Positions 1 through 64,000 of a stretch of DNA of 64,000 bases are shown one piece after another (the stretch's first letter is position 1; every line of letters begins with the position of its first letter). The stretch comes from Escherichia phage vB_EcoM_G2494. The notes under the pieces are model-generated. The model was not told the origin of the DNA and searched no databases. It saw only the letters and a program-made list of their open reading frames with translations. The stretch lies in the sequence record MK327935.1, one strand, 5' to 3'. The position numbers and the translations under genes were made by a program.

Positions 1-98
1 GCGTAGTCCGCTAATTCTGTTTTAGCGGCTTTCTGTGATTCTTTGTCGTCGGACGCCGCAATAGCGCGGAGTTCTTCGAAATATTCTTTATCAAACAT
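1..98 (-). CDS. hypothetical protein, N-terminal part only (gene runs off window start)
   Basis: ATG at 98-96 preceded by AGGAGAATAAC RBS; frame open to window edge. Confidence 0.4.
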   Translation of the reverse strand, partial: MFDKEYFEELRAIAASDDKESQKAAKTELADY

Positions 99-124
99 GT
101 TATTCTCCTGATTGGTGGTGTTTG

Positions 125-132
125 TATAAATA
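125..132 (+). promoter_or_regulatory. T4-type late promoter TATAAATA upstream of uvsW
   Basis: exact TATAAATA about 37 nt upstream of uvsW ATG. Confidence 0.55.
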
Positions 133-168
133 TTTGTATACTGTATTTATTGAGTGAGGCTATTCGCT

Positions 169-1671
169 ATGCAAGATATTAAAATTCACTTTCTGAACTA
201 CTCCCATGTTCAAATTGAATGTAGCGATTCAATTTTATTAGAAATGCGAGATTATTTTAGTTTTGAAGTCGAGGGAGCGCGGTTTCAAAAAAGATTTAAG
301 TATGGTGGATGGGATGGGCGTATTCGTCTTTTAGATTACAACGGAAAGCTGCCAATCGGCCTAACTAAAACCGTGGGAATCTTCGCTAAAAATATGGGCT
401 ATAGCGTATGGGTAGATCCTCGCTTATTCGAAAAAGAACAAGTTACAGAAGAAGAAATTACAAAATGGTGTAATGACTTAGAATTATATTCCGGTGCTAA
501 CAGGATCACCCCGCATTGGTATCAATCAAAGGCTGTCTTTGAAGGTATTCATCATAAACGCCGTATGTTAGTTTTGCCTACGTCCGCTGGTAAATCTGCG
601 ATTGCTTGTATGTTGTCTCGCTGGTACTTAGAGAACTACGAAGGGAAAGTGCTGATCATCGTTCCTACCACGTCGCTAGTGCTGCAAATGCGTGATGACT
701 TTGTTGATTATCGCCAGTTTCCTTATGAAGCAATTCATACTATCATGAGCGGTACTAGTAAACACGTAGGTGATCGCCTGATCGTTGTTAGTACGTGGCA
801 ATCAGCATGTAAACAGCCTCGTGAGTGGTTCCAGCAATTTGGGATGGTTATTGTTGACGAATGTCACAAAGCCACTGCTAAAAACCTGCTAAACATCGTT
901 ACTGATATGGATCATTGCCAATTTAAGATCGGCATGACTGGTTCCCCTCGTGACGGGAAAGCTAACATGATGCAGTATGTCGGGCTTTTCGGTGATATTT
1001 CTAAGATCGTGAGTATTGACCGCCTGATGGAAGAAGGGCAGGTGACAAAACTGAAAATTAACTGTCTTTTCCTTCGTTATACCGATGATGAATGTAGCGC
1101 GGTTAAGGGGCGAGAATATGCGGAAGAGATCAAGTATATTACGTCTAACCCACGACGAAATAAGTTTGCTTGTAATTTGGCGCTAAAACTCGCTAAGAAG
1201 GGCGAAAACGTATTCCTGATGTTCCGCAATACTAAGCACGGAAAACTTATGTATGATGCGTTACAGAAGGTACACGACAAGGTTTATTATATTGACGGTG
1301 GAGTTAAGACAGAAGAACGTGATGAATTTAAGAAATTAGCGGAAGGGGAAACCGGGATCATTTGCGTTGCATCCTATGGTGTGTTCTCTACTGGTGTTTC
1401 AATTAAGAATTTGCATCATGTTATTTTCGGTCATCCAGTGAAGGAATCAACTATCGTTCGTCAGAGTATCGGTCGTGCATTGCGTAAACATGGTTCTAAG
1501 GATATTGCAACGGTCTGGGATCTTATAGATCATCTGGCGGTGAAGACAAAGAGCAAGAATGCTAAGAAACAGTTTAGTCACCTTAATTATGCTCTTAAAC
1601 ATGCCATTGAAAGAATAAAAATTTACAACACCGACCGATTCGAATATGCCACGAAAACCATCGAGATTTAA
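169..1671 (+). CDS. uvsW: UvsW DNA/RNA helicase (SF2)
   Basis: N-terminus MQDIKIHF...GWDGRIRLLDYN and Walker A LPTSAGKS match T4 UvsW; ORF track start at 154 is GTG, ATG at 169 has GAGG RBS. Confidence 0.9.
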   Translation: MQDIKIHFLNYSHVQIECSDSILLEMRDYFSFEVEGARFQKRFKYGGWDGRIRLLDYNGKLPIGLTKTVGIFAKNMGYSVWVDPRLFEKEQVTEEEITKWCNDLELYSGANRITPHWYQSKAVFEGIHHKRRMLVLPTSAGKSAIACMLSRWYLENYEGKVLIIVPTTSLVLQMRDDFVDYRQFPYEAIHTIMSGTSKHVGDRLIVVSTWQSACKQPREWFQQFGMVIVDECHKATAKNLLNIVTDMDHCQFKIGMTGSPRDGKANMMQYVGLFGDISKIVSIDRLMEEGQVTKLKINCLFLRYTDDECSAVKGREYAEEIKYITSNPRRNKFACNLALKLAKKGENVFLMFRNTKHGKLMYDALQKVHDKVYYIDGGVKTEERDEFKKLAEGETGIICVASYGVFSTGVSIKNLHHVIFGHPVKESTIVRQSIGRALRKHGSKDIATVWDLIDHLAVKTKSKNAKKQFSHLNYALKHAIERIKIYNTDRFEYATKTIEI

Positions 1672-1714
1672 TAAATAGGGGATTTAATGCCCCTTTATTC
1701 TACGGAGATTAAAA

Positions 1715-1951
1715 ATGATTAGCTTTAAACGTTTTTTGGTTGAGGCCGCTATTGACGGTTTCATGAGTAAGATTTATTCTTGTAATACTATCGAGGGATT
1801 AAATGAACTTGAGGCATATTATGAGAAGCGCAAGAAAGAAACAGAATTGAAACCTGCTGATGATATTTCGATCCGTGATGCCATCGCTGGACGCCGTAAG
1901 CAATTGGAAGCGGACAACGAGCCAGAAGAGGAGCCGGAAGAGGATTTTTAA
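1715..1951 (+). CDS. small acidic protein, UvsW.1-like
   Basis: 78-aa ORF directly after uvsW with acidic C-terminus; position matches T4 uvsW.1. Confidence 0.5.
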   Translation: MISFKRFLVEAAIDGFMSKIYSCNTIEGLNELEAYYEKRKKETELKPADDISIRDAIAGRRKQLEADNEPEEEPEEDF

Positions 1952-1955
1952 GATA

Positions 1956-1990
1956 TAAAAAAGCCCCATCAATGATGGGGCAAAATAAAC
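1956..1990 (-). terminator. hairpin terminator for minus-strand uvsY transcripts
   Basis: perfect 8-bp stem GCCCCATC/GATGGGGC followed by T-run on minus strand. Confidence 0.5.
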
Positions 1991-2014
1991 CAATTAAAAT
2001 CGGTTATCAACAAA

Positions 2015-2191
2015 TTACATTAACAGCATTGTTTGCTCTACGAGTTGTTCTTGTTCTTCGCCGTTCGCATCTTCACTAATCGAACGTTCTGTTACTAGCT
2101 GTAAGCAGTAGCCAGTGTGAACAACGCCGTTTTCTGTCTGGACGGCTAACGCATCCTCGACAGGTTGTTTACAACAAATACAGATTTTCAT
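2015..2191 (-). CDS. small Cys-rich protein (58 aa), uvsY.-2 position
   Basis: ATG with GGAGGAATTTTT RBS immediately downstream of uvsY; not in ORF track (<60 aa). Confidence 0.5.
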   Translation of the reverse strand: MKICICCKQPVEDALAVQTENGVVHTGYCLQLVTERSISEDANGEEQEQLVEQTMLLM

Positions 2192-2212
2192 AAAAATTCC
2201 TCCTGCATGTAT

Positions 2213-2620
2213 TTAGCGTCCAGATTCCAGCATACGCAATTCTATAGCATTCTTGATCGCAAATCCACGAGATTTAACGATATCAAGTGCGCGACCAGCA
2301 AAATCCATTACCATCTGGTAATATGCAATTTTCGTATCAAGCGGTAAGATCTCGTCGTCTGCTGCCATGACAACTTTCAATTCTGATTTCTCATATTCAG
2401 CGCGACACCAGTCATCACTACGGTTAGTGTAAAAGTCAAGACGATTTTTCATAGCCTTTTTCTTTTTAGCCTCAAGAGCAATCGTCTCTCTTTTCGCCTC
2501 GCTGTAAATCCTTAACCACTTTGAGTATACTACCGGATTATTCAGCGCCTCCCATTGCAACTTAGTCGCATCGATCTTCATGTCAGCTTCTAATTGTTCT
2601 TTCAAATCGTTTAGGTCCAT
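2213..2620 (-). CDS. uvsY: UvsY recombination mediator
   Basis: 135 aa; DATKLQWEA...LDFYTNRSD...KSRGFAIK matches T4 UvsY. Confidence 0.85.
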   Translation of the reverse strand: MDLNDLKEQLEADMKIDATKLQWEALNNPVVYSKWLRIYSEAKRETIALEAKKKKAMKNRLDFYTNRSDDWCRAEYEKSELKVVMAADDEILPLDTKIAYYQMVMDFAGRALDIVKSRGFAIKNAIELRMLESGR

Positions 2621-2667
2621 AATATCCCCTTATTCACACTAAGACCTATATCATATCACACACAAAA

Positions 2668-3066
2668 TCACTTTGCAAGTCTTATGCGTAGTTGTTCAAG
2701 ATCATCTGGGTTATCTATTACTGAAAAGTAGATTGATACTATGATTGAGTTATCGTCGTACTGCGGAGTTACTTCTACTGTCAGGTTTCGGACCCGTGGT
2801 TCATAGTTTCGGATCGCCTCATTGATGTTTTTTGATAAGGTGTCCACTGTCAGTGGGTTCATGTTCTCAAACAGTGATTTATTGAGATCGCATCCAAACA
2901 GTGGATCAAATGGACGAGATCCCTTGCGAGTAGTCACGATCAGTAGAATAGAATCCTTAACCGCTTTAATCCCTATGTTCTTTTTAACGTCGTTATTCCA
3001 CGATCTGGATATATTGAGATCCAAATCAGTATACATCTGATTAATAGTTGCCATGTTATACCTCAA
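2668..3066 (-). CDS. 25: baseplate wedge protein gp25
   Basis: 132 aa; TTRKGSRPFDPLFGCDL and VIDNPDD motifs as in T4 gp25. Confidence 0.9.
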   Translation of the reverse strand: MRYNMATINQMYTDLDLNISRSWNNDVKKNIGIKAVKDSILLIVTTRKGSRPFDPLFGCDLNKSLFENMNPLTVDTLSKNINEAIRNYEPRVRNLTVEVTPQYDDNSIIVSIYFSVIDNPDDLEQLRIRLAK

Positions 3067-3692
3067 AGAATTTTAAGGAAACTGGATAGACCTGATAATG
3101 AATATACACCAGATTCCCCGCATTCGCACTTGATCGGTACTGCCAGCGTGATTTGATTTCTTGTTAGCTCGTCGATCACTTCTTCCACTTTATCCGTGGT
3201 AAGCATATCCAGCACGCGGTCAAAGTCCTGTGCGTTCAGGTCGTCTATATTGAATTGCTGATCGCCGATCACGATATATTCGATACATGCAATTACCATC
3301 TGCATAATATCAACATCTTCTGTAAACTTAGGTTGACGAAATTTGATTTTTACTTGCCCTAAGTCCAGAATATACGGTTCAACTTCTGGTATCTGTGTGC
3401 GTGAAACATCAAGAGAATATACTTTCTCTTTATTGCATACACCACATACCCAAGTAGCATCAATTTTCATCTTATTGAGGCTGTGACACCATAAGAGAAG
3501 AAAAATATATTCTGCTTCGCATTTCTCTAGCTCTAATGCATTGATCCCCGTACATTCATGTATGATCTCTATAACAACCTCTGACAGCTTGCCAGTCTCT
3601 TTTGCTGCTACCAGTTTTTGAAATTCGCCGAAGGTGAAAGCACGGGCGTGTATCAACTTTTCGCCTAATTGGATCTTGAAAAAGTATTGCAT
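3063..3692 (-). CDS. 26: baseplate hub subunit gp26
   Basis: 209 aa, overlaps gp25 start, synteny with T4 26-25. Confidence 0.75.
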   Translation of the reverse strand: MQYFFKIQLGEKLIHARAFTFGEFQKLVAAKETGKLSEVVIEIIHECTGINALELEKCEAEYIFLLLWCHSLNKMKIDATWVCGVCNKEKVYSLDVSRTQIPEVEPYILDLGQVKIKFRQPKFTEDVDIMQMVIACIEYIVIGDQQFNIDDLNAQDFDRVLDMLTTDKVEEVIDELTRNQITLAVPIKCECGESGVYSLSGLSSFLKIL

Positions 3693-3734
3693 AATAAAAC
3701 ACCCTTTATAAACACATAGAATTATTTAGTATTT

Positions 3735-3742
3735 TATAAATA
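3735..3742 (+). promoter_or_regulatory. T4-type late promoter TATAAATA upstream of gene 51
   Basis: exact TATAAATA 21 nt upstream of ATG at 3763. Confidence 0.6.
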
Positions 3743-3762
3743 CCCGAAAGGGGGATTATACC

Positions 3763-4533
3763 ATGAATATTATCCGAATAAAACTACCGGAAGGTGTGCA
3801 GAGATTTAAACCATTCACGGTAAAAGATTATAGAGATTTCCTTCTGGTGTCAACTGAAATTAAGATGAATCCAGAAGAAGAACAAACGATTCTGGATGAG
3901 CTATTAGAAGAAATATATCCAGAAGTAGATCCGGCATTTCGTGAATATATTTTCCTGAATGTCTTTACTAGTTCAATTGGTAAAACAAAGATACCGCTTT
4001 GTTTTACTTGCCCGACTTGCAACAAAGAAAGAAAAATGTTGCTTAACTTACAGGTTGAAGCACTAAAACCAATCGTTCTAGAGGCCGCAGGGCTTAAAAT
4101 AACTTTCCGGTATGTTAAACCATCAACCGACTATGCAAAAACGTTTCTGGATGCGATAGAGCGTGTATCTGATGGTGTTAATGATTATCTATGGACTGAA
4201 TTACCGGAAGAAGTTAGAGAACAGGTTATAGATTCAATCTCATTTGCTGAATTTGAAGAAGTTGTTAAGCAGATGCACACAATCAAGATCGAACAAAAGA
4301 TATCTTGTTGTGAAAGTCATGACCTGAAATACATAGGTCTTCTTCCATTATTCAAATTGTTGTTGAATCCAGATGAGTTATTCATCTTTTATCGAATAAA
4401 CCATCTATTGGCAAAATCAAATTATTCTATCAGTGATCTTATGGATATGTTACCGATTGAGAGAAACATTGCACTGACACTGGTCGAGAAAGACGTAAAA
4501 GAGGCAAATAATGCAAAGAACGGGGTTTCCTAA
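3763..4533 (+). CDS. 51: baseplate hub assembly protein gp51
   Basis: 256 aa, divergent from 26 as in T4; CxxC pair FTCPTCNKE. Confidence 0.7.
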   Translation: MNIIRIKLPEGVQRFKPFTVKDYRDFLLVSTEIKMNPEEEQTILDELLEEIYPEVDPAFREYIFLNVFTSSIGKTKIPLCFTCPTCNKERKMLLNLQVEALKPIVLEAAGLKITFRYVKPSTDYAKTFLDAIERVSDGVNDYLWTELPEEVREQVIDSISFAEFEEVVKQMHTIKIEQKISCCESHDLKYIGLLPLFKLLLNPDELFIFYRINHLLAKSNYSISDLMDMLPIERNIALTLVEKDVKEANNAKNGVS

Positions 4534-5620
4534 TGTCTCAATAAAACTTTATCAGGATTATGAGGCATTTCTAAATCATCGCTTTATAGAATTGGGTGCT
4601 ACCTTTGTTACAATGACTCTGCGTGATTCGATTCGTGGGGTGAACGAAGGATTGTTGCAATTCTATGATAATAAGGCGATGCATACAAAATTAAATGGAC
4701 GAGAGATCATTCAGATTTCGCTATCCACTGCTAATACAGATGAAGTGTTTAACCGAATCTATGGGATCTCTCATAGTAATGTAACAATTGACCAAAAATC
4801 CGACAACATTTTAACATTCCAGTTAAAGAGCTATCACGAAACACTAAACCTTAAATTTTCTCGCTCATTGACAAATAACGCTGTTAATAACGTAACTAGC
4901 ATGATTGATGCCATCTATAAGGAAGTTCCTTTATGGAAACCTACTATAAAGGGTGATAACGTTGTTATTCCTCGTTGTCCGTGGGTTAGTACCATAAATG
5001 ACTATATGGATTTTGTGAGGGCATACGGGCAAAGCGTAGAAACAGAGTCTTTCGTGTATTGCTGGGAAGATTTTGATGGTATAACGATCGCTGGACACGA
5101 TACAATATTAAAAAATGAGCCAATACCAGCTATAATCTGTGAGCCTAGACTCATGGGGCAATTTATTGATATGTCGCCTAATCTGATGGTTTTTAATTTC
5201 GAGTGGCAGACTAAGAGCAATGCTAAAGTTAAAAATTCATTTAGCAATGTGACATACACAACTATTGATTTTGTTACTAAGCAGTATAATAAAATTATTG
5301 TTGGTAATGGAGATAATATTGCACACTTTGCTCATGGTGGCGCTTATGGCGATTTAACTTATAAGAATGCGTTTTTGGAAGGTTCTAAACTTGCCACAAT
5401 AGAACAATATGATTCATATGCTACCGCCGTGTGTCACGGTAATTTCTCGTTGCGCCCCGGTATGGTTATTCGATTCTTTGATGAGAAGCAACAAGCACGC
5501 AATGATTTTATTGTTGACGAAGTGGTGCATGAAATTAGCCGAGAGCAATCATTAACTCACCTGTATATGATCGGTAACAGCGAAGAATTACAGGAAGTCA
5601 AATTTGAAGGTAAGATATAA
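4511..5620 (+). CDS. 27: baseplate hub protein gp27
   Basis: QRTGFPNVSIKLY...NEGLLQFYD...IIQIS matches T4 gp27. Confidence 0.85.
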   Translation: MQRTGFPNVSIKLYQDYEAFLNHRFIELGATFVTMTLRDSIRGVNEGLLQFYDNKAMHTKLNGREIIQISLSTANTDEVFNRIYGISHSNVTIDQKSDNILTFQLKSYHETLNLKFSRSLTNNAVNNVTSMIDAIYKEVPLWKPTIKGDNVVIPRCPWVSTINDYMDFVRAYGQSVETESFVYCWEDFDGITIAGHDTILKNEPIPAIICEPRLMGQFIDMSPNLMVFNFEWQTKSNAKVKNSFSNVTYTTIDFVTKQYNKIIVGNGDNIAHFAHGGAYGDLTYKNAFLEGSKLATIEQYDSYATAVCHGNFSLRPGMVIRFFDEKQQARNDFIVDEVVHEISREQSLTHLYMIGNSEELQEVKFEGKI

Positions 5621-6138
5621 TGACAGAAACTAAACCTATGCTAAAATTTGTTGTTCCTGTAAAAAAATTAGAGATAAACGGGAAACATATCAAGATCCCA
5701 AAAATGGGGATTAAGCAACATCGATTATTAAAAGATGTTCGTAGCTGTGATGAAACATTAAAGATTCTTCTTGATTCAATCTGTCCTGGGTTAAACGCTG
5801 CCGAGTCTGAATTGGTTATGCTTAACCTTTGTGCGTTTAATGGCAAGTGTCTGGAAGAAAAAGATGGTCTTAAGCTGTCTGATGTGTATATTTGTACAGA
5901 GACTGAATTTACTTTAAATGGTAAAGTCTTTAAATTTAAAAATCCAGTGTATACTTCTGACCCCATTATCGATGACGCTGATTTCTTGAGTCATCATTAT
6001 CACGATCCTAGCGTAGACTTCCATGATTTCCCCGCTTTTATTATGGATTGGGCTACAGGATTAAGAAAAACTATTGCACTGGATACACCGGAAGGTACTA
6101 TCTATGGTGGAATTAACATATTGGATCGCCTATCATGA
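5620..6138 (+). CDS. 28: baseplate hub distal subunit gp28
   Basis: 172 aa, size and position as T4 gp28. Confidence 0.7.
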   Translation: MTETKPMLKFVVPVKKLEINGKHIKIPKMGIKQHRLLKDVRSCDETLKILLDSICPGLNAAESELVMLNLCAFNGKCLEEKDGLKLSDVYICTETEFTLNGKVFKFKNPVYTSDPIIDDADFLSHHYHDPSVDFHDFPAFIMDWATGLRKTIALDTPEGTIYGGINILDRLS

Positions 6139-7868
6139 ATAACGCATTAACATCATTTCGCGGGATGCGCAAGGAAGCGGAAGAAAACCCGATTGATAAA
6201 CTTAACAAATTAGATAAACTTGATTCTATTGATAATTTGCAAGCTGCTACCGAATTGGTGGCAGAGACAGTAGAACAAAAATCTAATGAAGTTGTTGGTG
6301 CGGTCGAGGATAACACCGCAGCCAATGAATTGACGGCAGAAAATACACAATCTACCGCTGGCAATACCCAAAAAACTTATGAAGAATTGCAAAAACTCAA
6401 TAATTTCTCTTCTCAGATGAATGAGAAATTACGTGGTTTTGGTGTTATGATGGAACGTAGATTTGGTGTTGTCAGTAAAATGGCTAGCGGTATTGGTGCG
6501 ATTGAAGAAGCATTGAAAAAACCGGAACAACCGCAAACAATGCCATCACCTCAGCCAGTTTTGCCTACTGTACCGGAACAGCCTAACAATGACAACTATC
6601 AAGGTCTTCCAAAGAAAAAACCAGATGCTGATGACCGAAAGAAAAAGAACGTCACAGATAAGCGTAATGCTGATTCTATGGAAAATCTTCTTAAAGTTGT
6701 TCGTGGAGGATTTAAAGAAACCATAGGTATCTCTAATAAGGTCTTAGGGATGTTATTTAAGATCACCTTGACCGCTATGGCAGAAGCCGCAAAATGGGGT
6801 GCCATTTTGATGGGTATTGTTTTTGTCATTGATACCCTGATGGTTCATTTCAGATATTGGAGCGATTTATTCGAGACAAAATTCAGTGAATTTATGGATA
6901 AAGCCGGAGAATGGGCTGGACCAATTAGTGATATTCTAACAACTATTCGTCAAGTTCGAGATTATTGGTCTAAAGGCGAATATGGAGAGTTAATTAAATC
7001 TCTTGTTATGGGTATTGGTGATGCATTCTATAAAACCTTTATCCAACTTGATCGAATTATCACTACTGGTATTGCTAAAATTCTTCGCATGATCCCTGGT
7101 ATGGGTGATTATGCCGATAAGTTAGAATATGGTGCTTTAAAATCTGCTGTCGCTCAAGGCTATACGCCAAATGAAAGAGAACTCGAATTAATGGATAAGG
7201 TCGAGTCTGAACACGAAGAGGACAAATACGGGGAGCGTACTGGTTGGGCCGGAAAAGCCCGTGATATTGGTGAGGCTATCGGTGACTCCATTAAAGATAA
7301 AGTTAATGAAGGACTTGTTAGTCTGGGATGGAGAGATCAAAAGGATGTTGACGCAGAGAAGCGACAAGAAGAATTAAAGCGCGGGGAATATGAGTCTGTT
7401 TCTGCTGAACAACGATCTGCTAGTCGTAAACTTAGAATTAAAAGTGAGGGCGCGATCAATAATATTAATGAAGTTATGGAGAACTTGAGCGGTGACTATG
7501 ACAAAGAAAGAATGGGAGAGTTGAAAAGGGATATTGATGTTTACCGTGAGAAAGTTCAAGATCCTACATTAGTTGAAAGTGATCGTTCTCAGTTAGAGCG
7601 TCTTATTGAAAAATTTGATGAGATGTATGCTGATAAGACTAAGGGTGTTGTGCAAACACAGCCGGTTCCTGCAACTGAAACGGAAACAGCAAAACAAGCG
7701 GAGCGTACTGAACAAATGCAGAAACAAGCTGCAATCCAGCAACAAACGACAAATCAGACCTCAAACGTAAATAATACACAAATTGTAACAAACAATAGAA
7801 CTATTAAACAGGGTGCACCAACAACTAGAATTGATGCCCCCGGTACAATTAATATGGGGAACTTTTAA
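6135..7868 (+). CDS. 29: baseplate hub / tail-length determining protein gp29
   Basis: 577 aa, coiled-coil rich, synteny with T4 gp29. Confidence 0.75.
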   Translation: MNNALTSFRGMRKEAEENPIDKLNKLDKLDSIDNLQAATELVAETVEQKSNEVVGAVEDNTAANELTAENTQSTAGNTQKTYEELQKLNNFSSQMNEKLRGFGVMMERRFGVVSKMASGIGAIEEALKKPEQPQTMPSPQPVLPTVPEQPNNDNYQGLPKKKPDADDRKKKNVTDKRNADSMENLLKVVRGGFKETIGISNKVLGMLFKITLTAMAEAAKWGAILMGIVFVIDTLMVHFRYWSDLFETKFSEFMDKAGEWAGPISDILTTIRQVRDYWSKGEYGELIKSLVMGIGDAFYKTFIQLDRIITTGIAKILRMIPGMGDYADKLEYGALKSAVAQGYTPNERELELMDKVESEHEEDKYGERTGWAGKARDIGEAIGDSIKDKVNEGLVSLGWRDQKDVDAEKRQEELKRGEYESVSAEQRSASRKLRIKSEGAINNINEVMENLSGDYDKERMGELKRDIDVYREKVQDPTLVESDRSQLERLIEKFDEMYADKTKGVVQTQPVPATETETAKQAERTEQMQKQAAIQQQTTNQTSNVNNTQIVTNNRTIKQGAPTTRIDAPGTINMGNF

Positions 7869-8926
7869 TGAAAATTAGTGTTATCAATGATGCCGTTGAT
7901 AGCTTTAAAGCGGGGGTTAAAACCTCCGCTGGTTTTACCTCAAAAAATAAAGGGAAAACATTAACCGCTCAATTCCCCGCTGAACGTGCTAGCGGTAATG
8001 ATGCTAGCGGTTATTATATCAACGACTTATATAATAATGGTCTGTTATTCACTGCATACGATTACACATCTCGTACTACTGGATCGCTGCGTGATTTCAG
8101 GAAAAAGAAAAATGTTGCTAGCGGTTTTGGCGGTAGCGTTAATATCGCTGGTTTTGATTTAAATTTGGGTGGGAGAAATGCTGCATTTGACCGAGAGGCA
8201 ATTGCTAATATTCTTCTTCCTCGTAGTCAATCTGACGTTGACGCTGCCAGCCATAAGTTTAATGATGTTGGTGAATCTGTTATTTCTCGCGGCGGTGGTA
8301 CTTTAGGCGGTGCTCTTTCTAATATGGCATCTACTGCCGTTTTTGGTGGTATCGAAAGTATTACTGGTGGATACCTTGCCGATCACGGTGAACAGATTTA
8401 TAATACTGCGCGAAGCATGTATGCGGGTGCTGACGCACGAACGAAAAACTACGTATGGCATCTAACCCCACGTAGTATTGAAGACCTTCGCAATATTCTG
8501 ATCATATACGAAACGTTTTTAGAATTGTCTTATGGTTCTAGTGGTATTTCCAGCACCGCAAAAGAATTAAAAGCGGAAGTTGATGCGTGGTATAAAAATA
8601 CACTATTGAGAAAATCCACTCCAGAGGAAGCGAAGAGAAATGATACTCTGTTTGAAGGGATCACCGATTTTCTATCAAACGTAATTACTGTATCTAACCC
8701 GACAATATGGATGATCTCTAACTTCGGCAAGCGTACATCGTTTGAAGGGCGTAGCGATGCATTTGGTCCCGCTCAGATCTCAAGTGTACGTCTGGACAAG
8801 TCGCCTGATGGTAAGTTTAATGGCCTTGCTATTTCTCCTAACTTGCCGAGTACCTTTGTTCTGGAAGTAACATTTAGAGAGATCTTGACACTTTCCCGTG
8901 GTACTATATTTGGGAGTGCGGCATAA
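7868..8926 (+). CDS. 48: baseplate tail-tube junction protein gp48
   Basis: 352 aa, synteny. Confidence 0.75.
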   Translation: MKISVINDAVDSFKAGVKTSAGFTSKNKGKTLTAQFPAERASGNDASGYYINDLYNNGLLFTAYDYTSRTTGSLRDFRKKKNVASGFGGSVNIAGFDLNLGGRNAAFDREAIANILLPRSQSDVDAASHKFNDVGESVISRGGGTLGGALSNMASTAVFGGIESITGGYLADHGEQIYNTARSMYAGADARTKNYVWHLTPRSIEDLRNILIIYETFLELSYGSSGISSTAKELKAEVDAWYKNTLLRKSTPEEAKRNDTLFEGITDFLSNVITVSNPTIWMISNFGKRTSFEGRSDAFGPAQISSVRLDKSPDGKFNGLAISPNLPSTFVLEVTFREILTLSRGTIFGSAA

Positions 8927-9858
8927 TGTTTGATTTAAATGACTTTAACGAACAAGCCGCTAACCTTGACTTTCAGCGATCTAACTTATTCAGCGTGGCA
9001 TTTGCCACCACTCCAAGTAATAAGACACAAGCGATCCTAGAAAGTATGGGTGGTGCGGTATATGATATTATACCAAATGCATTAAATGACTATTTCGGGA
9101 TTACTCGTGGTGATTATACTGACGCATTAACAAATCTTGCTGTACAGGGTGTTAGGCGTGCTGTTGATTCATCTGGTGTCAAAAAGTATCTTTTAGGTGC
9201 AATGTCATCCCGCGTAGTTCAATCTCTTCTGGGGCAATTTGATGTTGGTACGTATGCTCTTGACTGGTTCAATATGGCATATAAGACAAGCGGTCTTCTG
9301 GTGTATGCTGTTAAGGTTCCAGAAAACAGATTGAATTATGAAATGGACCGCAACCACAATGCGCCAAACATTCGAATTACCGGACGTGATTTTGATCCGC
9401 TTGTATTGAGCTTTAGAATGGACTCTAGCGCATCAAACTATAGAGCAATGCAGGATTGGGTTAACTCAGTAGAAGACCCCGTTACAGGGCTTCGTGCGCT
9501 TCCTGTTGACGTTGAAGCAGATATTCAGGTTAACTTACATAACCGAATGGGAGTTCCTCACACGATCATGATGTTTAATGGTTGTGTTCCTGTTGGTGTG
9601 AGTGCACCGGAATTAACCTATGAAAATAACAACGAAATTACAACATTCGATGTTACTTTCGCATATCGTTCTATGCAAACTGGTGCTGTAGGAGAGCAAG
9701 CCGCGCGAGAATGGATTGAGGATAAGGCAATAAACGCAATAACAAACACTTTCGGCAATAATTTACTTGATAGTGGGTTATCTGCTGCTGGTAATGCTTT
9801 ATCGCGTCTAAATGGCGTTGGTGGGCGTGTGGTGAATACTGTCACTAACTGGTTCTGA
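8926..9858 (+). CDS. 54: baseplate tail-tube initiator gp54
   Basis: 310 aa, synteny. Confidence 0.75.
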   Translation: MFDLNDFNEQAANLDFQRSNLFSVAFATTPSNKTQAILESMGGAVYDIIPNALNDYFGITRGDYTDALTNLAVQGVRRAVDSSGVKKYLLGAMSSRVVQSLLGQFDVGTYALDWFNMAYKTSGLLVYAVKVPENRLNYEMDRNHNAPNIRITGRDFDPLVLSFRMDSSASNYRAMQDWVNSVEDPVTGLRALPVDVEADIQVNLHNRMGVPHTIMMFNGCVPVGVSAPELTYENNNEITTFDVTFAYRSMQTGAVGEQAAREWIEDKAINAITNTFGNNLLDSGLSAAGNALSRLNGVGGRVVNTVTNWF

Positions 9859-9864
9859 TAAGCG

Positions 9865-9896
9865 AAAGGCGGGGATTATCCCCCGCCTTTTTATTT
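9865..9896. terminator. bidirectional rho-independent terminator
   Basis: stem GGCGGGG/CCCCGCC with loop ATTATC, T-run on plus and A-run upstream; lies between convergent genes 54 and 9891 lipoprotein. Confidence 0.65.
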
Positions 9897-10376
9897 TGCT
9901 AAATCATTGCAATATTTTAGTGCCTTAGTTTGAAATTCTGCGCTGTTAAGTTCTTCATAACGGTCATAATCACCGTTTAATGCTGCCTTTCTTGCTTCTT
10001 GCTCTATCTGCATGTCAGACATGATAATACAGCGATCCCGTGCTTTCATCTTCTCAAGTTGTATAGACTCTTCTTTCTGCTTGCGCAATTCTTCTTGACG
10101 CTTCTTTTCTTCTTGTGCTTTCTCTTCCCGCGCTTCTTTGATTGCATCCTTGAACATCTGCGTTTGTGGTGCTAAACCAACTTTAACGCGATCTACGTCT
10201 CGACGTTCCATTTTAGAAATAAAGCATGATTCGATCTTATCATCACTTGCATATGTTGCTTTACATTCACGAAGCAAGAAAACCGGATCTGATTTAGCAT
10301 TCATCATAGCTTCCATGTTAGCACAACCAGTAAGCATGAATACAGCCGCAAGACCAATTAGTTTAATCATTTTCAT
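9891..10376 (-). CDS. putative lipoprotein with K/E-rich coiled-coil segment
   Basis: signal peptide MKMIKLIGLAAVFMLTGC with lipobox LTGC; start overlaps upstream ART gene stop. Confidence 0.6.
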   Translation of the reverse strand: MKMIKLIGLAAVFMLTGCANMEAMMNAKSDPVFLLRECKATYASDDKIESCFISKMERRDVDRVKVGLAPQTQMFKDAIKEAREEKAQEEKKRQEELRKQKEESIQLEKMKARDRCIIMSDMQIEQEARKAALNGDYDRYEELNSAEFQTKALKYCNDLAK

Positions 10377-11197
10377 TTAGTCACCTCACCGAAAATTGTA
10401 AATTGTCTACGATTCTCATCGCCGAAAGATTCTACTACGTCGTTTACCTTGACGCAAGTCCCGCGCGGTAAAATTACTTCACATTCGCAAGGGTTCCATG
10501 CAATGGACCCAACAACAAAACCTTTATGATCTTTTACATCAATCACCCATGATACATTACAAGAATGTTGCATCTTTCCGGTCATTGATTCATATCGATT
10601 CTCACAATAAAGGCTAGTGCTGTTTGAAAGCCATCCTCCAAAGATGATCGGTGTCATGCTAGTAGATACAAAGTTTTTAAAGGTAAATTCCTTATCTTCA
10701 ATAATACGCTCTATTGTCTGAATGTCAAGATGTTGACCGCGATAAAGAGTACCGTTTAACTTTTCGGTTTTATCCATGACACAATCCATCAAATCAACAA
10801 TCTCTGATATCTCATCGGTCATGTCTTCTTCCCCTAAGAGAGCACCATTTACCCATTCGTATTGTTCAGACACATAATCACAGATTGCATTATATTCTGC
10901 TGGGGTTATGTTGTTATGTTTGTAATGTTTGAATACATTATCTCCAAAGTCTTCGGAGTGTACTTCATACATCACATTAATGATTTTCTTTACAAATCCA
11001 TAATCTTGTGTCTCGCGCTCAAGGAAGCGGATAACCTTCACATAATCATCAAAGTTAATCTGATCGCTGATCATTTCAGTGATCATGTAACCATTAATAC
11101 CATCAATGTCATATGTTTCGATGTAATTATCCATACGTTCCATCATTGATTCGCGTGATTCTTCCGAAAGACGAAAATCCTGTAATTTCTTGAACAT
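10373..11197 (-). CDS. Alt-like mono-ADP-ribosyltransferase paralog (R-S-ExE type)
   Basis: LYRGQ, FVSTSMTP, NPCECEVILPRG motifs parallel the Alt C-terminal catalytic domain. Confidence 0.7.
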   Translation of the reverse strand: MFKKLQDFRLSEESRESMMERMDNYIETYDIDGINGYMITEMISDQINFDDYVKVIRFLERETQDYGFVKKIINVMYEVHSEDFGDNVFKHYKHNNITPAEYNAICDYVSEQYEWVNGALLGEEDMTDEISEIVDLMDCVMDKTEKLNGTLYRGQHLDIQTIERIIEDKEFTFKNFVSTSMTPIIFGGWLSNSTSLYCENRYESMTGKMQHSCNVSWVIDVKDHKGFVVGSIAWNPCECEVILPRGTCVKVNDVVESFGDENRRQFTIFGEVTK

Positions 11198-11220
11198 TTT
11201 AAACCTCCCATATAACAGAA

Positions 11221-11250
11221 AACGGGGCTAGTATAAAACTAGTCCCCGTT
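11221..11250 (-). terminator. hairpin terminator after alt
   Basis: 12-bp stem AACGGGGCTAGT/ACTAGTCCCCGTT, loop ATAAA. Confidence 0.5.
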
Positions 11251-11275
11251 TGAGTCAACCATTATTTCTTAAAAA

Positions 11276-13327
11276 TTACATTTTAAATTTATCTGGCATT
11301 GCGTCTACCGATACCAGATCAGCGATAAGCTGACGTAGAGTTGCCTTATCTGCTTTCTTACGTTCGGTTTTAGCTTCGGTAATAAATCTGGAGAAAGACA
11401 GGTCAGAAGCAGGTTTAACAACACCTTCACGGATGAATGCATCACCGTCCGCGATCATCTCACCAGATTCTTGTAATGCTGCCAGTTCATTTTTGTTCAT
11501 AATATGTGCCTCAATGTAATAAGTTTCTTGTGAATCCGTCGATGCCGTAGCACGAGTTACCGTATCAAAGGATAACACAACACCGCGAGGAAGTAAAATC
11601 TCGCATTCTTTGTAAGCAAATGCTTTGTTACCTACTGGCAACACAGGGATGTTTTCCGCGCCAGCAATGGAGAAAGCAACATTAGCGCCACCTTCACCGC
11701 GAGAGCCAGCCATAGAATCAACACCAGCAACGGCACTAGCCACGTTTGCATTCCAGCCGCCAAAAATGTTAGGTGCAAGGGAAGTGCTCACATAGTTTTT
11801 AAAGTAAAACGCTTTTTGCTTACGTGCAGTTTCCCACATTTGCGACCGGAAGTCCATACCACGATACAGAATAGTACCCGGATCAAGTTTAACGCCATAG
11901 TTGGAGAAGGCATTATCCAGTGCATCACACATCTTGACCAATTCTTCTGGATCTGCGATGCCTTCAAACTCTTCCAGCTTACGGTCGGTTAGGAAGTTGT
12001 TCATATTGATGTATGCTGCATCGGCATATTCGCTCAACACAAAACCTTCCGCGCCTGGCAGATCAAGATCAATATTTGCCATCATTTCACCCATGTTGCT
12101 AGCAATTGCTTCAAACATACCGGAAGCAACATTACGTAGGGCATCGGTTTTAATCTGGGTGATATGACTACGCAGCATTTCAGCTTTTACATCTGCTGGC
12201 ATAGACTGGTCTACTCGATCCATTGCCAGGGCGGTGATCTTGTTTTCGAATACTTCCTCGCTCATGATTTCTTTTAAGCGTTTGATTGATGCTGCGATAA
12301 CTTCCGCAGACAACGGATCATATTGATCCTGAACTTTTACCAGTTCGCTTACTGCGTATTTTGCATCGGCTTCGCTTTCAAAAATAGTACGCATGAAACC
12401 ATAGCGAGTGATAATATCACTTGTCCATTCATTCAGAGAACGGGCGGTTGAACGTTCTAAGGCTTGACGATCAATCAGAGTATTAAACTGTTTCTTAGGT
12501 TCGGCTTCGGTGATATCTTCTTCCGGTTTAAGATTAATTTTTTCTGGATGATTCACATAGTCGCTGTTATAGGTCGCTTGAGTTTTCAGCATTTCTTCTT
12601 TAGTCAAACGAGATTTAGCCGCTACGCGTTGTTCCGCTTCCGCGTTTCGTTCTTCTTCTGACACCAGACTAGCCGCATACGCCTCATCTTTAGTCAGAGA
12701 TTCACCAGTAGCCTTAGATACCCAGCGATCACCTAAATCACTTTCTACTTTAGTGAACAAGGAATCATCAAGTTTAATCCCTTTAATCTTATCAATCGCC
12801 ATACCGCGACGTTTGACAACAACTAAAGCGATCTTTTTGCTGGTCATTACTTCCTGCTGGAATACTTCAAACTTCGGTGTACGACGCACCAAACGCTCTA
12901 TAACGCGCTTAACCAGTTCGGTCTTACCTTTCATGCGGGATACGTTAAAACGGAACATAACAGCGTCTAATTGCGCTTTACGGGCTGTTTCCATAACCAC
13001 ATCAAAAGCACTTGCCATAACTGCAATCGGGTTATCGCCTAGACCATTTTTAAGCTGTACAATACGACCGCTTTTGTTCATTTCGCACAGTACAACATGT
13101 GCGGTCTTGTCACCCATACGAATGATTTTAGGTGTTTTGTTGGTGAAGTTACAAAGACGGACAATCACATCTTTATCGCGTGTCTGTACTGCAAAAAGCT
13201 GTTTAGGATTCTGCTTAGGCTTTAAGCACTGTACCGGAGCAATACTGCCAAAGTTTTCTTCCTCTTCCGTCAACAGCCATTTCTCGAAAGATTCAATCAT
13301 TAGATCGTCGATTTCTAAGTTAAACAT
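11276..13327 (-). CDS. alt: Alt ADP-ribosyltransferase (virion-packaged)
   Basis: 683 aa (T4 Alt 682); ILYRGMDFRS, YVSTSLAP, ECEILLPRG catalytic motifs. Confidence 0.85.
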   Translation of the reverse strand: MFNLEIDDLMIESFEKWLLTEEEENFGSIAPVQCLKPKQNPKQLFAVQTRDKDVIVRLCNFTNKTPKIIRMGDKTAHVVLCEMNKSGRIVQLKNGLGDNPIAVMASAFDVVMETARKAQLDAVMFRFNVSRMKGKTELVKRVIERLVRRTPKFEVFQQEVMTSKKIALVVVKRRGMAIDKIKGIKLDDSLFTKVESDLGDRWVSKATGESLTKDEAYAASLVSEEERNAEAEQRVAAKSRLTKEEMLKTQATYNSDYVNHPEKINLKPEEDITEAEPKKQFNTLIDRQALERSTARSLNEWTSDIITRYGFMRTIFESEADAKYAVSELVKVQDQYDPLSAEVIAASIKRLKEIMSEEVFENKITALAMDRVDQSMPADVKAEMLRSHITQIKTDALRNVASGMFEAIASNMGEMMANIDLDLPGAEGFVLSEYADAAYINMNNFLTDRKLEEFEGIADPEELVKMCDALDNAFSNYGVKLDPGTILYRGMDFRSQMWETARKQKAFYFKNYVSTSLAPNIFGGWNANVASAVAGVDSMAGSRGEGGANVAFSIAGAENIPVLPVGNKAFAYKECEILLPRGVVLSFDTVTRATASTDSQETYYIEAHIMNKNELAALQESGEMIADGDAFIREGVVKPASDLSFSRFITEAKTERKKADKATLRQLIADLVSVDAMPDKFKM

Positions 13328-13369
13328 TTTATATCCTCTAGTTGATAACCTATAAACCTATATTTATGA

Positions 13370-13399
13370 AAACGGGGCTTAACGCCCCCTTTTTATTAT
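13370..13399. terminator. hairpin GGGGCTTAACGCCCC with flanking T-run
   Basis: 5-bp GC stem plus CTTTTTATTAT; same hairpin recurs at 17933-17947. Confidence 0.4.
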
Positions 13400-13608
13400 A
13401 ATGCACCATCGAGCAATTGCTCTAAGGTGTATCCTGAATAGTCTTTTTCAATCAGGATATATTTTCCTACTCGTTTAATACAACCGCGCATTTCAACGTA
13501 TTCTGCGTAGTTGATGGTACGAGTTGTTCCATCTTCCAGTAATGCAGTACCGATTTCGTTAATGCGGTCATAAGTTACGTCGGTAATGATGATTTCGATG
13601 TTAGCCAT
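13396..13608 (-). CDS. hypothetical early protein (70 aa)
   Basis: ORF with RBS, own promoter cassette upstream. Confidence 0.55.
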   Translation of the reverse strand: MANIEIIITDVTYDRINEIGTALLEDGTTRTINYAEYVEMRGCIKRVGKYILIEKDYSGYTLEQLLDGAL

Positions 13609-13644
13609 TTGATACTCCTTAGTAGTTCGTTTCTGTATGTGTGT

Positions 13645-13673
13645 ATTATGATATACACCCTCTGTTATGTCAA
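13645..13673 (-). promoter_or_regulatory. sigma70-like early promoter (TTGACA-17-CATAAT)
   Basis: minus-strand TTGACA at 13673-13668, 17-bp spacer, CATAAT at 13650-13645. Confidence 0.6.
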
Positions 13674-13679
13674 CAACTT

Positions 13680-13859
13680 TTAGAACATTTTTGAAATTAA
13701 TTCTGCTTTGATTTCGCAGAGAACATCTAAAGATTTCTCGTCACCCGCTTTTGCTGCTTCTGCTTGCATTTTTGAAATGGCTTCAATCTCAGTGCAATTA
13801 TAAGCCGCTTGAACTTTAGCGATTGCGAGGATTGCCGATTCGATGGTTAAGTGTTTTAT
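13680..13859 (-). pseudogene. small ORF (~59 codons) with ATA in the start-codon position (decayed start or AUA initiation)
   Basis: cassette RBS GGAGAATCAAAC followed by ATA where paralogous cassettes have ATG; first in-frame ATG leaves only 29 codons. Confidence 0.35.
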
Positions 13860-13891
13860 GTTTGATTCTCCTTTCGTTTCGGTATGTGTGT

Positions 13892-13920
13892 ATTATAGGG
13901 GATCGATGATCCCCTGTCAA
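13892..13920 (-). promoter_or_regulatory. sigma70-like early promoter with palindromic spacer
   Basis: TTGACA, spacer GGGGATCATCGATCCCC (17 bp, inverted repeat), TATAAT. Confidence 0.65.
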
Positions 13921-13928
13921 CAACTTTT

Positions 13929-14447
13929 TTAGTTATTTTTTAATTGCTCATCTTGCAATAGGGCAATCACATGCTGGCGATGTTCTTCCGATTGAGGCAC
14001 ACCGAAAAAGTTTGTTTTGTAGAAATACTCTAATCGGTCTTCTCGTGTGCTCTCTTCCATCATGATCGCGGGTAGTCCGAGATTTCGGAAACGTCGCTTT
14101 TCTGCTGGCGTAAAATCACTGTAATACATCATAGAATCATCATTACCAGCAATGCTAAACTCATCCTTCATGAAGGAGAATATTGCGTTTAAACGCTGTT
14201 TACCGTCCACGATTTCGATCTCATAGCGAGAGCCATCATCAATCTTAGCCATTGCGATAGCACCAACCGGAAAATCATTAATCAGGTTTTCGATAAACAT
14301 ACGTTTGTTTTCGGTGTCCCATACTAAAGGACGCTGATAATCTGGGTTCATGTTGATATAGCCATCTTCTAACCATGCATCATAAACAGAGATGACAAAG
14401 TTTTTAGTATTGGTATAGTAACGGCGTTTAGGCGTTAAACGGTTCAT
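13929..14447 (-). CDS. DUF262 / ParB-like (GmrS-like N-terminal domain) protein
   Basis: NPDYQRPLVW and VDGKQRL motifs; ATG at 14447 with AGGAG RBS (ORF track start 14483 over-extends). Confidence 0.65.
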   Translation of the reverse strand: MNRLTPKRRYYTNTKNFVISVYDAWLEDGYINMNPDYQRPLVWDTENKRMFIENLINDFPVGAIAMAKIDDGSRYEIEIVDGKQRLNAIFSFMKDEFSIAGNDDSMMYYSDFTPAEKRRFRNLGLPAIMMEESTREDRLEYFYKTNFFGVPQSEEHRQHVIALLQDEQLKNN

Positions 14448-14448
14448 G

Positions 14449-14778
14449 TTATAGTCTCCTGAATGGATCATCACGTAAATCAATATCTTTTAAGAACTCA
14501 TCCCATGAATGGCGGATATTGTTCTTAATTCTCCAGATAAGAGCAGGGATTGAACGCTCTCCCATCTGGAAGTATGGATCATATGATCCGTATGCCCAAT
14601 ATGCTACTACAATTCCACAATCAGCGCAATAGTATTCTATTTCACTTGCTGGCGACAAAAGTCCATCAATATGATCGGTGATCTTGCTTTCGATGTTATG
14701 GCTATGACAATCAGGGCAACGGATGCAATGACCTTGTTTATCGTAATTTGATGTTAGTGAATACTTAAACAATCTCAT
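14449..14778 (-). CDS. Zn-ribbon protein
   Basis: CIRCPDCHSH...YYCADCG (two CxxC pairs). Confidence 0.55.
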   Translation of the reverse strand: MRLFKYSLTSNYDKQGHCIRCPDCHSHNIESKITDHIDGLLSPASEIEYYCADCGIVVAYWAYGSYDPYFQMGERSIPALIWRIKNNIRHSWDEFLKDIDLRDDPFRRL

Positions 14779-15494
14779 TATAGATCCTTATTTGCTTCAA
14801 ATACTGCCTTTGCGAATCCTCGCGGGGTAAGTGACCTTATAGTCTTTGTTTTCGTTCCTTTCCCGCCTAGCTTAGAATGCTGTTTACTGTACCCTTTATT
14901 AATCTGCAACGGTTTCTTTTCTGGCATTATAAAGCCTTGTCCGGTCCATAAGCAAGTCTTTTTTGGGTACATATCACGGGCGGCAATATACTCAGGAAAC
15001 GTAGGATGCTTATCATCTTCCGGCAAATAACCGCCATATTCCCACGGATGGAACATATAATCAGGCTTACGCCACATGCTAGAGATAACGCTTACAGGAT
15101 TCTCTATCATGTAGGGAACTCCTAGCCATTCACCCAAATAAGCGGTTATTTTGGCTGCCCTTACATCATGAACTTGAATCAATGGTCCTTGTTCTCGTTT
15201 CTTTCGTTCAAAGTGCGCAGCGCCACTAACAGCTAAATTGGTGCATGGTGGGAATGCAAAGATAATATCCGGTTTCCCCCATTCAAGGTCCATTGCTCTT
15301 TCTAGCCAGTTAAAATCAATCCATGTGTTTACATAGGTAATGTTTGGATGTTCAAATCTGGTATTATACTTTTTGTATGTTCCGTGGTCGCCATCGTCAG
15401 CATTAAAGCAGATCACCTTATGACCTGCTTTAGCCCATTCTAACCCCATTATCCCCGATCCGTCAAAGTTACAGAATATTAATTTTTGTTTCAT
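14778..15494 (-). CDS. DNA cytosine-5 methyltransferase-like protein
   Basis: FDGSG (motif I-like), FPPCT (PC motif IV), IENP (ENV motif VI-like); 238 aa. Confidence 0.45.
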   Translation of the reverse strand: MKQKLIFCNFDGSGIMGLEWAKAGHKVICFNADDGDHGTYKKYNTRFEHPNITYVNTWIDFNWLERAMDLEWGKPDIIFAFPPCTNLAVSGAAHFERKKREQGPLIQVHDVRAAKITAYLGEWLGVPYMIENPVSVISSMWRKPDYMFHPWEYGGYLPEDDKHPTFPEYIAARDMYPKKTCLWTGQGFIMPEKKPLQINKGYSKQHSKLGGKGTKTKTIRSLTPRGFAKAVFEANKDL

Positions 15495-15736
15495 ATACGC
15501 CCCTTTAATCCAACACAGATTTTAGAAGGTTCTTTGCCGTGCCACATTAAGTAAAGTCCGTTAATGCGGCCTTGTTTTGTATATGATTCTTTTCTGATCT
15601 TCTTATAGTGTCGTGCTTCCTCAGCCGATTGTTTAGAATACCAATCATAAAGGAAGAGGCACAAAGGCCACCCATTAGCGGCCTTAATGCAGTTATTAAG
15701 AAATTCCTTATTGCGTTTAATTAATTTTCTTTTCAC
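15491..15736 (-). CDS. hypothetical early protein (81 aa)
   Basis: ORF overlapping neighbours in operon. Confidence 0.5.
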   Translation of the reverse strand: MKRKLIKRNKEFLNNCIKAANGWPLCLFLYDWYSKQSAEEARHYKKIRKESYTKQGRINGLYLMWHGKEPSKICVGLKGRI

Positions 15737-15984
15737 GCTGCCCCCATTGGTTTGATAGTAACAGAATCTAAAAGACCTTTGTTAGCCAGTTCGCGGCAAG
15801 TTTTCAGATCCGCAACTTCCCAGCCAGCCGCAATCAGGTTATCAATGAGGCTGTTAGCAACTTCTTCGCTCATGAAAGAGCACTGTTTGCCGATGGTGTA
15901 GCGTACACGCTGTAATTTCAGTTTACGGAAGCCTTTAACGTTCAGGTCTTTAGCGATTTTCTTTGCGGTTTCGATGTTAGCCAT
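15733..15984 (-). CDS. hypothetical early protein (83 aa)
   Basis: ORF behind promoter cassette; N-terminus MANIE shared with 13396-13608 gene. Confidence 0.55.
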   Translation of the reverse strand: MANIETAKKIAKDLNVKGFRKLKLQRVRYTIGKQCSFMSEEVANSLIDNLIAAGWEVADLKTCRELANKGLLDSVTIKPMGAA

Positions 15985-16024
15985 TGTTTGATTCTCCTAA
16001 GTGGTATCTCGTCTTGATGGTTGT

Positions 16025-16053
16025 ATTGTAGGGGAGTTATCCTCCCCTGTCAA
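16025..16053 (-). promoter_or_regulatory. sigma70-like early promoter
   Basis: TTGACA, spacer GGGGAGGATAACTCCCC, TACAAT. Confidence 0.55.
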
Positions 16054-16067
16054 CACTTTTTATAAAA

Positions 16068-16235
16068 TTATTTGTTAATTTCCGGTGCGTTGCTTGGATA
16101 GTAACCTTCTTTAACACCCAGGTATTTCGCAACCATCCCTACAATCTTCTGTGCTACTACAATGTCAAATTTCAGATAATCTTCGCCGTGGGTTTCAATG
16201 ATATATGCTTCACATGCTGCTTTAGTCTCGAACAT
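16068..16235 (-). CDS. small early protein (55 aa), copy 1 of duplicated gene
   Basis: ATG with cassette RBS; about 85 percent nt identity by eye to 19861-20028. Confidence 0.55.
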   Translation of the reverse strand: MFETKAACEAYIIETHGEDYLKFDIVVAQKIVGMVAKYLGVKEGYYPSNAPEINK

Positions 16236-16268
16236 TTTGATTCTCCTATTTCGTTTCGTTATGTGTGT

Positions 16269-16297
16269 ATTATAGGGGATCTCCCGATCCCCGTCAA
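16269..16297 (-). promoter_or_regulatory. sigma70-like early promoter
   Basis: TTGACG, 17-bp palindromic spacer, TATAAT. Confidence 0.55.
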
Positions 16298-16310
16298 CAA
16301 CTTTTTAAAA

Positions 16311-16784
16311 TTATTTGCACCAAATTCGAATGATTTCGTCTCGTTCAAATTTTTGCCAGATTACTCGGTCGCCCGCTGCCATAATCCTGACAAATCCAGT
16401 TATATTTCCGGTGTACTTGCTTTTAGTTTCTGCATCATATTCAAAGAATGGAGCTTTAAGATCGCTAAACTCATCTTTTCCCACAAACTTCATAACATGA
16501 CGGTGTGCGTAATATTCGCTTCTTAGTGTTGTTGTGATAGTTCCGTCATCATTTGATTTCAGATGCAATTCGGCATCTTCATAAAGACTTGCATCTCGTT
16601 GTTTACTTTCGATACCATCATTATATGTTGATTTGGTTGCACTCCAACATTGATATGTCTTATCTACATTTTCGATCTTTTCCTGTGTCATGTCAAAAAG
16701 CGGCGCAACCTTTTTCTTAGCCGCGTGCGCAACGTTGGTCATAGACAGTGCCGCAACAACCGCAATAGCAATAATTTTCTTCAT
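16311..16784 (-). CDS. secreted/periplasmic protein (157 aa)
   Basis: N-terminal signal peptide MKKIIAIAVVAALSMTNVAHA. Confidence 0.6.
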   Translation of the reverse strand: MKKIIAIAVVAALSMTNVAHAAKKKVAPLFDMTQEKIENVDKTYQCWSATKSTYNDGIESKQRDASLYEDAELHLKSNDDGTITTTLRSEYYAHRHVMKFVGKDEFSDLKAPFFEYDAETKSKYTGNITGFVRIMAAGDRVIWQKFERDEIIRIWCK

Positions 16785-16845
16785 AATATCATCTCCTTTG
16801 GTTTATATGGCGGGAGTATCTTAGCAATACTCCCTTAATACTATA

Positions 16846-17127
16846 TTATTCGTGATTAGTTTCGATGTTGTGCATTTTGCACCAGTTCAGCCAATCGCCC
16901 AGATCTTGATAGTTGATGCTTTTATCTGCTGCCATCGTTTTTGTCTTGATACCCATATGTGCGTTATGAGTAAGCATTTTTACAGTGAACTCAATTTTAT
17001 CACCTTTAGCTTTAACATCAACCAGTTTGGTCCACTGGCTACCAGCGCCGCGAATGTTCATACCAACGATGTTTCCGATGTATGCTTCTTTGTTTTTCAG
17101 GATTTCGGTTGCTTTGATGAATTTCAT
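16846..17127 (-). CDS. hypothetical early protein (93 aa)
   Basis: ORF with cassette RBS and promoter. Confidence 0.55.
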   Translation of the reverse strand: MKFIKATEILKNKEAYIGNIVGMNIRGAGSQWTKLVDVKAKGDKIEFTVKMLTHNAHMGIKTKTMAADKSINYQDLGDWLNWCKMHNIETNHE

Positions 17128-17160
17128 TTTTGATTCTCCAGTTCGTTTCGGTATGGGTGT

Positions 17161-17189
17161 ATTATGCTATGTTCTTACTTTGGTGTCAA
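17161..17189 (-). promoter_or_regulatory. sigma70-like early promoter
   Basis: TTGACA-17-CATAAT. Confidence 0.55.
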
Positions 17190-17197
17190 CAACTTTT

Positions 17198-17467
17198 TTA
17201 GATATTTTCAGAAATAAATTTTAAAACTTGACGTAAATGTTTCTCGTCTTTGATAGTCGCCGGAAGTTCTTCTTTTACTTCCTGTGCAAGATAGATATTT
17301 CCGTTCCAAGTGAAAGATCCGTCTTCGTTTACGCGATAGCTGAACATCCACTCGCAATCATTTTCGATTTCATATACACACAGAAGGGTGTAATCTTCAA
17401 AGCTATTGATTTCAAGGTCGAAGCCGTGACGTTTTGCAAAGTTGGTAGTGGTTTTAGTCAGTGCCAT
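17198..17467 (-). CDS. hypothetical early protein (89 aa)
   Basis: ORF; 32-bp upstream leader identical to that of 15733-15984. Confidence 0.55.
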   Translation of the reverse strand: MALTKTTTNFAKRHGFDLEINSFEDYTLLCVYEIENDCEWMFSYRVNEDGSFTWNGNIYLAQEVKEELPATIKDEKHLRQVLKFISENI

Positions 17468-17507
17468 TGTTTGATTCTCCTAAGTGGTATCTCGTTTCGA
17501 TGTGTGT

Positions 17508-17536
17508 ATTATGCTATAGGCGTGATCTGGTGTCAA
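17508..17536 (-). promoter_or_regulatory. sigma70-like early promoter
   Basis: TTGACA-17-CATAAT. Confidence 0.55.
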
Positions 17537-17559
17537 TGCCTTTTTTAAAATTTTATGCA

Positions 17560-17592
17560 ATAAAAAAGCCGACACTAAGGTCGGCTAATAAA
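17560..17592 (-). terminator. rho-independent terminator
   Basis: stem GCCGAC/GTCGGC flanked by A6 and T-run. Confidence 0.55.
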
Positions 17593-17593
17593 A

Positions 17594-17902
17594 TCATTTA
17601 GACAAATAATCATTCTGTGCAATCCGGTCGGCGTATGCTGGTGTTATGTCAATCGCCAGCACTTTAACGCGTGCTTTCTTGCGACCTGGGTTTTCTCGTA
17701 ACCAGTGCTCATGACCGTGAACATTTTTATACTGCGATGCTTCTTCGAAGGTACGGATCGGACCTGGGTAATCAGCGTAAAGGATCTCTAGATCTTCGGT
17801 GATGTAAAAATATACATCGTAATTGCTGTTCTCTAGCTTAAGCAGAGACTTTCGGAACATTGGGAGATTTTCGCGGGTAAATTCAAAGATATTATCTTTC
17901 AT
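17594..17902 (-). CDS. HxHW-motif small protein family member a
   Basis: YDVYFYITEDLEILYADY...HGHEHW...VLAIDI. Confidence 0.6.
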   Translation of the reverse strand: MKDNIFEFTRENLPMFRKSLLKLENSNYDVYFYITEDLEILYADYPGPIRTFEEASQYKNVHGHEHWLRENPGRKKARVKVLAIDITPAYADRIAQNDYLSK

Positions 17903-17926
17903 AGTATTATCCTCAATAGTTGGATG

Positions 17927-17950
17927 AAAAGGGGGGCTTAACGCCCCGTA
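17927..17950 (-). terminator. hairpin GGGGCTTAACGCCCC (copy 2)
   Basis: same stem-loop as 13374-13388; follows stop of 17953 gene. Confidence 0.4.
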
Positions 17951-17952
17951 TA

Positions 17953-18240
17953 TTAAAACAGTCCTTCCTGTACACCGTAGTAGAGTTCATCGCTGATAAT
18001 TTCATTAATGCGACGGTGTGCATATTCCTGATTTGCGAAGTTGTCAGCAAGTTCTACTTTAGTTTCGCCGTCATGAGTCCATTTAGTGATAACTTTACCA
18101 TCTGCAAATTTGAAGTTGAACTCTTTAGCTACCGCATCGCGTACCAGACGTGCAAACTTATTGTTGCGGATTGCATTGTCGGTTTCGTGTTCAGCGTGAG
18201 CGAATTTGTTAACTTTCAGAGTGATAGTAATGTATGCCAT
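17953..18240 (-). CDS. hypothetical early protein (95 aa), paralog of 21518-21829
   Basis: shared VAKEFNFKF / LAKEFNTKI segment. Confidence 0.55.
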   Translation of the reverse strand: MAYITITLKVNKFAHAEHETDNAIRNNKFARLVRDAVAKEFNFKFADGKVITKWTHDGETKVELADNFANQEYAHRRINEIISDELYYGVQEGLF

Positions 18241-18286
18241 AATTTGATTCTCCTAGTTAGAAAGTGTATCTCGTTTCGATGGGTGT

Positions 18287-18315
18287 ATTATGCTATACAC
18301 CCGATCTTATGTCAA
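18287..18315 (-). promoter_or_regulatory. sigma70-like early promoter
   Basis: TTGACA-17-CATAAT. Confidence 0.55.
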
Positions 18316-18321
18316 CACTTT

Positions 18322-18600
18322 TTATAAAATAATTTTTTGATATTTTTCTATGATGTTTGTGTAGGTCACATCAACCGCGAGCACCGTTGCTTCGAATCCA
18401 CCGTTTAGCCAATGGCTATGATCGTGATCGTTAAAGAAACCGAGGCCAGTGCGAAGACCTTCTTTATATTCGGCGCGTACATTCAGTTTGTCGTCGATAA
18501 ACAGATAAAACCATGAATTTTTACTAGGATTGATGATACAACCTTTCAGATTAGGGAGAATATCACGACTAAGAATAAACTTATCACCTACTTTGAACAT
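18322..18600 (-). CDS. HxHW-motif family member b
   Basis: WFYLFIDDKLNV...DHDHSHW...VLAVDV; ATG at 18600 with GAGGA RBS. Confidence 0.6.
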   Translation of the reverse strand: MFKVGDKFILSRDILPNLKGCIINPSKNSWFYLFIDDKLNVRAEYKEGLRTGLGFFNDHDHSHWLNGGFEATVLAVDVTYTNIIEKYQKIIL

Positions 18601-18604
18601 AATA

Positions 18605-18925
18605 TTAGTCCTCACTTATAAGGTCAAACCAATTGTTTTTCGCATAATGCTTAATGCGTGCTTGATCTGCTTCCGCTGGTGATAGATTCCATGCGATCAC
18701 TACAACTTCTGACGCATCGTCATCCGTTTCTGATATCCAATGATTGTGATTCATACAGTTATTTGCTATCGCGTGAGCAAATGATCTCATTACTGGAGAC
18801 GTATAATCATAGTAACGGATTTTCAGATTTTCATCAACGTACAAATAGATCGTATAAGGTTTATATTCAGTAACCAGTAACAGACAGTTACGCAATTCTG
18901 GGAAAATCTTTTTAGTTAATTTCAT
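18605..18925 (-). CDS. HxHW-motif family member c
   Basis: YTIYLYVDENL...NHNHW...VVIAWN. Confidence 0.6.
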   Translation of the reverse strand: MKLTKKIFPELRNCLLLVTEYKPYTIYLYVDENLKIRYYDYTSPVMRSFAHAIANNCMNHNHWISETDDDASEVVVIAWNLSPAEADQARIKHYAKNNWFDLISED

Positions 18926-19127
18926 AGTCTATTTCTCCGTAATACACGGTAATCCATTTTTCTTCATACTTTGTATCTTTCCAACACACAATCCCGTTTA
19001 CTGTGCAATCTTTGGAATTGACGAATGATTCATATTGTTCTGCGTCTTCCATCATTGCATGAGCGGTCTTTTCATCGAATATATCGCAGATCGCTTTATA
19101 TGCTCAATAATCTTTAAATTTGCTCAT
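18912..19127 (-). pseudogene. paralog of 19130-19339 interrupted by in-frame TGA at codon 8
   Basis: MSKFKDY-TGA-AYKAI...; TGA at 19106-19104 where intact copy has AAA; frame otherwise open for 71 codons. Confidence 0.45.
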
Positions 19128-19129
19128 AA

Positions 19130-19339
19130 TTAAGACCACTCAAGAGTTTTTGAAAACACATCTATCCATTGTTGAGTATATGCGGTTTCTTTCCATGATA
19201 CAATACCAGTAGAATAATGGTTTTTGTTTCCAGAAAAGGACGGGCATTTTGATGCGTCTTCCATCATCTTTTCGGCGAACTCTGGTTCGTATACTCGCAA
19301 GATCTGTTGATATGCTTTGTAGTCTTTAAATTTGCTCAT
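19130..19339 (-). CDS. hypothetical early protein (69 aa)
   Basis: intact copy MSKFKDYKAYQQ... Confidence 0.55.
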   Translation of the reverse strand: MSKFKDYKAYQQILRVYEPEFAEKMMEDASKCPSFSGNKNHYSTGIVSWKETAYTQQWIDVFSKTLEWS

Positions 19340-19604
19340 AATCGTTAACTACCTTATCAGCTTCTTTTATTGTTTTTACATCAACTGCGATAACCCGTAA
19401 AGGTTCGTCATGGTTCCACCAATGATCGTGAATATCGGCTTGTGATTTATCACCAAAGGAATCACGAATATCATTTTTACATTTATAGCTAATGTGACCT
19501 TCATAGTCAACATAAAGGTAATTATCGAAAATCGGCGTTTTTAAGATCATACCGAAAAATCTTTCTTTGTGTGTCTTATCCAGTGTTGCAGTAATTCGCA
19601 TCAT
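19326..19604 (-). CDS. HxHW-motif family member d
   Basis: YLYVDYEGHISY...HDHWW...VIAVDV. Confidence 0.6.
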   Translation of the reverse strand: MMRITATLDKTHKERFFGMILKTPIFDNYLYVDYEGHISYKCKNDIRDSFGDKSQADIHDHWWNHDEPLRVIAVDVKTIKEADKVVNDYEQI

Positions 19605-19616
19605 AATATATTCCTC

Positions 19617-19796
19617 TTAGAAAGGGATGGTCATTTCTTGAGCTTGTACATTCTCGTTAGGATTAAACTTCATCCAACCGATATTGTCTACCAGCATATG
19701 CACATTTTTATCATATCCTACGTGAGTAGTCAACACTAAATGTGATTTACCTTCAACGATGATTTCCATGTACTTCTGAACTTCGATAGCTTTCAT
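19617..19796 (-). CDS. small early protein (59 aa)
   Basis: ATG with cassette RBS GGAGAATCAAA; not in ORF track. Confidence 0.5.
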   Translation of the reverse strand: MKAIEVQKYMEIIVEGKSHLVLTTHVGYDKNVHMLVDNIGWMKFNPNENVQAQEMTIPF

Positions 19797-19860
19797 TTTG
19801 ATTCTCCGTTTGTTGTCTTGATGGGAGTATCTTACTACTCCCTTTAATCATTGTCAACGA

Positions 19861-20028
19861 TTATTTGTTAATTTCCGGTGCGTTGCTTGGATAGTAGCCT
19901 TCTTTAACACCCAGATATTTTGCAACCATTCCGGTGATCTTCTGTGCTACTACGATATCGAATTTCAGGTAGTCTTCACCGTGGTTTGCTACAATGTATG
20001 CTTCGCATTCTGCTTTAGTCTGGAACAT
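19861..20028 (-). CDS. small early protein (55 aa), copy 2 of duplicated gene
   Basis: ORF track 86-aa call over-extends through promoter; true ATG at 20028 behind cassette RBS. Confidence 0.55.
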   Translation of the reverse strand: MFQTKAECEAYIVANHGEDYLKFDIVVAQKITGMVAKYLGVKEGYYPSNAPEINK

Positions 20029-20062
20029 TTTTGATTCTCCTATATCTCGTTGGTATGTGTGT

Positions 20063-20091
20063 AGTATAGGGGATCGGTGATCCCCTGTCAA
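20063..20091 (-). promoter_or_regulatory. sigma70-like early promoter
   Basis: TTGACA, palindromic 17-bp spacer GGGGATCACCGATCCCC, TATACT. Confidence 0.55.
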
Positions 20092-20101
20092 CAACTTTTT
20101 T

Positions 20102-20410
20102 TTATTCTTCATCTTCATCATTATCTTTATATGCGTACTTCATAAATTTGTCTGCTACTTCGTCCGCGTTTTCAGGTTCTACGTCTGACGCTAGGACAAC
20201 AGCTAGTTCGGTTTTGTCGTTTCCATCATACCAATGATTATGAGTGTCGTTTTCTTCGATATAAAACGAATCAGTTGGAGTTGTGCGACAATATACGTCT
20301 AAATTCCCATCGATATAAAAGATCCAATCCGAATACAAAATGATTGTTTTAGCAAGATTTTTATTGTCTCTCACAAAAGGTTCTGAGACAAATAGCTTAG
20401 TTTGTTCCAT
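20102..20410 (-). CDS. HxHW-motif family member e
   Basis: WIFYIDGNLDVY...HNHWY...AVVLASDV; ATG at 20410 with GAGGAAAA RBS. Confidence 0.6.
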   Translation of the reverse strand: MEQTKLFVSEPFVRDNKNLAKTIILYSDWIFYIDGNLDVYCRTTPTDSFYIEENDTHNHWYDGNDKTELAVVLASDVEPENADEVADKFMKYAYKDNDEDEE

Positions 20411-20426
20411 AACATTTTCCTCAAAA

Positions 20427-20618
20427 TTATACAGCTTCGTAAACTTCCCAATGTCCAGCGCCAACACGCTTAACGAAAAGGTTTTCTTTGATGTTATTCA
20501 TAAACGTCTGGATGGATTTAATGCGGTTTGAAGGTTTCCAGTCTTCGTTGGAATTGCGTCGATACATCATAACATTACCAGTTCGCTTATATTCAGCAAC
20601 CATTTTAAGACCATACAT
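20427..20618 (-). CDS. hypothetical protein (63 aa)
   Basis: ORF fills gap between family members e and f; no clear RBS. Confidence 0.4.
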   Translation of the reverse strand: MYGLKMVAEYKRTGNVMMYRRNSNEDWKPSNRIKSIQTFMNNIKENLFVKRVGAGHWEVYEAV

Positions 20619-20669
20619 AATATTATCATCAATTTGTGGGAGAGTATTACCCTCCCGATTATTGTTATA

Positions 20670-20978
20670 CTACATTACGCAAAATGGCGTGTCAATACTT
20701 CTTTTTGCTGTTCCGCTAAGATTCTCGATCTCTCCTGGCATAACATCAACCGCCAGAACTTCTACAACATCCTCTGATCCTAACCAGTGAGTATGACCTT
20801 TGTAGAACTTGATATCCCATTTATCGCTATCGCTAGCCCACCACACATCACCGTCTATAAAGTTGATGTAAAGCACACTACGACACATTGAATTAGTTAC
20901 TTTCAATACTGCGCCTTTCATCTCTTCCACGGTATGGTCTTCCATTTTGAAGACCTCGCCTACCTTAACTTTTGCCAT
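20670..20978 (-). CDS. HxHW-motif family member f
   Basis: LYINFIDGDVWW...HTHWL...VLAVDV; start coupled to stop of member g (TAACATG). Confidence 0.6.
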   Translation of the reverse strand: MAKVKVGEVFKMEDHTVEEMKGAVLKVTNSMCRSVLYINFIDGDVWWASDSDKWDIKFYKGHTHWLGSEDVVEVLAVDVMPGEIENLSGTAKRSIDTPFCVM

Positions 20979-20979
20979 G

Positions 20980-21246
20980 TTACATGTTCCGAATATGTTT
21001 AGATGCATCTTCCAGTTCGTCGATAGTGACACTGTGAGCCAGTAAGTGTACTGGTTGTGGTTCTTCACCTTCCATAGTATTGATCAGATGACCGTTTCCT
21101 GGGTGGAATGTATCGTTGCCGTTCCAAATAGCATACACATCATCTTCTGTTACGTAGATAATAAGTCCAATCGGTGATTCTGGTAATTGAAAAATTTTAC
21201 CCACTGCATCTTTGCGATTGTCTACGATATCTTTGACTGTCTTCAT
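20980..21246 (-). CDS. HxHW-family-related protein g (divergent)
   Basis: LIIYVTEDDVYAIW...HPGNGHL...HLLAHSV. Confidence 0.5.
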   Translation of the reverse strand: MKTVKDIVDNRKDAVGKIFQLPESPIGLIIYVTEDDVYAIWNGNDTFHPGNGHLINTMEGEEPQPVHLLAHSVTIDELEDASKHIRNM

Positions 21247-21265
21247 TTAGTTACCTCTCTTTAAA

Positions 21266-21445
21266 TTACATCACAATCACGCCAGCCGTAGAAAGTTGAT
21301 GTTTCAACTGAGCATTTTCTGCTACTGTCAAATCAATAATTTCTTGTGACGCTGCAATCATATAGCCATTGGTGATATTGTTTTGCATCAGTTCAATGGT
21401 TTCTTCGTTGTAGCGGATTTTAGCGATGATTTCGTTGAAGTTCAT
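21266..21445 (-). CDS. small early protein (59 aa)
   Basis: ATG behind cassette RBS; not in ORF track. Confidence 0.5.
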   Translation of the reverse strand: MNFNEIIAKIRYNEETIELMQNNITNGYMIAASQEIIDLTVAENAQLKHQLSTAGVIVM

Positions 21446-21479
21446 AATTGATTCTCCTAGTTCGTTTCGGTATGTGTGT

Positions 21480-21509
21480 ATTATAGGGGAGTTTAACCTC
21501 CCCTGTCAA
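21480..21509 (-). promoter_or_regulatory. sigma70-like early promoter
   Basis: TTGACA, palindromic spacer (18 bp), TATAAT. Confidence 0.5.
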
Positions 21510-21517
21510 CAACTTTT

Positions 21518-21829
21518 TTAAAGTTTTTCCATGATAACGGTCATAATTACATCTTCTGCGCGAGCGGTCAGATTATCAGCGTCAGCATGTGGGCGGTTGG
21601 TTGTTACAGAGATAACACCGTTGCGCACTGGTTTGATATTGATATCAAGATGATCCGCGAAACGTTCGCCAGTTACAGAATGAATTTTGGTGTTAAATTC
21701 TTTTGCCAGTGCCTTGCGAACTTCACGAATCAGGATAGCGTTTTTCAGTTGGTTCTCCGCGCTCATGGTCTTCTGGGTGTTCATGGTTCCGTCGAAGTCA
21801 ATCATTGGCAGCGTTACGATGTATTTCAT
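21518..21829 (-). CDS. hypothetical early protein (103 aa), paralog of 17953-18240
   Basis: shared LAKEFNTKI segment. Confidence 0.55.
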   Translation of the reverse strand: MKYIVTLPMIDFDGTMNTQKTMSAENQLKNAILIREVRKALAKEFNTKIHSVTGERFADHLDINIKPVRNGVISVTTNRPHADADNLTARAEDVIMTVIMEKL

Positions 21830-21874
21830 TTTTGATTCTCCGTTTAAGAAAGTGTGTTTCGTTTTGATGTGTGT

Positions 21875-21903
21875 AGTATAGGGGATACGTGATCCCCTGT
21901 CAA
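21875..21903 (-). promoter_or_regulatory. sigma70-like early promoter
   Basis: TTGACA, spacer GGGGATCACGTATCCCC, TATACT. Confidence 0.55.
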
Positions 21904-21996
21904 CAACTTTTTTGAATTATTTTTTCATGAGCTTAATGGCTTCTTCCATAGCCAGCACATTTCGATAGTTAGGGTATCGTGTTAGATCGTCATACA

Positions 21997-22028
21997 TTCG
22001 CTTAAGGGTGGATTCGCTTAAGGGTGGA
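21997..22028. repeat. perfect 16-bp tandem duplication (TTCGCTTAAGGGTGGA x2)
   Basis: two adjacent identical 16-mers at 21997-22012 and 22013-22028; creates the stop of the 22002-22262 ORF. Confidence 0.9.
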
Positions 22029-22262
22029 AACTTCCTCAAACTCTGGGTTTTCTAGATACAGTTGAACAAATTGTTTCTCTACCATCTCGGCTTTTAGCTT
22101 GTCTGCTTGTTCCTGTTCATATGATTTAGTTGGACCCAACACCAACAAAATGATAAAGGTGATCAACGATAGGAGAACATAACCGATAACGCTACGGTTT
22201 AAACGGCTTGCGTACATGCCTACCAGGAAAACAAAAAGGATATAGATAAACAGAAAGAACAT
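22002..22262 (-). CDS. small membrane protein (86 aa), apparently C-terminally truncated
   Basis: two hydrophobic helices; stop generated by 16-bp duplication, old frame stays open 26 further codons. Confidence 0.5.
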   Translation of the reverse strand: MFFLFIYILFVFLVGMYASRLNRSVIGYVLLSLITFIILLVLGPTKSYEQEQADKLKAEMVEKQFVQLYLENPEFEEVSTLKRIHP

Positions 22263-22269
22263 ATAATGG

Positions 22270-22743
22270 TTACTCCTTATTTTCGCGCTCGTACTTTTCG
22301 AAATAAAATTCTACTGGCTGGTCGTGGATTGACAGTAAGCCAAAGCGTTTAGCCGCTCGCAATCCCATATTGCGCTGAATGTACTTCTGGAAGTTCTCGC
22401 GTATACACTTACGCCAGTATTCTAAGCCCATACAGCTTTTGTAAAGATTGCATTGCACACAAGCCGGATTCATATTATCAAGTATATCGTGCTCCGGTTT
22501 ATGCATTCCTACAACCTTATACTTCCACGATCCATCATCATTACGGGCAATTCGTCCATTTTCATCATAGACTACCTTTGAGCGTCGCAATACTGGTTTG
22601 ATGTGGTCTGCGTGCCATCGGTCCCCTAGTTCCTCGCCACAATAGGCACAACGCCCACCGTATTTCATTTTCAGGATCTGGCGTTGCTCTTTCTTTGACA
22701 ATTTTTTAGGTTTAGGGGCTTTCGCCCCTTCATTATCACACAT
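22270..22743 (-). CDS. HNH endonuclease (157 aa)
   Basis: CAYCGEEL...WHADHIKP...CVQCN HNH zinc-finger motif. Confidence 0.65.
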   Translation of the reverse strand: MCDNEGAKAPKPKKLSKKEQRQILKMKYGGRCAYCGEELGDRWHADHIKPVLRRSKVVYDENGRIARNDDGSWKYKVVGMHKPEHDILDNMNPACVQCNLYKSCMGLEYWRKCIRENFQKYIQRNMGLRAAKRFGLLSIHDQPVEFYFEKYERENKE

Positions 22744-24238
22744 CGAATACCTCTTTTACTGTATTTGCAGTGGTCTTGTCGTAGCGAATACGTTTGATGA
22801 TCGGGAGAAATAAAGAGAACTCCGGTTCATCTTCTTTACGTGATTTGCTGCGGATATACCCGTTGCATGTCATCTCAATGACTTTTCCAATCAGGTTATG
22901 ACGGTCAGCCCATAACATTTCTCGGTCGAGTTCATTTCGACGATCGAACGGAATTACACGTTCAGTACCATCATCACCTTTTTCGGTTGTAGTGTCGGTT
23001 AATCCCGATCCGGTGTTAGTCATCATTCGTCCGCACGCACTACGGACAGTAAAACCGCCTACCTTATTGGGGTCTTTACTATGCGGATATGCATCAACAA
23101 TTTCCGCGTCGAAGTCAATCACTTCTTTAAATTTAACCTGATCTTTACTACGGCGATCTTCAAATACACCATGTAAATTTTTAAGGATAATACCTTCTAA
23201 GCCCATGTTTACATAGCGATGATATACTTCGCGAGCTTCATCGATATTGTTAACTACAGTGTTTTCGATTATCTGAACACGAGGATCGTTAAGTTCTTCA
23301 ACAATCTGTTTTAGTTCTTCGAATCGATCTTTATATTGCTTCGTTGCTTTCTCGTTTCCGTAATACACATCACGGTCGATAACATCCCAGACAGTGTAAA
23401 CAATACATTGGGCTTCTTCTTTTGGAATAGTTCCTTTAAGTGATTTGTTGAGGATACCATTTCCGGTCTGACGATCTGCAACAACGGATTCTTTCACTGC
23501 TTCCGCTACTGGCGTTAATGGCATTTCCTCTTCTTCAAATATCCATGACAGAGTACCATCATAAACGCTTTCAACGAAGTTCTGCGCTGGTGTTTGCGAA
23601 AGGGTAGGCATATATACCAATTCGCCATCTAGAACAATTCCACGGCCTCGTAGACGCTCTAAAACCGCAAACAAATCATCAAGTCCTTGATAGGTATTAC
23701 CTGAGCGGGTATAGATTGCTAATGTTTCCCCGTCAATATCAGCCATACCACGAGCGCCATCGCTTTTAAGTTGTGCATACGCCGGATACTTGATATTAGC
23801 AATAGTCTTATCAGAACATGACGATGCAAGGTGGCACGGCTGCTGGGGGATCAGTTTCTTCCATACCTTGTTTGCAGTGGTAGCGGAACAACCGCATTCC
23901 AGGTCACGATTCAGGACCATCATTGCAACTTTAGCATCATCTTCTGACAAGCAAGTCAGAGTATCGGTAACTAGCTGTAATGCTGCATTACCAGTTACTT
24001 GACGCGTGGCAAGTTTATTTTTAAAGACCTGCAATGCACCGGATAAAGACAATACAGACGAATAACGCGATGGTTTATCGTATTTCTTTACGCCAAACGT
24101 AACCTGTTTGCAATATGCCAGATAAAAGCATTCTTTCAGCGTTTCATTGCTCGCGGATTCTTTCAGAATCTTTTCTTTCAGCGATGTTTTGTCTGTTGTT
24201 GCAAGCTGATTAATGATATTAAGAATTGACATTTTCAC
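22736..24238 (-). CDS. 30: ATP-dependent DNA ligase gp30
   Basis: 500 aa; adenylation motif LKSDGAR; VMMxRDLECG and LIDGELVY segments match T4 ligase. Confidence 0.85.
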   Translation of the reverse strand: MKMSILNIINQLATTDKTSLKEKILKESASNETLKECFYLAYCKQVTFGVKKYDKPSRYSSVLSLSGALQVFKNKLATRQVTGNAALQLVTDTLTCLSEDDAKVAMMVLNRDLECGCSATTANKVWKKLIPQQPCHLASSCSDKTIANIKYPAYAQLKSDGARGMADIDGETLAIYTRSGNTYQGLDDLFAVLERLRGRGIVLDGELVYMPTLSQTPAQNFVESVYDGTLSWIFEEEEMPLTPVAEAVKESVVADRQTGNGILNKSLKGTIPKEEAQCIVYTVWDVIDRDVYYGNEKATKQYKDRFEELKQIVEELNDPRVQIIENTVVNNIDEAREVYHRYVNMGLEGIILKNLHGVFEDRRSKDQVKFKEVIDFDAEIVDAYPHSKDPNKVGGFTVRSACGRMMTNTGSGLTDTTTEKGDDGTERVIPFDRRNELDREMLWADRHNLIGKVIEMTCNGYIRSKSRKEDEPEFSLFLPIIKRIRYDKTTANTVKEVFDV

Positions 24239-24698
24239 CTCGTTTTGTTAAACGTTCACGAATATCATTGAGGATACTACAAAATTCCGATTCAGTCAAT
24301 ATAGTCTTTAACGGATCTGTTCCACCTATACTATGACGCAATTTCTTATTTCCTGTAGCGAGTAATGCTTTACAAAATTCTGGGTTATTCCGTGCCATCG
24401 TAACAAATGCCAGATGTACCAGTCTGTAATAATGCTCACTCATTCGATGAATCGGGCGACCCTGAAAATATAACATGTGATTCTCAGTCTTTTCAGTTCT
24501 TCCGGTTCTTTTTGCTTTGCCACCGTGCATCAAAAAGATTTCTCTTTGTCTCTGAGGGTTCTTAAATCTTAGCCCCTGTAAAAATCCTTCTGTGCTGTTA
24601 ATATCGCAACCAAATAGACGGAATGGTCTTTTATTGAAGTTACTCAATTCACCAGATGGATAAGGTCCACCCGCATAGATATCAATTTCAGAAGTCAT
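24219..24698 (-). CDS. NADAR / YbiA-like domain protein
   Basis: IYAGGPYPSGELSNF, STEGFLQGLRF segments resemble the E. coli YbiA NADAR fold. Confidence 0.6.
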   Translation of the reverse strand: MTSEIDIYAGGPYPSGELSNFNKRPFRLFGCDINSTEGFLQGLRFKNPQRQREIFLMHGGKAKRTGRTEKTENHMLYFQGRPIHRMSEHYYRLVHLAFVTMARNNPEFCKALLATGNKKLRHSIGGTDPLKTILTESEFCSILNDIRERLTKRGENVNS

Positions 24699-24852
24699 TG
24701 AAACTAATCTCGCTAATCAGAGAGAACGGATCATAATCGTCATTAGGAATATCGATAGTAATCGAATGAGGATTTACCCATACACCAAAGTGGTCTTCTT
24801 CGGTGAATACTTCGGTATGGATTTCGTGGATGTTTACATTCATAGTTTTCAT
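24688..24852 (-). CDS. small acidic protein (54 aa)
   Basis: ATG with AAGGA RBS; stop overlaps NADAR gene start; not in ORF track. Confidence 0.45.
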   Translation of the reverse strand: MKTMNVNIHEIHTEVFTEEDHFGVWVNPHSITIDIPNDDYDPFSLISEISFNDF

Positions 24853-24934
24853 AATAAAATTCCTTAATAATCAATAACTTACAAAATCATATAGCCAAAA
24901 TATAGGCGGGATTATTTCCCGCCGTTTAAAATCA

Positions 24935-25258
24935 TTAACCGTAAACTACCACAATATTCTGTTTGTGCGTTACAGTCCATTTCAGGTCGATCTCTTCTTC
25001 CTTCTTAACGCCGTTAATAACGTCTGGATGAGGAACTTTATTAAGTTTCCCATGAGGAAGCAATACAGTCTTGCCCAGCAATTCTTTATCAACGTTATCA
25101 CCGATATCAATAATCTTACCGACTAAAGGAATCTCTCCCATAGTTCGTTTTTGCTCGATGATAATACCAAAATCGCTCTTTACTTCGGTCCCTGCGCTTT
25201 CCGCTTTAGCTTCAATGATCACATAGTCACCAAGTGCTTTAGGAGTTTTAACGGTCAT
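24935..25258 (-). CDS. 31: co-chaperonin gp31 (GroES-like)
   Basis: 107 aa; position between ligase and cd as in T4; GroES-like glycine-rich pattern. Confidence 0.6.
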   Translation of the reverse strand: MTVKTPKALGDYVIIEAKAESAGTEVKSDFGIIIEQKRTMGEIPLVGKIIDIGDNVDKELLGKTVLLPHGKLNKVPHPDVINGVKKEEEIDLKWTVTHKQNIVVVYG

Positions 25259-25294
25259 AATTTTCTTACCTCTTCAATTCATCTCAATAGTAAA

Positions 25295-25912
25295 TTATTT
25301 ATATTTCGCGACCTTTGGATTTCGCCGCAGACCGGAATGTATTTGCGCTATACAACAATAAGAAACATTAAACATATCAGCTATAATTTGCTTCTTAACT
25401 TTTCCTTTAAGCCGCATTATTTCTTCGACTTGCGCATTTGTCAGTTTTGCCCGTGAGTGGTTTTCACCGACATTGTTATTGAGTCCAGTTCTAAATGAAT
25501 GTCTCATATTTTCTAGTAAGGTTACTATTTCTAGATTCCACACATAATTGCAGGTTTTTACACCATTGATGTGATTAACCTCAAGTCCGGTAACGTCTCC
25601 TAGAAATGCATTTGCTACAAGTCGATGTATCTTTTCGGCTTTAACTGAGATTTTACCATTGTCGTTTTGTTTTGACAATGTTGAATAATAATATCCATAT
25701 CGGTCTAAAATTGGTTTTATTATTTTACCAGCACGTTTTTGCTTTACGAGCTTAATATTACCGGGAGAAACTTCTCTATAAAATTCGATACTTCGGTCAA
25801 TAGATCTCAATCTACCATAATTAGAGATTTCATACCACGGATAACCTACAGCTTGTCTCCATTCTTCCGGCGCTGGTAATATGATATTATCATCTTTTGT
25901 TTCCATTGTCAA
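25295..25912 (-). mobile_element. HNH homing endonuclease (NUMOD4 + HNH, mob-type)
   Basis: GYPWYEISNYGRLRS (NUMOD4), HINGVKTCNYVWNLE (HNH); inserted between 31 and cd. Confidence 0.65.
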
Positions 25913-26235
25913 CTGCCACCATGAATTTCGACGATCTGCGCTGGTGTTAAACCGTCTACATTAATCAGACTATCAAGCCCAAAACTACAGAAACCTTCAA
26001 CTGCAATTTCATATACTGGCAAAGATGTTTCTGATTCTTTACGCGGTTTTTCAACATTAGGAACTAACCACTTTTCGTATGTTTCGAAAGGCATCAGTGC
26101 CGGATCTCGCGTGGCGATCATCTCACGGACAGTACCATCTTTCTTAGTAAACTGCAAAGAGTGAGTACCGACCGAAAACATTTTCTTTAGTGCTTCACGA
26201 AGTGCGATATTATCAACTTGTTCAGTCATTATCAA
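25909..26235 (-). CDS. hypothetical protein (108 aa)
   Basis: ORF in operon, overlaps cd stop. Confidence 0.5.
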   Translation of the reverse strand: MIMTEQVDNIALREALKKMFSVGTHSLQFTKKDGTVREMIATRDPALMPFETYEKWLVPNVEKPRKESETSLPVYEIAVEGFCSFGLDSLINVDGLTPAQIVEIHGGS

Positions 26236-26728
26236 TACCCTTCAAATCAGTCAATAATGCTTTTGGAATACGCGTGATCGTAATATCTGCATTATTCAGA
26301 ATATCAGCCCAATCACGCCCACCATTTCGATCATATGTGTCGCAATAGTATAAATGTTTAATTCCACTGTTTGCAATTGCTTTAGCGCAATCTGGACACG
26401 GTGAAGCAGTACACCACATACTAGCGCCTTCAATCGATACACCGCTACGGGCAGCAAACAAAATAGCATTTAATTCAGCGTGGATCTCGTTTTTCTGTGA
26501 CCATGCACTATGCTCTGGTCGTTTTTCTGGGATCATTTTTCCTTCATCATCCAGCCAACCGCTTTTATGTGCATGACAGCTACAGTTTTCTTGTCCTGCT
26601 GGAGTGCCGTTAAATCCAGTAGAAATGATTCGCCCGTCTTTTTCGATCAGTGCGCCTACCTTCCACGAAACGCATTTAGAGTTCTTTGCGATTAGATAGG
26701 CGATCTGCATGTAAGTTTGTGACAACAT
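26222..26728 (-). CDS. cd: dCMP deaminase
   Basis: HAE and PCPDC zinc-binding motifs of the CDA fold; synteny. Confidence 0.8.
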   Translation of the reverse strand: MLSQTYMQIAYLIAKNSKCVSWKVGALIEKDGRIISTGFNGTPAGQENCSCHAHKSGWLDDEGKMIPEKRPEHSAWSQKNEIHAELNAILFAARSGVSIEGASMWCTASPCPDCAKAIANSGIKHLYYCDTYDRNGGRDWADILNNADITITRIPKALLTDLKGIDND

Positions 26729-26749
26729 AATATAATCCTCACATATTAA

Positions 26750-26953
26750 TTAACCGTATACGCGAAAGTATTCTACTGATCCGTCGCTATACTGTTTTAC
26801 ATTGAATGTATTCACACCATGATCATTGCTCATAATGACATACACACTGCGACGCTCATCACTAAACGGGTTAACTGGTGCGGGTTCAATTTCAACATTA
26901 AAACCACGTTTAGCAAGTGCTTCGCCTAATTGCTTGAGTTTATCGGTAAACAT
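26750..26953 (-). CDS. hypothetical protein (67 aa)
   Basis: ORF between cd and pseT. Confidence 0.45.
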   Translation of the reverse strand: MFTDKLKQLGEALAKRGFNVEIEPAPVNPFSDERRSVYVIMSNDHGVNTFNVKQYSDGSVEYFRVYG

Positions 26954-27852
26954 TAAAAGTCTCCGTAGTTAACCTGAAAACATTCTACACCAATTGAGCG
27001 GTACATGTCAACCACTTGATCACGGTCATCTACTGCCAACACAACATGATAACGCGGTGCAATTTCAGAGAAGAAAATCTCTTTCTTCACTTCATGATCA
27101 GGACGACGATCATTAGTTTCACGTTGAAAGTGATCGCTAGGTTCAATACCCTGTTCACGCAACCATTGCAGAGTATCTTCTTCGCAAACATCCTCACGCC
27201 CTGAGCATGTAATGATACGATAACCATTATCACGATACAGTTTAAGCATTTCGATCACTTGCGGACGCGGTTTATCTTCTTTGACCTTTGTCCAGTCAAA
27301 CGGATGACGACCGCCCTTATCCGCTAATGTTCCATCAATATCAAAGATCACTGCCTTCGGCAGCATGGTATTCGGTTTGTATACTTCTTGACCCATATAT
27401 TCCTGCATCAGATAAAATTGGTTACGCAAATGAGAAAGTGGAATTGCTTTCTCGCCTCGATAGAAATTACGTTTCTTTAGTGTCTCAAATGATTCATTGA
27501 ACACTTGTTCAGTATACACCGCGTTAAATTCTTTTGCAAGTTCTTTGTAGAATACACGATGTTTTTCTTTCAGGTTAGTATCAGAGATAATGATACTTAA
27601 TCCGCGTGATAGAGTCTCACGAGCAATCATTCTCTGAATAGACTCTACCAGCTTTTCTTTTTCCTTAGTATACTTGTATTTCAAATGTGAGTCAACACCA
27701 AACAACATAAGACGAAGATCATCACGATTCACATTACGATAATTACTAAACCGGTTACATGTTTCCATAGCCCATGTAGTTTTACCAGACCTAGAACAAC
27801 CAACGGTTAAAATCACTTCACATTTCGGCATTATTTCTCCTTCGGTTTGCAC
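26953..27852 (-). CDS. pseT: polynucleotide 5'-kinase / 3'-phosphatase
   Basis: Walker A GCSRSGKTT, RDD motif, HAD motif DIDGTLA; 299 aa (T4 PseT 301). Confidence 0.85.
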   Translation of the reverse strand: MQTEGEIMPKCEVILTVGCSRSGKTTWAMETCNRFSNYRNVNRDDLRLMLFGVDSHLKYKYTKEKEKLVESIQRMIARETLSRGLSIIISDTNLKEKHRVFYKELAKEFNAVYTEQVFNESFETLKKRNFYRGEKAIPLSHLRNQFYLMQEYMGQEVYKPNTMLPKAVIFDIDGTLADKGGRHPFDWTKVKEDKPRPQVIEMLKLYRDNGYRIITCSGREDVCEEDTLQWLREQGIEPSDHFQRETNDRRPDHEVKKEIFFSEIAPRYHVVLAVDDRDQVVDMYRSIGVECFQVNYGDF

Positions 27853-28286
27853 CGTTCCTCATTAAGTTCTTTTCGATAATAACACATGATCAACTTACTT
27901 TCAAGTGTATATCTCTTAATATCCGCAAGCCAGACTCTGAATTTTTGGGAGTCCTCCCACGACATAGAAACTCTAGGTTTACCGTCTATTGTATCCACTT
28001 TCAGGTCAATGTCAACTTTTTCTATTGGTGCTGGTAGTTGAGGATGTAATTTCGGTTCCTGTGAATACTGGTCCATTGTACACGAAGAAAGAGCAAATAC
28101 AATAGGCACAGCGAAGACATGGATTATGGCGGTCTGAAAATTCTTATGTGCTTTCTTAAACATCCGGTGTATCACGAAAATTGAAAACACCATCAGGATA
28201 ATAATAATGCTTGCCCCTATCCCCAGATAATCAACCAGATTAAAATTGCTTATCTGCTCTTGCGTAGGCAATATTTCTATGCTCAT
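27831..28286 (-). CDS. putative outer-membrane spanin-like lipoprotein (o-spanin position)
   Basis: hydrophobic segment with lipobox LSSC; start ATGA-coupled to i-spanin stop with AAGGAGG RBS; alternative internal start at 28163. Confidence 0.4.
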   Translation of the reverse strand: MSIEILPTQEQISNFNLVDYLGIGASIIIILMVFSIFVIHRMFKKAHKNFQTAIIHVFAVPIVFALSSCTMDQYSQEPKLHPQLPAPIEKVDIDLKVDTIDGKPRVSMSWEDSQKFRVWLADIKRYTLESKLIMCYYRKELNEERCKPKEK

Positions 28287-28606
28287 TTAGTAGCCTCCTT
28301 TAATTCTTCGGTAAACTCCTTAAATGAATCATTAAGCTGTTTCTCTACCAACTTGGGTTTTTGTGCTACTACATAGCCTCGTGTAGCGTCTTTCATTGCT
28401 TTGTTTTGTTCTTCTGCAAACTTAGTTCTTATTCCGTACATCTCCTTTTGTAGTGAGTCTACGACCTTCATCTTTTCATCGGTCTTTTTCTTATACTCTG
28501 TAAATTCCCGATTCAGTCGATCTACCTCCTTTTTATTTTCCCACCACATATTGCCACCTACCCCTAGCAACACAGAGATGATAACAATGTATATCAGCTT
28601 TGACAT
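28283..28606 (-). CDS. putative inner-membrane spanin (Rz-like)
   Basis: N-terminal TM LIYIVIISVLLGVGG then coiled-coil; ORF track start 28657 over-extends into terminator hairpin. Confidence 0.5.
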   Translation of the reverse strand: MSKLIYIVIISVLLGVGGNMWWENKKEVDRLNREFTEYKKKTDEKMKVVDSLQKEMYGIRTKFAEEQNKAMKDATRGYVVAQKPKLVEKQLNDSFKEFTEELKEATK

Positions 28607-28650
28607 ATTACCCCCAACGACAAAAGGCGGGGAACTAGCCCCGCTTATTA

Positions 28651-29820
28651 TTACCAATCAATCTTATCAGCCGGAATCAGTTTCTTATAATTCCGTAGAT
28701 AGTAAGTTTTCATTGAATCCAGAATACGGTCATAATCAAGACCATCAAATGCAATCATCAGACACATGAAAATATATGCTTGTGCATCACCATGTTTACG
28801 TGATTCGATAGTCGCATTTGATGCATATGTCTTTCTGTCTTCTCCCGCGTGTGCGTTATAAAATTCTGTTGCTGTAGTGAAGGCATTGCGAAGAATAGAC
28901 CTGAATGCTTCCTCGAATAACTCGATTCGTTCCAGTGCTTCCGGTTCGCCTTCATATGCAGCACGCAAATCATCGGTTTCGCTTTCTACGACATAGTAGA
29001 TCAGGTTATTAGGAAACATCGATGTGTTTTTAATGTTATGCACACCAATATACCATTCACTCTTCACTTTGAACATTTGACCGTCTTTAGTGCGTGCAAC
29101 AATTCCTTCGATACCTTCTGCGGTCCGAACTTCATCAAGAATATTGCTAAAATGCGCTGAATCAACCTGTAACGCATTTACCAGATGAGGACGTAGGATT
29201 GCGTCAGCAAATAGCATTTGATGCGGTACGTACTCTCCTGTGACGTTATGGCGTACATTCAGAAGTGTTAGCGACGGTTCAGAATATTCTACAACAATTC
29301 GGTTGCTGGGTGCTGTATATTCAAAGTTGAAAGTATAATCAGACCCAATATCAGCAATCTTAGCGCGTAGATCCGCATACTTCTCTGAATACAGAAGACC
29401 GTTTGCTCTCTCTGCCTGGCTTGAGTACAAGGCCGCTTTAGACTTCAACTGAACATAGCCGTTATCAATGTAGGTGCTTACTAGACTACCGTCCATTTTG
29501 TCCATGACCATTTCCACATCTTCCGGCTTAAAGCGAGCGCGATCATTCTCACCCAAATTAAAAAACTTCTCCATAGGACGAGATGCGATGCGGACCGGAC
29601 GACCTTTATCGTCAATTTCAAACATGATCCCGCGACACTCTAACGCATCTGGTTTATTCCACATTTCCGGTTTGCTCAAGTACAGATAGCTAAAAATGCG
29701 CATACGGGTTTGCATCGCCGTAATTTCATCTTTGTAATAGAACGTATCAGATCCGTCACACAGTGCCATCAGATTTTTGAACAATGCTAAAACTTTTTTG
29801 TTGTTTTCTTTTGTTGACAT
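28651..29820 (-). CDS. rnlA: RNA ligase 1
   Basis: KxDG adenylation motif DKMDGSL; ALECRGIMFE and RIASRPMEKFFNL match T4 Rnl1; start may be an internal Met (overlap with denA). Confidence 0.8.
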   Translation of the reverse strand: MSTKENNKKVLALFKNLMALCDGSDTFYYKDEITAMQTRMRIFSYLYLSKPEMWNKPDALECRGIMFEIDDKGRPVRIASRPMEKFFNLGENDRARFKPEDVEMVMDKMDGSLVSTYIDNGYVQLKSKAALYSSQAERANGLLYSEKYADLRAKIADIGSDYTFNFEYTAPSNRIVVEYSEPSLTLLNVRHNVTGEYVPHQMLFADAILRPHLVNALQVDSAHFSNILDEVRTAEGIEGIVARTKDGQMFKVKSEWYIGVHNIKNTSMFPNNLIYYVVESETDDLRAAYEGEPEALERIELFEEAFRSILRNAFTTATEFYNAHAGEDRKTYASNATIESRKHGDAQAYIFMCLMIAFDGLDYDRILDSMKTYYLRNYKKLIPADKIDW

Positions 29821-30217
29821 AATTTGTGTTCCATTCTGGTTTAAATTTGGTGATCAAAACAGGTTCTTCGATATCGGCAGTGCTTATAATATCCTTACCC
29901 GTTGGATTCTCGATGTACAACTCAAAACACTGGCGGTAATAGAATGTTACTGTCTTACCTTCCTCTAGCGCCTTATGAATATTCTTACTCTTGCGAGTAT
30001 CCGCTGTTGGTGTTTGTCTGTTAATGCTGGTCCGGTAATAATTGATCCGCTTTCTGAGATTGACAGTCTGACCAATGTATACCAGTTCATCATCAACCAC
30101 AATAGCATAAAGAACATTTAAACGGTTCTTCTGAGGAGGTAGAATCACATCACCATCTTTACACTCTAAACATGAATATTTAACGAATCCATAGTTTTCT
30201 ATTAGCTCATTAATCAT
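29756..30217 (-). CDS. denA: endonuclease II (GIY-YIG-like)
   Basis: NVLYAIVVDDELVYIGQTVNLRKRINYYRT matches T4 DenA. Confidence 0.8.
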   Translation of the reverse strand: MINELIENYGFVKYSCLECKDGDVILPPQKNRLNVLYAIVVDDELVYIGQTVNLRKRINYYRTSINRQTPTADTRKSKNIHKALEEGKTVTFYYRQCFELYIENPTGKDIISTADIEEPVLITKFKPEWNTNYVNKRKQQKSFSIVQKSDGTV

Positions 30218-30267
30218 TATCCTTTCCTCACGTCACAACAAAGGCGGGATTTCTCCCGCCCACCTTA

Positions 30268-30666
30268 TTAACTTTCCAGAATATCGCGAGCTTCGTTACG
30301 CTCCTTGATGATTTTCAGGACAAATTCCAGTTTTTCTTTGTTTAGTGTTCCGTTTTCCATTGCTTCTTTGACGGTAAACACTCCGCCACCTTGCCCGTAT
30401 ACAGTGACAGTGATTTCACCTAACATCGTGGTATGAAAACCTCCAATTTTCGGTGATTCGAAAGAAACAATTACCTCGCGGACAGTATTACCGTCGTTGA
30501 TTTCTGAGAGGGTAATGTCGTTTTTGTAGGCGGTTGCTTTAACCATACGGATCAGCATAGTCTGATCTGGGGAGATGGTCATTTTGTCCATTGCATGTTG
30601 CAATGCAGCGTAACCGAAAACTTTAACGAAGTCCAGAACATCTTTGCGAGTTTGAAATTTAATCAT
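30268..30666 (-). CDS. hypothetical protein (132 aa)
   Basis: ORF with cassette promoter upstream. Confidence 0.5.
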   Translation of the reverse strand: MIKFQTRKDVLDFVKVFGYAALQHAMDKMTISPDQTMLIRMVKATAYKNDITLSEINDGNTVREVIVSFESPKIGGFHTTMLGEITVTVYGQGGGVFTVKEAMENGTLNKEKLEFVLKIIKERNEARDILES

Positions 30667-30736
30667 CTTGATACTCCTTAGTAAGTTAGTTTCGTTTCGA
30701 TGGGGGTATATTACTACCCCCGTTTCATGCTGTCAA

Positions 30737-30955
30737 CTACTTTTTAATGACAAGTTCGAATTTTGCTACCTTGCGTCCTCGTTTATTGAAAGCAACCCAC
30801 GGACGGTTTTCAATGTAGAACAATTCTTCGCCAATAATGAATACTGGCTGATTGTAAAGGCGACCCATCAGGTCACGCTGGCGAATGGTAGTAGATTCGT
30901 ATACTTCGCCTACTACAAAGTGCTTGCTGATAGAGTCGGTGCAAGTAAATTTCAT
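30737..30955 (-). CDS. hypothetical protein (72 aa), VAKFE-family
   Basis: C-terminus VAKFELVIKK resembles 59493-59699 protein. Confidence 0.5.
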   Translation of the reverse strand: MKFTCTDSISKHFVVGEVYESTTIRQRDLMGRLYNQPVFIIGEELFYIENRPWVAFNKRGRKVAKFELVIKK

Positions 30956-31024
30956 TTTGATTCTCCTTTGTTTCGTTTCGATGGGGGTATATTACTACCC
31001 CCGTTATTCAGTGTCAACTACTTT

Positions 31025-31243
31025 TTACTTGTTGTATTCATTCCACCATTGGGTTAGCTTATCAATTATTTTTGTGTTTCTATCCAACTTCTCCCACCGT
31101 TTTCTAGGGTTTATCAACCGGAATAGGTAAGGTGTACTTGTTAAGTGGACTCGGTCAATGCAGTGATTGATGTACTGCTTTTCAATTCTAAGTTTCATCT
31201 TTTTACGATGAAAATATGCAATGACTTGTTCTTCTGTTTCCAT
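31025..31243 (-). CDS. hypothetical protein (72 aa)
   Basis: ORF. Confidence 0.45.
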   Translation of the reverse strand: METEEQVIAYFHRKKMKLRIEKQYINHCIDRVHLTSTPYLFRLINPRKRWEKLDRNTKIIDKLTQWWNEYNK

Positions 31244-31343
31244 ATGTTCCTCCGTTTAGATGTGCGTATTATGCTATGGCAAGATCAGATTGTCAACACC
31301 CAATAACAAAAAAGTCGCCACTATGGGCGACTTTGAACAAACA

Positions 31344-31820
31344 TTAATCATGACCGTGATTTGCAATATCCGCTCGCGTCTTATCTTTGTGATTTCCTAC
31401 GTCAAAGACACGATAACCATTTTCACGCAAAACTTTAATCACTTCTGGGTTATCCTCAAAGACTCCGACAACTTCATCCTTATCAAAGGATTTAATTACC
31501 TCTAATTTGATGTGATAGTCTTTACGGGAATCGGTACGGCCTCTCATAAAGATTTTATCAAAACACACCCCGTTAGAAATTAACCAATCAATTGTTTCCA
31601 TGTAAGCATGTGAACTTCGTCCGGTGAGGATGTAAATCAAATGCCCGTTGTCGGAAAGAGCATTAATAACACGAATTACATCGTAAATGGGGGAATCTCC
31701 CCCACATGCCTTGTTATATTCGATCCATGACTCGACTTTATCAAGATTTTCGGTTGGCATCTTTGCTAGTCGATGTGTTGGATCTGTAATCGTAAAATCT
31801 AAATCGACAAAATATATCAT
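31344..31820 (-). CDS. HAD-superfamily phosphatase-like protein
   Basis: N-terminal DxDxT motif FVDLDFTIT. Confidence 0.55.
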   Translation of the reverse strand: MIYFVDLDFTITDPTHRLAKMPTENLDKVESWIEYNKACGGDSPIYDVIRVINALSDNGHLIYILTGRSSHAYMETIDWLISNGVCFDKIFMRGRTDSRKDYHIKLEVIKSFDKDEVVGVFEDNPEVIKVLRENGYRVFDVGNHKDKTRADIANHGHD

Positions 31821-33007
31821 AGATATTTCCCGAATCGGTTGTAGTCATCGTCTGTTAAATCGGTATTAACCTGAGATACCAGATACATGATCTCTACTTC
31901 TTGCGCCGCGTTTTGAACTTCGTCAGAGTTTAACCACTTACGCATCCACGGTAAAGGATGACGACGAACACTAAACGGGCTTTTCAGTCCGGCAGCACGC
32001 ATACGGGAATCTGCCAGGTATTCTACATAGGTTTTCAGAATTTCCGGTGACAGGTTAGGAATTGCCCCCATTGCGAATAGGTGGTCTACCCATTCTTTTT
32101 CTTGCTCGACAACATCCAGAAAGATTTTCGTTGCTTCGCCTTCAAGTTCTTCCGCAATCTGTTTCCACTCATCACCATCAACCCCAGTTTGCCATTGACG
32201 AATAATGTATTGTGTGCCTTTTAAGTGAAGTTGTTCATCACGCGCAATAAATTTCATGATCTTCGCGTTACCTTCCAGTAAACCACGTTCGGCAAAGCTG
32301 AAAGTACATGCAAAGGACACATAAAAACGGATTGCTTCCAGTGCATTTACGCAGTGTGCACACAGATAAATCGAAGCCATCAGATCTCGTTTTGTGTCTT
32401 CAAAAAATCTTCTTGCATCATCTAATTCTGTCTGATCGTCTCGTTCTTCCCAATAGTGGTGGAGAACTTCTTCTTCCCAATAGCGGAGATCTTCTTTTGC
32501 ATTCTCATACTTACGAATCCAATAGAGAACATCATCATAATATTTCCCGATAGATTCCGCTCGCTTCATGATAGAAGGGTTATCGATGATCTGGTCGAAC
32601 TCACTAGCAGGATCAATAAAACAGTTACGCATAATGTGTGTATAGCTTCTGCTATGAATCGTTTCGCTGAATGTCCATGTTTGCAACCATGTATCGAGAG
32701 TTGGATCAGATACAATTGGACCAAATACACGGGCTGGCGCTCTGCCTTGAATCGAATCTAGCAAAGTTTGATAACGTAAGTTCTCGGTGAAGAAACGCTT
32801 TTCAACATCGCTCATATTCAGATATTGAATGCGGTCAGTTGCAAGTGAAATCTCTTCTGGACGCCAGAAAAATGACAACTGCTTCTCGATCAACTCTTCA
32901 AATACTTGATGACGCTGAATATCATAACGGGCAATCCCTAAATCACTACCAAAAAACATCGGTTCGGTCATAATATCAACATGTTCACGATTAAATACGC
33001 TCATCAC
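31817..33007 (-). CDS. nrdB: ribonucleotide reductase small subunit
   Basis: 396 aa; diiron ligand region LEGEATKIFLD...; uninterrupted (no intron). Confidence 0.85.
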   Translation of the reverse strand: MMSVFNREHVDIMTEPMFFGSDLGIARYDIQRHQVFEELIEKQLSFFWRPEEISLATDRIQYLNMSDVEKRFFTENLRYQTLLDSIQGRAPARVFGPIVSDPTLDTWLQTWTFSETIHSRSYTHIMRNCFIDPASEFDQIIDNPSIMKRAESIGKYYDDVLYWIRKYENAKEDLRYWEEEVLHHYWEERDDQTELDDARRFFEDTKRDLMASIYLCAHCVNALEAIRFYVSFACTFSFAERGLLEGNAKIMKFIARDEQLHLKGTQYIIRQWQTGVDGDEWKQIAEELEGEATKIFLDVVEQEKEWVDHLFAMGAIPNLSPEILKTYVEYLADSRMRAAGLKSPFSVRRHPLPWMRKWLNSDEVQNAAQEVEIMYLVSQVNTDLTDDDYNRFGKYL

Positions 33008-33546
33008 TATTCTCCATCAATTTTGTTTATATTGTAGCCCATGTTGCCTTTTTCTATTTCTCTCAACGCAACTGAATTAAACGCTCTTGCCGCATCTTGT
33101 TCGCTATCAAATCTCCCTATATGAACACTCTTTCCTTGTATATTAATATGAACTAGCCATCTATTTGTGTACTTACACCAACTTACCCCGTTATATTTTG
33201 ATGATGCACCTTTAAATTTAGTTCTGTTTCTATTATTGACAGAATAATCAGTACCTCGTAAATTTTCTATATGATTGTTCAGCTTGTTTCGGTCGATGTG
33301 ATCTATAACTTTAGGCTTATGCCCGTGAAACATATGATAAATCACATGATGTATTAACTTCTTTCTATTGTCTACTGTTAGTTGAAGATATCCCCCATTA
33401 TGTGGACTTCCAACCTCATCACCAACTTTAACTTTATTGCTTGTTGAAACCTTTCTGAAAAGTTTACCATCTTCGTATTTAAATAGATAATGATACCTTT
33501 CGTAAAGTATTCGGTCCTCTTCCGTATAATGTATTACCTCATACAT
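33007..33546 (-). mobile_element. HNH-AP2 homing endonuclease (mobE position between nrdB and nrdA)
   Basis: HNH region HHVIYHMFHG...HIDRNKLNN plus AP2-like YNGVSWCKYTNRWLVHI...GRFDSEQDAARAFN. Confidence 0.7.
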
Positions 33547-33556
33547 AATATTTTAC

Positions 33557-33724
33557 TCACTTTTTAACACAAAATAACTTAGTATTTCTGTTTACTTCGC
33601 TATCCCGCTGCAATTCCTGCACAGCTTCAAAACAATTTTGATATGATGAAAACTCTACGCTGGTAACAGTTCCTTTATTATATACGCCTACGCTAACGGA
33701 AAGCAATAACCATAATGTAGCCAT
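33557..33724 (-). CDS. small hydrophobic protein (55 aa)
   Basis: MATLWLLLSVSVG...; tandem paralog of next gene; not in ORF track. Confidence 0.45.
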   Translation of the reverse strand: MATLWLLLSVSVGVYNKGTVTSVEFSSYQNCFEAVQELQRDSEVNRNTKLFCVKK

Positions 33725-33897
33725 TAGTTCACCTTTTGTTTTTCAACGCAATATAGATTCATAAAGCGTTTATTGTCTTCGCTGATAATCTCGCGAGCTT
33801 TAACGCAATCCTGCTTTGTTGCAAACTCAATGCTTGACATATTTCCGTAATTATACATTGAATTGCTTATTGCAATCAATAACCATACAGTAGCCAT
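33724..33897 (-). CDS. small hydrophobic protein (57 aa)
   Basis: MATVWLLIAISNS...; start overlaps upstream stop. Confidence 0.45.
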   Translation of the reverse strand: MATVWLLIAISNSMYNYGNMSSIEFATKQDCVKAREIISEDNKRFMNLYCVEKQKVN

Positions 33898-34064
33898 TAT
33901 CCGACAACCTCAAAACATTTATCATCAGGAAGAATCGCCCATTCTACACCGTATTCATCCTCGACGTAGTAGCAAGTCCCATCATGTCGAGCATCATATT
34001 CATCACCAACAACAAAGCTATCAGCTAGTTCAAAATCTACAGCAACACATTTTAATTTGGTCAT
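33897..34064 (-). CDS. small acidic protein (55 aa)
   Basis: ATG at 34064 with GAGGA RBS; ORF track 76-aa call over-extends into promoter. Confidence 0.5.
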   Translation of the reverse strand: MTKLKCVAVDFELADSFVVGDEYDARHDGTCYYVEDEYGVEWAILPDDKCFEVVG

Positions 34065-34095
34065 AATAAAATCCTCACTTGTTTTTGATGGTTGT

Positions 34096-34124
34096 ATTAT
34101 AGCGGGGATTTCTCCCCGCGTCAA
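34096..34124 (-). promoter_or_regulatory. sigma70-like early promoter
   Basis: TTGACG, palindromic spacer CGGGGAGAAATCCCCGC, TATAAT. Confidence 0.55.
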
Positions 34125-34132
34125 CACTTATT

Positions 34133-36376
34133 TTACAGCTTGCAAGATGAGCACTCGCTAGCGTCTTCCGTACCATCTGCACCGTCGCGAACGTTCGCAT
34201 AATACAGGGTTTTCAGACCGTAATATTGAGCAAACAACATATCATCTAATACATCAGCAATATCGACTTTACCAGTCTTATAAGTGCTTGGATCGTAGGA
34301 TGTGTTGGAACTAATCGCCTGATCTACAAACTTCTGCATGATCGCTGCCAGTGTCAGATAAGGCTTGTTACCTTTCTTGATCAGTGTCCAAAGCAGGTCA
34401 ATAACATCAGCATTATTCTCTACGTTCGGAATAACCTGATTAAATTGCCCTTCTTTCGATCCTTTAACCGATACAATACCGCGAGGCGGTTCAATACCGT
34501 TTGTGCTGTTAGATACCTGAGAAGACGACTCACAAGGCATCAGAGCCGAAAGCGTACTGTTACGAATGCCATATTTTTTCAGGTCTTCGCGCAGTTCTTC
34601 CCAATCCATCTCATATACCGGATCAACCAGTTCATCTACTGTCTTTTTGTACCAGTCGATAGGCAGTTCACCGCGTCCATAACGTGTTTCGTGCATCAGT
34701 TCGCAAGCACCCTTCTCTTTAGCCAGTTGCACACTAGCCTTAATCAGAGCATATTGCAAGCGTTCAAACGTTTTATGCGTAAACTCGTTAGCGTCTTCAT
34801 ATGTGAAGAAATTATCCGCGAGATACGATGCAAAGTTAGTCACCCCAACACCCAGAGAGCGACGTTTTTTGGCTGTCAGAGCTTGCTCTACAGGATAATC
34901 CTGGTAATCTAACAGGTTGTCAAGTGCACGCACCATAACCATAGCAATGCGTTCTACTTCTTCCATATTTTCGATATCAAAGTTTCCTAAAACATATGCT
35001 GCCAAAGTACATAGGCTGATCTCTGAATCATCACGACCCATCGGTTTTGTAGGCAGAGCAATTTCACAACACAGGTTGGATTGTTTAATCGGTGCTACAT
35101 TACGAATAAACGCCCCGTGATTGTTCATGTTGTCTGTGAACGTTGGGTAGATTCGACCAGTGTTAAAACGTTCAATTGCCACCGCTAAAAACAGGTCTTC
35201 GGCTTTAACACGAGTTTTACGAACACTCGGATCTTTTTCCAGTTTTTCGTAAAGCTGGCGGAAACCTTCCTCATCTCGGAAGTATAGATCCCACAACAAG
35301 CCACCTGCAACATCTGGACTAAACAGAGTAATGTAATCCCGTTTAAGGAATCGCTCTACCATCAGGTTATTAATCTGTACGCCGTAATCAAGATGACGAA
35401 TGCGGTTATCTTCCACCCCCTTATTGTTCTTTAACACAATCAGACTTTCAAACTCTAAATGCCACATTGGGTAATAGAGAGTCGCCGCCCCGCCACGAAT
35501 ACCGCCTTGTGAGCATGACTTAACGGCAGTCTGAAAATGTTTCCAGAATGGGATAACGCCAGTATGACGAACTTCACCATGCCCGATCTTAGATCCTTCC
35601 GCGCGAATCATGCCAGCGTTGATACCGATACCAGCACGCTTGCTAATATACTTGATGATTGCATTTGCTGTTTCGTTGATGCCCTGCAATGAGTCATCAC
35701 TTTCAATCACCACACACGAACTAAATTGGCGTGTTGGGGTACGCACACCTGCCATAATCGGAGTAGGCAGAGAGATTTGCTTATTCGCAACAGCATTATA
35801 AAAATCAATCACATGTTCAAGTCGATTTTCGGTCTCTTCTTGATGCAAGCACATACCGATCAGCATATACGCAAATTGCGGTGTTTCGATGATTTTCTTA
35901 GTGCTGCGATCCTGAACAAGATATTTCTCTTTTAACTGCATCGCACCAGCATAGGTCATTTTAAAATCAAGTTTATGGTCGATGAATTTCTCCAGATATT
36001 CCACTTCTTCACGGGAATACTTTTGCAGAATTTCGCGATCATATTTTCCGATTGCAATATTACGCTCAATATGGCTATAAAAATCAATAGGTTGGAATTG
36101 ACCGTATACTGATTTACGAAGCGCGAACATTGCAAGGTTACTTGCTACATATTGATAATCGGGTGTTTCTACCGTGATGTTATCTGCGGCGACCTTAATC
36201 AATACTTTCTGGATATCATTGGTAGACATACCTTCTGTCAGAAGTGGTTCAACCATATCAAACAATTCATATGGATCAACGTTATGACCTTCGGCTGCCG
36301 CTTCCAGAATTTTCATTACTTTTTCTTTTTCAAACGGAACAGTCAGACCGGAAGACTTAACAACATTTTTAATCAT
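34133..36376 (-). CDS. nrdA: ribonucleotide reductase large subunit
   Basis: 747 aa; class Ia catalytic Cys region and C-terminal CxxC; ATP-cone N-terminus. Confidence 0.9.
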   Translation of the reverse strand: MIKNVVKSSGLTVPFEKEKVMKILEAAAEGHNVDPYELFDMVEPLLTEGMSTNDIQKVLIKVAADNITVETPDYQYVASNLAMFALRKSVYGQFQPIDFYSHIERNIAIGKYDREILQKYSREEVEYLEKFIDHKLDFKMTYAGAMQLKEKYLVQDRSTKKIIETPQFAYMLIGMCLHQEETENRLEHVIDFYNAVANKQISLPTPIMAGVRTPTRQFSSCVVIESDDSLQGINETANAIIKYISKRAGIGINAGMIRAEGSKIGHGEVRHTGVIPFWKHFQTAVKSCSQGGIRGGAATLYYPMWHLEFESLIVLKNNKGVEDNRIRHLDYGVQINNLMVERFLKRDYITLFSPDVAGGLLWDLYFRDEEGFRQLYEKLEKDPSVRKTRVKAEDLFLAVAIERFNTGRIYPTFTDNMNNHGAFIRNVAPIKQSNLCCEIALPTKPMGRDDSEISLCTLAAYVLGNFDIENMEEVERIAMVMVRALDNLLDYQDYPVEQALTAKKRRSLGVGVTNFASYLADNFFTYEDANEFTHKTFERLQYALIKASVQLAKEKGACELMHETRYGRGELPIDWYKKTVDELVDPVYEMDWEELREDLKKYGIRNSTLSALMPCESSSQVSNSTNGIEPPRGIVSVKGSKEGQFNQVIPNVENNADVIDLLWTLIKKGNKPYLTLAAIMQKFVDQAISSNTSYDPSTYKTGKVDIADVLDDMLFAQYYGLKTLYYANVRDGADGTEDASECSSCKL

Positions 36377-36444
36377 ATTACCTCACTTCATATTTTAGCA
36401 GGAACAAGTTTATCCTCCATATTGGGGGCTTTCGCCCCCTTTGT

Positions 36445-37665
36445 TTATACTGCCATTTGAGCGGTGATCGCTGGATGGCTTTGATAGTTGTGAATTTTAA
36501 AGTCTTTCGGAGTCTTTGTCAATACCTCATCTAAAGATTTAAATTCCGGCAACTCAATTGTTGGTTTATCAAACGGAACACGGCTTAACTGTTCCATAAC
36601 TTGATCAAAGTGGTTTTTGTAAATGTGAGTATCTCCACCAGAGAAAATCAGTTCTCCTACCTCAAGATCACACATTTTCGCTATGATGTGAGTTAACAGC
36701 GCATAGCTGGCAACATTAAAGGGCAAGCCCAAAAAGCTGTCTACGCTTCGCTGAAACCACATACAAGACAGTTTACCTTCATTGACGTAGAATTGCACGA
36801 AAGGATGACATACACCTAATACAGCATTATGTGTTCCTTGTACGTTCCATGAGTCAATAATGATCCGGCGATCCGTTGGATTATTTTTAATTTGTTCAAT
36901 CACGTTTTGTAACTGGTCTTCCCAAATCTTCGGGCGATAGACATATTCTTCATCGTCTTTAGGGCTTGATGTGTCTACATCCATACTAACAAAGATCGTG
37001 GTATCAGGTGCTAAAATGTCACCGCCCAGATATTCATTATCAAACAGATAACCGAAATAACCATCATCTACCCATTCCTGGAATCCCCACAAGCAATATG
37101 CATCATTAACAAAATTAGATTGAGTCTTCCAGTGATCTGCTACCAGAATATAATCAAACTCTTCATAACGCATACCACGCCAGATAGCACATAAACGGTC
37201 TTCTGTTTCATTGGTTGGCGTAAAGTCTTCTACCCACGGGTGTTTAAATGTATGTGTATATTTGCTCTTAACGCGCTTAATTTTGATTTCACCGTGTGGA
37301 TGAATCGGTTTGCGTCGCCATGCCATACCATACATATTGCCGACATTATAACCATTGAATCGCAAAGGATTCTTTTCTTTCATATCAAGACAGTTGCCGC
37401 GCCAAATGTCGAAGGCTTCTTCGTCAAACTTACCGCGTGTAATTTCCTGTAAGCGACGGCGGTCAAGTGATCCCTCCATAAACCATAGCAATTCACCAAT
37501 TACAGAGGCTGTAGCCATCTTTTTAGTGGTCAGTAAGGGGAAACCCTTGCTTAAGTCAATTCGCATTTCTGCACCGAATTTAGAGAGCGTACCTATCCCC
37601 GTTCGGTCTTCACGAGGCCAGCCATTATCAAGAACATCACGCAACAGTTTCAAATATTCTTTCAT
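36445..37665 (-). CDS. td: thymidylate synthase with ~120-aa in-frame insertion
   Basis: ThyA motifs DRTGIGT, catalytic Cys in LGVCHPF, MWFQRSVDSFLGLPFN; 406 aa versus T4 Td 286 aa. Confidence 0.8.
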   Translation of the reverse strand: MKEYLKLLRDVLDNGWPREDRTGIGTLSKFGAEMRIDLSKGFPLLTTKKMATASVIGELLWFMEGSLDRRRLQEITRGKFDEEAFDIWRGNCLDMKEKNPLRFNGYNVGNMYGMAWRRKPIHPHGEIKIKRVKSKYTHTFKHPWVEDFTPTNETEDRLCAIWRGMRYEEFDYILVADHWKTQSNFVNDAYCLWGFQEWVDDGYFGYLFDNEYLGGDILAPDTTIFVSMDVDTSSPKDDEEYVYRPKIWEDQLQNVIEQIKNNPTDRRIIIDSWNVQGTHNAVLGVCHPFVQFYVNEGKLSCMWFQRSVDSFLGLPFNVASYALLTHIIAKMCDLEVGELIFSGGDTHIYKNHFDQVMEQLSRVPFDKPTIELPEFKSLDEVLTKTPKDFKIHNYQSHPAITAQMAV

Positions 37666-37999
37666 CCCACATCACCTTTTTCTTATTGATTGCTTTCTTA
37701 CGCAGTTTTGCTACTGTCTCGTCAATATCGATAAAGACAACGCCACGGTCGAATACAGTAGCAGGTCTTGAGATATCGCTATTTTCTTGCACAGGAAGCC
37801 ATGATGCGCTCGCTTCATCATAGAGATATTATAAACCGTAATAATCTACGGCTACTGCGTAGTTTTCACTGGTAGCCGTCCATAATTGAATAATACCGAC
37901 TTTCATTATTGTTCCCGTCCGCAATGTAAGCACCGACTACCAGCAAACATTAAAGATTCACCACAATGTTTGCACTCATAATCTGTCAGAATTTTCATG

Positions 38000-38581
38000 T
38001 TACGCCTTCTTACGTTCTAAAATTTGTTCGCTGATCAGGTAATTATCAAGGAAGTAATTATGTTCTTCTTTGGTTACAAAGTCAAAATACAATTCCTGAA
38101 TCATTTCCTTAGATATACCAACATCATATTCAAATGGATCGTTGATCCCTGAACGTTGAACATACGTTAACACAATACGGTCCGCAAAGTCAACTGCTTT
38201 TTCAATCAGGGAAGGTCCGCCAATAACGCTTACCAAACCTTGCAATTTCTCTATGACTTCTAATAATTCCTTCAATCCACCATCATTAGTAATCGCGGTA
38301 TACACATCTGGTTGGTCGCCGTTTTTTGCTTTCGGTGCTGGCTTACTGGTATCGGTGCTAACAACCACATTCACACGGCCTTCCAGTGCTTTAGGTAGAC
38401 TTTCAAAGGTATTACGTCCCATTACAACCGCCGCAAGATCAACATCTCCCATAGTGCGCATTTTAAAGTTTTCCATGTCTTTTTTGATTGGACGTCCCCA
38501 CGGTAAACCGCCTTTAAAACCAAAAGCCCAATTTTCATCTGACATTTTAGTATCACCAATCGCAAATACACATTGAATCAT
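38000..38581 (-). CDS. frd: dihydrofolate reductase
   Basis: 193 aa; FGFKGGLPWGRP and GRNTF motifs of DHFR. Confidence 0.8.
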   Translation of the reverse strand: MIQCVFAIGDTKMSDENWAFGFKGGLPWGRPIKKDMENFKMRTMGDVDLAAVVMGRNTFESLPKALEGRVNVVVSTDTSKPAPKAKNGDQPDVYTAITNDGGLKELLEVIEKLQGLVSVIGGPSLIEKAVDFADRIVLTYVQRSGINDPFEYDVGISKEMIQELYFDFVTKEEHNYFLDNYLISEQILERKKA

Positions 38582-38596
38582 AATATAAATCTCCCA

Positions 38597-38926
38597 TCAA
38601 ATCAGTTTGAAATAGTTTTCATTTACATTTTCTTCTGTGATTGCTGTCTTAAATTCTTGACCGTTATCCGGTGTGATGAAATAACGGTCTGAATAATCAC
38701 GAAAACGTTTTAAGTGAGATACCCCAACATTAACACCATGTTCCCAAAAACGAAAGGTAATCATTTTTGGTTCATATCGATAGTCGCTGGTCAACACAGT
38801 ACCATCACCGCGACGGGCTTCATAAACCGTAATACATTCACGATTGGCGGCTTTTAGGCATTCTTCAATAGTGCCGCACGAGATAATACTTACTTTTTCA
38901 TCTACGATTTGTTCTACAGTCCACAT
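38597..38926 (-). CDS. hypothetical protein (109 aa)
   Basis: ORF downstream of frd. Confidence 0.5.
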   Translation of the reverse strand: MWTVEQIVDEKVSIISCGTIEECLKAANRECITVYEARRGDGTVLTSDYRYEPKMITFRFWEHGVNVGVSHLKRFRDYSDRYFITPDNGQEFKTAITEENVNENYFKLI

Positions 38927-38981
38927 AATATAATCCTCTCTTTGTTTCGATGTTTGTATTATACATCATCTGTGTTCGGCG

Positions 38982-39311
38982 TCAACCTTTTTGTTCCATG
39001 AAAAGCGGTGCTGTTTCTTCTTTCAGTTTAATAACTAGCGCGGAAACTTCATCAAGAAAATCTTTTTCCATATGAGCAAGCATTGATTTAGAATCTTTGA
39101 TGACTTTCAAAGAATATTCACTTAGATTTCCTTTTCCTAACAATAATGCAGGATACACACTATGTGGGATCTCGATTTCATGATATTCACTCATAGTATA
39201 ATATTTGTGAATTTTTAAATCTATATTTCTTCGTTGTACGTCTACATCAGCAATGACATACAGACGTTCGATTTTATCACTTTTTTGAGAAAGGGTAGCA
39301 TTCAAAAACAT
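38982..39311 (-). CDS. hypothetical protein (109 aa)
   Basis: ORF with cassette promoter upstream. Confidence 0.5.
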   Translation of the reverse strand: MFLNATLSQKSDKIERLYVIADVDVQRRNIDLKIHKYYTMSEYHEIEIPHSVYPALLLGKGNLSEYSLKVIKDSKSMLAHMEKDFLDEVSALVIKLKEETAPLFMEQKG

Positions 39312-39429
39312 TGTTAATCCTCCGTTGTTTCGATGTGTGTATTATACATTACCGCGCCAGCATGTCAATATATTTTTCATAAAAATTTAGGTAATAAAAA
39401 AGCCCCCCGAAGGAAGGCTTTAAAATTCA

Positions 39430-40404
39430 TTACATCCCTAACAGAGCGTCAAGATCATCCAGATCAGAAGCGGAGGAAGTACCGCCACCCAGATCCAGCG
39501 ATGCCATCAGGTCATCAGCGGAAGAATCTAACGCCGTGCTAGCTGCGTTAATACCAACTACAGTGCTAGCTGCGTTAATACCAGCATCGAATGCATTCAT
39601 CTGTGCGTCAAAATCGTCAAGCTGGCTGTTAATCGCTGCCGCAGCACTGAAAGCCACAGCACCAGCTACCATAGAAACGCCCATAGTTTTCTTAAATTTG
39701 GTTTCCAGTTCATCGAACGGTTTAAACTGGCTAGGTGCTACAATCTCACTCAGATCAACCATGTTTTCCATCAGATATTTCTGATATGCTTCGTCTTCAA
39801 TTTTCGGAAGCTGTGATTGCTGCATGAAACGAGAATCATCATAGTTCTGGTGTTTATCAACCTTCTTAGCTTTCAGGAGGAAGTTAGCACCGGAGAACAC
39901 ACAAGTTACATCTACCGGAACTTCGCCCATGTCGGTATTCACGTTCACCATTGCAACGATCTTATCATAAATTTTCTGACCGAAGCGGAATTTGAATACC
40001 TTACCTTCATTTTCTGGTGCTTGAGGATCTTTCAGTACCAGAATATTTGCGTAGTAAGACGCTTTACGCTTAATCAGTTGCCATTCGGTTTTATCGGTAT
40101 TGTACAGGTCTTTTTCGTTAATATATTTGCACACAGGGCAAGAATCAAAATCACCGTGGGTGCTGGAGCAGTTTTCCCAATACCATTTGCCATTAACTTT
40201 GAAGGAATGGTTTACCAGTTTCACAATCGGCAGACCGTCTTCTGTCTTAGGCGGCAGGAAGCGAATCAGGGCTTCACCGTTACCTGCTGCATCAGTCTTA
40301 ATCTTCCACTCTTTCGGATCTTCTTTGGAGAAACCGTTGCCACCTTTCAGTGCGGCCAGTTGAGCTTGCAGTTTGGAGCTATCTTGACGACGAAACATGT
40401 TCAT
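39430..40404 (-). CDS. 32: single-stranded DNA-binding protein gp32
   Basis: KGGNGFSKEDPKEWKIK, GNGEALIRFLP, CSSTHGDFDSCPVCKY Zn site match T4 gp32. Confidence 0.9.
   Translation of the reverse strand: MNMFRRQDSSKLQAQLAALKGGNGFSKEDPKEWKIKTDAAGNGEALIRFLPPKTEDGLPIVKLVNHSFKVNGKWYWENCSSTHGDFDSCPVCKYINEKDLYNTDKTEWQLIKRKASYYANILVLKDPQAPENEGKVFKFRFGQKIYDKIVAMVNVNTDMGEVPVDVTCVFSGANFLLKAKKVDKHQNYDDSRFMQQSQLPKIEDEAYQKYLMENMVDLSEIVAPSQFKPFDELETKFKKTMGVSMVAGAVAFSAAAAINSQLDDFDAQMNAFDAGINAASTVVGINAASTALDSSADDLMASLDLGGGTSSASDLDDLDALLGM
39536..39589. repeat. in-frame 27-bp tandem duplication within gene 32 C-terminal region
   Basis: GTGCTAGCTGCGTTAATACCA repeated with 27-bp period (encodes GINAAST twice). 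Confidence 0.8.
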
Positions 40405-40464
40405 AATTATACCTCTTTATACATTAACTATTGATTAATTTACGTTTTATACTATATCAGATAC

Positions 40465-41061
40465 TTAATTGCTTGTCAATACTTTATCAATTATATCTAA
40501 CAGTTTTGGCTTTCTATTTTCAAATTCTAACATCTCTTCGGGAGAAATGTCAACTACTTCTGTTTTGTTGAAAAAGTTTGGGTCTATAGCATCAGCAACA
40601 AAGTTTCTCGCAAGTGCTGCCGCTTTCTCATGAACATATATTCCCAAATATATCAACTTCTTTCTTTCGACCTGAATATTGGCAACATATTTACCATCTC
40701 GTTTATAAAGACTAACACCGATATATTCAGACGATCGACCTTTCTGTTTACCCATATTTCTTGAGTTTTGTTGCTCGTTCGCATCTCTCAAGTTTTCAAT
40801 CCGATTATCTGTTATAATTCGGTTAACATGGTCAACGTATTTTGGCATGTATCCATGATGCATAAAGAAAATTATTCTATGCTCTTTATGATGTTTACCA
40901 TCGATACACACCAATCTGTATCCATGACTAGGATTAACTCCACCCGCTCTAGATCCGACTTTATGCTTTCTGTTTGTCGATATCTTGCGAATCAGCTTAC
41001 CGTTATCATATTTAAAGAGTTCATGACAACGAGCATACAATTCAGGATCATATGTTTTCAC
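40465..41061 (-). mobile_element. HNH-AP2 homing endonuclease between genes 32 and 59
   Basis: HNH region HRIIFFMHHG...HVNRIITDN plus AP2-like EYIGVSLYKRDGKYVANI...GIYVHEKAAALARN. Confidence 0.7.
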
Positions 41062-41725
41062 CTTTTAACCTCGATATTTCTTTACACTCTTTAACTACTT
41101 TAACAAATAATGCTCTTGCTTTTGCGGCGTCAATAACAAGTAGTTTCTTGTACGCCTTCATTTTAACACTATAAGTTTGCCAAATCAAGTCTTTGGCTAC
41201 CTTGTCGTGTTCGTCGATTATATTTAGAAAGCTATCTAACAACATAAACGACTCAAACGATATAATCCGATTTTGCAGTAGTTTAAAGATACCGCTAGTT
41301 TCGGTTGCGGGATTGTATGTAATTAGCTCTTTAAGAGTAACCCCGCGTTTCTCGGAGAAGTATACCAGACTTTTAATGTCATCGTCAAATCGTGTTGCTG
41401 CATCGGTTATCTTTCCTATGTATTCCATATAAAAGCCGTATGCGTCAACATCAGTGATTTCACCTACCCATGCATCGGTATTAGCTACCAGATTGCTTAG
41501 GAATAGGAAGTATAATTCTCTTAGATTGTACTTTTCCGCTAATTTTGCGAAATAATACTTATCTCTGCGTTTATTGAATGCGGCATCAGACAACCGCATC
41601 CTCCAATTGTATTTTACGCAATCATAACGCCCGTTCATATGAGCTTTCATCATGCAATATAACATATACACAGATTTAGCATTAATTCGCATATCTGGTT
41701 CTGGAGGAAGACGGTTTCTGATCAT
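41048..41725 (-). CDS. 59: helicase loader gp59
   Basis: KSVYMLYCMMKAHMNGRYDCVKYNWRMRLSDAAFNKRRDKYYF matches T4 gp59. Confidence 0.9.
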   Translation of the reverse strand: MIRNRLPPEPDMRINAKSVYMLYCMMKAHMNGRYDCVKYNWRMRLSDAAFNKRRDKYYFAKLAEKYNLRELYFLFLSNLVANTDAWVGEITDVDAYGFYMEYIGKITDAATRFDDDIKSLVYFSEKRGVTLKELITYNPATETSGIFKLLQNRIISFESFMLLDSFLNIIDEHDKVAKDLIWQTYSVKMKAYKKLLVIDAAKARALFVKVVKECKEISRLKGENI

Positions 41726-41734
41726 ACATACCCC

Positions 41735-42004
41735 TTAAATATCGAGAGTGTTGGTCGGTTCGTCGATCACTCCCTTCCTGAGTGTTCTATTTACTATACA
41801 TTCTTGTGTGATCTTGTCAATAATGGACACCGGAATATACTTCTGATAGTGACCATATTCTATAGAGTTTTCCTCTACAAACTGAGTGGTCGCTTCAAGA
41901 TAAGTCAATCCCTCTTCAACAACCAGTTTTTCGATTGCAAGACCGTTTGCTGTTTTGTTCGCGGCTTTTACCGCATGTTCATTAAGCATTGAACACCCGA
42001 TCAT
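41735..42004 (-). CDS. 33: late transcription accessory protein gp33
   Basis: LTYLEATTQFVEENSIE...NTLD matches T4 gp33. Confidence 0.8.
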   Translation of the reverse strand: MIGCSMLNEHAVKAANKTANGLAIEKLVVEEGLTYLEATTQFVEENSIEYGHYQKYIPVSIIDKITQECIVNRTLRKGVIDEPTNTLDI

Positions 42005-42257
42005 AGAGTTCTACCGCTTCGTCGCGTTCTGCTTCGAAGGTTTCGCGCTGTTGCTGGTGATACAGTTTAAACAGAATGCCCCACATTTTACCATCTACGC
42101 CTAATTCTTCTTTAGCACGCTGTTTGATCTCTTTGATCTTATCGCCGTATGCTTCTTGAATGGTTTTCTGATCGCTGGCTTCTTTAATCAGTTGTGCCAG
42201 GGTATTTCCGTGTACATTTTCATCGAATACTACTTTTTCTTTTTTCTGTTCAGTCAT
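41982..42257 (-). CDS. dsbA: dsDNA-binding protein DsbA-like
   Basis: 91 aa, position between 33 and rnh. Confidence 0.55.
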   Translation of the reverse strand: MTEQKKEKVVFDENVHGNTLAQLIKEASDQKTIQEAYGDKIKEIKQRAKEELGVDGKMWGILFKLYHQQQRETFEAERDEAVELYDRVFNA

Positions 42258-42262
42258 AATAT

Positions 42263-42661
42263 TTAACCCTCTTTCGTCATTAATTGAAAACCACGTTCAG
42301 CTTTTGAGATTTCGCTAGGACTTAAATCGTCACCCACATATTCTAGCATCATTTCTCGGATAATGTCAAGTGCTTTTTCATCACCTGATTTTAACTCGAA
42401 CTCAAGTTCATAGTGAGCATCTCCCATGACTTCGCCGACTTTGCAATAATAGAAAGTGTCTTTGCACATTTCCACTATAGCACCCTCAAGGTCAAGTGTC
42501 AATGACTTGCGGTATGTCCTTACTTGCAATAAAGGAACGATAAGGTCGGAGTTTACGCCTAGACTATCAACATAATGATAGAAATCATCCATTGTTGAAA
42601 AAGTGATTTCTTCTCGGTTGAATAGTCCAGATTCACGATCACCTATTTTGAGCATGATCAA
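42263..42661 (-). CDS. hypothetical protein (132 aa)
   Basis: ORF. Confidence 0.5.
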   Translation of the reverse strand: MIMLKIGDRESGLFNREEITFSTMDDFYHYVDSLGVNSDLIVPLLQVRTYRKSLTLDLEGAIVEMCKDTFYYCKVGEVMGDAHYELEFELKSGDEKALDIIREMMLEYVGDDLSPSEISKAERGFQLMTKEG

Positions 42662-42858
42662 TGATCTATTAACGTCAAGTCTAGATAAATTCCTTTTCGA
42701 CGCAGTGCATGATCTTCGTTATCATAATAAAATTCGTGTTTTAGTGTGTTAGCATGATCTACGATATTGTACCCGTCATACATTGCTACCCACAAATCAC
42801 AGATTGTTTCGACGCCAATTTGTGAGTGTGCATAGTATTTTAATTCAAGTTCTTTCAT
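42658..42858 (-). CDS. hypothetical protein (66 aa)
   Basis: ORF. Confidence 0.45.
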   Translation of the reverse strand: MKELELKYYAHSQIGVETICDLWVAMYDGYNIVDHANTLKHEFYYDNEDHALRRKGIYLDLTLIDH

Positions 42859-42868
42859 ATGTCAACCC

Positions 42869-43816
42869 TTAGAACTCACCAATTTTCTGCAACATTTTAA
42901 CTAACGCATTTGTTACAAAATAGTTATAAATTTTACCGCGTGGTGCTGGTTTAGATTTTTCCCATGCTAACAAAATTTCATATTCGATGTTATCAGGAAT
43001 AAATTCAAAATCAATAAGTTCGCGGTTTTCGTCAAAGCGTCGTGCTTCTTCCTCTGTCATCAAAGACTTTGGATCTTCGGCATCGAAAATTTGCTCTAAC
43101 CATTTGGTTGCAATTGGTTTAGCTCGTTCCCCTTCCAGTCGTGAGATAATGAAATCACTACGGCACTTGATCGAAGCTACACCGTCTTTTGCGTCACCCT
43201 TAACACATTTTACCATCAGGTCTTTGTAAGGGCTACCATATTTGCATTTCTTCCATGCTTTCTGTACTGGCGCCCACTGTTTCACGTTTTTGTATTTGTG
43301 CAACTGTGTGTAGTCACCATCACCTGAGTTGATCAGCACCTGGCGACCTTCGACAGAAAACTTTTTAGTTAATACAGCGATTATATCATCTGCTTCAACT
43401 TTGTCAACCTTAATAACGTGATAAGGCATGTTCTCTTTAAACTCTTCGGTGATCTTATTGATCGCAGCAAAGATCATCTCCCAATCACGCGGATCTGCGT
43501 CTCGTTTTTCCTTACGGTTGCGTTTATAGTAAGGGGCGATATCACGTCGCCAGTAACCTTTACTTGAATCAAAGGCAAGTACCGTAATTGGGTATTGCTC
43601 TTTGAATTTTGTCATATTATAACGCATGGTGTCAAGGATAAGATGACGGATCATGCCTTCATTAATAGGGTCTTCCGGTTTAAAGGTATGCGAGATAGTA
43701 GCAATCATAAGCTGCGACATATCAATCAAATGCACACCTTCCGGTAGTTTATCTTCTGGATCATCAAAGAAATCATTAAGTGTAGCGATAGTTTTTGTAA
43801 ACGGGTTATACGTCAT
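42869..43816 (-). CDS. rnh: RNase H (5'-3' flap exonuclease)
   Basis: GYWRRD, YKRNRKEKR, EADDIIAVL, KGDAKDGVASIKCRSDF match T4 RNase H. Confidence 0.9.
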   Translation of the reverse strand: MTYNPFTKTIATLNDFFDDPEDKLPEGVHLIDMSQLMIATISHTFKPEDPINEGMIRHLILDTMRYNMTKFKEQYPITVLAFDSSKGYWRRDIAPYYKRNRKEKRDADPRDWEMIFAAINKITEEFKENMPYHVIKVDKVEADDIIAVLTKKFSVEGRQVLINSGDGDYTQLHKYKNVKQWAPVQKAWKKCKYGSPYKDLMVKCVKGDAKDGVASIKCRSDFIISRLEGERAKPIATKWLEQIFDAEDPKSLMTEEEARRFDENRELIDFEFIPDNIEYEILLAWEKSKPAPRGKIYNYFVTNALVKMLQKIGEF

Positions 43817-43818
43817 AA

Positions 43819-44004
43819 TTAAGTTCTCTCCACTCTCACAACAACAGACTCATCAAACGAGCTAGATACTTCACGATCATACCCGTATTTCTCCATAACT
43901 CGCAGAATTGCATTGTTTAATTCGGCACGGAAATAATTGTAATCCTTATCTGGGATTCTGTCAACTACCCATTTTGCACCATCTGACAAATCAACTTTAA
44001 CCAT
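43819..44004 (-). CDS. hypothetical protein (61 aa)
   Basis: ORF. Confidence 0.45.
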   Translation of the reverse strand: MVKVDLSDGAKWVVDRIPDKDYNYFRAELNNAILRVMEKYGYDREVSSSFDESVVVRVERT

Positions 44005-44042
44005 AATATATCATCCTCTTTTGTTTCTATCAAGCCTTATTT

Positions 44043-44050
44043 TATAAATA
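44043..44050 (+). promoter_or_regulatory. T4-type late promoter TATAAATA upstream of gene 34
   Basis: exact TATAAATA 29 nt upstream of ATG; AAGGAG RBS. Confidence 0.65.
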
Positions 44051-44078
44051 TGAACATACTATAAAAGGAGACCCAATA

Positions 44079-47000
44079 ATGGCAGATTTTTCTCAACATT
44101 TCAAGGCCACATTTGGCTTTGACGCTGGTAATGAAAAGGTCGTCAATGTAGCATTGGCTGATAAGAATGTCAACACCGATGCGGTCAACGTTGAATTTTT
44201 CAATTACCATAATGGTATTACTCAGTATGACACAACTCGCGGTTATGATCAATACGGAACTACAATCTATCAAAACCGCCCGTATTATGCAAAAGAAGAT
44301 ATCGCAAAACCAGCAGGTGACTTTGACCCGACTAAATGGCAAGCACTGCGCACGGACCCACGTTGGGATTATGTTGCAGCAACTTCCGGCGATACTCCTT
44401 TAAAGTCCGGTGATTATATCGCAGCGGACTGTCAGTTTGCAAACTTGACATTCTCAATGCCTACTAATCCGGCAGAGGGCGACACTATAACAGTAAAAGA
44501 TATCGGTGGCAAGTGTGGTGTTAATGAGTTATCGTTCCTTGCGGCTGGTCATGAGTTCTATCATAACGGTAATGTGTATAACCGCAAATGGTATTGCACT
44601 ACCCCGTATGCAATGAACTATTTCATCTTTGTTCGTAATCGTTGGCATGTTTATCAGACAGGAACAGAGCCACGCGGTGTGTACGCACAGCCAGCGATTG
44701 ATGCTATTCAAATGCAGAATGGTGATCAGGTATTCCGCCGTAGTTCTTTGGGTAACATTGTTTTGATGCTTCCTAAGTTTGCTAATAACGGTGATATGAT
44801 CCAGACTACCGATCTTGACGGATTGACTGCAACCAACCATGTTACGGTAAAAGTGCATGAAGGTGCGCAAGAACAATCGATCGGTACTTTCGGGGTAAAA
44901 GAAATTGTTGGTAAGCGTAGCGGTCATGGTGTATTCATATTTGACAAACCGGAAAACTTATGGCGTTTGTGGGATGGTGATCAGTCTGTTCGCTTGAATC
45001 CTATCATTAGTGATACTCGCTTATCCCCTAATAGCTATGTTGCAGTATTTGGTGATCGTGATGTTACCTTGACTTTACCGACCAATGTCGAGCCGGGTGA
45101 TCGCATTCAAGTTTCTATGCAGTATATGCACGGAAACCAGACTTGCCGAATCATTACCTCAGAAGAGGATACAAAAATCCTTATGCAGAAAAACATGGTT
45201 CAGTTTCCTAAGCGTAGCGAGTACCCATTCAATGGGACCGATACATGGAGTGGAGTGTCTGAATTGTCTTTCAACGCTGCAAATGATTATGTACCTTATC
45301 TGGAGTTCTCTTATTCAGAAGGTGATGATGGTAAGAAATACTGGTTGGTGGCACATGCTCACCCGATTGTAGAACGAGTAGATCCGACTCGTAAAGATCG
45401 TGTTGGTGTAATTGCACTGGCTACCCAGGATGAAACAAACAAAAACCATGAAGATAATCCTAGCGACGAAGTTGCGGTGACTCCAAAGGTTCTGGCTAAT
45501 AAAACAGCCAACGAAACTCGACGCGGTATTGCTCGCATTGCAACTCAAGCGGAAACGCATCAAGATACTGGTTCCAGCTTCCTGGATGATGTTATCGTTA
45601 CGCCTAAAAAGTTAAATGATTGTGTTGCTACCGAAGCCCGTCGTGGTGTAATGGAAATTGCAACTCAACATGAAACCAACGAAGGTTTAGACGATACTCG
45701 CGCAATAACTCCTAAGAAGTTAGAAGAACGTCGCGCTTCCGAAGATCTCGCTGGTATTGCTGAAATTGTTCAGGTTGGCGGTAGTGCTTCCGCTCGACGT
45801 GGCGAAGCTGGTACAGGGATCTATAACATCAACGACCATGCTAAAATTGTTACGCCACAAAACATCAACGAAGTCAAGGCGACCGAAACTTCCCGTGGTG
45901 TTGGCTATCTGGCAACTGACGCGGAAGTGCAAGGGGCTACAGAATCAACCCCGCAAGATGCTTTACTAATCACGACTCGCACGCTAACGAAGCGTACTGC
46001 TACAGAATCGCGTACTGGTATCGCTGAAATTGCAACTCAGGAAGAAACAAACTTAGGTCAAAGTGATAACCATATCATCACGCCTAAAAAGCTGCATAAT
46101 CGCCGCGCAACGGAAACTTTACACGGTTTAGCAGAAATTGCAACTCAGTCGGAATTTGACGCAGGTCGTGACGATGCTCGCATTTCTACCCCATTGAAGA
46201 TTAAAACCTTCTTTGAGAATGCACAGCGTTTGAAAGTAGATCCGACTCAGGGGCTTAACCTTACGGGTGACTTGTGGCAAGGTATCATGATCAGCGGTCT
46301 TGATGCAACCGAAGACACAAAAGGTGTCGCTAAAGTTGCTACTACTCAGCTTACGGATGTTGGTCAAGATGATACTACAATCATCACTCCTAAAAAGCTG
46401 CAAGGCAAAAAGGCCACCGAAGGTAAAGAAGGTATTATCCGAGTTGGTACTCAAGCCGAAACCGTGGCTGGTACACTGGCTAATGTAGCAATTTCTCCGA
46501 AGAACTTCAAATATGTTGTTCAGACAGAGGATACATGGAAAGCAACCGAAGCGCGTCGTGGATTCTTGAAAGTTGCTACTCAGGAAAACTGTTTTGTTGG
46601 TGATAATCTGCAAGGTTCTACTCAAGAACTAGGAAACTACCAGCATGACGGAATTGCTGTTACTCCGAAAGGATTAAACTACGCACTTGCTAATTTCTTA
46701 CCTAAGATGGCAACCGCTCAGAATAGTTTGAAATTGGGTAACGTAGAGGCCGCTAAATGGGCGCGTAGAGACATTGACCAGATCATAGAGAGCAATTACA
46801 CGTTTAATAAAAACGTTAACGTGAAGGGCGATTTAGAGTGCTTAAAATCTGGTTCCTTTGAAACTCTGTCTGTGACTAAGAACTCTACTGATGATCTGAG
46901 TAATGGTCATCTGGTGTTGGGTGAGCGTGGAGTTGACGGTCACACCGGAATTACTCTGCATGGCACAACCGCATCGGAAGGTATGGAAAACTCATGGTCT

Positions 47001-47819
47001 ATTATCGTTGGTGGTACTGGAACAGCGCAAGTCGTTGATAGTGATGCTATCGCTTTCGGTAAAATCAGTGATGGTGGAGTCGTCGAGCATTACTCCTTTG
47101 CTATGGAACATGACGGCGATGCGTTAGCCTATAGAGACTTTATTGCAGGTCGTAACCTGTATGCGAAACAAGGCGGTTTATACATTGTTGACCAGTCTAA
47201 TCCGGCAATGACTCGTTCCCCAGATGGTATGCTGAATATCGGTCACGGTGGAAGTGTTAACATCAAGGCAGGTCATCAAACGTTAACTACAGAGATCGCC
47301 GGACAGAAATATCAGATCGTCCACGCAGGAAACGCAGACGAAGTTCTTAACCGTCAGTTTGTTAAGAATGCTGGCGATACAATGGTCGGTAAGCTGACTA
47401 TGGATAATGCGCCTATTGTTTCTGTTAAGCATGAAGCTAGCGCGGCAACCGCTCCGGCAATCGGTAACATCGGTTTCTGGAACATGCGAGTAACTACCCA
47501 AAACATCAAAGAAACCTATCCAGAGAAGAAAAACGGCACATTGATGCAATGGGGTACTGATGAAAACGGCCTTACCCAAATCTGGTCACCTGATGGTACT
47601 CATAAACATTATATCCGTTCCGGTACTGGTGGTCAATGGACCGCATGGGGTGAAATTTACACCAAACAGAATAAGCCTACCGCTCAGGAAATCGGGGCAG
47701 TAGTTGCAGAAGGTGGTTTAATGAACTCTATGACGGTTCGTGATTGGATCAAAGTTGGTAATGTTAAAATCATCGCCAATAATCTGACTCGTACCGTAGA
47801 CTTTATCTGGGAAGACTAA
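44079..47819 (+). CDS. 34: long tail fibre proximal subunit gp34
   Basis: 1246 aa; repeated ...ETRRGIAEIATQ.E... units and C-terminal VRDWIKVGNV...DFIWED match T4 gp34. Confidence 0.9.
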   Translation: MADFSQHFKATFGFDAGNEKVVNVALADKNVNTDAVNVEFFNYHNGITQYDTTRGYDQYGTTIYQNRPYYAKEDIAKPAGDFDPTKWQALRTDPRWDYVAATSGDTPLKSGDYIAADCQFANLTFSMPTNPAEGDTITVKDIGGKCGVNELSFLAAGHEFYHNGNVYNRKWYCTTPYAMNYFIFVRNRWHVYQTGTEPRGVYAQPAIDAIQMQNGDQVFRRSSLGNIVLMLPKFANNGDMIQTTDLDGLTATNHVTVKVHEGAQEQSIGTFGVKEIVGKRSGHGVFIFDKPENLWRLWDGDQSVRLNPIISDTRLSPNSYVAVFGDRDVTLTLPTNVEPGDRIQVSMQYMHGNQTCRIITSEEDTKILMQKNMVQFPKRSEYPFNGTDTWSGVSELSFNAANDYVPYLEFSYSEGDDGKKYWLVAHAHPIVERVDPTRKDRVGVIALATQDETNKNHEDNPSDEVAVTPKVLANKTANETRRGIARIATQAETHQDTGSSFLDDVIVTPKKLNDCVATEARRGVMEIATQHETNEGLDDTRAITPKKLEERRASEDLAGIAEIVQVGGSASARRGEAGTGIYNINDHAKIVTPQNINEVKATETSRGVGYLATDAEVQGATESTPQDALLITTRTLTKRTATESRTGIAEIATQEETNLGQSDNHIITPKKLHNRRATETLHGLAEIATQSEFDAGRDDARISTPLKIKTFFENAQRLKVDPTQGLNLTGDLWQGIMISGLDATEDTKGVAKVATTQLTDVGQDDTTIITPKKLQGKKATEGKEGIIRVGTQAETVAGTLANVAISPKNFKYVVQTEDTWKATEARRGFLKVATQENCFVGDNLQGSTQELGNYQHDGIAVTPKGLNYALANFLPKMATAQNSLKLGNVEAAKWARRDIDQIIESNYTFNKNVNVKGDLECLKSGSFETLSVTKNSTDDLSNGHLVLGERGVDGHTGITLHGTTASEGMENSWSIIVGGTGTAQVVDSDAIAFGKISDGGVVEHYSFAMEHDGDALAYRDFIAGRNLYAKQGGLYIVDQSNPAMTRSPDGMLNIGHGGSVNIKAGHQTLTTEIAGQKYQIVHAGNADEVLNRQFVKNAGDTMVGKLTMDNAPIVSVKHEASAATAPAIGNIGFWNMRVTTQNIKETYPEKKNGTLMQWGTDENGLTQIWSPDGTHKHYIRSGTGGQWTAWGEIYTKQNKPTAQEIGAVVAEGGLMNSMTVRDWIKVGNVKIIANNLTRTVDFIWED

Positions 47820-47852
47820 TTAAAGGGGGCGAAAGCCCCCTATGGGGTTATT

Positions 47853-48992
47853 ATGACACAAGAGATAGAATTACGCAACACTGGAATTAAGTTTGCGCAT
47901 TTCGACGAAGACTCCGCGACATTTACAAGCATTTCAGAAAACAACTCTGTGATGTATAAGCTGGAAGTGCGCGGATCTAATGCGGATTCTACCAAACCAG
48001 CAAGAATTAGATTTAATGGAGTGGAGATCGTTGGCGCTGGCTATGAAAATGGCCTAAATTTTAAAGTTCTTACTCCAACTGGACAACTACACGAAGAAAA
48101 GGTATTCTATGGTCGCGGTGCTGTTTTGGCGATGCGTGATTATCTTTCTTTGCTGAAAGGTGATTATATCATTGCGATGGCAACGCATGGAGAATTGTTT
48201 GCAGATCCGATAAGTGATGTTGTATTTTCTAAGATGGGATCTGTATCATTCCCGAATCACATTTTGCTACAGCAAATGCCTCGTGTATCCTATGCAGCAA
48301 TTTATTCTACTAAAATGGGTAAAATTGTGTGCGAAGGGATGCAAGCAACGCACGGAGAAGGTCAAGATTCGTCTATACAAATTGAGAAAGTTTATGATAC
48401 TATAGACGATCTTGCAATAACAGGAACACCACAACGATTTTTAGATTATCCGGTTGAGTATGTTAGCGAAGATGCCGAACATTTCGAGCTAATACAATGG
48501 CCTCATGATGAGATCAGCGCACCACTTGAATATTTTAACATAAAGGCAGGTGACAAACTATCAATATCCTTTGAATTGTTCCGTGATAGTGCCGCAGCCG
48601 CAGCCAACGTAACAGCGCGTTTCTATCACAACTACTTCACCGATGGACAATATCAAACTGGTGTTCGATACAATGCCAGCAAAAAAGACCAATGGGAAAA
48701 GTTTGAAGCCGTCTATACCGTACCGGAAGGAGTTGATAGTGTAGTAACTGGTTGTATCAGATATCCAACCAACTCCAATGAAGGTATTGTTAAAATTAGA
48801 AACATACTAATAACGCCGATCAGTGGAGTCGTCAAAACTACTGGTCCTACTTCATTTGGTGTTAATGGTGTTAGAACAACTCATATTCAGGATAACGGTG
48901 ATTTTACTAACCCTGTAATGAGTCTTCTTAAACTGCCTAGAGATAATAAACACATCACATCCAACAACTTTAAAGAGTTCGATGTTGATTAA
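47853..48992 (+). CDS. 35: long tail fibre hinge protein gp35
   Basis: 379 aa, synteny. Confidence 0.75.
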   Translation: MTQEIELRNTGIKFAHFDEDSATFTSISENNSVMYKLEVRGSNADSTKPARIRFNGVEIVGAGYENGLNFKVLTPTGQLHEEKVFYGRGAVLAMRDYLSLLKGDYIIAMATHGELFADPISDVVFSKMGSVSFPNHILLQQMPRVSYAAIYSTKMGKIVCEGMQATHGEGQDSSIQIEKVYDTIDDLAITGTPQRFLDYPVEYVSEDAEHFELIQWPHDEISAPLEYFNIKAGDKLSISFELFRDSAAAAANVTARFYHNYFTDGQYQTGVRYNASKKDQWEKFEAVYTVPEGVDSVVTGCIRYPTNSNEGIVKIRNILITPISGVVKTTGPTSFGVNGVRTTHIQDNGDFTNPVMSLLKLPRDNKHITSNNFKEFDVD

Positions 48993-49003
48993 CATTTTTA
49001 ACA

Positions 49004-49034
49004 AGCCGATCCATGTGGTCGGCTTTATTTTTAT
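49004..49034 (+). terminator. rho-independent terminator after gene 35
   Basis: stem AGCCGA.../...TCGGCT followed by TTATTTTTAT. Confidence 0.55.
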
Positions 49035-49142
49035 ACAGTTGGTTAAATTGTAACCAAAACGAAGAAAGATCTTTAGAATAATAGAAAATTTGTTTCGGTT
49101 AAAAATTAGTCAGTGCCTACGGCACGTCGCGAAGCGATATTT

Positions 49143-49150
49143 TGTTAACA
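49143..49150 (+). promoter_or_regulatory. T4-type late promoter TATAAATA upstream of gene 36
   Basis: exact TATAAATA about 47 nt upstream of ATG. Confidence 0.65.
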
Positions 49151-49196
49151 TTCTATAAATACTCGGAACTATAACTAATTTTTTTGAGGTTACTTT

Positions 49197-50687
49197 ATGG
49201 CAGATTTGAAATATGGATCTACTGTAGGCGGATCTCCCATTTGGACGCAAGGAAACTTGACGATCCAGCCAGCGGGGGATCAGCTTTTCTACAAAGGTCA
49301 TAAAATCTATACCGCTTTTGATAGACCTTCGGCTACCGATTTTGATGCTGTTAGTGCATCCGAAGGTGGCACATTTCAAAAGCAAGTTCATTTCGAGGAA
49401 GGTTTAAGCGTAGGTAGCGCATCGGCTGGAGAAACCAAAAAGAACGGGATCTTTAAAGGAAAGAGCGATGCTGCTAACTTTGATGGTGTAAGTTGGGGTC
49501 TGCATTCGTGGAAATCCATTGGTTTTGTTAATGCTCGTGATGATGTTATCATGGCTTATATTGACACTACCACAGGTGATTTTAAAACTAAAGGGACCAT
49601 CGAAGGGACAACCATTAAAGACACTGGTCAACGCGTCTATAGTCCTGTTAATAAGCCGACAAACAATGATTTGGATTTGGTGTCTCGTCGCGGTGATACT
49701 CTCACGGGAACGTATAATTTAAACACGGCTACATTTAAACTTGATGTTAATTCGAAAATACTTGCGCGGGATCGTGGTTTCATTGCTTTCGATTCTAATG
49801 CCATTTATTTTGGAAATAGTCTTGATACTTTGGCATTCAGTAGCAAAAACGAGCCGACAATTTCTGTTAATGGCAAGGCAGGTAGATTCTACCACACCAA
49901 CAATAAACCGACTAAAGCCGATGTTGGACTAGGTAATGTCACCAATGATGCACAGGTTAAACGTGCTGGTGATATTATGGAAGGCAACTTGCAAGCGCCT
50001 AGAATGTTGGCGACAAACGATCCTGCTGGTCCTAATGAATTGGTTCGTTTGAGCTACTTTGAGAGAAAATCAATGGTAGCAAATCCAACAATCATTGGAA
50101 ACGTTGATTGGAACACTCTTATTAATCGCGGTATCTATCGTGTGGAAAATGCTGGATCAGGTACTAATAAACCGTCTGATAGCTATTATAACGGCGTTTT
50201 GATGGTATATCGCCCAGAAGATGCGGTCGGTACTCGTCGAATTGTTCAGGTATACTATCCTGAATCTATTGATCATCCGATGTGCTGGCGTTCTTGTTCT
50301 AATGAATCATGGACTGCATGGAACTATGTAGATCACCGTAAATTGGCTGATATTCGCTATGTTAACGTCACTGGCGATACCATGACAGGACCGTTAACTG
50401 TTCCGGCGGCAAATGGCGTTCATACCGCAGAAGCTAACTATAATGGTGATAATTGCTACGCTGGACTTAATAGCTTAAATGGCACAGCAATGATTCATCG
50501 TGTTAGTGATATTAAAGCGCACGAGAAACTAGGCATCACACATGATTCTAAAATTATTTTCGTTAAATCACGCAACAATACTCAGGACACCGATACATTT
50601 GAATTATACCACGAAGGACACAAACCAACTCCTGATGATGTTGGCGCTGTTCCGCTTAATGCGGTAATTGATTTTGGTACTTTCTAA
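49197..50687 (+). CDS. 36: long tail fibre distal connector gp36 (enlarged, 496 aa)
   Basis: N-terminus MADLKYGSTVGGSPIWTQGN matches T4 gp36 but protein is more than twice as long. Confidence 0.75.
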   Translation: MADLKYGSTVGGSPIWTQGNLTIQPAGDQLFYKGHKIYTAFDRPSATDFDAVSASEGGTFQKQVHFEEGLSVGSASAGETKKNGIFKGKSDAANFDGVSWGLHSWKSIGFVNARDDVIMAYIDTTTGDFKTKGTIEGTTIKDTGQRVYSPVNKPTNNDLDLVSRRGDTLTGTYNLNTATFKLDVNSKILARDRGFIAFDSNAIYFGNSLDTLAFSSKNEPTISVNGKAGRFYHTNNKPTKADVGLGNVTNDAQVKRAGDIMEGNLQAPRMLATNDPAGPNELVRLSYFERKSMVANPTIIGNVDWNTLINRGIYRVENAGSGTNKPSDSYYNGVLMVYRPEDAVGTRRIVQVYYPESIDHPMCWRSCSNESWTAWNYVDHRKLADIRYVNVTGDTMTGPLTVPAANGVHTAEANYNGDNCYAGLNSLNGTAMIHRVSDIKAHEKLGITHDSKIIFVKSRNNTQDTDTFELYHEGHKPTPDDVGAVPLNAVIDFGTF

Positions 50688-50754
50688 TTCTAGCGGGGAT
50701 TATCCCCGCTTTTCTAAATAATATTATTCTAACAACCGTTAAGGATTTTATAAA

Positions 50755-53535
50755 ATGGCAGATTTACAGAGAATCCAATTTAAAAGAACAAGTACGGCAG
50801 GTCGCAAGCCGGATGCGAATATTCTAACTCCGGGTGAACTTGCTATTAACCTAGCGGATCGAGAACTATATACAAAAGATGACAGCAATAATGTAATTAC
50901 TTTGGGACACTTTCGCGGTGAGTTGCCATCTGATGCAAATTTAGATAATTATGGACCTACTGGTAAATTTACTGGCGTTTGGTCTAAATCAACTTCAACA
51001 AATGCGCAGCCAGCAAATAAATTCCCAGAAGAGAATGCTGTAGGTGTATTAGAAGTATTTGTGGCTGGTCAATTTGCTGGCACTCAGCGTTATACTGTTC
51101 GGTCTGGTAACGTTTATATCCGTTCTTTGTCTGCGAAATGGAATGGCGTAGATGGTCCATGGGGTCCGTGGCGCAATATTCAAACTGGCACACGTCCACT
51201 ATCAACTACACTAGACTTGAATACTTTAGGTGATGCTTCTCATTTTGGGTTATGGCGAAATAGTTCAAGTTCCATTGCATCATTTTCTCGAAATTACCCA
51301 GAAGAAGGTGGTCTCGCGCAAGGTCTTTTAGAAATTTATGAAGGTGGTAACTATTCTCGCACGCAACGTTATACTACCCGAATGGGTGTTGTATATGTTC
51401 GTTGTCTTGCTGGTGCATGGGATCCAGAAGCTCCGAATTGGGGACCGTGGCAACAAGTAGGTATGGTTACTCCCAACACATTCTATGACGGGGATCTTAA
51501 TAATTTTCGTTCTCCTGGCTTATATAATATTTTAGGCACTGATGCCGTTATTAACCGTCCAGTTGCAGAAGGTGTTCCGGTTGAGATGACCGGATTGCTT
51601 GAGGTTAAACAGCGTGCTTCCGGTGGCGCTATTTTCCAACGTTTCACTACCGCAGGAACGGGATCTACTACCCGTGGTCGTGTTTTTGAACGTGCAATGA
51701 CAAATAATATCTGGGGAAATTGGCATGAAGTATATACATCTTATTCTCTGCCAATTACTTTGGGTATGGGTGGTATTAAAACTCAATTAGCGGAGCTAGA
51801 TTGGCAAACATTTGATTTTGTTCCTGGTAGTATGTTTAGCGTTCCTTTGAACAAAATAAAGAACATGCCAGCAAATATGGATTGGGGTGCGATTGACGGA
51901 AACTTGGTTATGTTTTCTGTCGGTCCTAGCGAACACACTAGCACAGGGCGTACTGTTCAGGTTTGGCGTGGTACTGTATCCCAGACAAACTACCGTTATT
52001 TTGTCGTTCGTGTGTTCGGTAATTCTGGAAATAGAACTTGTACAGTTCGCCGTGTTGTTCTTGAAGACGGATCACATACTTGGACTGCTAAACAAGATTT
52101 TAATGGTGCTGTCAACTTTGGTGGTTCGACAACTTTTAAGTCCACTACAACTTTTAACACAGAAGTTAAATTCCGTTCATCCAATGCATTTAAAATGTAT
52201 GGCGGTAATTTTGGCACAATTTTCCGTAATGATGGTGAAAGTCTTTATATTCTTTCCACCGACGAAAATGATCAAGATGGAAACTTTAATACAAATAGAC
52301 CTTTCCGCTATCAATTAAAAACTGGCGATGTTACTTTGGGTGGCACTAGCGGTGCTAACGCTTTAGTATTAAAAGGCGGTTCTCTTGCTGCTACCTTTAG
52401 CGGTGATGTTAATTTAAGTAAAGGTACGCTGACGTTTGAAGCGGGTGGTAAGCAATCACGCGATTATTTCCGGTTTAATCATTGGGGTGATAGCAATAAC
52501 GCTCGTGATAACATTATTCAGTTAGAAGATAGTAAAGGCGCTCATTTTTCCACTGAACGTACTTTAGCGACTGGTGCAATTAAAACTAAATTCTTTGGTG
52601 AAGTTGAATCAACTGGTCGATTGACTATTAAACGTCCGGGTGGTGCTATTGTATTATCGACTACAGCCAGCAACGCTTTGCATATTCGCGGTGACGTAGA
52701 CGGGAATGGTAACTGGTATATTGGTAAAGGTGGTGCTGATAATTCGCTAGCATTTTATAGCTATGCTACTCAGGCGGCAGTACATATAACAAACAATGGT
52801 GAGATTGCGTTAAACCCGCAAAATACCTTAATGGTTAACGTTAACCGCGATCGTATGTATATCAATGGTGCAAGTTGGGTTGCCAGACAACCAGGTGATT
52901 GGGGCAACCAATGGCGAGTAGAAGCTCCATTATTCGTTGATCATGGTTATGTTGGTCAAGATAGTTATTATCCTATTCTTAAAGCAAGAAGCGTTATAAC
53001 CAATCAAGGATATAGCACCGCTGTTGACTTTGGTATGCGTCGTATTCCATCACAGTGGGGGCAAGCAATCATTCGTGTCGGATCCACGGAGGCTTCTCCT
53101 GATGCTGGACACCCACAAGCTGTGTTTGAATTCCATCATGATGGGTTCTTTTATACACCAGGAAATGGTAGCTTTAGCGATGTGTATATTCGTTCTGACT
53201 CCCGTCTTAAGATTAATAAAGAAGAGTTAGAAAACGGAGCACTTGAAAAAGTATGCCGTCTGAAAGTTTATACTTACGATAAAGTTAAGTCTATTAAAGA
53301 TCGTAGTGTGATTAAACGTGAAGCTGGTATTATTGCTCAGGATCTTGAAAAAGAATTGCCGGAAGCTGTATCTAAAGTTGAAGTTGATGGATCTGATGTT
53401 CTGACAATTTCTAACTCGGCAGTGAATGCTCTTTTAATTAAGGCTATTCAGGAAATGAGTGAAGAAATTAAAGAATTGAAAACTCCTTTCTTTACTAAAA
53501 TTGCTCGCAAAATTAGTAAATATTTTAAATTCTAA
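50755..53535 (+). CDS. 37: long tail fibre distal subunit gp37 with C-terminal intramolecular chaperone domain
   Basis: N-terminus IQFKRTSTAGRKPDANILTPGELAINL matches gp37; last ~113 aa SDSRLK...GIIAQDLEKELPEAV...LLIKAIQEM resemble the S74 self-cleaving chaperone domain. Confidence 0.8.
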   Translation: MADLQRIQFKRTSTAGRKPDANILTPGELAINLADRELYTKDDSNNVITLGHFRGELPSDANLDNYGPTGKFTGVWSKSTSTNAQPANKFPEENAVGVLEVFVAGQFAGTQRYTVRSGNVYIRSLSAKWNGVDGPWGPWRNIQTGTRPLSTTLDLNTLGDASHFGLWRNSSSSIASFSRNYPEEGGLAQGLLEIYEGGNYSRTQRYTTRMGVVYVRCLAGAWDPEAPNWGPWQQVGMVTPNTFYDGDLNNFRSPGLYNILGTDAVINRPVAEGVPVEMTGLLEVKQRASGGAIFQRFTTAGTGSTTRGRVFERAMTNNIWGNWHEVYTSYSLPITLGMGGIKTQLAELDWQTFDFVPGSMFSVPLNKIKNMPANMDWGAIDGNLVMFSVGPSEHTSTGRTVQVWRGTVSQTNYRYFVVRVFGNSGNRTCTVRRVVLEDGSHTWTAKQDFNGAVNFGGSTTFKSTTTFNTEVKFRSSNAFKMYGGNFGTIFRNDGESLYILSTDENDQDGNFNTNRPFRYQLKTGDVTLGGTSGANALVLKGGSLAATFSGDVNLSKGTLTFEAGGKQSRDYFRFNHWGDSNNARDNIIQLEDSKGAHFSTERTLATGAIKTKFFGEVESTGRLTIKRPGGAIVLSTTASNALHIRGDVDGNGNWYIGKGGADNSLAFYSYATQAAVHITNNGEIALNPQNTLMVNVNRDRMYINGASWVARQPGDWGNQWRVEAPLFVDHGYVGQDSYYPILKARSVITNQGYSTAVDFGMRRIPSQWGQAIIRVGSTEASPDAGHPQAVFEFHHDGFFYTPGNGSFSDVYIRSDSRLKINKEELENGALEKVCRLKVYTYDKVKSIKDRSVIKREAGIIAQDLEKELPEAVSKVEVDGSDVLTISNSAVNALLIKAIQEMSEEIKELKTPFFTKIARKISKYFKF

Positions 53536-53571
53536 CAACAAGGGGGCGTTGCCCCCTTTGGAGTATAAATT

Positions 53572-54372
53572 ATGGCAGTAGTTGGTGTTCCTGGTTGGAT
53601 TGGAAGTTCAGCCGCAAATGAAACAGGACAACGATGGATGAGTCAAGCGGCTGGTCAATTAAGATTGGGTGTTCCTTGCTGGATGAGTCAATTTGCAGGT
53701 CGCTCGCGAGAAATTATTCATACTGTAGGAGCAAACCACAATTTTAATGGTCAGTGGTTCCGTGATAGATGCTTTGAAGCTGGCGGTGCACCTATTGTAT
53801 TCAATATTGTTGGTGATATCGTTTCTTATTCTAAAGATGTACCGCTTTTCTTTATGTATGGTGACACTCCTAACGAATACGTTGTCCTTAATATTCATGG
53901 TGGTGTCCATATGTGGGGTCGAGGTGGTAATGGTGGATACACTCACTCAGGTGGAGATGGTAACGGTACACAAGGCGGTCATGTTATTCAAAATGATATC
54001 GGTGGACGGCTTCGTATTTGGAACTACGGTGTTATAGCTGCTGGCGGTGGTGGCGGTGGTGGTATTGCATATCGTCCACACTCAGGGGCAAACTGGCAAG
54101 ATATCGGTGGCGGTGGCGGTCGACCTTTCGGTGGTGCTGGCGGTGGCGGTTATTCCGGTGGTGCTGCTTCTTATGAAGGTCCGGGTGGTGGTTACAACTA
54201 TGGTAACGCACACTCCGGCGCGGGTGGTAATGCTGGCGCTGCTGGTCAGAATGCATGGTCTGATGGCGGTAAAGTTCTTAAAGTTGGTGTTGGTGGTGCT
54301 TCTGGTCATGCCGTGTTTGGATCTTCTCCAACTTGGGGCGCTGTAGGGACAATTTATGGACCTTACATTTAA
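53572..54372 (+). CDS. 38: gp38 receptor-recognising adhesin (T2-type, glycine-rich motifs)
   Basis: N-terminus [45 protein letters not shown]; several GGGGGG motifs separating variable segments. Confidence 0.8.
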
Positions 54373-54431
54373 CCGTTAAAAAAGAATTAAGGAAAAATCC
54401 CAGGGAAGGGAACTACTAAGGAGAAACGGCT

Positions 54432-54671
54432 ATGGTCTATAATATCGTCATTGGTGCTTTGTCTAATTTCGGAATGAAATTATTGTCAAAGTTAATTAGT
54501 GAAAAGATGCTCACTAAAATTTTCTTCTATTGCGCTCGTCGTCTTGCGGCTTATACCAATACGCCAATTGATGATCGTTTTGTGGAAGAACTTTATAAGG
54601 AGTTTAATAAAGATCAGTCAGAAGATAGTAACGAGCAAGATAAACCTAGTGATAGTCAACTACCTAAATAA
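54432..54671 (+). CDS. hypothetical protein (79 aa) between adhesin and holin
   Basis: strong RBS AAGGAG; amphipathic N-terminus, acidic C-terminus. Confidence 0.5.
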   Translation: MVYNIVIGALSNFGMKLLSKLISEKMLTKIFFYCARRLAAYTNTPIDDRFVEELYKEFNKDQSEDSNEQDKPSDSQLPK

Positions 54672-54704
54672 GAGTACACTGTCATAGTTATCTTAGGGCA
54701 TTAT

Positions 54705-55361
54705 ATGCAAGTTTCTGAAAAAGGGAAAGACTTTGCTATCTCAAATGTCCTGCGCGCTATTTTCACAACTAAAAGCACGGAGTTGCTCGTACTTCGTGTT
54801 TTTGCTGCCGTCGTGTTGTCCATATTAGCATTTGTCGTTTATAGTAAAAACGAGTTATTTGCGCTTTATAAAGAGACTCGTTATGAGACTTATGCTCACA
54901 TTCTCCAGGTAGAGAAAGACCGCAATTTTGATAATGCAGCACAGGAGCAGTTACAGATAGTTCATGTGTCGGCTGATGCCGATTTTTCTGCTGTTTTTAG
55001 TTTTCGTCCGAAAAACCTAAACTATTTTGTTGATTTGGTGGCATATGAAGGAAAGCTACCTCACACAATCGATGAAAAAAATTTAGGCGGATTCCCTATC
55101 AATAAAACGAGTGAAGAATATCGTAGGCATCTTTTAGGTAAATCATATTTTACCGATAAAGATTTCCAGTATATTCCATCAAGAGAAAAGAAATTAGAGA
55201 ATATCGATATAGGGTTTATGTATTCTTGCCCTATATTCAATCTCGATAATGTCTATTCTGGTAGTATCGCCATTGCATGGAAGAATAAACCGGATATTGA
55301 CATTGAGAATTTAGATACTCTTTGCAATCAATCTGCCAGAATCCTCGGAAGGATTAGATAA
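54705..55361 (+). CDS. t: holin t
   Basis: 218 aa; LQIVHVSADADFSAVFSFRPKNLNYFVDLVAYEGKLP and YSCPIFNLDN match T4 holin. Confidence 0.9.
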   Translation: MQVSEKGKDFAISNVLRAIFTTKSTELLVLRVFAAVVLSILAFVVYSKNELFALYKETRYETYAHILQVEKDRNFDNAAQEQLQIVHVSADADFSAVFSFRPKNLNYFVDLVAYEGKLPHTIDEKNLGGFPINKTSEEYRRHLLGKSYFTDKDFQYIPSREKKLENIDIGFMYSCPIFNLDNVYSGSIAIAWKNKPDIDIENLDTLCNQSARILGRIR

Positions 55362-55365
55362 CTTA

Positions 55366-55399
55366 AAGGGGAAGCCTTTCGGCCTCCCCTTCTTTTTAT
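55366..55399. terminator. bidirectional rho-independent terminator
   Basis: long GC-rich stem AGGGGAAGCC/GGCCTCCCCT followed by CTTTTTATT; between convergent t and 55396 gene. Confidence 0.65.
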
Positions 55400-55644
55400 T
55401 GGCGCATAGAAGCCCCTGAATCACATTTTGACGCTGTATGATGAAAACAGGTAGCGTACCAGTCATCGGCTTGTTTGTCTTCGTCAGAAAACGCGTAATT
55501 GCGTTGTATGCCGTTTTCTACTTTGACCAGTGCAATAGCTGTTTCTGGAAGATCAATCAATCGGACAAAATCACCATCTTCCCACTCTACACGAGCAATA
55601 TCATAGCCCATCTCAAAGTATACAATCGCTTGTTCTAATTTCAT
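55396..55644 (-). CDS. hypothetical protein (82 aa)
   Basis: ORF. Confidence 0.5.
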   Translation of the reverse strand: MKLEQAIVYFEMGYDIARVEWEDGDFVRLIDLPETAIALVKVENGIQRNYAFSDEDKQADDWYATCFHHTASKCDSGASMRQ

Positions 55645-55970
55645 TCTGGAAACTTCCCGTAAACATTCTCTGCCAGCTTACGTGCATCTTTTACAATATC
55701 TTTCATGTAATGACTATAATTTTTAGCTAGATCAATGATACAATCAACAAAGAAGTAATAGCGTCGCAGTGCTACCAGCTCAACATCTTCAAGATGACCA
55801 TTTTCTCCAATCGCTGAAATATGTTTAAATTCCTTTCGGATCGCGTCCATCGCTACATTAACTTCTTTTATAATATCTTTCGTATTATATGCACCTCGAC
55901 TAATCAAAATTTTGGTTAGGTCTTCTGCTTTTTCGTGAAAGTTGTCAATTTCAAACTCGATCATAATCAC
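55641..55970 (-). CDS. hypothetical protein (109 aa), paralog of 56079-56411
   Basis: shared C-terminal ...ENVYGKFPE / ...ENIFGKF. Confidence 0.5.
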   Translation of the reverse strand: MIMIEFEIDNFHEKAEDLTKILISRGAYNTKDIIKEVNVAMDAIRKEFKHISAIGENGHLEDVELVALRRYYFFVDCIIDLAKNYSHYMKDIVKDARKLAENVYGKFPE

Positions 55971-56078
55971 CTCTCATAGTTTCACGCTGTTGTTTCAACA
56001 TTTTTTCGTGGTTTGCTAATTCTATACCTTGTAATAGCATAACCAGTGCAATTTTCAATGATTCATCATCTTTCATAA

Positions 56079-56411
56079 TCAAAATTTACCGAAAATATTC
56101 TCTGTCATAATTCTTGCTTCGTCGATTATTTTCGTCATGTTCATGGTGTAGTTATGATCATTTAGTGCCTTAATGACAACGAGCAAGGAATCTAAAAACA
56201 CTCGATACCGTGTATATTCTACGCTATTTGTGAATACCGATGTTTTCTCTACTTTATCGATCAGATAGCCTAAAGCCGATAGCGCCTCGTTTACTTCCCT
56301 TGTTACTTTATCGGCGCTAAACAACACCGGATAAAGACGCGGTGTGATTAACCGCGCTGCCTCTTTCAATTCGGTCGCTTTCCATGATTCATATTTGTCA
56401 TAATTAAACAT
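56079..56411 (-). CDS. hypothetical protein (110 aa), paralog of 55641-55970
   Basis: as above. Confidence 0.5.
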   Translation of the reverse strand: MFNYDKYESWKATELKEAARLITPRLYPVLFSADKVTREVNEALSALGYLIDKVEKTSVFTNSVEYTRYRVFLDSLLVVIKALNDHNYTMNMTKIIDEARIMTENIFGKF

Positions 56412-56423
56412 TGTATAATGTCC

Positions 56424-56756
56424 TTACAGATGAAAACCTGTTACAATCACCGCATCGATCATACCGCTAGGAATAAACGGTTCACCCTCTTTTATTTCAA
56501 CTTTGAATTGATGCCATTTCGCTAATACTTCTTCCGGTACACCCAGCGATTCGGCGTCTGCTTTAGTTTCATCCATAATCCAACTAGGCTGCATGAGAGC
56601 ATAGTTTACATAGTCCATTTCTGGGGTCATGTCATCAATGTTAATATATTTGCAGTTGACGCGTTTCAGAATTTCAAATTCTTTATTGTCAACCTGTACC
56701 ATGTATAATTCAGTAGTTTCTGGAATCAGTTCCCACACAATCAGTACATTTTTCAT
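56424..56756 (-). CDS. hypothetical protein (110 aa)
   Basis: ORF. Confidence 0.5.
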   Translation of the reverse strand: MKNVLIVWELIPETTELYMVQVDNKEFEILKRVNCKYINIDDMTPEMDYVNYALMQPSWIMDETKADAESLGVPEEVLAKWHQFKVEIKEGEPFIPSGMIDAVIVTGFHL

Positions 56757-56764
56757 AGTTCACC

Positions 56765-57133
56765 TCACTTAACAAAGATTTTCTTTAATGCTTTCAGGAT
56801 CGTTGCTTCCGGCGCTTCTTCCGGTGGAGGAAGCAATTCTACCACTTCCTCTTCCAACTCGATATAGTCTACCAGATATTCTACATAGAATGCAAGTGCT
56901 TCCATGAAATTAGATGCTACATCCGATTCACCACACGCGCCTACATGCATTGTATAAACATCACTGCGATCAAGTTTGTGAATACTCCCCAGATAGTTCC
57001 GGTTATACCAGACTTCCCACACTTTCAGCTTTCCGGTTTTGGTTGATGTTTTATAATCGGTTTCGTAATGATGCAATTGACGTTGCAAATCATTGATAAT
57101 AACACATTTTTCGTAATTGTTTTGAATTTCCAT
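56765..57133 (-). CDS. hypothetical protein (122 aa)
   Basis: ORF. Confidence 0.5.
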   Translation of the reverse strand: MEIQNNYEKCVIINDLQRQLHHYETDYKTSTKTGKLKVWEVWYNRNYLGSIHKLDRSDVYTMHVGACGESDVASNFMEALAFYVEYLVDYIELEEEVVELLPPPEEAPEATILKALKKIFVK

Positions 57134-57143
57134 GATGTAATCC

Positions 57144-57335
57144 TCACTTATCGTTAAGAAGTTCTAAAACTTTCTGTCGTACTTTGTCAATATTAGTTGA
57201 TTCAAAAACTGTACGGTATCCCCAGCTTTGACCGTATGAGCGGTTGCAATCTCCATATCCCCATTGTTCAACCTGATAGTATTCAAGGAATGGATGCTGC
57301 CGAACTATGATACCATCGCGATTAAAAATTACCAT
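57144..57335 (-). CDS. hypothetical protein (63 aa)
   Basis: ORF. Confidence 0.45.
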   Translation of the reverse strand: MVIFNRDGIIVRQHPFLEYYQVEQWGYGDCNRSYGQSWGYRTVFESTNIDKVRQKVLELLNDK

Positions 57336-57358
57336 AATATAATCCTCACGTCAACAAC

Positions 57359-57646
57359 TTATTTTCGGTTGTGGTCACGATATGTTTTAAAATATCCCTT
57401 GTACCACGGTAAAACATCTGGATTTTTACCACTATACAGACCTTTAACCATCATGTCAATAAGACCGTCCGGTGTTTGATAATTACCAGCTTTTATAAGC
57501 TCTCTGATTAAAATTTCCCTGTATATGTCTTTCGGATCTTCGTAATCAACTTGTATCGTGGTTGTAGTCTCATTCAATTTGGTTTCTGGAGTATCTTGCA
57601 TCGCCTCCCACCAATCTTTTGTAATCTTCATGTTATTGAATTGCAT
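57359..57646 (-). CDS. hypothetical protein (95 aa)
   Basis: ORF. Confidence 0.5.
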   Translation of the reverse strand: MQFNNMKITKDWWEAMQDTPETKLNETTTTIQVDYEDPKDIYREILIRELIKAGNYQTPDGLIDMMVKGLYSGKNPDVLPWYKGYFKTYRDHNRK

Positions 57647-57657
57647 AATTTAACCTC

Positions 57658-58416
57658 TTACTTGCAAACGTATTGATCTACATCAATTGCGCCACCGAAT
57701 GTAGGATGACGTTTTTCAAATCGAATAGTTCCGTCGTTTGGTTCGAAAACGGAGTATTCATATAGATCTTTCTTGCCAACATTCTTATAAAACCCGCCTT
57801 TAGTCATAACGGTTTCTTGTACGTTTGCTTTGTGTACGTTGTATTCGTCAATGTATACAAAATCAACCATCTTCCCATTTTTAATGGTTACTTTAAGATC
57901 TCCTGGCTGGTTTCCATATTTGGCATACATTGGCGCTTCTTTAATTTTGGTAGAAATTCCATCTTTCATACTCCACTCATAACGAACGGTGCATTGATAG
58001 GTAAAAGTTTCGACCTTCGGTTCTTCTACCACTTTTTCTTCCTGTTTCGGTTGTTCTTCTTCAACCTTCACAGAAGTCTCTGAATCGCTTTCTGACGCGG
58101 TTTCTTCTTTAGGTAATACATTCATCAAGTTTTGGATTTGAGCGTTATATACAGCCTCCAGTGGCTGAATCTGCCCGATATTGATCATAGTATCACGAAC
58201 AGTTTTATTCCAGTTGCGTTGCTCTTGTTTAAGCGACGGGTCAATCTTAACAGCCTTAACATATACTTCATGAAGTTTAGAATCAAGTGTGGAGATTGAC
58301 TCATTAGCACAAATAAACTTCTCTGATTTGGTAGTAGCTTTAGCGCAATCAAAGGACGCAGCGTTAGCACCGAAAGCAGTAGCAGAAAGAACGATAGCAG
58401 CGATAATGTTTTTCAT
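57658..58416 (-). CDS. periplasmic protein with LprI/DUF1311-like N-terminal domain
   Basis: signal peptide MKNIIAAIVLSATAFGANA; DCAKATT..E.FIC....LD..L...Y......QRNW pattern; own promoter cassette. Confidence 0.55.
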   Translation of the reverse strand: MKNIIAAIVLSATAFGANAASFDCAKATTKSEKFICANESISTLDSKLHEVYVKAVKIDPSLKQEQRNWNKTVRDTMINIGQIQPLEAVYNAQIQNLMNVLPKEETASESDSETSVKVEEEQPKQEEKVVEEPKVETFTYQCTVRYEWSMKDGISTKIKEAPMYAKYGNQPGDLKVTIKNGKMVDFVYIDEYNVHKANVQETVMTKGGFYKNVGKKDLYEYSVFEPNDGTIRFEKRHPTFGGAIDVDQYVCK

Positions 58417-58487
58417 AATATATTCCTCAATGTTTTGTCTTGATGGGAGTATCTTACTACTCCCTTAATCCAGTGTCAACTACTTTT

Positions 58488-58643
58488 TTAAATTTCTTCT
58501 ACAGTAAAGTCTTCAATGTTGTTGTGCTCGGCGAACGTTGCCAGACCAGCATTCCATGCATCATCCTCAGAGAAGAATACACCGTAACGTTCATATCCTT
58601 TAGCGCCTTCAAATTTAACCATTAATTTGTGAGTATGTTTCAT
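58488..58643 (-). CDS. small early protein (51 aa)
   Basis: ATG at 58643 behind cassette RBS; ORF track call over-extends through promoter. Confidence 0.5.
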   Translation of the reverse strand: MKHTHKLMVKFEGAKGYERYGVFFSEDDAWNAGLATFAEHNNIEDFTVEEI

Positions 58644-58674
58644 TTTGATTCTCCTTCGTTGTCTTGATGAGTTT

Positions 58675-58703
58675 AGTATAGGGGATCGCCGATCCCCTGT
58701 CAA
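58675..58703 (-). promoter_or_regulatory. sigma70-like early promoter
   Basis: TTGACA, spacer GGGGATCGGCGATCCCC, TATACT. Confidence 0.55.
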
Positions 58704-58713
58704 CAACTATTTT

Positions 58714-58926
58714 TTATTTTTTACCCGCTCGTGCATTAATACGCATTTTCTGCATAGCCATGATCTGGCTTACTGCTTCTTCTTTACGTTCTTGCGTGAT
58801 AACGTGACCAGATTCCGCAAACTCTCCAGCAACTTCTTCTACGATCTCGCGAACTTGAGAACGTCCAAAGATGCGGTTTCCTTCGTAGCTCATAAATTCA
58901 GTCACTACTTGCTCAATAGATTTCAT
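58714..58926 (-). CDS. small early protein (70 aa)
   Basis: ATG at 58926 with GGAGAATCAC RBS. Confidence 0.5.
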   Translation of the reverse strand: MKSIEQVVTEFMSYEGNRIFGRSQVREIVEEVAGEFAESGHVITQERKEEAVSQIMAMQKMRINARAGKK

Positions 58927-58987
58927 GTGATTCTCCTTTCGTTTGGTATGGGAGTATAATACTACTCCCATTTCTTTACGTCAACAA

Positions 58988-59149
58988 CTATTTTAAATTA
59001 TTTTCGACCTTCATCCATTCCGCGTATTCTTGCGCAGCTACTTTCGGATTTAGTCCGTCTTCGTACATTGCATCAAGTAATTCTTCGTCGGTGGGCTTAT
59101 ACCCTAGATAAGCCTCCATCTGATTTTTCCAAATTTTATAACAGTTCAT
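58988..59149 (-). CDS. small early protein (53 aa)
   Basis: ATG at 59149 with GGTGA RBS 5 nt after upstream stop. Confidence 0.45.
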   Translation of the reverse strand: MNCYKIWKNQMEAYLGYKPTDEELLDAMYEDGLNPKVAAQEYAEWMKVENNLK

Positions 59150-59153
59150 ATTA

Positions 59154-59426
59154 TCACCAGTCAAGAGCGCGTGTCTCTGCGTCTTCCCATGCTTGATCCA
59201 TAACAGCCTTGAAAACATATTCTAAAGTATCATCTTTAGAGAATCCGAAGACCTTAGACGGAATATCTTCAATTGCTACTCCCGCAACTTCTGCATTACG
59301 CGCTTGGCAATAATGCAACTCTAAGTTATCGAGATAGCGACCGCCTAATTTCTCCATATCATCCCAGCATTTCCAGTAACCTACTTTATTTGCAATTGCT
59401 AACACTTTGCTGTTTTCGTTGCTCAT
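59154..59426 (-). CDS. small early protein (90 aa)
   Basis: ATG at 59426 behind cassette RBS. Confidence 0.5.
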   Translation of the reverse strand: MSNENSKVLAIANKVGYWKCWDDMEKLGGRYLDNLELHYCQARNAEVAGVAIEDIPSKVFGFSKDDTLEYVFKAVMDQAWEDAETRALDW

Positions 59427-59492
59427 CTTTGATTCTCCTTTTGTTTGGAATGGGAGTATATTACTACTCCCATTATTCAGTGTCAATAGATT

Positions 59493-59699
59493 TTATTCGA
59501 TTATTTCAAATTTTGCTACCGGATCACCGTTTCGTTTGGTTGCAGTAAGTTGTTGTTTGTCAAAGTAAAACCAAATATAGTCACCATGAACTACATCAAA
59601 TGTGTTTCCGCTATTGTCCGTGGATACATCAACATCATAATCACAACCGACACTAAAGCTATAATTGATGTGATCGGTTTCAATGCAACGTACTTTCAT
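59493..59699 (-). CDS. small early protein (68 aa), VAKFE-family
   Basis: ATG at 59699 behind cassette; C-terminus VAKFEIIE. Confidence 0.5.
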   Translation of the reverse strand: MKVRCIETDHINYSFSVGCDYDVDVSTDNSGNTFDVVHGDYIWFYFDKQQLTATKRNGDPVAKFEIIE

Positions 59700-59730
59700 T
59701 TTTGAATCTCCTTTTTGTTTCACTGTGTGT

Positions 59731-59759
59731 ATTATGCAATGCTGGATTATGGAAGTCAA
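59731..59759 (-). promoter_or_regulatory. sigma70-like early promoter
   Basis: TTGACT-17-CATAAT. Confidence 0.5.
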
Positions 59760-59773
59760 ACAACTTTTCAAAT

Positions 59774-59802
59774 AAAAAAGCCGACCACAAGGATCGGCTT
59801 AA
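59774..59802 (-). terminator. rho-independent terminator
   Basis: A-run, stem GCCGACC/GATCGGC, T-run on minus strand. Confidence 0.5.
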
Positions 59803-59809
59803 TAATCAG

Positions 59810-60205
59810 TTACTTACTAAATTTCTTTTTGGCTTCGTCTACTGCATGAGATGCTAGTACCGCTGCCGCATGTGCACTTTTATCTGTGTTGCAGAGAACG
59901 CCCAGATAAACATCACGCCAAAGTTTAATCATCTCGTAGATCATATCAATATCATTTTCTTGTTTGTTGGCGATGCTATTCGTCGTTATCTGGTAAGGTA
60001 ACGGCTTGATCTGTACTGGTTCCGCCATCGGGCTAATCGGTTTCGGATCAGTCATAATAGGTGCTGTTGTGGGTGGTGTTTTCCACACACCATTAATCCA
60101 CGGTTTAATTGTTGTATCGTAAAGTTTATAAGGATTTTTGTCTGGGTCAACCATCCATGCATGATGAGTACCCAAACCATTTGAAGTGATGCGTCGTTCA
60201 GTCAT
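59810..60205 (-). CDS. hypothetical protein (131 aa)
   Basis: ORF. Confidence 0.5.
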   Translation of the reverse strand: MTERRITSNGLGTHHAWMVDPDKNPYKLYDTTIKPWINGVWKTPPTTAPIMTDPKPISPMAEPVQIKPLPYQITTNSIANKQENDIDMIYEMIKLWRDVYLGVLCNTDKSAHAAAVLASHAVDEAKKKFSK

Positions 60206-60407
60206 ACTTTCCCTCCAAAAATTCTTTCATCAAATAGTCTATCGTTGCTCTGTGTTCTGGTGTGTTTGTTATCTCTGCTAACTTATTCAGAGATTCAATA
60301 GTGATCCGGTTGGCTTCTTCCATAGTCTCAACGACCATTGGCACAATCTTTTTATTGTTGTACACGAAAGCCACATAACCGCCTTCTGGATATTCTTTCA
60401 TAATCAA
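60198..60407 (-). CDS. hypothetical protein (69 aa)
   Basis: ORF overlapping neighbours. Confidence 0.45.
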   Translation of the reverse strand: MIMKEYPEGGYVAFVYNNKKIVPMVVETMEEANRITIESLNKLAEITNTPEHRATIDYLMKEFLEGKYD

Positions 60408-61765
60408 CCCTTCTTAAGTTCTTTAAGATCTTTCTTATATTCCTTCATTGCGGTCGTCTTTGTCCAATACTCATATTCACTATGATGTTTATCGGCATCT
60501 TTGACCAGTCGATCATATTCTTCTTGGGTAACGCTGTACAATGGCATAGAAACGAGCTTATCGGCGTATGGACGCAGTTTTTCATGTCCATTGATGGATT
60601 GCATTACCTCGGCCTTTTTCTTGCCCTGTAGCTCGATTTCGCCCTTAATTACGCGATCGATAAATTCGGCTTTAGCCATTGCATAATTGTATGCTTCCAG
60701 CGTTTCCGCTTGCATCAATTCAATGCGTTTATCGACATACCCTAATCGGATTTCGACGAATCGACGGATCAGATCGCTCGCTTTCTCGAATACTTCTACT
60801 AAACCACGTTCGTTAACTACTACGATATTCTGGGCTACTAACTGCGTTAGTTTAAAATCCTTCATGATTTGCTCATGTCGAGCGGATTCATCTTCGCTTT
60901 TGAAATAATCGCGTTTCAGTGTTACTTCAAATCTGAATCCGTCCTTAGAGCAACGGTCATTATATGATACAATCAGATCTTTTTCTTCCAGTGCATCCAG
61001 TACCGCTACATATTCTTCACGGTCGAACTTATAAGGAACTTCTGATATTGTCAGTTTAGTCTTGCCGTTTAGTTCATATGTACCCTCAAGAATCACACCA
61101 TCGCGATCATCTCGCGGGATAACTTTACCCGTGAATTTCGGGAATTGAACACTAGGTTCTTTATCCAGTTTTCCGGCAAGTGCTAGCTCTGTGCATTCAA
61201 TAAGGCTTTCCAGTGAATGCGGTAAAATGTCAGTTTTATACCCTGTAGCAATACCACTAATACCATTAGCCAATACCATTGGCACAACTGGCAAGTAGAA
61301 CGCTGGCGGGATGTGTTCCATATCTTCGTGCTTAGGTGCGCAATTCATATCTTTATAGATTTTAAAGAAGTTTTCATGCACACGAGCAAAGATATAACGT
61401 GCTGCACCTGCTTTCTGGACTAAACGAGATCCGAAGTTACCTTGACCGTCAAGCAGTGGAGTATTATTGCTCCATGTATTCGCCATGAGTGATCCGGCTT
61501 CTACGGCATTAGTTTCGCCGTGGTGATACCCCAATTCAGCAACACCAGATCCAATATCTGCCATCTTACGGAATTTCTTACGGTCGCCTTTACTCTTTTG
61601 AAGTGCGCACTCCATAACAAAGCGTTGCACTGGTTTAAGCCCATCCACTAATTGAGGAATCCCGCGTTCCTCGGCAGAATAGATCGCATATTCCTTAGCT
61701 TCATTATGTACAATGCTTTCAAGGCTGCGGTAAGTAACTGATTTATTCATCTTCACCTCATACAC
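60404..61765 (-). CDS. 52: DNA topoisomerase II medium subunit gp52
   Basis: 453 aa; DGLKPVQRF and active-site Tyr region AGAARYIFAR (GyrA-like). Confidence 0.85.
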   Translation of the reverse strand: MYEVKMNKSVTYRSLESIVHNEAKEYAIYSAEERGIPQLVDGLKPVQRFVMECALQKSKGDRKKFRKMADIGSGVAELGYHHGETNAVEAGSLMANTWSNNTPLLDGQGNFGSRLVQKAGAARYIFARVHENFFKIYKDMNCAPKHEDMEHIPPAFYLPVVPMVLANGISGIATGYKTDILPHSLESLIECTELALAGKLDKEPSVQFPKFTGKVIPRDDRDGVILEGTYELNGKTKLTISEVPYKFDREEYVAVLDALEEKDLIVSYNDRCSKDGFRFEVTLKRDYFKSEDESARHEQIMKDFKLTQLVAQNIVVVNERGLVEVFEKASDLIRRFVEIRLGYVDKRIELMQAETLEAYNYAMAKAEFIDRVIKGEIELQGKKKAEVMQSINGHEKLRPYADKLVSMPLYSVTQEEYDRLVKDADKHHSEYEYWTKTTAMKEYKKDLKELKKG

Positions 61766-62120
61766 GCTTACAAATCACATTCTTTACTTTATCAGATTTA
61801 TCAGCCCAATCCAATAGCCATTTTAACGGAAGGATTGAAACAATAAACGGGGCAGCAATCAAAGAAAACATGATACACCTGATAATCAGGAAAACGCAAG
61901 TGACAAAACTAGCGATAGTGATCCCGACAAAACAAAATACCATAGAAAACAGAGTAATGATATAGAAAGGCCAGAATACCCACTCCCGCATCTTAACGCC
62001 TTTGTATTCTCTGAATTGCTTAAAATCTACAAACAACTCTCGGATAGACGCGTACAGGACCGAAAAATCATCTTTCATTGCTCTGAATGAGCAATCTTCT
62101 ATTTTAGAATGACCTAGCAT
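61758..62120 (-). CDS. small membrane protein (120 aa)
   Basis: two or three hydrophobic helices. Confidence 0.5.
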   Translation of the reverse strand: MLGHSKIEDCSFRAMKDDFSVLYASIRELFVDFKQFREYKGVKMREWVFWPFYIITLFSMVFCFVGITIASFVTCVFLIIRCIMFSLIAAPFIVSILPLKWLLDWADKSDKVKNVICKRV

Positions 62121-62122
62121 TA

Positions 62123-62416
62123 TTAACCGCCTTTAACCATTAATACAGGAATTGTTTTCTGATTTGTGTATAATTGACCTACTTCAATTTTTTCTTGAAT
62201 CACCACAACGTTACAATATCCACTGTCTTTAAGTTTTCTGATAATGACTCGCTTTTGTTCGTCGGTGATAGGATTGACTGTTCTCACCAATTCACCGCAA
62301 ATAATAGCACCATCTTTACAATTACCAGTAACTTTCATGCTACGACCGTGAACAACAACCACATCACCGTAAATCACATTTTCGTCGTCGTATTTGGTAA
62401 TAACCGTGACTGTCAT
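62123..62416 (-). CDS. hypothetical protein (97 aa)
   Basis: ORF. Confidence 0.5.
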   Translation of the reverse strand: MTVTVITKYDDENVIYGDVVVVHGRSMKVTGNCKDGAIICGELVRTVNPITDEQKRVIIRKLKDSGYCNVVVIQEKIEVGQLYTNQKTIPVLMVKGG

Positions 62417-62461
62417 AATGTATTCCCTCTAAGAAAGGCCGCGCAAAGCGGCCTATGTTGA

Positions 62462-62788
62462 TTATTGTTCTACAGTATAACCGTTGTTTTCAAGCCATGC
62501 AATAACAATCTTTTCGCCAATTTCATCGAGCATTTCATCGGCGCCGTATTCTTTAATGAAAGTCGATGGATCATTATTGCTTACTACGTGCTGGATCACA
62601 ACATGCTCAGGAATTGCGTCTAGCAGTTCACTATGATCATACTCATTAACGATATCTTCAACACTAACATTATTAACCAAATCAACATCATCCATAGTCA
62701 CAGTAACGCGGCCTGACGGACGCAATGAATATTGGCTACTTTCAACTTCAACATGTGCACTTTCGCAAGTAACTTTCATATCAATCAT
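62462..62788 (-). CDS. hypothetical acidic protein (108 aa)
   Basis: ORF. Confidence 0.5.
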   Translation of the reverse strand: MIDMKVTCESAHVEVESSQYSLRPSGRVTVTMDDVDLVNNVSVEDIVNEYDHSELLDAIPEHVVIQHVVSNNDPSTFIKEYGADEMLDEIGEKIVIAWLENNGYTVEQ

Positions 62789-62802
62789 AATTAATTCCTC
62801 TG

Positions 62803-63804
62803 TTAGTAATGGCTAAACCCTTCGGTCACATCTTCAACCACATAGTAACGATGACAGCGCATTTTGGCATTCGCATAATCTTTCGGGATACTTACAACGT
62901 GACGCGGATCAACTTTACATTTAATGATTCGGCCTCGTCCACCGCCATAGTGCGGAATATAGTGTTTCGCTGCAACGTGGAGGCCATTAGAGCAAGTGCG
63001 ATCATCATCTGGGTCCACGTCTTTACGCTTCATTTTAACCGTGCGACCTGGGCTATTATCAAACGTATGCGTAAAGAAATCTTTATAATCAACATCAACA
63101 CGTTTCCATGCATAGAAACAACCATCTTCCACGATCTCAATGTCGTTGTGCTCTAAGAAGTCAAACAGACGATCTACGGCCTTACGGCTAGGGTTTTTCT
63201 TGCACTTCTCAAAGAAGTTCAGATAGTGCGTATATGGCTTATTCTCTTTAATCGACTCCACAACTCGACGAGTCAGATTATTATCAAGAACAATATTATG
63301 ATAATACACAATACCATTTTCGATACGGAAAGCGCCGTGATAATATACTTCAACCGCTTTCTTAATGTCAATCAGCGTAATAGCTTTGATGAAATCATTA
63401 TGTTTAATCGCTTCCAGTGCTTCATTAAAGTTAACATGCGACGGATCAGCAGTATAAACAATGTCACCACATGTAATAGTAATAAACTTAGTTGAGGCTA
63501 TTGCTACGATTTTTGAGGAAGTAGTCACGGGCTTTTTTGCGCGTTCACCGCCTTTTCCTTTACTGGTTTTACGGCGTGCTTTACGTTTTTCTAGTGCCTT
63601 GCGACCTTCCGCTACTGCGTCTTTCTGAATCAGTAATACACGGGAAGCAGTACGACGAGATACACCAAATGCTGCCGCAAGTGCTTCGCGGGTAGTAAAC
63701 TTACCTTCGCCCCACTGTTTAGCCAGTTTGATTTGTTTCGCAGAATCCAGGCATTGAACGTTACGGTCAGAGACGGTGATTTTTGCTTTAGTCATAGTAT
63801 TCAT
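62803..63804 (-). CDS. rIIB: rIIB membrane-associated protein
   Basis: ENGIVYYHNIVLDNNL, NPSRKAVDRLFDFL, TFDNSPG, CSNGLHV, VVSIPKDYANAKMR, YVVEDVTE match T4 rIIB. Confidence 0.85.
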   Translation of the reverse strand: MNTMTKAKITVSDRNVQCLDSAKQIKLAKQWGEGKFTTREALAAAFGVSRRTASRVLLIQKDAVAEGRKALEKRKARRKTSKGKGGERAKKPVTTSSKIVAIASTKFITITCGDIVYTADPSHVNFNEALEAIKHNDFIKAITLIDIKKAVEVYYHGAFRIENGIVYYHNIVLDNNLTRRVVESIKENKPYTHYLNFFEKCKKNPSRKAVDRLFDFLEHNDIEIVEDGCFYAWKRVDVDYKDFFTHTFDNSPGRTVKMKRKDVDPDDDRTCSNGLHVAAKHYIPHYGGGRGRIIKCKVDPRHVVSIPKDYANAKMRCHRYYVVEDVTEGFSHY

Positions 63805-63857
63805 TCCTCTATTAGTTGGGCGACTATCGCCGCCCGATTCACATCATTATACCAGAA

Positions 63858-63989
63858 TTATTTTGCTTCTACAACCTTGCGGATTGTGCGGTCTGATACA
63901 TTATAGATTCGTGCCAGTTCGCCTTTAGTCAAGCCGCGAGCGTATTGTTTACGGATGGTTTCTTTCTGGATAGCGGTCAGTTTAGTCAT
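63858..63989 (-). CDS. small HTH protein (43 aa)
   Basis: ATG with GAGGTGA RBS; ...GLTKGELARIYNVSDRTIRKVVEAK helix-turn-helix-like; frame also open to window end. Confidence 0.4.
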   Translation of the reverse strand: MTKLTAIQKETIRKQYARGLTKGELARIYNVSDRTIRKVVEAK

Positions 63990-64000
63990 AGTATCACCTC

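Follow-up and report, generated by a model that had tools for sequence, protein, structure and literature searches.

Among the known systems closest to the locus studied here are the distal ends of the long tail fibres of the phages Ox2 and S16. The C-terminus of Ox2 gene 37 and Ox2 gene 38 were reportedly the work of the Henning laboratory in 1987-1991, and the structure of the S16 gp37-gp38 tip complex (PDB 6F45) is said to come from Dunne et al. in 2018. The arrangement of a gp37 carrying an intramolecular chaperone domain together with a gp38 adhesin was already familiar from T2 and Ox2 in the 1980s, and its structure has been solved for S16. In Salmonella phage S16, gp37 loses its last 113 residues by autocleavage at DLNVS^SDRRIKK; for other T-even fibres, the published cleavage site is DVYIR^SDGRLKI (PMC7917993). 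C-terminal autocatalytic processing of T2 gp37 is documented by Drexler 1986, as cited in PMC3157838. The gp38 of S16 docks on the gp37 trimer by three tryptophans, and the adhesins of this family bear no sequence relation to gp38 of T4, which is a chaperone (PMC6851490). Glycine-rich motifs alternating with hypervariable segments are the known architecture of gp38 (PMC3157838).

The window, i.e. the whole stretch of 64,000 nucleotides that was analysed, belongs to a Krischvirus, an RB49-like coliphage. The features of its distal fibre region are as follows.

49197-50687, + strand: g36, 496 aa, genus-typical long form (ORF list)
50755-53535, + strand: g37, encoding the distal subunit of the long tail fibre as a precursor of 926 aa and about 102 kDa (ORF list)
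50755-53193, + strand: predicted mature part of gp37 (aa 1-813, about 89 kDa), with ...GSFSDVYIR as its last residues (junction alignment with homologues, computed masses)
50917-54362, + strand: T-even-type g37-g38 cassette in a Krischvirus backbone (88% nucleotide identity to Tequatrovirus ESh29)
53194-53532, + strand: predicted intramolecular chaperone and autoprotease domain at the gp37 C-terminus, aa 814-926, about 12.8 kDa (PF13884)
53194-53211, + strand: SDSRLK, in which Ser814 (53194-53196) is the predicted nucleophile and Lys819 (53209-53211) the predicted general base
53542-53556, + strand: G+C hairpin, GGGGGC-GTT-GCCCCC, located after the stop codon of g37 and before the Shine-Dalgarno sequence of g38
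53572-54372, + strand: g38, predicted receptor-recognising adhesin of the Ox2 type, 266 aa (Pfam GP38, Gp38_N)
53572-53697, + strand: gp38 N-terminal attachment domain, aa 1-42 (PF21721)
53935-54291, + strand: predicted gp38 specificity region, with variable segments and glycine-rich motifs (column entropy, 84 homologues)

The C-terminal domain of gp37 and its predicted cleavage junction

Positions 53194-53535 (+ strand) encode the last 113 of the 926 residues of gp37 (SDSRLKINKEELE...IKELKTPFFTKIARKISKYFKF) plus the stop codon at 53533-53535, and g38 starts directly downstream at 53572. The sequence-only reading had claimed that these residues resemble the chaperone of endosialidase-type tail spikes and had proposed a profile search for Peptidase_S74 as a check. 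The hmmscan search against Pfam found Peptidase_S74 (PF13884) on gp37 aa 814-872 with an E-value of 1.3e-11 and a score of 45.0 bits, twice the curated cut-off of 22 bits. The match covered model positions 1-57 of 58, and model position 1 falls on Ser814. This serine opens the domain and Lys819 stands five residues on, which is the spacing of the catalytic dyad; the dyad S587/K592 of MyRF is equivalent to S911/K916 of endoNF (PMC8326128). With the profile match and the dyad in place, the claimed resemblance was borne out, and the assignment of the gp37 C-terminus as a Peptidase_S74 intramolecular chaperone domain with a Ser/Lys dyad is supported.

Alignments were consistent with this assignment. 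SDSRLK of gp37 pairs with ADLRAK in 7DC3, the structure of MyRF S587A, SDxRLK was found in every homologue spanning the junction, and the downstream motifs YTYDKVKS and GIIAQDL are invariant though the upstream shaft sequences of the homologues are unrelated. The domain shares with the C-terminal chaperone of endoNF (PDB 3GW6) and the MyRF ICA (7DC3) the Ser-Lys dyad, its five-residue spacing, its position at the domain start and the placement at the very C-terminal end of a trimeric beta-helical fibre, and a G-[VI]-IAQ-[ED] motif is common to MyRF and gp37; the similarity is distant and at the family level only. Of these two, the PDB sequence searches brought up MyRF alone, with a weak match (E=0.035-0.6). 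A PDB profile search with the gp37 C-terminal alignment gave only S16 gp37, the tail fibre 8JOV and MyRF; endoNF (3GW6) and T5 pb1 were not among its matches. The homologue search with a 146-aa C-terminal fragment of gp37 returned 20 close proteins, mostly partial, a set with too little depth for good structure modelling.

The gp37 junction reads DVYIR^SDSRLKI, with the predicted scissile bond between Arg813 and Ser814; it is nearly identical to the published site of other T-even fibres and lines up with the autocleavage site of S16 gp37. As in S16, a 113-aa C-terminal chaperone domain would be cut before an SDxxxK motif, and the S16 gp37 construct 6F45_A was matched with an E-value of 2e-5 by the domain alone and 6.8e-9 with the profile. 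The differences from S16 are the low identity of the chaperone domain, the residues before the cut (DLNVS in S16, DVYIR here) and the specificity loops of gp38. The chaperone domain is identical to that of Ox2 gp37 (X05675) at 110 of 113 residues (97%), including the KTPFFTKIARKISKYFKF tail, whereas the mature part of gp37 before the junction has diverged further; over the last 251 residues of gp37 the identity is 82% overall. By analogy with the homologues T2 and S16, it is probable that gp37 of this phage is cleaved.

Alternatively, the domain might be a decayed, non-cleaving S74 relic kept on the fibre, with gp38 acting as an assembly chaperone like T4 gp38. Such a view could draw on the fact that cleavage of this gp37 is deduced from its homologues, and on the AlphaFold2 monomer of gp37 aa 781-926 (18-sequence alignment; mean pLDDT 38, pTM 0.25), a model that we discarded because of its mean pLDDT of 38. 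However, the domain retains Ser814, Lys819 and every core motif and is 97% identical to that of Ox2, and gp38 falls in the adhesin family by its Pfam domains (PF05268, PF21721) and its PDB matches (6F45_D, 9V85). We find this alternative scarcely credible and regard the domain as a putative active chaperone.

Elsewhere in gp37, trimerisation domains were matched by Pfam Gp34_trimer and gp37_trimer (weak). Three repeats in its N-terminus were seen only by direct alignment and were not detected when the N-terminus was compared with itself by BLASTP. At the amino acid level, gp37 is 79% identical to that of Tequatrovirus ESh29 and 91% identical to that of Krischvirus FL04.

The gp38 adhesin, its variable segments and its predicted receptor

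The gene after g37 had been read as a T2-type gp38 with glycine-rich motifs, and this agrees with the presence of both Pfam domains and three tryptophans in a complete ORF. By hmmscan, GP38 (PF05268) was found on gp38 aa 47-265 (E=1.2e-65) and Gp38_N (PF21721) on aa 1-42 (E=1.5e-19). PDB matches were 9V85, the RBD of PP01 gp38 (E=3.4e-62), and 6F45_D, the gp38 of S16 (E=1e-43), which is likewise monomeric with three Trp prongs, a beta-helix and a polyglycine sandwich. Trp9 and Trp22 are each kept in 82 of the 84 homologues; Trp37 is present in 70 and replaced by Tyr in 10. The glycines G116-G121, G135-136, G159-162, G182-G187, G205 and G222 are invariant in these homologues, and stretches of high column entropy separate the invariant glycine runs. 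These data place gp38 in the T2/T6/Ox2 class of adhesins, specifically the Ox2 type; Ox2 gp38 has the same length of 266 aa. By tblastn, a second copy of gp38 or of the chaperone domain was not found within the 64-kb window. As in T2, S16 and Ox2, gp38 is probably a component of the virion.

A gp37 with a self-cleaving folding domain followed by an Ox2-type gp38, as proposed by the sequence-only reading, is thus a supported and apparently correct description of the locus, and the biology is already known. We consider it highly probable that, as a whole, the fibre tip is made by self-cleavage of gp37 and docking of gp38, the loops of which bind the receptor. The g37 product would be a distal half-fibre precursor of about 102 kDa, the last 113 residues of which form an endosialidase-type chaperone. 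Three gp37 chains would fold and interdigitate first, and in each of them Lys819 would activate Ser814 for an attack on the Arg813-Ser814 bond, so that the 12.8-kDa domain would be released after trimerisation and a blunt trimeric tip ending in ...DVYIR would result. A single gp38 monomer may use its N-terminal helical domain to dock on this tip, Trp9, Trp22 and Trp37 each filling one of three equivalent gp37 pockets, and the polyglycine-sandwich loops of gp38 would face the host receptor. The domain assignments, the catalytic residues, the architecture of the adhesin, the place of its variation and the mosaic origin of the cassette can be read from the sequence comparisons; the gp37:gp38 stoichiometry of 3:1 and the identity of the receptor would be as in the homologues T2, S16 and Ox2.

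Hypervariable segments had been placed over the whole of g38 (53572-54372). That gp38 varies was correct, but column entropy over the 84 homologues showed that the variation is confined to discrete stretches, at about aa 122-134, 165-178, 191-196, 207-215 and 226-240. Compared with Ox2 gene 38 (X05675), gp38 is 95% identical with 13 differences. Its specificity domain (aa 116-250) is 98% identical to that of the OmpA-specific Ox2 gp38, 83-84% identical to those of FL08 and AV119, 44-49% identical to those of the Tsx binders T6 and FL04, and less than 50% identical to those of the OmpA binders M1 and FL18. By experiment, FL08 and AV119 are OmpA-dependent and FL04 is Tsx-dependent (PMC12032242). 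Since its specificity domain is 98% identical to that of Ox2, OmpA is the most likely receptor of this phage.

A receptor other than OmpA, such as Tsx, OmpC, OmpF or LPS, might be used with the same fibre assembly if substitutions in the variable loops had changed the specificity. Three of the 13 differences from Ox2 (N174K, G193R and N209D) lie within variable segments, and single substitutions or a few point mutations are known to alter receptor use in gp38 adhesins (PMC3157838, PMC12032242); OmpA is therefore a prediction and not a result. Against such a change stand the 98% identity to Ox2 and the 83-84% identity to two OmpA-dependent phages, as well as the less than 50% identity to Tsx binders. 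We regard a different receptor as unlikely and retain OmpA as the predicted one.

Host range had been proposed to be set probably by the variable segments of gp38. Divergence from Krischvirus FL04 is confined to gp38 aa 166-240, and 54067-54290 is the sole block in the fibre operon of this phage that shows no nucleotide similarity to FL04, which agrees with the proposal. It could be argued that host range depends mainly on the shaft of gp37, on the short tail fibres or on defences inside the cell, because an identical Gp38 can go with different infection patterns (PMC12032242, Fig. 3 legend). On the other hand, the receptor can be predicted from the phylogeny of the adhesins across three genera (PMC12032242), and the fibre operon differs from that of the Tsx-dependent FL04 only at gp38 aa 166-240. 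We consider a main role of these other factors very improbable, and a host range set by the gp38 variable segments remains the preferred reading.

The g37-g38 cassette and its surroundings

The g37-g38 cassette, about 3.5 kb in size, is 88% identical to DNA of Tequatrovirus ESh29 over 50917-54362, and collinearity with RB49 ends at 50882 and restarts at 54379. On the left, g34, g35, g36 (496 aa) and the first 43 or so codons of g37 are collinear with RB49 at 93%; on the downstream side, the small ORF and the holin show 99% identity to RB49. A Peptidase_S74 domain (NDVYIR^SDARLK) is likewise found at the end of RB49 gp37, but that protein is 979 aa long with a largely unrelated distal part, and no g38 follows it; the g38 homologue of RB49 sits elsewhere in the genome (PMC3157838). 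The Ox2 locus resembles this one in its intergenic hairpin and in the order of its genes, g37-g38-t, and differs in that this phage has a 79-aa RB49-type ORF between g38 and t and a Krischvirus instead of a Tequatrovirus backbone. An intergeneric transfer of the g37-g38 cassette is well supported by these comparisons.

Intergeneric transfers of this kind have already been described, and the cassette itself is already in GenBank. In the Krischvirus G5211 (MK327947.1), whose backbone and gene order match those of this phage, a single base differs in 3618 nt of g37-g38 DNA, while the remaining region is only about 96.5-96.7% identical. In the G5211 record, the GGG run at 53667-53669 (window positions) is one G short and g38 is therefore annotated as two CDS; its gp37 is annotated merely as a hypothetical protein. 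The discovery value of the locus is thus small, and its use lies in annotation and receptor prediction: gp37 can be annotated as processed, with the predicted cut between Arg813 and Ser814, and gp38 as an Ox2-class adhesin probably binding OmpA. The locus also provides a clean natural example of exchange at two scales, that of the whole g37-g38 cassette between genera and that of the HVS2-4 block alone, as seen against the Tsx-dependent FL04.

The hairpin at 53542-53556 lies 5' of the g38 Shine-Dalgarno sequence GGAG (53560-53563). Its RNA fold has an energy of -17.3 kcal/mol (z=-2.3), and its stem is conserved and its loop variable in Ox2, ESh29 and FL04. As an intrinsic terminator it was rejected, since it was not called by a terminator scan and the stem is followed by just three U residues. 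The tail of the gp37 chaperone domain (aa 909-926) is amphipathic and basic, and is restricted to the Ox2-type lineage. One could imagine that both are functional parts of the cassette, the hairpin setting a 3:1 expression of gp37 and gp38 and the tail guiding assembly, an idea that we consider quite improbable; if it were true, hairpin and tail would travel with the cassette between Tequatrovirus and Krischvirus genomes.

The gp36 encoded upstream had been called unusually long. Its length of 496 aa stands, but it is the norm of Krischvirus and unusual only in comparison with T4: RB49p250 has the same length of 1491 nt, and the long form is covered to at least 80% in 72 phage records, so that gp36 was dismissed as a special feature. 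T-even gp36 matches only the first 110-180 or so residues. The late-promoter motif TATAAATA was found upstream of g36 at 49154-49161.

The sequence-only reading, in which gp37 (the distal subunit of the long tail fibre) ends in a self-cleaving chaperone-like domain and is followed by gp38 (the receptor-recognising adhesin at the fibre tip) as host-range determinant, was real as an observation and right in interpretation, with four refinements: an Ox2-type adhesin with OmpA as predicted receptor, discrete variable segments, a genus-typical gp36 and a T-even cassette. The mechanism, the family and essentially the exact sequence of g37-g38 were known already.

The long tail fibre operon

The gene neighbourhood at 53194-53535 is a long tail fibre operon of the T4 family, and the source genome belongs to Krischvirus (RB49-like, Straboviridae). 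The genes are as follows:

44079-47819, g34, 1246 aa
47853-48992, g35, 379 aa
49197-50687, g36, 496 aa
50755-53535, + strand, g37, 926 aa
53572-54372, g38, 266 aa
54432-54671, ORF of 79 aa between g38 and the holin gene, without a Pfam match
54705-55361, holin gene t (Pfam Phage_holin_T, E=2e-61)

A terminator-like hairpin with a T-run lies downstream of g35 (49003-49025), and T4-type late-promoter motifs (TATAAATA) lie upstream of g36 (49154-49161) and of g34 (44043-44050), an arrangement that suggests one late transcription unit for g34-g35 and another for g36-g37-g38. A 6-bp G+C hairpin, GGGGGC-GTT-GCCCCC (53542-53556), sits after the stop codon of g37 and before the ribosome-binding site of g38; its stem is conserved in Ox2, ESh29 and FL04, with a variable loop. 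It was rejected as a canonical terminator because just three U residues follow the stem; possible roles are stabilisation of the mRNA or damping of g38 expression.

The best overall match is Escherichia phage vB_EcoM_G5211 (MK327947.1), with about 96.7% identity across 24 kb. Over g37-g38 the two differ by one base in 3618 nt, GGG at 53667-53669 being GG in MK327947.1, where the missing G breaks g38 up into two genes, one for a hypothetical protein of 37 aa and one for an adhesin truncated at its N-terminus; this is probably a homopolymer sequencing error of that record.

The window is collinear with RB49 (93%) from g34 through 50882 (about codon 43 of g37) and again from 54379 (99%), directly past the g38 stop codon; in between, similarity is found in two short patches only, one of them the C-terminal domain of gp37. 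Similarity of 88% to Tequatrovirus ESh29 extends from 50917 to 54362. The phage thus has an RB49-type backbone into which a g37-g38 cassette of T-even type, some 3.5 kb long, is set. The gp37 of RB49 (979 aa) also has a Peptidase_S74 end (NDVYIR/SDARLK, slash at the junction), but RB49 lacks a g38 adjoining g37 (PMC3157838). The 79-aa ORF, mildly hydrophobic at its N-terminus and acidic at its C-terminus, is a homologue of RB49p252/Dc5, which in RB49 sits where T-even phages have g38. Krischvirus phages with gp38 beside the holin are known (PMC12032242).

The 496-aa gp36 had been called unusually long. This holds against T4-type gp36 (about 220 aa; PMC3157838), but not within the genus: RB49p250 is equally long. 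Coverage of the window gp36 reaches 80% or more in 72 phage records, whereas T-even gp36 matches no more than about its first 110-180 aa. The length is a genus trait and no peculiarity of vB_EcoM_G2494. By tblastn, the middle of gp36 (49635-50000, aa 146-269) weakly resembles RB16 gp37 and the side tail fibre proteins of siphoviruses that are unrelated, which hints at a shuffled fibre module.

The C-terminal domain of gp37 and its predicted cleavage

Translation of 53194-53535 (+ strand) gave 113 aa and a stop codon, identical to the sequence quoted beforehand and forming the C-terminal end of the 926-aa ORF. By hmmscan, aa 814-872 match Peptidase_S74 (PF13884) over model positions 1-57 of 58 (E=1.3e-11; 45 bits, curated cut-off 22 bits), bearing out the resemblance to an intramolecular chaperone, and on this homology we assign the gp37 C-terminus (aa 814-926) to that class. 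Ser814 is both model position 1 and the first residue of the interval, and Lys819 follows five residues later within SDSRLK, the same spacing as in the catalytic dyads of endosialidase endoNF (S911/K916) and MyRF (S587/K592) (PMC8326128). Phmmer aligned SDSRLK to ADLRAK in 7DC3, the MyRF S587A crystal construct, and the whole C-terminal region aligned to the S16 gp37 chain of 6F45 (E=2e-5 alone, 6.8e-9 with a profile). Among 18 aligned homologues, shaft sequences upstream of the junction are unrelated between groups and conservation begins at NDVYIR/SDxRLKIN, with YTYDKVKS, GIIAQDL and EAV invariant.

S16 gp37 is autocleaved at DLNVS^SDRRIKK with removal of the final 113 residues, and other T-even fibres have DVYIR^SDGRLKI at the counterpart position (PMC7917993); the window gp37 reads DVYIR SDSRLKI, and its C-terminal part is likewise 113 residues. 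For T2 and T6, proteolytic removal of the gp37 C-terminus and subsequent capping with gp38 are described as long established in PMC3157838, which cites Drexler et al. 1986. We infer that gp37 of vB_EcoM_G2494 would be cleaved too, leaving a mature protein of ~89.2 kDa and setting free a domain of ~12.8 kDa (computed masses). An AlphaFold2 monomer model of aa 781-926 had a pLDDT of 38, too low to confirm the fold.

The domain ends (53518-53532 region, aa 909-926) in a basic amphipathic tail, KTPFFTKIARKISKYFKF, common to Ox2, ESh29 and FL04, whereas RB49 and the other homologues lack it and end in a coiled-coil-like AELAELK sequence. Near the N-terminus, aa 56-340 (50920-51775) comprise three tandem repeats of ~90 aa each with the pattern DLN..G...W....P.E...G.LE....QR.T...G.V..R....WG.W, visible in direct alignment only and undetected by BLASTP self-comparison. 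In the distal fibre they probably form knobs or collars.

The gp38 adhesin and its predicted receptor

That a T2-type adhesin follows gp37 was confirmed by the Pfam families GP38 (E=1.2e-65) and Gp38_N (E=1.5e-19), which together span gp38, and by matches to two solved structures, the PP01 gp38 receptor-binding domain (9V85, identified as such in PMC12892980; E=3.4e-62) and S16 gp38 (6F45_D; E=1e-43). S16 gp38 docks onto the gp37 trimer through three tryptophans (PMC6851490), and these have counterparts here in Trp9, Trp22 and Trp37. Of 84 homologues, 82 share Trp9, 82 share Trp22 and 70 share Trp37.

The type can be narrowed: gp38 is 95% identical (tblastn) to gene 38 of phage Ox2 (X05675), both being 266 aa, and of the 13 substitutions all but N174K, G193R and N209D lie outside the variable segments. 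We place it by sequence in the Ox2 class. The specificity-domain identities point to OmpA as the predicted receptor.

Table. Identity to window gp38 in the specificity domain (aa 116-250) and N-terminal domain (aa 1-46); receptors of FL08, AV119, FL04 and FL18 were assigned by experiment (PMC12032242)
Phage (receptor); specificity domain; N-terminal domain
Ox2 (OmpA); 98%; 96%
FL08, AV119 (OmpA type 1); 83-84%; 52-57%
FL04 (Tsx); 49%; 100%
T6 (Tsx); 46%; 96%
M1 (OmpA); 45%; 100%
FL18 (OmpA type 2); 44%; 28% (record without N-terminus)

Column entropy over 84 homologues revealed invariant glycine runs (G116-G121, G135-136, G159-162, G182-G187, G205, G222) separated by high-entropy stretches (about aa 122-134, 165-178, 191-196, 207-215 and 226-240), the layout of glycine-rich motifs and hypervariable segments (HVS) described by Trojet et al. 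2011 (PMC3157838). The hypervariable segments of gp38 therefore occupy ~53935-54291 rather than the whole gene (53572-54372).

Compared with the Tsx-dependent Krischvirus FL04, the operon is collinear throughout except at 54067-54290 (gp38 aa 166-240), which is exactly HVS2-HVS4 and, against 13489-13708 of FL04 (L004), the sole block of the tail fibre operon without nucleotide similarity. This pattern points to recombination restricted to the specificity block, a natural exchange of that block by itself.

Follow-up and report, generated by a model that had tools for sequence, protein, structure and literature searches.

Among described systems, the closest to the gene analysed here is found in Pseudoalteromonas phage PM2, a corticovirus that has a membrane but no tail and whose host is marine. 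According to the cited summaries of PM2 lysis, the cytoplasmic membrane is made permeable by P17 (gp k), a protein described as a member of the holin class (PMC6356626; PMC9502842), and the subsequent disruption of the outer membrane requires, or is aided by, P18 (gp l, gene XVIII) (PMC6356626; PMC9502842, citing Krupovic et al., 2007, Mol Microbiol 64:1635). P18 is the only member of its family that has been studied. Homologues of P18 are encoded by PaP3, Felix 01, RB49, P-SSM4, S-PM2, and P-SSM2 (Krupovic and Bamford, 2007; PMC1950889). In a survey of spanins, RB49, Phi1, and JSE were placed in the T4 spanin family, and Felix O1 and 7-11 were listed with overlapped spanins; PM2, PaP3, P-SSM2, P-SSM4, and S-PM2 were counted among the 'spanin-less' phages (Kongari et al., PMC6139136). 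Felix O1 gp79 has been listed as a holin candidate (Whichard et al.).

The window examined here is the whole stretch of 64,000 nt taken from Escherichia phage vB_EcoM_G2494 (MK327935.1). Megablast placed it in Krischvirus, the RB49-like 'pseudo-T-even' phages, with vB_EcoM_G5211 as the best match (identity of 100% in positions 54300-54760 and of 99.2% in an alignment of 8.4 kb that contains 62 mismatches and 2 gaps). The first-pass annotation had proposed to look for orthologs in T2-like phages. The backbone of the window is RB49-like and not T2-like; only the module made up of the gp37 tip and gp38 is of the T2/T6 type. Upstream of gp38 lies gp37 (926 aa), which carries a C-terminal Peptidase_S74 chaperone domain. 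Because most Krischvirus records align to the window from ∼54376 on, i.e. just past the gp38 stop codon, the T2/T6-type gp37-tip/gp38 module is best read as an insertion into the Krischvirus backbone, and the 79-aa ORF that follows it (Table 1) as part of that backbone. The distal fibre module (50755-54372) is mosaic, with an S74-domain gp37 and a T2/T6-type gp38 set in a Krischvirus backbone, and it looks like a host-range cassette swap. In RB49, gp37 is found directly before the ortholog of the ORF, and a gp38-like gene (RB49p079) is located 100 kb away. In the closest GenBank record, MK327947, gp38 (154105-154904; 3274-4073 of L002) is frameshifted relative to the window into two CDS of 37 aa and 245 aa; the corresponding 266-aa ORF, with its Gp38_N domain, is intact in the window. 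The window thus represents a near relative of that record or a corrected form of it, and the two sequences are not identical.

Table 1. Coordinates of the 79-aa ORF, its predicted parts, and the lysis and fibre genes discussed in the text (positions in the 64,000-nt window).
Feature	Position	Strand	Basis and remarks
o-spanin, PseT.2 homolog	27831..28163	-	tblastn with T4 PseT.2, E 5e-20; ORF; lipobox ALSSC; start inferred at MFKKAHK...
i-spanin, PseT.3 homolog	28283..28606	-	tblastn with T4 PseT.3, E 2e-10; ORF; start inferred at MSKLIY...
gp38 adhesin, T2/T6 type, 266 aa	53572..54372	+	PF05268, E 1e-65; PF21721; Gp38_N
Shine-Dalgarno sequence AAGGAG	54418..54423	+	8 nt 5' of the ATG of the 79-aa ORF; read from the sequence
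P18/gp l-family gene, 79 aa	54432..54671	+	ATG start, TAA stop; ortholog of RB49p252/'Dc5', identical to G5211_00249
Predicted helix 1, residues 2-20	54435..54491	+	AF2, block pLDDT 66-67; hydropathy; column statistics
Predicted helix 2, residues 24-41	54501..54554	+	AF2 H24-41; conserved E24, F31, F32, A35
Family signature T-x-T-x-x-D-D (T42 N T44 P I D47 D48)	54555..54575	+	Column statistics, 148 non-redundant members
Acidic low-complexity C-terminal tail, residues 61-79	54612..54668	+	6 D/E against 2 K/R; pLDDT 51-54; alignments A1-A3
Holin t, 218 aa	54705..55361	+	PF11031, E 2e-61; phrog_860 (holin); downstream neighbour, presumed functional partner
Stem-loop and U-run after t	55366..55401	+	Fold -17.5 kcal/mol, z -2.2; likely transcript end

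The protein encoded by the ORF has the sequence MVYNIVIGALSNFGMKLLSKLISEKMLTKIFFYCARRLAAYTNTPIDDRFVEELYKEFNKDQSEDSNEQDKPSDSQLPK. Several features recorded in the first-pass annotation were recovered: the ORF itself with its Shine-Dalgarno sequence at 8 nt before the ATG, and its placement between the gp38 adhesin and holin t, both of which were identified by their Pfam matches. Holin t begins 33 nt past the end of the ORF. The slot had been described as vacant in T4, and it is indeed empty there, because T4 gene 38 ends 20 nt before t. Among 60 matching phage records, 59 carry copies of the ORF with at least 95% DNA identity and the remaining one has 90-95%; 58 of the 60 span at least 80% of the query, and the ORF is found in all 58 near-full-length Krischvirus matches. 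Compared with three divergent Krischvirus-like metagenomic contigs (L023, L024, and L025; 60-75% amino-acid identity), the dN/dS of the ORF was 0.15-0.23 with pS of 0.5-0.8, which points to purifying selection; the values for holin T in the same three contigs were 0.04-0.09. Residues 16-60 of the protein are near-invariant in the Krischvirus-like group, and variation is found in helix 1 and the acidic tail. We concluded from these comparisons that the ORF is a real conserved gene and not a chance reading frame; the conservation in related genomes, on which the earlier proposal had been made to depend, was thus found. RB49 and the window each contain one gene of the P18-type family, and in the Krischvirus and Felix O1-like records examined the gene is deposited as 'hypothetical protein' throughout. 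The shorter start at Met15, annotated for 'Dc5' in RB49, was considered and rejected: the first residues (1-14) are conserved across the whole family, so the full-length start is taken as correct, and the Shine-Dalgarno sequence precedes the upstream start.

RB49, L023, L024, and L025 all have the ORF immediately before t. The genes upstream of this pair differ among the three contigs and consist of a 524-aa Gp10_C-type fibre protein, a gp38 adhesin, or an S74-type gp37 with three ∼100-aa ORFs. As judged from this gene order, the unit that is co-inherited is the ORF plus t, not a fibre gene plus the ORF. An RNA hairpin was detected after gp37 (53541-53557) and another structure after t (Table 1). 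No hairpin comparable to these two was found between gp38, the ORF, and t, and the three genes are therefore most simply regarded as one late transcript. The T4 late-promoter consensus TATAAATA was not found upstream of the ORF or t; the nearest plus-strand copy is at 49154, and the counts were not above chance. Scans for sigma-70 promoters and terminators added nothing specific. The first opposite-strand gene past t (82 aa, 55396-55644, minus strand) has a counterpart in L024 and L025 with a weak Tad2-like Pfam match (PF11195), and the product of this counterpart is possibly an anti-defence protein. A Phage_T4_Y16F family protein is among the neighbours in the minus-strand region 55396-57133.

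The AF2 model of the protein (pLDDT 69, moderate confidence) consists of three helices at residues 2-20, 24-41, and 45-65, followed by a disordered tail. Helix 1 is hydrophobic with a narrow polar face formed by K16 and K20, and it varies across the family. The amphipathic character that had been ascribed to the N-terminal half was borne out, as this half is hydrophobic/amphipathic with a best 19-residue Kyte-Doolittle mean of 1.31 (1.1-2.2 across the family); the usual hydropathy threshold for a transmembrane domain (TMD) is 1.6, so a transmembrane helix is doubtful in the window protein. In an alignment of 148 non-redundant members, the conserved positions of helix 2 include E24 (69%), F32 (74%, the second residue of an FF pair), and A35 (68%), and in the signature that follows T42 is found at 94%, T44 at 79%, D47 at 99%, and D48 at 92%. 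The window protein has E24, the FF pair, T42, T44, D47, and D48. The acidic C-terminus had also been read correctly (last 19 residues; Table 1); the tail shows little conservation and is missing in most family members (alignments A1-A3). Neither a signal peptide nor a lipobox was found in the protein, whose sole cysteine (C34) is inside helix 2 and whose net charge is near-neutral (-1). When Foldseek was used to compare the AF2 model with BFVD, the matches were limited to an ortholog from phage ECD7 and non-significant small helical proteins; the search was uninformative because the fold is too simple.

Next, we asked to which family the protein belongs. At E ≤ 0.05 its only Pfam or PHROG matches are to PHROGs of unknown function, so there is no match to a chaperone family. 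A Pfam scan gave noise only (TPR_LAA1_C and DUF1287, E > 0.05), the model set used being older than PF26925, and sequence searches of NCBIfam, PADLOC, and PDB gave no match. The informative match was to PHROG 402 (function unknown) with E 5.2e-20, and PM2 gp l (51 aa) itself matches the same PHROG with E 8.2e-14. When profile A3 of the family was compared with PM2 gp l, hhalign gave a probability of 91% (E 1e-6, 42 columns) and hmmsearch a score of 25.1 bits; the identity of PM2 gp l to the A3 family consensus is 21% in 42 aligned columns. The precomputed Pfam entry PF26925 'Phage_PM2_Gpl' is assigned to homologs including those 89-92% identical to the ORF product, and word-indexed searches yielded 15 and then 73 homologs of 33-104 aa, with PF26925 precomputed on each one. 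A HMMER search with a 29-sequence profile against 1.84 billion cluster representatives returned 301 clusters at E ≤ 1e-3, and among the best 150 of these 301 representatives 149 are stand-alone proteins of 43-94 aa. One apparent exception, P0182 (4303 aa, 10 'matches'), is a repetitive adhesin-like protein that shares only the peptide ...TADPTDDEF... and was discarded as spurious. By tblastn, homologs were found in 401 phage records, in groups that include Krischvirus, Felixounavirus, Kolesnikvirus, Vibrio lentus phages, Crifsvirus, Moazamivirus 7-11, and Lahexavirus; the narrower alignment A4 led to 6 viral and 18 metagenomic loci. On these sequence grounds we assign the ORF product to the PM2 P18 (gp l) family. 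The kinship of the RB49 ortholog to P18 is already published, as RB49 was named among the carriers of P18 homologues in 2007 (PMC1950889), and Pfam now includes the family; annotations in the databases lag behind.

The two proteins share more than the profile match. PM2 gp l and the ORF product are each small, helical, and stand-alone. In both, a conserved Glu follows helix 1 and the signature (T/S)-x-(T/N)-x-x-D-(D/N) is present, and both are encoded by late genes that adjoin a single-TMD holin-type gene. However, PM2 gp l has only 51 aa, without most of helix 1 and without the acidic tail, and its signature is degenerate (S-x-N-x-x-D-N, in the form S-E-N-T-L-D-N). The gene order is also different: in PM2 the partner comes first (k then l), whereas here the ORF precedes t. 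Moreover, PM2 is without spanins (PMC6139136), whereas the window phage has PseT.3 and PseT.2 homologs. Two other phages provide further comparisons. Felix O1 gp78 (ORF78) belongs to the same family with 44-47% identity to the ORF product, and PaP3 orf10 does so with 31-39 bits. In both, the family gene is followed by one for a small N-TMD coiled-coil protein (gp79 in Felix O1 and orf11 in PaP3), just as t comes after the ORF in the window. They differ in that gp78 and orf10 are 63-64 aa without an acidic tail, and in that gp79 and orf11 have no sequence relation to T.

Endolysins of four enzyme families precede P18-family genes in other genomes. The gene is found directly after a GH108 endolysin in Vibrio phage 1.038.O (L004) and in L018, L020, and L038, and directly after a GH24 endolysin in a Shewanella baltica genome contig (L011) and a near-identical contig (L012). 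It directly follows a Peptidase_M15_3 endolysin in L021 and L049, with an unrelated 117-aa ORF upstream in L048, and a Peptidase_M15_4 endolysin in L017. The L017 enzyme (3606-3980), which immediately precedes the family gene, is very similar to the Krischvirus endolysin (RB49p102 in RB49). In L013 the gene comes after a 1112-aa protein with a lysozyme domain. In several phages the P18-type gene thereby holds the slot right after the endolysin, the usual place of spanin genes. A small N-terminal-TMD coiled-coil protein adjoins the family gene in PM2 (gp k), PaP3 (orf11), Ounavirinae (gp79/phrog_4038), L019, and L021/L048/L049. No sequence similarity was detected among the partners compared (PM2 gp k, PaP3 orf11, Felix O1 gp79, those of L019 and L021, and T), and only the architecture is common to them. 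In PaP3, orf10 (phrog_22224 and phrog_402) overlaps orf11, which encodes 82 aa with an N-terminal TMD and a coiled coil (L033 9662-10085); this pair is located within the structural module and is a candidate lysis pair for Bruynoghevirus. In a marine metagenomic lineage (L039 930-1166 and L040 502-738), the P18-family gene is followed by a gene for a 78-aa lipoprotein with the signal MKNIFIILPLVALLAAC, the mature part of which is helical and rich in Lys and Ala; it could be a spanin-type partner. In 7-11-like phages, Crifsvirus, and Lahexavirus the homolog is within the structural module without a lysis-type neighbour, and some metagenomic loci show no informative neighbour of the homolog.

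The remaining lysis genes of the window phage were then located. The homologs of T4 PseT.3 and PseT.2 are both on the minus strand (Table 1; spanin region 27831-28657). The PseT.3 homolog has a TMD only when its start is set at MSKLIY... (window position 28606). In RB49 the annotated pseT.3 starts downstream at MWWENKK and is therefore without the TMD (RB49 spanin region 128606-129321). The longest ORF for the PseT.2 homolog (151 aa) has an extra hydrophobic N-terminal extension ahead of the lipobox. Both spanin starts look mis-set in the RB49 annotation. RB49 also has an rI gene, and its endolysin is of the M15 type. Instead of a T4 E-type lysozyme, Krischvirus has a T5-type L-Ala-D-Glu peptidase as its endolysin (Peptidase_M15_4-like; RB49 54719-55108, L030 4719-5108). 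The spanins (lambda Rz/Rz1 and T4 PseT.3/PseT.2) would act at the same lysis step as the ORF product if the PM2 function holds for it, but they share no sequence similarity with it. By its features the ORF product is not a spanin: it lacks a lipobox and a signal peptide, its N-terminus does not reach the hydrophobicity of a normal TMD, and there is no long coiled coil of the periplasmic kind.

Taken together, the best explanation is that the ORF encodes a P18-type small helical accessory lysis protein that is made with holin T, to which we give a probability of about 0.6. The involvement in lysis, one of the two suggestions made in the first-pass annotation, is supported by the homology to PM2 P18, the invariant linkage to t, and the family-wide adjacency to endolysins and holin-like genes. 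In the proposed mechanism, a P18-family protein of ∼60-80 aa with three helices would work in host lysis alongside the holin. In late infection the ORF product would probably build up in the cytoplasm or at the inner surface of the membrane, a location suggested by the lack of a signal peptide or lipobox and by the borderline hydrophobicity of the N-terminal helix. Like a soluble endolysin, it would reach the envelope only once holin T triggers, and it would then help to complete envelope breakdown (in PM2, the step at the outer membrane), acting beside the PseT.3/PseT.2 spanins and not in their place. Since the phage has spanins, a role at the outer membrane may be redundant or conditional (e.g. 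in cation-stiffened envelopes), or the protein may have another holin-linked job. Weighing against a P18-like role, the function would be carried over from one distant homolog, PM2 gp l, with its degenerate signature; lysis neighbours are missing in the 7-11-like, Crifsvirus, and Lahexavirus loci; and the net charge of -1 is unlike that of cationic membrane-disrupting peptides. Known membrane-disrupting peptides are cationic, and disruptin (gp28 of phage phiKT), a small peptide that replaces spanins, is strongly so. Disruptin resembles the ORF product in being a small amphipathic helical protein without export signals, for which access to the outer membrane has been proposed only after holin action, but the ORF product differs from it in its net charge and in its acidic signature and tail.

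The first-pass annotation had offered a fibre assembly factor or a lysis regulator as alternatives. As for a regulator, the published role of the family prototype P18 is that of an effector needed to disrupt the outer membrane and not of a timing regulator. The main rival to the preferred reading would make the protein a cofactor or regulator of the holin that binds T at its cytoplasmic N-terminal domain or TMD and tunes its triggering, either as a co-holin that promotes hole formation or as a cytoplasmic antiholin cofactor like T4 RIII, and we consider this unlikely. The immediate and unvarying adjacency to t would fit such a role, as would the fact that, in at least five other lineages, family members are paired with single-TMD type-II proteins that are unrelated. 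T4 RIII, which binds the N-terminus of T, is close to the ORF product in size (82 and 79 aa) and helicity, is likewise without an export signal, and would meet the same partner; rIII in T4 is not linked to t, whereas the ORF is. A tblastn search of the window and of ∼99.6% of the RB49 genome with T4 RIII gave no significant match, and beside gene 31 the slot syntenic with rIII holds an unrelated 54-aa ORF. The missing RIII is weak evidence, because T4 RI likewise found no homolog in the window or in RB49, where an rI is annotated, and RIII may be too divergent to detect. The ORF product had no blastp match to T4 RI, RI.1, RI.-1, or RIII. Furthermore, RIII delays lysis, whereas P18 is needed to complete it: the P18 phenotype, as given in the cited PM2 summaries, is a failed last step of lysis and not a change in timing. 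Many homologs also follow an endolysin without an adjoining single-TMD partner.

That last arrangement bears on another alternative, in which the protein itself permeabilises the membrane as an atypical or pinholin-like holin that is redundant with T. In several uncultured phages and prophages the homolog is the sole small hydrophobic gene by the endolysin, with no other TMD protein or lipoprotein within ∼2.5 kb, and in some subfamilies the hydropathy of the N-terminal helix reaches 1.9-2.2. Against this, the best hydropathy window of the protein studied here stays at 1.31 and its helix contains two Lys, the ∼14 residues that precede the conserved Glu of PM2 gp l are too few for a TMD, and the permeabilising role in PM2 is assigned to P17 and not to P18 in the cited summaries. 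No Pfam or PHROG holin family matched the ORF product, and Krischvirus already has T; we regard a holin function of its own as very improbable. We are just as reluctant to accept a role in the assembly of tail fibres or of the virion, or as a minor structural component. The gene does follow tail-fibre genes in Krischvirus and Ounavirinae, and it is within structural modules in 7-11-like, Crifsvirus, Lahexavirus, and PaP3 phages. But the fibre module upstream has been replaced while the ORF-t pair stays, many homologs are next to endolysins far from fibre genes, and there is neither a Pfam or PHROG match to fibre or chaperone families nor strict co-inheritance with a fibre gene, so the fibre half of the earlier suggestion is not supported. 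Felix O1 gp78 is not among the proteins found by virion proteomics, in which small proteins are easily missed.

The accessory lysis role preferred here has a wider, more tentative extension. Possibly, although we would not regard it as the likelier case, a P18-type protein and an adjacent small type-II membrane protein (a single N-terminal TMD) form a widespread mobile two-gene lysis module, whose members would be PM2 k-l, PaP3 orf10-orf11, Ounavirinae gp78-gp79, at least two uncultured lineages, and Krischvirus with T. If this were true, the module would be a third device for envelope disruption or holin control beside spanins and disruptins, and in the RB49-like phages it would back up the spanins in cation-rich conditions or replace the undetected RIII in controlling T. 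An apt label for the gene is 'PM2 P18/gp l-like lysis protein', in place of hypothetical or fibre-associated protein. RB49-like phages grow on E. coli K-12 and have a full T4-type lysis set (T, RI, endolysin, and spanins), which makes them a tractable system for the contribution of P18-type proteins. Such a contribution would bear on how the ∼13% of phages that are 'spanin-less', including PM2, PaP3, and the cyanomyophages reported with P18 homologs, breach the outer membrane.
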